64,000 nt of DNA from an uncultured Lachnospira sp. (GTDB lineage Bacteria > Bacillota > Clostridia > Lachnospirales > Lachnospiraceae): the NCBI GenBank assembly GCA_949002095.1, contig CARJMT010000007.1:6024-70023 (forward strand), given 5' to 3'. The position numbers and the translations under genes are program-made. Shown here in pieces: positions 1 to 64,000 of this stretch (position 1 is the stretch's first letter; the number at the start of each line of letters is the position of its first letter). The notes below the pieces were generated by a model. That model saw only the letters and a list, made by a program, of their open reading frames with translations. It was not told the DNA's origin and did not search any database.

Positions 1-23996: not shown

Positions 23997-25040
23997 ATGT
24001 TTTTAGATAGAGAACCTATTTTAAAAAGGCTTCAAGAGCACTGGAATTATGCTGTGCGGCAGGGTGTTGACCCTAACCGCATTGTAGGAGTGTTCTTATA
24101 TGGAAGCCAGAACTATGGGTTCGCAAATTGGGAGAGTGATGTTGACAGTAAGTTAATTGTTGTCCCCAGTTTTGAGGATATGTGCTTAAAGTCAGATTGG
24201 TTATCTAAAGAGTTGCATCTTGAAGATGAACATATTGAAGTTAAGGACATTAGAGAATTACGAAATATGTTCTTAAAGCAGAATATCAATTTCATTGAAA
24301 TTTTGTACACGGACTATTTCATTCTCAATCCAAAATATGCGGAGCTATGGAAAACTTACTTTGTTGACAATAGAGAAGCAATCTCTCATTGCGACAGATA
24401 TAAGGCTTTAAAATCTATCAGTGGTCAGTTGATTCATACTTTGAAGCAGGGACCAAGTGATAATAAGAAACTTCATAATGCACATAGACTTTATTATTTC
24501 CTTGAGAATTATTTGAATAACAAGGTTTATTTAGAGTGCATTCATCCTGCGGGAGAATCTTATGAGTTTCTTAGAGATTTGAAGTTCGGATTAAATAAGT
24601 TAAGCCAAAGCGAAGAGGCTAAGCTTGCAAATGCGGCTGAGCTTGAGCAGAAGGTTAAAGACCTGACTTCTATGTATCCTGAGTTGGAGTCTCCGCTCAG
24701 AGAAAAAGCAATGACTGCGCTGAATAATGGAGTTATGGAAATCATTAAACTCTCTCTACAAGACCCTGAGTCTGAAATATCGAAAGAGCAGTTTTTCAAA
24801 CAGCTCACTAATGCAGAACAAAGGGCTTACTACTCTATTGTTAAGGAAGTTGGTGCGGAAGGTAATATTACCATATCCAAGCTTGTAGAAAAGAACTCCA
24901 TTTCCCGCCCAGTTTACAACAATCTTATTGTGAAAATGAAGGAGTGTGGAGTTGCAGCCATTGTCAGCCAAGGGATGAAAGGAACTAACATCAAAATTCT
25001 TCAACCTGAGTTAAAAGCAGAAGCCATTGATTTTATATAA
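23997..25040 (+). CDS. Pol-beta-superfamily nucleotidyltransferase-fold protein
   Basis: GVFLYGSQNYGFANWESDVDSKLIVV = G[GS]-x10-DxD NTase motif; 347 aa. Confidence 0.5.
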   Translation: MFLDREPILKRLQEHWNYAVRQGVDPNRIVGVFLYGSQNYGFANWESDVDSKLIVVPSFEDMCLKSDWLSKELHLEDEHIEVKDIRELRNMFLKQNINFIEILYTDYFILNPKYAELWKTYFVDNREAISHCDRYKALKSISGQLIHTLKQGPSDNKKLHNAHRLYYFLENYLNNKVYLECIHPAGESYEFLRDLKFGLNKLSQSEEAKLANAAELEQKVKDLTSMYPELESPLREKAMTALNNGVMEIIKLSLQDPESEISKEQFFKQLTNAEQRAYYSIVKEVGAEGNITISKLVEKNSISRPVYNNLIVKMKECGVAAIVSQGMKGTNIKILQPELKAEAIDFI

Positions 25041-25113
25041 AAATTATTATATAATATTTATATGAAAAACAAAAGAAAACAAAAATAAAAAATAAGAAAG
25101 AGAGGAACATCAA

Positions 25114-25392
25114 ATGTTCAACATTTTAAAGAACGGGGATATGCTCGGTCGTAAGCGTTTTGTACTGGGTCGTCTGACGAAGAAGAGTATCGCTTCTATC
25201 GGTAGTATTCAGGCGGCAACCAATAAGCTGGTGACTATCAATGATAGCATCGACCGCACAACCCATGAAATTGAGGAGATTGAAGCAAGCTTCTCACTGA
25301 TTAAGGGCGAACTTGACCAGCGTAAGGCAAACAACGCGGCTATCATCGCTCAGATTAAGTCGATGGGAGAAAGTAATGAGAAAACAGAATAG
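25114..25392 (+). CDS. hypothetical coiled-coil protein
   Basis: AAGAGAGGAAC RBS, 92 aa. Confidence 0.55.
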   Translation: MFNILKNGDMLGRKRFVLGRLTKKSIASIGSIQAATNKLVTINDSIDRTTHEIEEIEASFSLIKGELDQRKANNAAIIAQIKSMGESNEKTE

Positions 25393-25618
25393 TTATAAGT
25401 TCGTTTGGCATAAGAACGAGAAGTACGGCAGTCCAATCACTCGTGAAACTTGGGTGTTTACTGCCGGCGGACGCCAAGCCGCAGTCAACATTTTTATGCA
25501 GGCTTGCGGTAATTTAAGAAAGAATACCATTGAGCGGGCTGAAGAATATACCAGACAAGGTATGGAGCTCTTCACTCCCGAGGTAGTTAAGCAGAACGGT
25601 CGCTATGTAGCGGTCTAA
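25376..25618 (+). CDS. hypothetical protein
   Basis: GGGAGAAAG RBS before ATG 25376, overlaps upstream stop; ORF track start 25313 is internal to upstream gene. Confidence 0.5.
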   Translation: MRKQNSYKFVWHKNEKYGSPITRETWVFTAGGRQAAVNIFMQACGNLRKNTIERAEEYTRQGMELFTPEVVKQNGRYVAV

Positions 25619-25680
25619 GAAAGCAATTTGCACTTTGACAACTAAATAAAAATTTTAAAATAAAGGAGATAAAAGGATTT

Positions 25681-27231
25681 ATGGCAGAAACAATTATGGC
25701 AGCGGTTGCCCCGATTTTGTCTATTCTCATTATTGCGGCAATCCTAATCTTCGCGGTAGTCTTTGTTGGTAAGGTTATGTACAAGAAAGCTCCGCCCAAC
25801 GTAGCTATGGTAATCACAGGTCCCCGTGGAAATCGCGTTGCTATCGGTAAGGGTTGTTTTGTAATCCCAATCATCCAGCGAGTCGACTATATGTCTCTTG
25901 AGAATATCCAGTCTGACTTCACATCAAGAGATGAGATTCCGACCAGTGACGCTATCAACATTTTGGTGGATGCTGTTGCCAACGTGTCCATTTCTCAGGA
26001 CCCTGAGCGTTTGAAGATTGCGGCTTCCAAGTTCCTTGGATATAAGCCGAGTCAGATTCGTGAGATTATCACTCCTGTATTCGAGGGTAACATTCGTGAG
26101 ATTATTTCTCAGACGACCTTGAAGGAGTTAATCCAGGGCGATAAGAAAGTATTCGCTGAACGTATCATCGAGAATGTTACTCCTAACCTGCACGACATGG
26201 GTCTTGATTTGACTACATTCAACATCCAGAATTTCAAGGATAAGAATGGAGTTATTGATAACCTTGGTTTGGAGAACACGGTTCAGATTTCAAAGGATGC
26301 GGCTATCTCTAAGGCAAGAGCTGAGAAGGAAATCGCAGTTGCTAAGGCTGAAGCTGCTAAGGCTGCAAATGATGCTAAGGTCGCTGCTGATACCGAGATT
26401 GCTAAGAAGAACAACGAGCTGGAGATTCAGCGTGCTGAGTTGAAGAAGGCTGCCGATGTTAAGAAAGCTGAAGCGGATGCTGCGTACCAGATTCAGCAGG
26501 AAGAACAACGTAAGACCATCGAGATTACGACCGCTAACGCAAACCTTGCTCGTCAAGAGAAAGAAATTGAGTTGAAGGAGCGCGAAGTTTCCATTAAGGA
26601 ACGTACTCTGGAAGCTACCGTTAAGAAAGAGGCGGAAGCTCGTAAGTATGCGGCTCAGCAGGCTGCTGACGCAAATCTTTACGAAACTCAGAAGCGTTCT
26701 GAGGCTGAATTGTTCGAGAGAGCAAAGAAAGCTGAGGCTGAACAGGTCGAGGCAGAGAGACGTGCGGAAGCTCTGAAAGCAGAGGCGGAAGCTCGTAAGG
26801 TTGCCGCAGAGAACGAGGCTGCTGGTATTAGAGCCAAGGGTGAAGCGGAAGCTGCCGCAGTTCAGGCTAAGGCACTTGCTGAAGCTGAAGGTATCTTGAA
26901 GAAGGCTGAAGCTATGAAGCAGTACGGCGAAGCCGCTCAGATGGATATGCAGTTGAAAGCTATCACTACATTGTTCGAGCAGATGCCTGCTATCGCAGAG
27001 GCTGCTGGTAAGGCATACACCAACGTCGACAAGATTTATATGTATGGCGGAGAAAGCTCTAAGTTGCAGGAGGATATTATCAAGAATATCACTCAGATTT
27101 CTGAAGGCTTAACTCAGTCCATGGGTATTGACTTGAAAGGCTTGCTGTCTGGCGTGCTGGGCGCTAAGTTAGTTGGTGGCGGTTCTAAAACCATCGTTAA
27201 TGTCGAGCCTGCTGACGAAGTAGTAGAGTAA
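25681..27231 (+). CDS. flotillin-like SPFH/band-7 protein (FloT/YqiK type)
   Basis: N-terminal TM, PPNVAMVITGPRGNRVAIGKGCFVIPIIQRVDYMSL SPFH core, then long Ala/Glu/Lys-rich flotillin repeats; 516 aa. Confidence 0.75.
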   Translation: MAETIMAAVAPILSILIIAAILIFAVVFVGKVMYKKAPPNVAMVITGPRGNRVAIGKGCFVIPIIQRVDYMSLENIQSDFTSRDEIPTSDAINILVDAVANVSISQDPERLKIAASKFLGYKPSQIREIITPVFEGNIREIISQTTLKELIQGDKKVFAERIIENVTPNLHDMGLDLTTFNIQNFKDKNGVIDNLGLENTVQISKDAAISKARAEKEIAVAKAEAAKAANDAKVAADTEIAKKNNELEIQRAELKKAADVKKAEADAAYQIQQEEQRKTIEITTANANLARQEKEIELKEREVSIKERTLEATVKKEAEARKYAAQQAADANLYETQKRSEAELFERAKKAEAEQVEAERRAEALKAEAEARKVAAENEAAGIRAKGEAEAAAVQAKALAEAEGILKKAEAMKQYGEAAQMDMQLKAITTLFEQMPAIAEAAGKAYTNVDKIYMYGGESSKLQEDIIKNITQISEGLTQSMGIDLKGLLSGVLGAKLVGGGSKTIVNVEPADEVVE

Positions 27232-27237
27232 GATAAA

Positions 27238-27270
27238 AAGGGTGAGCATTTTGCTCGCCCTTTATTTTTA
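27238..27270 (+). terminator. rho-independent terminator
   Basis: AAGGGTGAGCA..GCTCGCCCTT hairpin then TATTTTTATT. Confidence 0.7.
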
Positions 27271-27332
27271 TTAAAATTTTTGTTATAATATATATGTAAT
27301 CAATAAGAAAACAAATGAAAAGAGAGGTAACG

Positions 27333-27542
27333 ATGGCTAGTCAAAGAAAGAAAGATAGGATACTGGAAGAGGTGTATGGTGATGATTATGACTTCTTTGC
27401 CTGGGATGAAAACATAAAAGGTGAAGAGTACTGGGATGAGCCGCAGTTTGACGAGTATAACGATGATGAAGAGGAGGATGAATATGAAAATCAAAAACCT
27501 GGACAGAATCAAATATACCCTTGCTCACAGAAAGGCTTTTAG
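27333..27542 (+). CDS. small acidic protein
   Basis: AGAGAGG RBS before ATG 27333; D/E-rich. Confidence 0.5.
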   Translation: MASQRKKDRILEEVYGDDYDFFAWDENIKGEEYWDEPQFDEYNDDEEEDEYENQKPGQNQIYPCSQKGF

Positions 27543-27843
27543 AAAAGTAGAAAAAGAACTGTTAGGCTACAATACTTTCAGAAGTCTTTTTCACGACCTT
27601 GACAAAGTATTCTTATATCCATTATTTGAATACAAAACGGTTCACAATTTCCATAGAAACCATACAAAACATCATAATATTAAAGCAAGCACTCATGCTG
27701 ATTTTGTTCAAATGGTAATAGATTGGGAATGTGCTAGATACACCAAACCCGACAAACCATTGAACGCTAGAGACACTTTATATGCTTTCTATCCAGAATT
27801 AGAAAATAAAGTGCTCCCTATCTTGGTAGAATTAGGCTTATAA
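27484..27843 (+). CDS. hypothetical His-rich protein
   Basis: GAGGAGGATGAAT RBS before ATG 27484; overlaps 27333 gene in another frame. Confidence 0.45.
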   Translation: MKIKNLDRIKYTLAHRKAFRKVEKELLGYNTFRSLFHDLDKVFLYPLFEYKTVHNFHRNHTKHHNIKASTHADFVQMVIDWECARYTKPDKPLNARDTLYAFYPELENKVLPILVELGL

Positions 27844-27856
27844 GGAGGAGATAAAA

Positions 27857-28054
27857 ATGCCAGATAAAATTTTTTCAGTAGTAAGTAAGTATCAATATGA
27901 GATGGATAATGAGATAAAGAAAGTGAATGCTTTCTTGAAAGATAACCCGAATTATGAGGTTAAGTCTGTTACCCCAATTATGAAGGTTGAAGATAAATCT
28001 TATGGTGCATTTAGCGGCGCTATCATTGTAGTAGGAGAGAGAAAAGGAGAATAA
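27857..28054 (+). CDS. hypothetical protein
   Basis: AAGGAGGAG RBS, 65 aa. Confidence 0.5.
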   Translation: MPDKIFSVVSKYQYEMDNEIKKVNAFLKDNPNYEVKSVTPIMKVEDKSYGAFSGAIIVVGERKGE

Positions 28055-28056
28055 AT

Positions 28057-28224
28057 ATGAGAAAAGTAAGATATTTCATCACAGAGGAAGCCGAAACAAT
28101 TACAGGTACATTTGAAGTCTCCAATACAGCAACAGAAGATGAAATCGGGGATATGGTAACCGCGGAAGTTGCTGTAAAAGTGCATGGGAACAAGTGGTCT
28201 GCGGAATGGGAGTTCGTTGACTAA
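28057..28224 (+). CDS. hypothetical small protein (55 aa)
   Basis: AAAAGGAGAA RBS 6 nt before ATG 28057. Confidence 0.45.
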   Translation: MRKVRYFITEEAETITGTFEVSNTATEDEIGDMVTAEVAVKVHGNKWSAEWEFVD

Positions 28225-28241
28225 AGGCGACCGATGATAAA

Positions 28242-28276
28242 GGTTGCTAGATAAAAATAGCAACCTTTATTTTTTA
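28242..28276 (+). terminator. rho-independent terminator
   Basis: GGTTGCTA..TAGCAACC hairpin then TTTATTTTTT. Confidence 0.65.
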
Positions 28277-28334
28277 AAAAAATTTTGTTATAATATTTAT
28301 ATAAGAAATGAAGAAAAGAAAGAGAGTGATATTG

Positions 28335-29153
28335 ATGAAGTTTATCCATGAGCATTTTAAGAATATTAACCATCTCCTATCTGCTCTTCAGTCACGTCCT
28401 AACTGTGAAGCGATGCGGGGAGAGCGGTCTTCTCAAAAGACTGGAGATGCGAGTTGGAACGGAACTAATAACTGGGATGAAGCAATTTCATTGTTCAGAA
28501 ATGGATACACAGAGATTCTTCCCGAAGTGAGGAAGGGAATGCAGAAAAACGCTAAGGTCTACCATAAGTATGCAGCATTGCCGAAAGCCTTACCGAAGAA
28601 CAAACCTGTTGGCTACATTCCAAATGTTCCAAACTCCATAATGAATCTTCCAGACTCAATGATTTATGTAGAGCGGACGCCGCAGAAGAGAAAGACTTTA
28701 TCTCTGATTTACAATATTGGTGGGAGTGCTTTTGAAAATAAGGAGTTCTTCATCAAGGCTGGAATTGCGGTGTGTACTGCATTGAACATTGTTGAGTCAA
28801 AAGGGATTCAGACCAGACTTTCAGTTGGTTTTATGCCGACAGAAGCAGACAGTGAATGTATCTGTCCGACTTTGACAATTAAAGATTTTGGACAGAAGTT
28901 TGATTTGCAGAAGATTTGTTTTCCTCTTGCTCATCCTTCGATGTTCAGAAGAATTGGTTTTAAGTATCTTGAGACTTGCCCAGAAGTAACAGACAGAAGT
29001 TTCAGCTTTGGATATGGACACCCTCTGACGAATATAGATTATATGAAAGAGGAACTTCACGTCAATGATACTGACACTTTTCTCTTGAACTGCCATTGGG
29101 TAAGAGATAATGACTATGACGTGGTAAAGATTTTAGAATATTTCAAAATGTAA
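28335..29153 (+). CDS. hypothetical protein
   Basis: AAGAGAG RBS before ATG 28335 (ORF track start 28308 lies in promoter leader); 272 aa. Confidence 0.55.
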   Translation: MKFIHEHFKNINHLLSALQSRPNCEAMRGERSSQKTGDASWNGTNNWDEAISLFRNGYTEILPEVRKGMQKNAKVYHKYAALPKALPKNKPVGYIPNVPNSIMNLPDSMIYVERTPQKRKTLSLIYNIGGSAFENKEFFIKAGIAVCTALNIVESKGIQTRLSVGFMPTEADSECICPTLTIKDFGQKFDLQKICFPLAHPSMFRRIGFKYLETCPEVTDRSFSFGYGHPLTNIDYMKEELHVNDTDTFLLNCHWVRDNDYDVVKILEYFKM

Positions 29154-29166
29154 AGGAGAGGTTAAT

Positions 29167-30306
29167 ATGTCACATCCAGTAAAATGTTTCTATTGTGGAG
29201 AAAGATTCGACAGAGACTGGGAGCCGTTTGTAAAGGTCAACTCCCAGAGATATGCACACAAGCATTGTGCAGAAGCACACGCAAAAAAGACAGGTGTAAA
29301 AATTGAGCCAAAGGAGAGGGTTGAGGAAATGAGTAGAACAGTAGAGCCGGCAAATCAGAATATGACTAAGATGGTTACAGAAATGCAGAACTTCATGATG
29401 CAGACCATCGCTCAGGCAAGTTCATCTCAGATTTTTGAGACTGTTATGCCGCAGATTGATGCAAGAATTAAGGAAGTCTACGGTTTCCTGCCTGAGATTC
29501 ATGAGGTTAAGACACCAAAAGCAACAAAGACAATCACCGGCGTACTTCATGAGAAGTTTGACGAGGTTCTCCAGATTGTAAACCTGGATATCCCTGTATA
29601 TTTAACGGGGAAAGCAGGCACAGGAAAGAACGTAATCTGCAAGCAAATCGCAGAAGCTCTGGGATTGGACTTCTACTTCACCAACGCGGTTACGCAGGAG
29701 TATAAGTTGACTGGTTTCATCGACGCGAATGGTCGGTATCAGGAAACTCAGTTCTATAAAGCTTTCACTCAGGGCGGAGTTTTCTTCCTTGACGAGATGG
29801 ACGCATCTGTACCTGAAACGTTGATTATCTTGAATGCGGCTATCGCTAACAGATACTTTGACTTCCCGATTGGTAAAGTTGATGCTCATCCTGACTTCAG
29901 AGTGATTGCGGCAGGTAACACGCTTGGTACAGGCGCGGACAATAACTACACTGGACGGTATTGCTTGGATAGAGCAAGTCTTGACCGTTTCGCTATGGTG
30001 AATATTGATTATTCCCAGAAGATTGAAATGGCTATGGCGGATGATAACGCTGAGCTGGTGAAGTTCTGCCATGCTTTCAGAAAGGTAACTGAGAAGGCTG
30101 GTATTGAGTGCCTGTTCTCCTACAGAACTATCAACAGAATCGCAAAGCTGGAGAGCGTGTTCGATAATCTTTCCAAAGTTATTCAGATTTCTCTCTTGAA
30201 GGGACTGGATATCGACGATGTGAATGTTTTGTCTAGCGAGCTTGACAAGATGAGCGATATGCGGAGCAACAAGTACGTTAAGGCTCTTAAGACCTCTGGC
30301 TTTTAA
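29167..30306 (+). CDS. AAA_5 (MoxR/CbbQ-like) ATPase with N-terminal Cys/His-rich segment
   Basis: Walker A LTGKAGTGKN, Walker B FFLDEMD, sensor region AAGNTLGTG; N-terminus CFYCGERF...HKHC. Confidence 0.75.
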   Translation: MSHPVKCFYCGERFDRDWEPFVKVNSQRYAHKHCAEAHAKKTGVKIEPKERVEEMSRTVEPANQNMTKMVTEMQNFMMQTIAQASSSQIFETVMPQIDARIKEVYGFLPEIHEVKTPKATKTITGVLHEKFDEVLQIVNLDIPVYLTGKAGTGKNVICKQIAEALGLDFYFTNAVTQEYKLTGFIDANGRYQETQFYKAFTQGGVFFLDEMDASVPETLIILNAAIANRYFDFPIGKVDAHPDFRVIAAGNTLGTGADNNYTGRYCLDRASLDRFAMVNIDYSQKIEMAMADDNAELVKFCHAFRKVTEKAGIECLFSYRTINRIAKLESVFDNLSKVIQISLLKGLDIDDVNVLSSELDKMSDMRSNKYVKALKTSGF

Positions 30307-30313
30307 GATATAT

Positions 30314-30346
30314 GAGTGCGTTCCACTTGCATGGAACGCACTTTTT
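30314..30346 (+). terminator. rho-independent terminator
   Basis: AGTGCGTTCCA..TGGAACGCACT hairpin then TTTTTG. Confidence 0.7.
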
Positions 30347-30350
30347 GTTG

Positions 30351-30420
30351 CCTGAGCGGTCGGGCAGCAATGGGTCGAGTTTCAAAATCAAAAAGTGCTT
30401 TTGGAAATTTTTCAGTTGAT
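30351..30420. repeat. about 70 nt intergenic repeat, copy 2 of 3
   Basis: CTGAGCGGTCGGGC...AAAAAGTGCTTTTGGAAATTTTTCAGTTGATTTTT. Confidence 0.6.
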
Positions 30421-30444
30421 TTTTAAATAAAAATATATTATAAT
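30416..30444 (+). promoter_or_regulatory. conserved phage promoter
   Basis: TTGATT 30416-30421, TATAAT 30439-30444. Confidence 0.65.
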
Positions 30445-30467
30445 ATTTATATGAAAAGAAAAGAGAG

Positions 30468-30650
30468 GTGTTTTTAATGAAGAAGATTAAATGTAGTGTT
30501 CACTATCCATGGGCGGGCGTTCAAGACGATGAATATATCGTTGAGGTAGACGATAACGCAACTGAAGAAGAGATTGAGGAAGCCGCCAATGAAGTTATCA
30601 ATGACCTGGTTTGGAATAGGATTTCTGCAGGCTGGGAGGAAATTGAATAG
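30468..30650 (+). CDS. small acidic protein
   Basis: AAGAGAGGTG RBS, 60 aa. Confidence 0.5.
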   Translation: MFLMKKIKCSVHYPWAGVQDDEYIVEVDDNATEEEIEEAANEVINDLVWNRISAGWEEIE

Positions 30651-30665
30651 GATAAAAAATCTTTA

Positions 30666-30694
30666 TTGATTTTTAATAAAATTTTTGATATAAT
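30666..30694 (+). promoter_or_regulatory. conserved phage promoter
   Basis: TTGATT 30666-30671, TATAAT 30689-30694. Confidence 0.7.
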
Positions 30695-30745
30695 ATTTAT
30701 ATGAAATGAAGAAATAATAAAAAATAAATTTAAAGGAGATTTTGA

Positions 30746-64000: not shown

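Follow-up and report, generated by a model that had tools for sequence, protein, structure and literature searches.

The window, by which we mean the whole stretch of 64,000 nucleotides that was analysed, carries a gene for a flotillin family protein. The gene is the last of three in a transcription unit that extends from 25027 to 27263 and belongs to the phage's own sigma-A-type promoter class. The features of the unit are listed here with their coordinates in the window.

25027 to 25055, forward strand: promoter-like site TTGATT-N17-TATAAT, an exact match to a recurring 29-nt phage motif
25114 to 25392, forward strand: small ORF of 92 aa, coiled-coil-like, first in the unit, called in ENA and Logan contigs
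25376 to 25618, forward strand: small ORF of 80 aa, second in the unit, called in ENA and Logan contigs
25662 to 25668, forward strand: Shine-Dalgarno sequence AAAGGAG, 12 nt 5' of the flotillin ATG, read from the sequence
25681 to 27231, forward strand: flotillin-family coding sequence, 516 aa plus stop, with an ATG start
25699 to 25770, forward strand: N-terminal hydrophobic anchor, about residues 7-30, Kyte-Doolittle 3.2
25780 to 26328, forward strand: SPFH/Band_7 domain, residues 34-216, from Pfam PF01145, the AF2 model and superposition of 1win
26329 to 27045, forward strand: Ala/Glu/Lys-rich coiled-coil (flotillin) region, residues 217-455, from composition, model helices and the flotillin-1 alignment
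27046 to 27228, forward strand: C-terminal Gly/Ser/Leu-rich tail, residues 456-516, with poorer conservation and low model confidence
27237 to 27263, forward strand: intrinsic terminator with a 12-bp stem, 6 G-C pairs and a T-run, the 3' end of the flotillin unit

The site at 25027 is the likely start of the flotillin transcription unit. The motif it matches occurs in 28 copies in the window, all on the forward strand, against 1.26 expected by chance, and it also appears upstream of the flotillin operon in related phages. The next copy after the flotillin terminator starts at 27261. A terminator is likewise placed after the flotillin gene in five related loci (L102, L108, L109, L118 and L144). 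The first ORF of the unit, of 92 residues, has no significant Pfam or PHROG match and is conserved in the closest relative, L004, only; the second, of 80 residues, has no Pfam match and is found only in L004 (79%) and L005 (37%). No match to NfeD or to any other Pfam family was found in the ORFs flanking the window flotillin, and neither a holin nor PspA is encoded beside it. NfeD is also absent beside the closest cellular flotillin homologs examined, so a neighbouring NfeD gene is a usual companion of the family and not a defining one. A search of PADLOC-DB with the flotillin returned no defence-system family at E<=0.001.

An earlier note on this DNA had placed at 25681 to 27231 a protein of the FloT/YqiK type with a transmembrane anchor, an SPFH core and about 250 residues of Ala/Glu/Lys flotillin region. 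The ORF lies exactly there and contains the peptides that the note quoted, and its architecture agrees with the description. Hydropathy gives a single hydrophobic helix, at about residues 7-30, and none elsewhere. The charge is -1 before this helix and +3 after it, so by the positive-inside rule the protein is predicted to lie N-out/C-in, with a membrane-anchored N-terminus and the bulk of its length cytoplasmic. The Band_7 profile PF01145 reaches 74.9 bits where 23.6 is the gathering cut-off (E=1.1e-20), matching residues 37-216 to profile positions 3-176 of 176. The region that follows spans about 240 residues (217-455) and is composed of 26% Ala, 17% Glu and 12% Lys. The NCBIfam FloT model NF058507 aligns to residues 14-492 over profile positions 3-475 of 477 (E=1.8e-71), with anchor, SPFH domain, coiled coil and C-terminal region collinear.

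The profile searches thus bear out the domain and the full-length alignment, while two scores fall short of their thresholds. Pfam Flot, PF15975, reaches 25.9 bits over residues 389-455, just below its gathering cut-off of 27, and the 241.6 bits scored with NF058507 lie far under the equivalog cut-off of 700, for which reason we name the product a flotillin family protein and not FloT. PF15975 is present in the precomputed annotation of most close homologs of the phage flotillin. By sequence, human flotillin-1 (E=2e-47) and flotillin-2 (E=8e-43) match nearly the full length of the protein and are its only matches among PDB sequences; flotillin-1 aligns in two stretches, 36-335 and 351-485, the second of which, C-terminal, has E=4e-12 by itself. 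The match statistics for Band_7, for the FloT model and for the human flotillins are far beyond chance, and membership of the ORF in the flotillin family is as good as certain. The protein has one cysteine only, residue 59. A profile of diverse flotillins, run against window ORFs of at least 60 aa, matches the flotillin gene only and reveals no second SPFH paralog.

The AF2 monomer model shows a transmembrane helix at residues 2-33 (pLDDT 80-93), an SPFH core (residues 34-195, pLDDT about 90), two long helices at residues 197-288 and 314-445, and a tail, residues 456-516, with pLDDT below 50. The Band 7 domain of mouse flotillin-2, 1win, superposes on the model with an rmsd of 2.2 A over 126 columns. 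The top ranks in Foldseek are chains of flotillin cages, at 2e-22 to 2e-19, followed by HflK/C, prohibitin, QmcA, stomatin and erlin at 5e-12 or weaker. A heteromeric complex of the HflK/HflC type was considered and rejected: there is no tandem SPFH paralog, and the fold match to HflK/C is weaker by 10 orders of magnitude. [quoted passage not shown] From the solved structures of the family we infer that the phage protein would assemble into a cage as well, and it is probably a scaffold that forms cages at the cytoplasmic side of the host membrane. The human flotillin cage is closed by its C-terminal part, and the matching part of the phage monomer model is of low confidence.

That the gene is phage-borne, as the earlier note held, is upheld by the 29 tRNAs of the window, by PHROG matches throughout it (endolysin, topoisomerase II, PhoH, ligases and tail-fibre-like proteins), by the 28-copy promoter motif and by relatives in IMG/VR. 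Nearly all genes of the window lie on one strand. A protein identical to the window flotillin is encoded on a contig of 141,814 bp, identical and near-identical flotillins occur on contigs of 139-146 kb, and most of the 16 IMG/VR contigs with a flotillin have 7-17 window genes in common. One could suppose instead that the flotillin is cellular and the contig bacterial or mis-assembled, since bacterial MAGs are the source given for some near relatives, of which two, L021 and L022, are genuinely in cellular contexts. The MAG contigs L035 and L075, however, bear the same phage genes and are mis-binned phage; together with the conserved phage neighbours of the near-identical proteins, the tRNAs, one-strand genes, phage genes and promoter motif effectively refute this supposition, to which we assign a negligible probability.

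The window endolysin is 51-68% identical to endolysins of Faecalibacterium, Acutalibacter and Ruminococcus phages, and this identity was counted, along with the strong Shine-Dalgarno sequence of the flotillin gene, toward a Gram-positive host group. Positions 22000-42000 matched none of the GenBank phages in megablast, so a close cultured relative is lacking, and the window topoisomerase II is at most 33-36% identical to GenBank phage proteins. The window showed neither an integrase nor lysogeny genes. The carrier is an uncultivated Caudoviricetes phage of about 142 kb that probably infects Gram-positive gut Clostridia.

Contigs were scanned for relatives of the flotillin with a 12-sequence alignment, A2. 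More than 120 flotillin clusters are 71-96% identical to the window protein, and the phage-type flotillins form a clade with 99% bootstrap. The nearest mainstream cellular relatives are flotillins of the host group, gut Clostridia, at about 50% identity; the range is about 45-53% for flotillins of Lachnospiraceae and Oscillospiraceae. Values of dN/dS are 0.03-0.07 for phage ortholog pairs (n=4), given for four pairs only because dS is saturated in most of the distant pairs; the synonymous divergence of the pairs compared ranges from 0.2 to more than 1.8 substitutions per site. The flotillin is under strong purifying selection in phages. Conservation varies along the protein, with mean identities to the window flotillin in a 17-sequence alignment of 0.72 for the SPFH domain and 0.48 for the tail (456-516).

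With 84% bootstrap, two cellular copies, L021 and L022, branch within the phage-type clade. They are flanked by genes for transporters, a rhamnosidase and an alcohol dehydrogenase, and on that ground the idea that L021-L023 are mis-binned phage was rejected for these two. The phage promoter motif was sought upstream of both as a footprint of transfer and was not found, so a phage-to-cell direction is read from the tree topology alone (84% bootstrap). The clade appears to have swapped genes with Lachnospiraceae-like genomes. The flotillin is accessory, patchy in its distribution and variable in its position among relatives. Most MVP-bearing relatives have no flotillin within 10 kb of MVP, and the gene is therefore not essential to this phage lineage.

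We favor an explanation in which a phage-borne flotillin serves as a scaffold and maintains the membrane, stabilising or reorganising it, during infection, and we give this explanation, taken whole, an even chance of being correct. The N-terminal helix would insert in the membrane, with the SPFH domain and the coiled coil in the cytoplasm, and copies of the protein would join in a homo-oligomeric SPFH dome or cage that sets areas of the host membrane apart. Over the long infection cycle of a large phage, the flotillin would supply or replace a host function in membrane organisation and envelope stress, maintaining fluidity, integrity, proton-motive force and the stability of membrane complexes, and the host cell would thus be kept productive until programmed lysis. 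It might also blunt membrane-damaging abortive-infection responses. The specific role in membrane maintenance is offered as a tentative suggestion, by analogy with what is described for other systems. The SPFH protein YdjI is described as joining PspA to the membrane (PMC8581546), and in B. subtilis DynA, a membrane-remodelling protein genetically linked to flotillin, delays phage lysis (PMC8844932). The neighbourhood of the phage flotillin holds nothing specific to membrane repair or lysis control.

Instead of maintaining the membrane, the protein might hijack or sequester, either by co-assembling with host flotillin or by caging FtsH, receptors, defence effectors or the phage holin; host microdomains would then be reprogrammed, superinfecting phages excluded or lysis timed. 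Co-assembly is made conceivable by the 45-53% identity to Lachnospiraceae and Oscillospiraceae flotillins, as the human flotillin-1/2 pair hetero-oligomerises at a broadly similar divergence. Caging has precedents in SPFH assemblies that enclose clients, all of them in our fold-search list, namely HflK/C with FtsH (7wi3, 9cz2) and stomatin with aquaporin 1 (9zd2), and an SPFH protein of a prophage satellite has been discussed in the context of HflKC, FtsH and CII (PMC4936722). A link to lysis could be read into four distant relatives, L014, L016, L017 and L035, where the flotillin lies 2-4 kb upstream of the endolysin gene. PhoH intervenes in these relatives, however, the window endolysin is 23 kb from the flotillin, and the flotillin belongs to no recognisable lysis cassette; no client or partner gene is conserved beside the flotillin, and the lack of integrase and lysogeny genes in the window argues against exclusion of the prophage kind. 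We consider hijacking unlikely on balance. The gene could also be a passenger, or moron, that came from the host, plays no part in the lytic cycle and is either neutral or of benefit to a lysogen. Its accessory and patchy occurrence at variable positions, the terminator of its own at its boundary and the exchange with cellular genomes seen in L021 and L022 all suit such a gene. Set against this are the low dN/dS over a wide span of synonymous divergence, the depth of the phage-type clade, the control of the gene, in several lineages, by promoters of the phage's own class and, again, the window in which no lysogeny genes were seen, and we find a passenger improbable.

A further reading concerns a second gene of the window:

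30746 to 33259: MVP-like protein, an 837-aa ORF with MVP_shoulder (E=7e-22) and Vault_3 domains

The earlier note was right that the MVP shoulder is SPFH-like, in that the flotillin model matches MVP chains in the fold search with E of about 1e-8. It also implied a functional pairing of the two proteins, in which they would act as joint SPFH-superfamily scaffolds and build a membrane-associated assembly site or a proteinaceous compartment. The two genes are 3.5 kb apart in the window and have their promoter class in common; contigs with both usually have them within 10 kb of each other, in varying order, and in five loci the flotillin lies less than 1.2 kb upstream of MVP. Yet a flotillin occurs within 10 kb in only 17 of the 80 MVP-bearing viral loci and not within that distance in the other 63, no MVP lies within 10 kb of the flotillin in loci L008-L013 and L019, and a terminator and a fresh promoter always separate neighbouring flotillin and MVP genes. 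Co-transcription was accordingly rejected, as the two belong to separate transcription units wherever the pair is close, and a vault-like flotillin-MVP module was set aside for want of both consistent co-occurrence and co-transcription. The divergences of the two proteins do not track each other: in L139 the figures are 84% for the flotillin and 64% for MVP, and in L118 they are 54% and 68%. Shared synteny among related phages suffices to explain the proximity, and the comparative data lend the implied pairing no support; we place little credence in joint scaffolds. More doubtful still is a more elaborate form, in which flotillin patches in the host's cytoplasmic membrane would be docking or nucleation sites for an MVP-like shell, and the two would build a compartment, bounded by protein and attached to the membrane, where the phage could replicate, assemble or be shielded from host defences. 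Were it true, the compartment would be to a Gram-positive host, in vault-like form, what the phage nucleus is elsewhere. In a milder version, the phage protein would co-assemble with host flotillin and take over host microdomains. In the literature on viral MVPs, the preprint never mentions flotillin.

The present result, then, is a confident annotation with an evolutionary description, and it brings no new mechanism. Automated annotation, in IMG and in the GenBank record of phage csAssE-Sib, already labels such proteins flotillin, and the window protein is an ordinary member of a known family. The function of bacterial flotillins is still debated. That a phage lineage retains a full-length flotillin under strong purifying selection implies a benefit that is direct and visible to selection in the course of one infection cycle, and the phage protein could accordingly allow a sharper assay of function than bacterial knock-outs, whose phenotypes are mild. 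Gut metagenomes are rich in the phage-type clade, which is not discussed in the literature searched.

SPFH proteins have been recorded in viruses before, in Rhizobium phage Pasto, Streptomyces phage StarPlatinum, Vibrio phage pVa5 and, as stomatin-like proteins, in giant viruses. Short proteins of about 250-330 aa, similar to stomatin or HflK, account for most of the viral examples. In BFVD a single entry, A0A679DKI1, can be aligned along the whole flotillin, no PHROG family matches the window protein, and any flotillin match at all is found in 8 of 50,697 GenBank phage records. In the 151-kb human-gut phage csAssE-Sib (OR575929) a flotillin family protein is annotated that is 29-32% identical to the window flotillin; a search of the transmembrane protein encoded upstream of it gave no NfeD or other annotated partner. 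Literature searches on phage, viral and crAss flotillins, on SPFH proteins in superinfection exclusion or abortive infection, and on MVP with flotillin returned passing mentions of phage SPFH genes only (PMC13239085, PMC4936722), and no functional study of a viral flotillin or SPFH example.

The MVP shoulder, whose SPFH-like fold leads into a long cap helix, is akin to flotillin in fold, both proteins form cages or shells, and the phage MVP-like gene uses the promoter class of the flotillin. The two differ in that they have no detectable sequence similarity, MVP is soluble and without a transmembrane anchor, and their distributions among phages are not the same. FloT (YuaG) of Bacillus subtilis and YqiK of E. 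coli are closer: the phage flotillin has their length of about 500 aa and their order of parts, and is collinear with NF058507 over 473 of 477 profile positions. Unlike them it is encoded by a phage and expressed from a phage promoter, it falls in the separate clade with 99% bootstrap, and it has no NfeD-type gene, the equivalent of yuaF or yqiJ, nearby.

In the human flotillin complex two paralogs hetero-oligomerise, and a hairpin and acylation provide the anchor. Its cage (9bq2, 9l3g) is the best match to the phage protein among solved structures, with a fold E-value of about 1e-22 and 28-29% identity over 430-460 columns, and the matched portion takes in the SPFH domain, the wall helices and some of the C-terminal region. 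The phage, in contrast, has a single gene in the window, whose product has a longer coiled coil and the one cysteine at residue 59. Because there is a single gene and only one cysteine, the phage flotillin is expected to be anchored by its transmembrane helix and to assemble as a homo-oligomer.

The flotillin-family gene lies exactly where the earlier note had placed it, with the peptides quoted there, and is flanked by the following elements.

25027-25055, forward strand: promoter copy before the flotillin unit
25114-25392 and 25376-25618: two small unannotated ORFs between promoter and flotillin
12 nt before the flotillin ATG, forward strand: strong Shine-Dalgarno sequence, AAAGGAG
25681-27231, forward strand: flotillin-family ORF, 516 aa, ATG start
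27237-27263: intrinsic terminator with a 12-bp stem, directly after the flotillin stop codon
From 27261: next promoter copy
28 sites from 1406 to 61953, forward strand (e.g. 22429, 25027, 30666, 39723): promoter-like motif, TTGATT-N17-TATAAT, that is, TTGATTTTT, conserved A/T-rich spacer, TTTTGWTATAAT, TG-extended -10

Bounded by this promoter and terminator and preceded by the two ORFs, flotillin closes a unit of three genes, of which it is the largest. Only the nearest relatives keep the small ORFs, which therefore are not obligate flotillin partners. The 29-nt motif occurs 28 times in the window, on the forward strand only, against 1.26 copies expected by chance, and often adjoins an intrinsic terminator to form a terminator-promoter junction. 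Related phage loci carry 5-10 copies per 13-21 kb. Five diverged phages likewise have a terminator hairpin and T-run right after flotillin and then a promoter copy, and in several relatives this promoter class lies 5' of the flotillin-containing operon, whose first gene in three phage loci (L007, L015, L018) encodes a NinI-like phosphatase.

Assignment of the protein to the flotillin family, not as a FloT equivalog, is secure. Pfam model Band_7 (PF01145) matches over its entire length (E=1.1e-20), bearing out the SPFH core proposed from sequence. Alignment to the NCBIfam FloT model runs the full length, pairing residues 14-492 with profile positions 3-475 of 477 (E=1.8e-71), but the score of 241.6 bits is far under the 700-bit equivalog cut-off. 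Pfam model Flot (PF15975) scores 25.9 bits, slightly below its 27-bit threshold. Among solved structures, the sole matches by sequence search are human flotillin-1 (E=2e-47) and flotillin-2 (E=8e-43), each aligned in two stretches that jointly span residues 36-485. The proposed Ala/Glu/Lys repeat region is present, with 26% Ala, 17% Glu and 12% Lys over residues 217-455. A hydropathy scan of the whole protein finds the expected N-terminal anchor as the only strongly hydrophobic stretch, around residues 7-30 (Kyte-Doolittle 3.2). Because the flanking charges are -1 before and +3 after this helix, the SPFH domain and coiled coil are predicted to face the cytoplasm. The window contains no second SPFH paralog, and the flotillin locus no NfeD-type gene.

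An AlphaFold2 model built from 37 diverse homologs (mean pLDDT 74.9) has a transmembrane helix at residues 2-33, an alpha/beta SPFH core at 34-195 (pLDDT about 90), two very long helices (197-288, 314-445) and an ill-defined tail. Chains of two flotillin cage structures, 9l3g and 9bq2, head the Foldseek matches in the PDB (E=2e-22 to 2e-19, 28-29% identity over 430-460 columns). HflK/C, prohibitin, QmcA, stomatin and erlin come next, none better than 5e-12, and major vault protein (MVP) appears at E of about 1e-8.

The window is phage DNA. Nearly all genes lie on one strand, 29 tRNA genes are clustered, and PHROG matches include endolysin, topoisomerase II subunits, DNA and RNA ligases, PhoH, Thg1, a NAMPT-like enzyme, tail-fibre-like proteins and a GIY-YIG homing endonuclease. 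A non-phage origin of the flotillin gene is effectively excluded by this context. A metagenomic contig of 141,814 bp encodes an identical flotillin, and more than 120 homolog clusters show 71-96% identity, many on contigs of 130-150 kb. Relatives at 55-93% identity occur on 16 IMG/VR viral contigs, most of which share 7-17 other genes with the window. No close cultured relative of the phage was found. Endolysins of Faecalibacterium, Acutalibacter and Ruminococcus phages share 51-68% identity with that of the window, which, taken with the strong Shine-Dalgarno sequence, points to a Gram-positive gut clostridial host.

Several further features of the window were observed. The tRNA array (6675-18756) is entirely on the forward strand, covers most amino acids and has promoter-motif copies interspersed. 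A small minus-strand islet at 20748-22358 interrupts a region otherwise coded on the forward strand; it holds tail-fibre-like and collagen-repeat-like ORFs, and the GC skew is locally inverted there (-0.137 in 20001-22000). The GIY-YIG homing-endonuclease-like ORF (60087-61001) has homologs of 37-43% identity in three flotillin-bearing loci (L008, L009, L017).

The genes around flotillin, encoding PARG, a NinI-like phosphatase, a nucleotidyltransferase, RNA-repair enzymes and a NAMPT-like enzyme, form an auxiliary, host-manipulation region. Also around flotillin lies a gene set that recalls vault components (18819-20315, 22485-23255, 28308-30306, 30746-33259): an MVP-like protein, a microbial-type PARG, an AAA_5 ATPase with a DUF7192 partner, and a DUF2828+DUF7788 protein with a weak vWA signal and a PHROG 'RNA-binding protein' match, possibly TROVE/Ro-like. 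An RNA-repair and NAD-related cluster (35618-36508, 41197-42441, 43583-44797, 47213-48255) comprises a Thg1-like tRNA-His guanylyltransferase, an RNA ligase, an AAA_33 (PNK-like) kinase with adjoining metallophosphatase, and the NAMPT-like enzyme; by its content it looks like a counter-defence or tRNA-repair toolkit.

An exhaustive profile-free search returned 4,281 representatives (50% clustering) at E<=1e-3 and 446 at E<=1e-30. In a scan of one genome per bacterial species, mainstream flotillins of Lachnospiraceae, Acetatifactor, Oscillospiraceae and Ruminococcus were 45-53% identical to the phage protein. In two mainstream Lachnospiraceae/Dorea loci (L025 5914-8131, L027 5914-8059), flotillin is preceded by a dCMP deaminase gene and directly followed by signal peptidase I (Peptidase_S26), with no NfeD gene beside it. 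A neighbor-joining tree places most phage copies in one clade (bootstrap 99%), within which two cellular-context copies are sister to the window's subclade (84%). These are isolated genes (L021 1024-2649, L022 6001-7437), 70-72% identical to the window flotillin; the Blautia MAG copy neighbors an ABC permease, GlcNAc 2-epimerase and alpha-L-rhamnosidase, and that of isolate "bacterium 1XD42-54" an MFS transporter and Fe-alcohol dehydrogenase. Because they nest within the phage clade, the parsimonious reading suggests phage-to-bacterium transfer, though the tree, computed from distances with its root on a long branch, does not prove the direction. Another small group of phages (L016, L017 and L035, the last a MAG contig with phage genes) and a further such contig, L075, fall among bacterial sequences, an arrangement suggestive of more than one exchange. 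Flotillin is under strong purifying selection within phages (dN/dS 0.050, 0.068 and 0.032 for three pairs); the pair of nested cellular copies gives 0.046. The SPFH and coiled-coil regions are best conserved, the transmembrane segment and tail least.

Flotillin-1/2 forms a membrane-attached 44-mer dome (PMC11260169, PMC13000311), and HflK/C, QmcA, stomatin, prohibitin and erlin, all among the fold matches, are related cages. By analogy with these, the phage protein would most likely homo-oligomerize into a cage attached to the host membrane on its cytoplasmic side. Our preferred reading of its role, a weaker step than the cage, is that it may maintain or reorganize the host membrane during a long infection, at a time when the host may have lost the use of its own envelope-stress response. 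The precedents for this are indirect ones. In B. subtilis an SPFH protein anchors PspA at the membrane (PMC8581546), and the membrane-remodelling dynamin DynA, genetically linked to flotillin, alters phage lysis timing (PMC8844932). Alternatively, phage flotillin might hijack or sequester host membrane proteins or host flotillin, or be a passenger gene with no lytic-cycle role, a reading against which the purifying selection on phage copies speaks.

It might also cooperate with an MVP-like shell. The earlier note's MVP homolog is indeed present, as an 837-aa ORF (30746-33259) with MVP_shoulder and Vault_3 domains; its pairing with flotillin as a second scaffold fared poorly. Among 80 retrieved MVP loci (L101-L180), only 17 have a flotillin (42-93% identity) no more than 10 kb away, to one side of MVP or the other and with gaps of 0.4 to >8 kb. 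Conversely, no MVP lies within 10 kb of several flotillin loci, close pairs are in separate transcription units in every case, and flotillin divergence does not track MVP divergence. Within the larger group of phages that carry MVP, then, only a minority has flotillin, as an accessory gene, and shared synteny in the same non-structural region explains the proximity at least as well as functional coupling. We consider it very improbable that flotillin marks out a membrane platform for the MVP-like shell. Two MVP loci, L108 (~9640-9920) and L109 (~9740-9900), encode between flotillin and MVP predicted transmembrane mini-proteins of ~45 aa with a conserved W-S-W...LWP motif, two in tandem in L108 and one in L109.

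Viral MVPs in human-gut phages have been described in a preprint that leaves flotillin unmentioned (10.1101/2023.11.10.566534). Our MVP-alignment scan finds the gene on at least 130 IMG/VR viral contigs of up to 201 kb (54-97% identity); it also occurs in 462-735 kb 'huge phage' records LR756500.1, LR756501.1 and LR756503.1 (37-38%). Viral SPFH/Band-7 proteins are likewise on record, from giant viruses and several phages, but nearly all are short and stomatin- or HflK-like, unlike the window flotillin, along whose full length only one BFVD entry aligns. No PHROGs family covers it, and the literature searched held no discussion of phage flotillin function. IMG labels close homologs 'flotillin', and only 8 of 50,697 GenBank phage records give any match, among them csAssE-Sib, whose own protein is annotated 'flotillin family protein'. 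In this 151-kb gut phage (OR575929; L020), a 164-aa transmembrane protein with no Pfam match (5399-5893) directly precedes flotillin, in the position where bacteria place NfeD. Phage flotillin is thus a solid annotation that brings no new architecture or mechanism; its interest is evolutionary, in that the phage-type clade is abundant and under selection and seems to have exchanged genes with host genomes in both directions.
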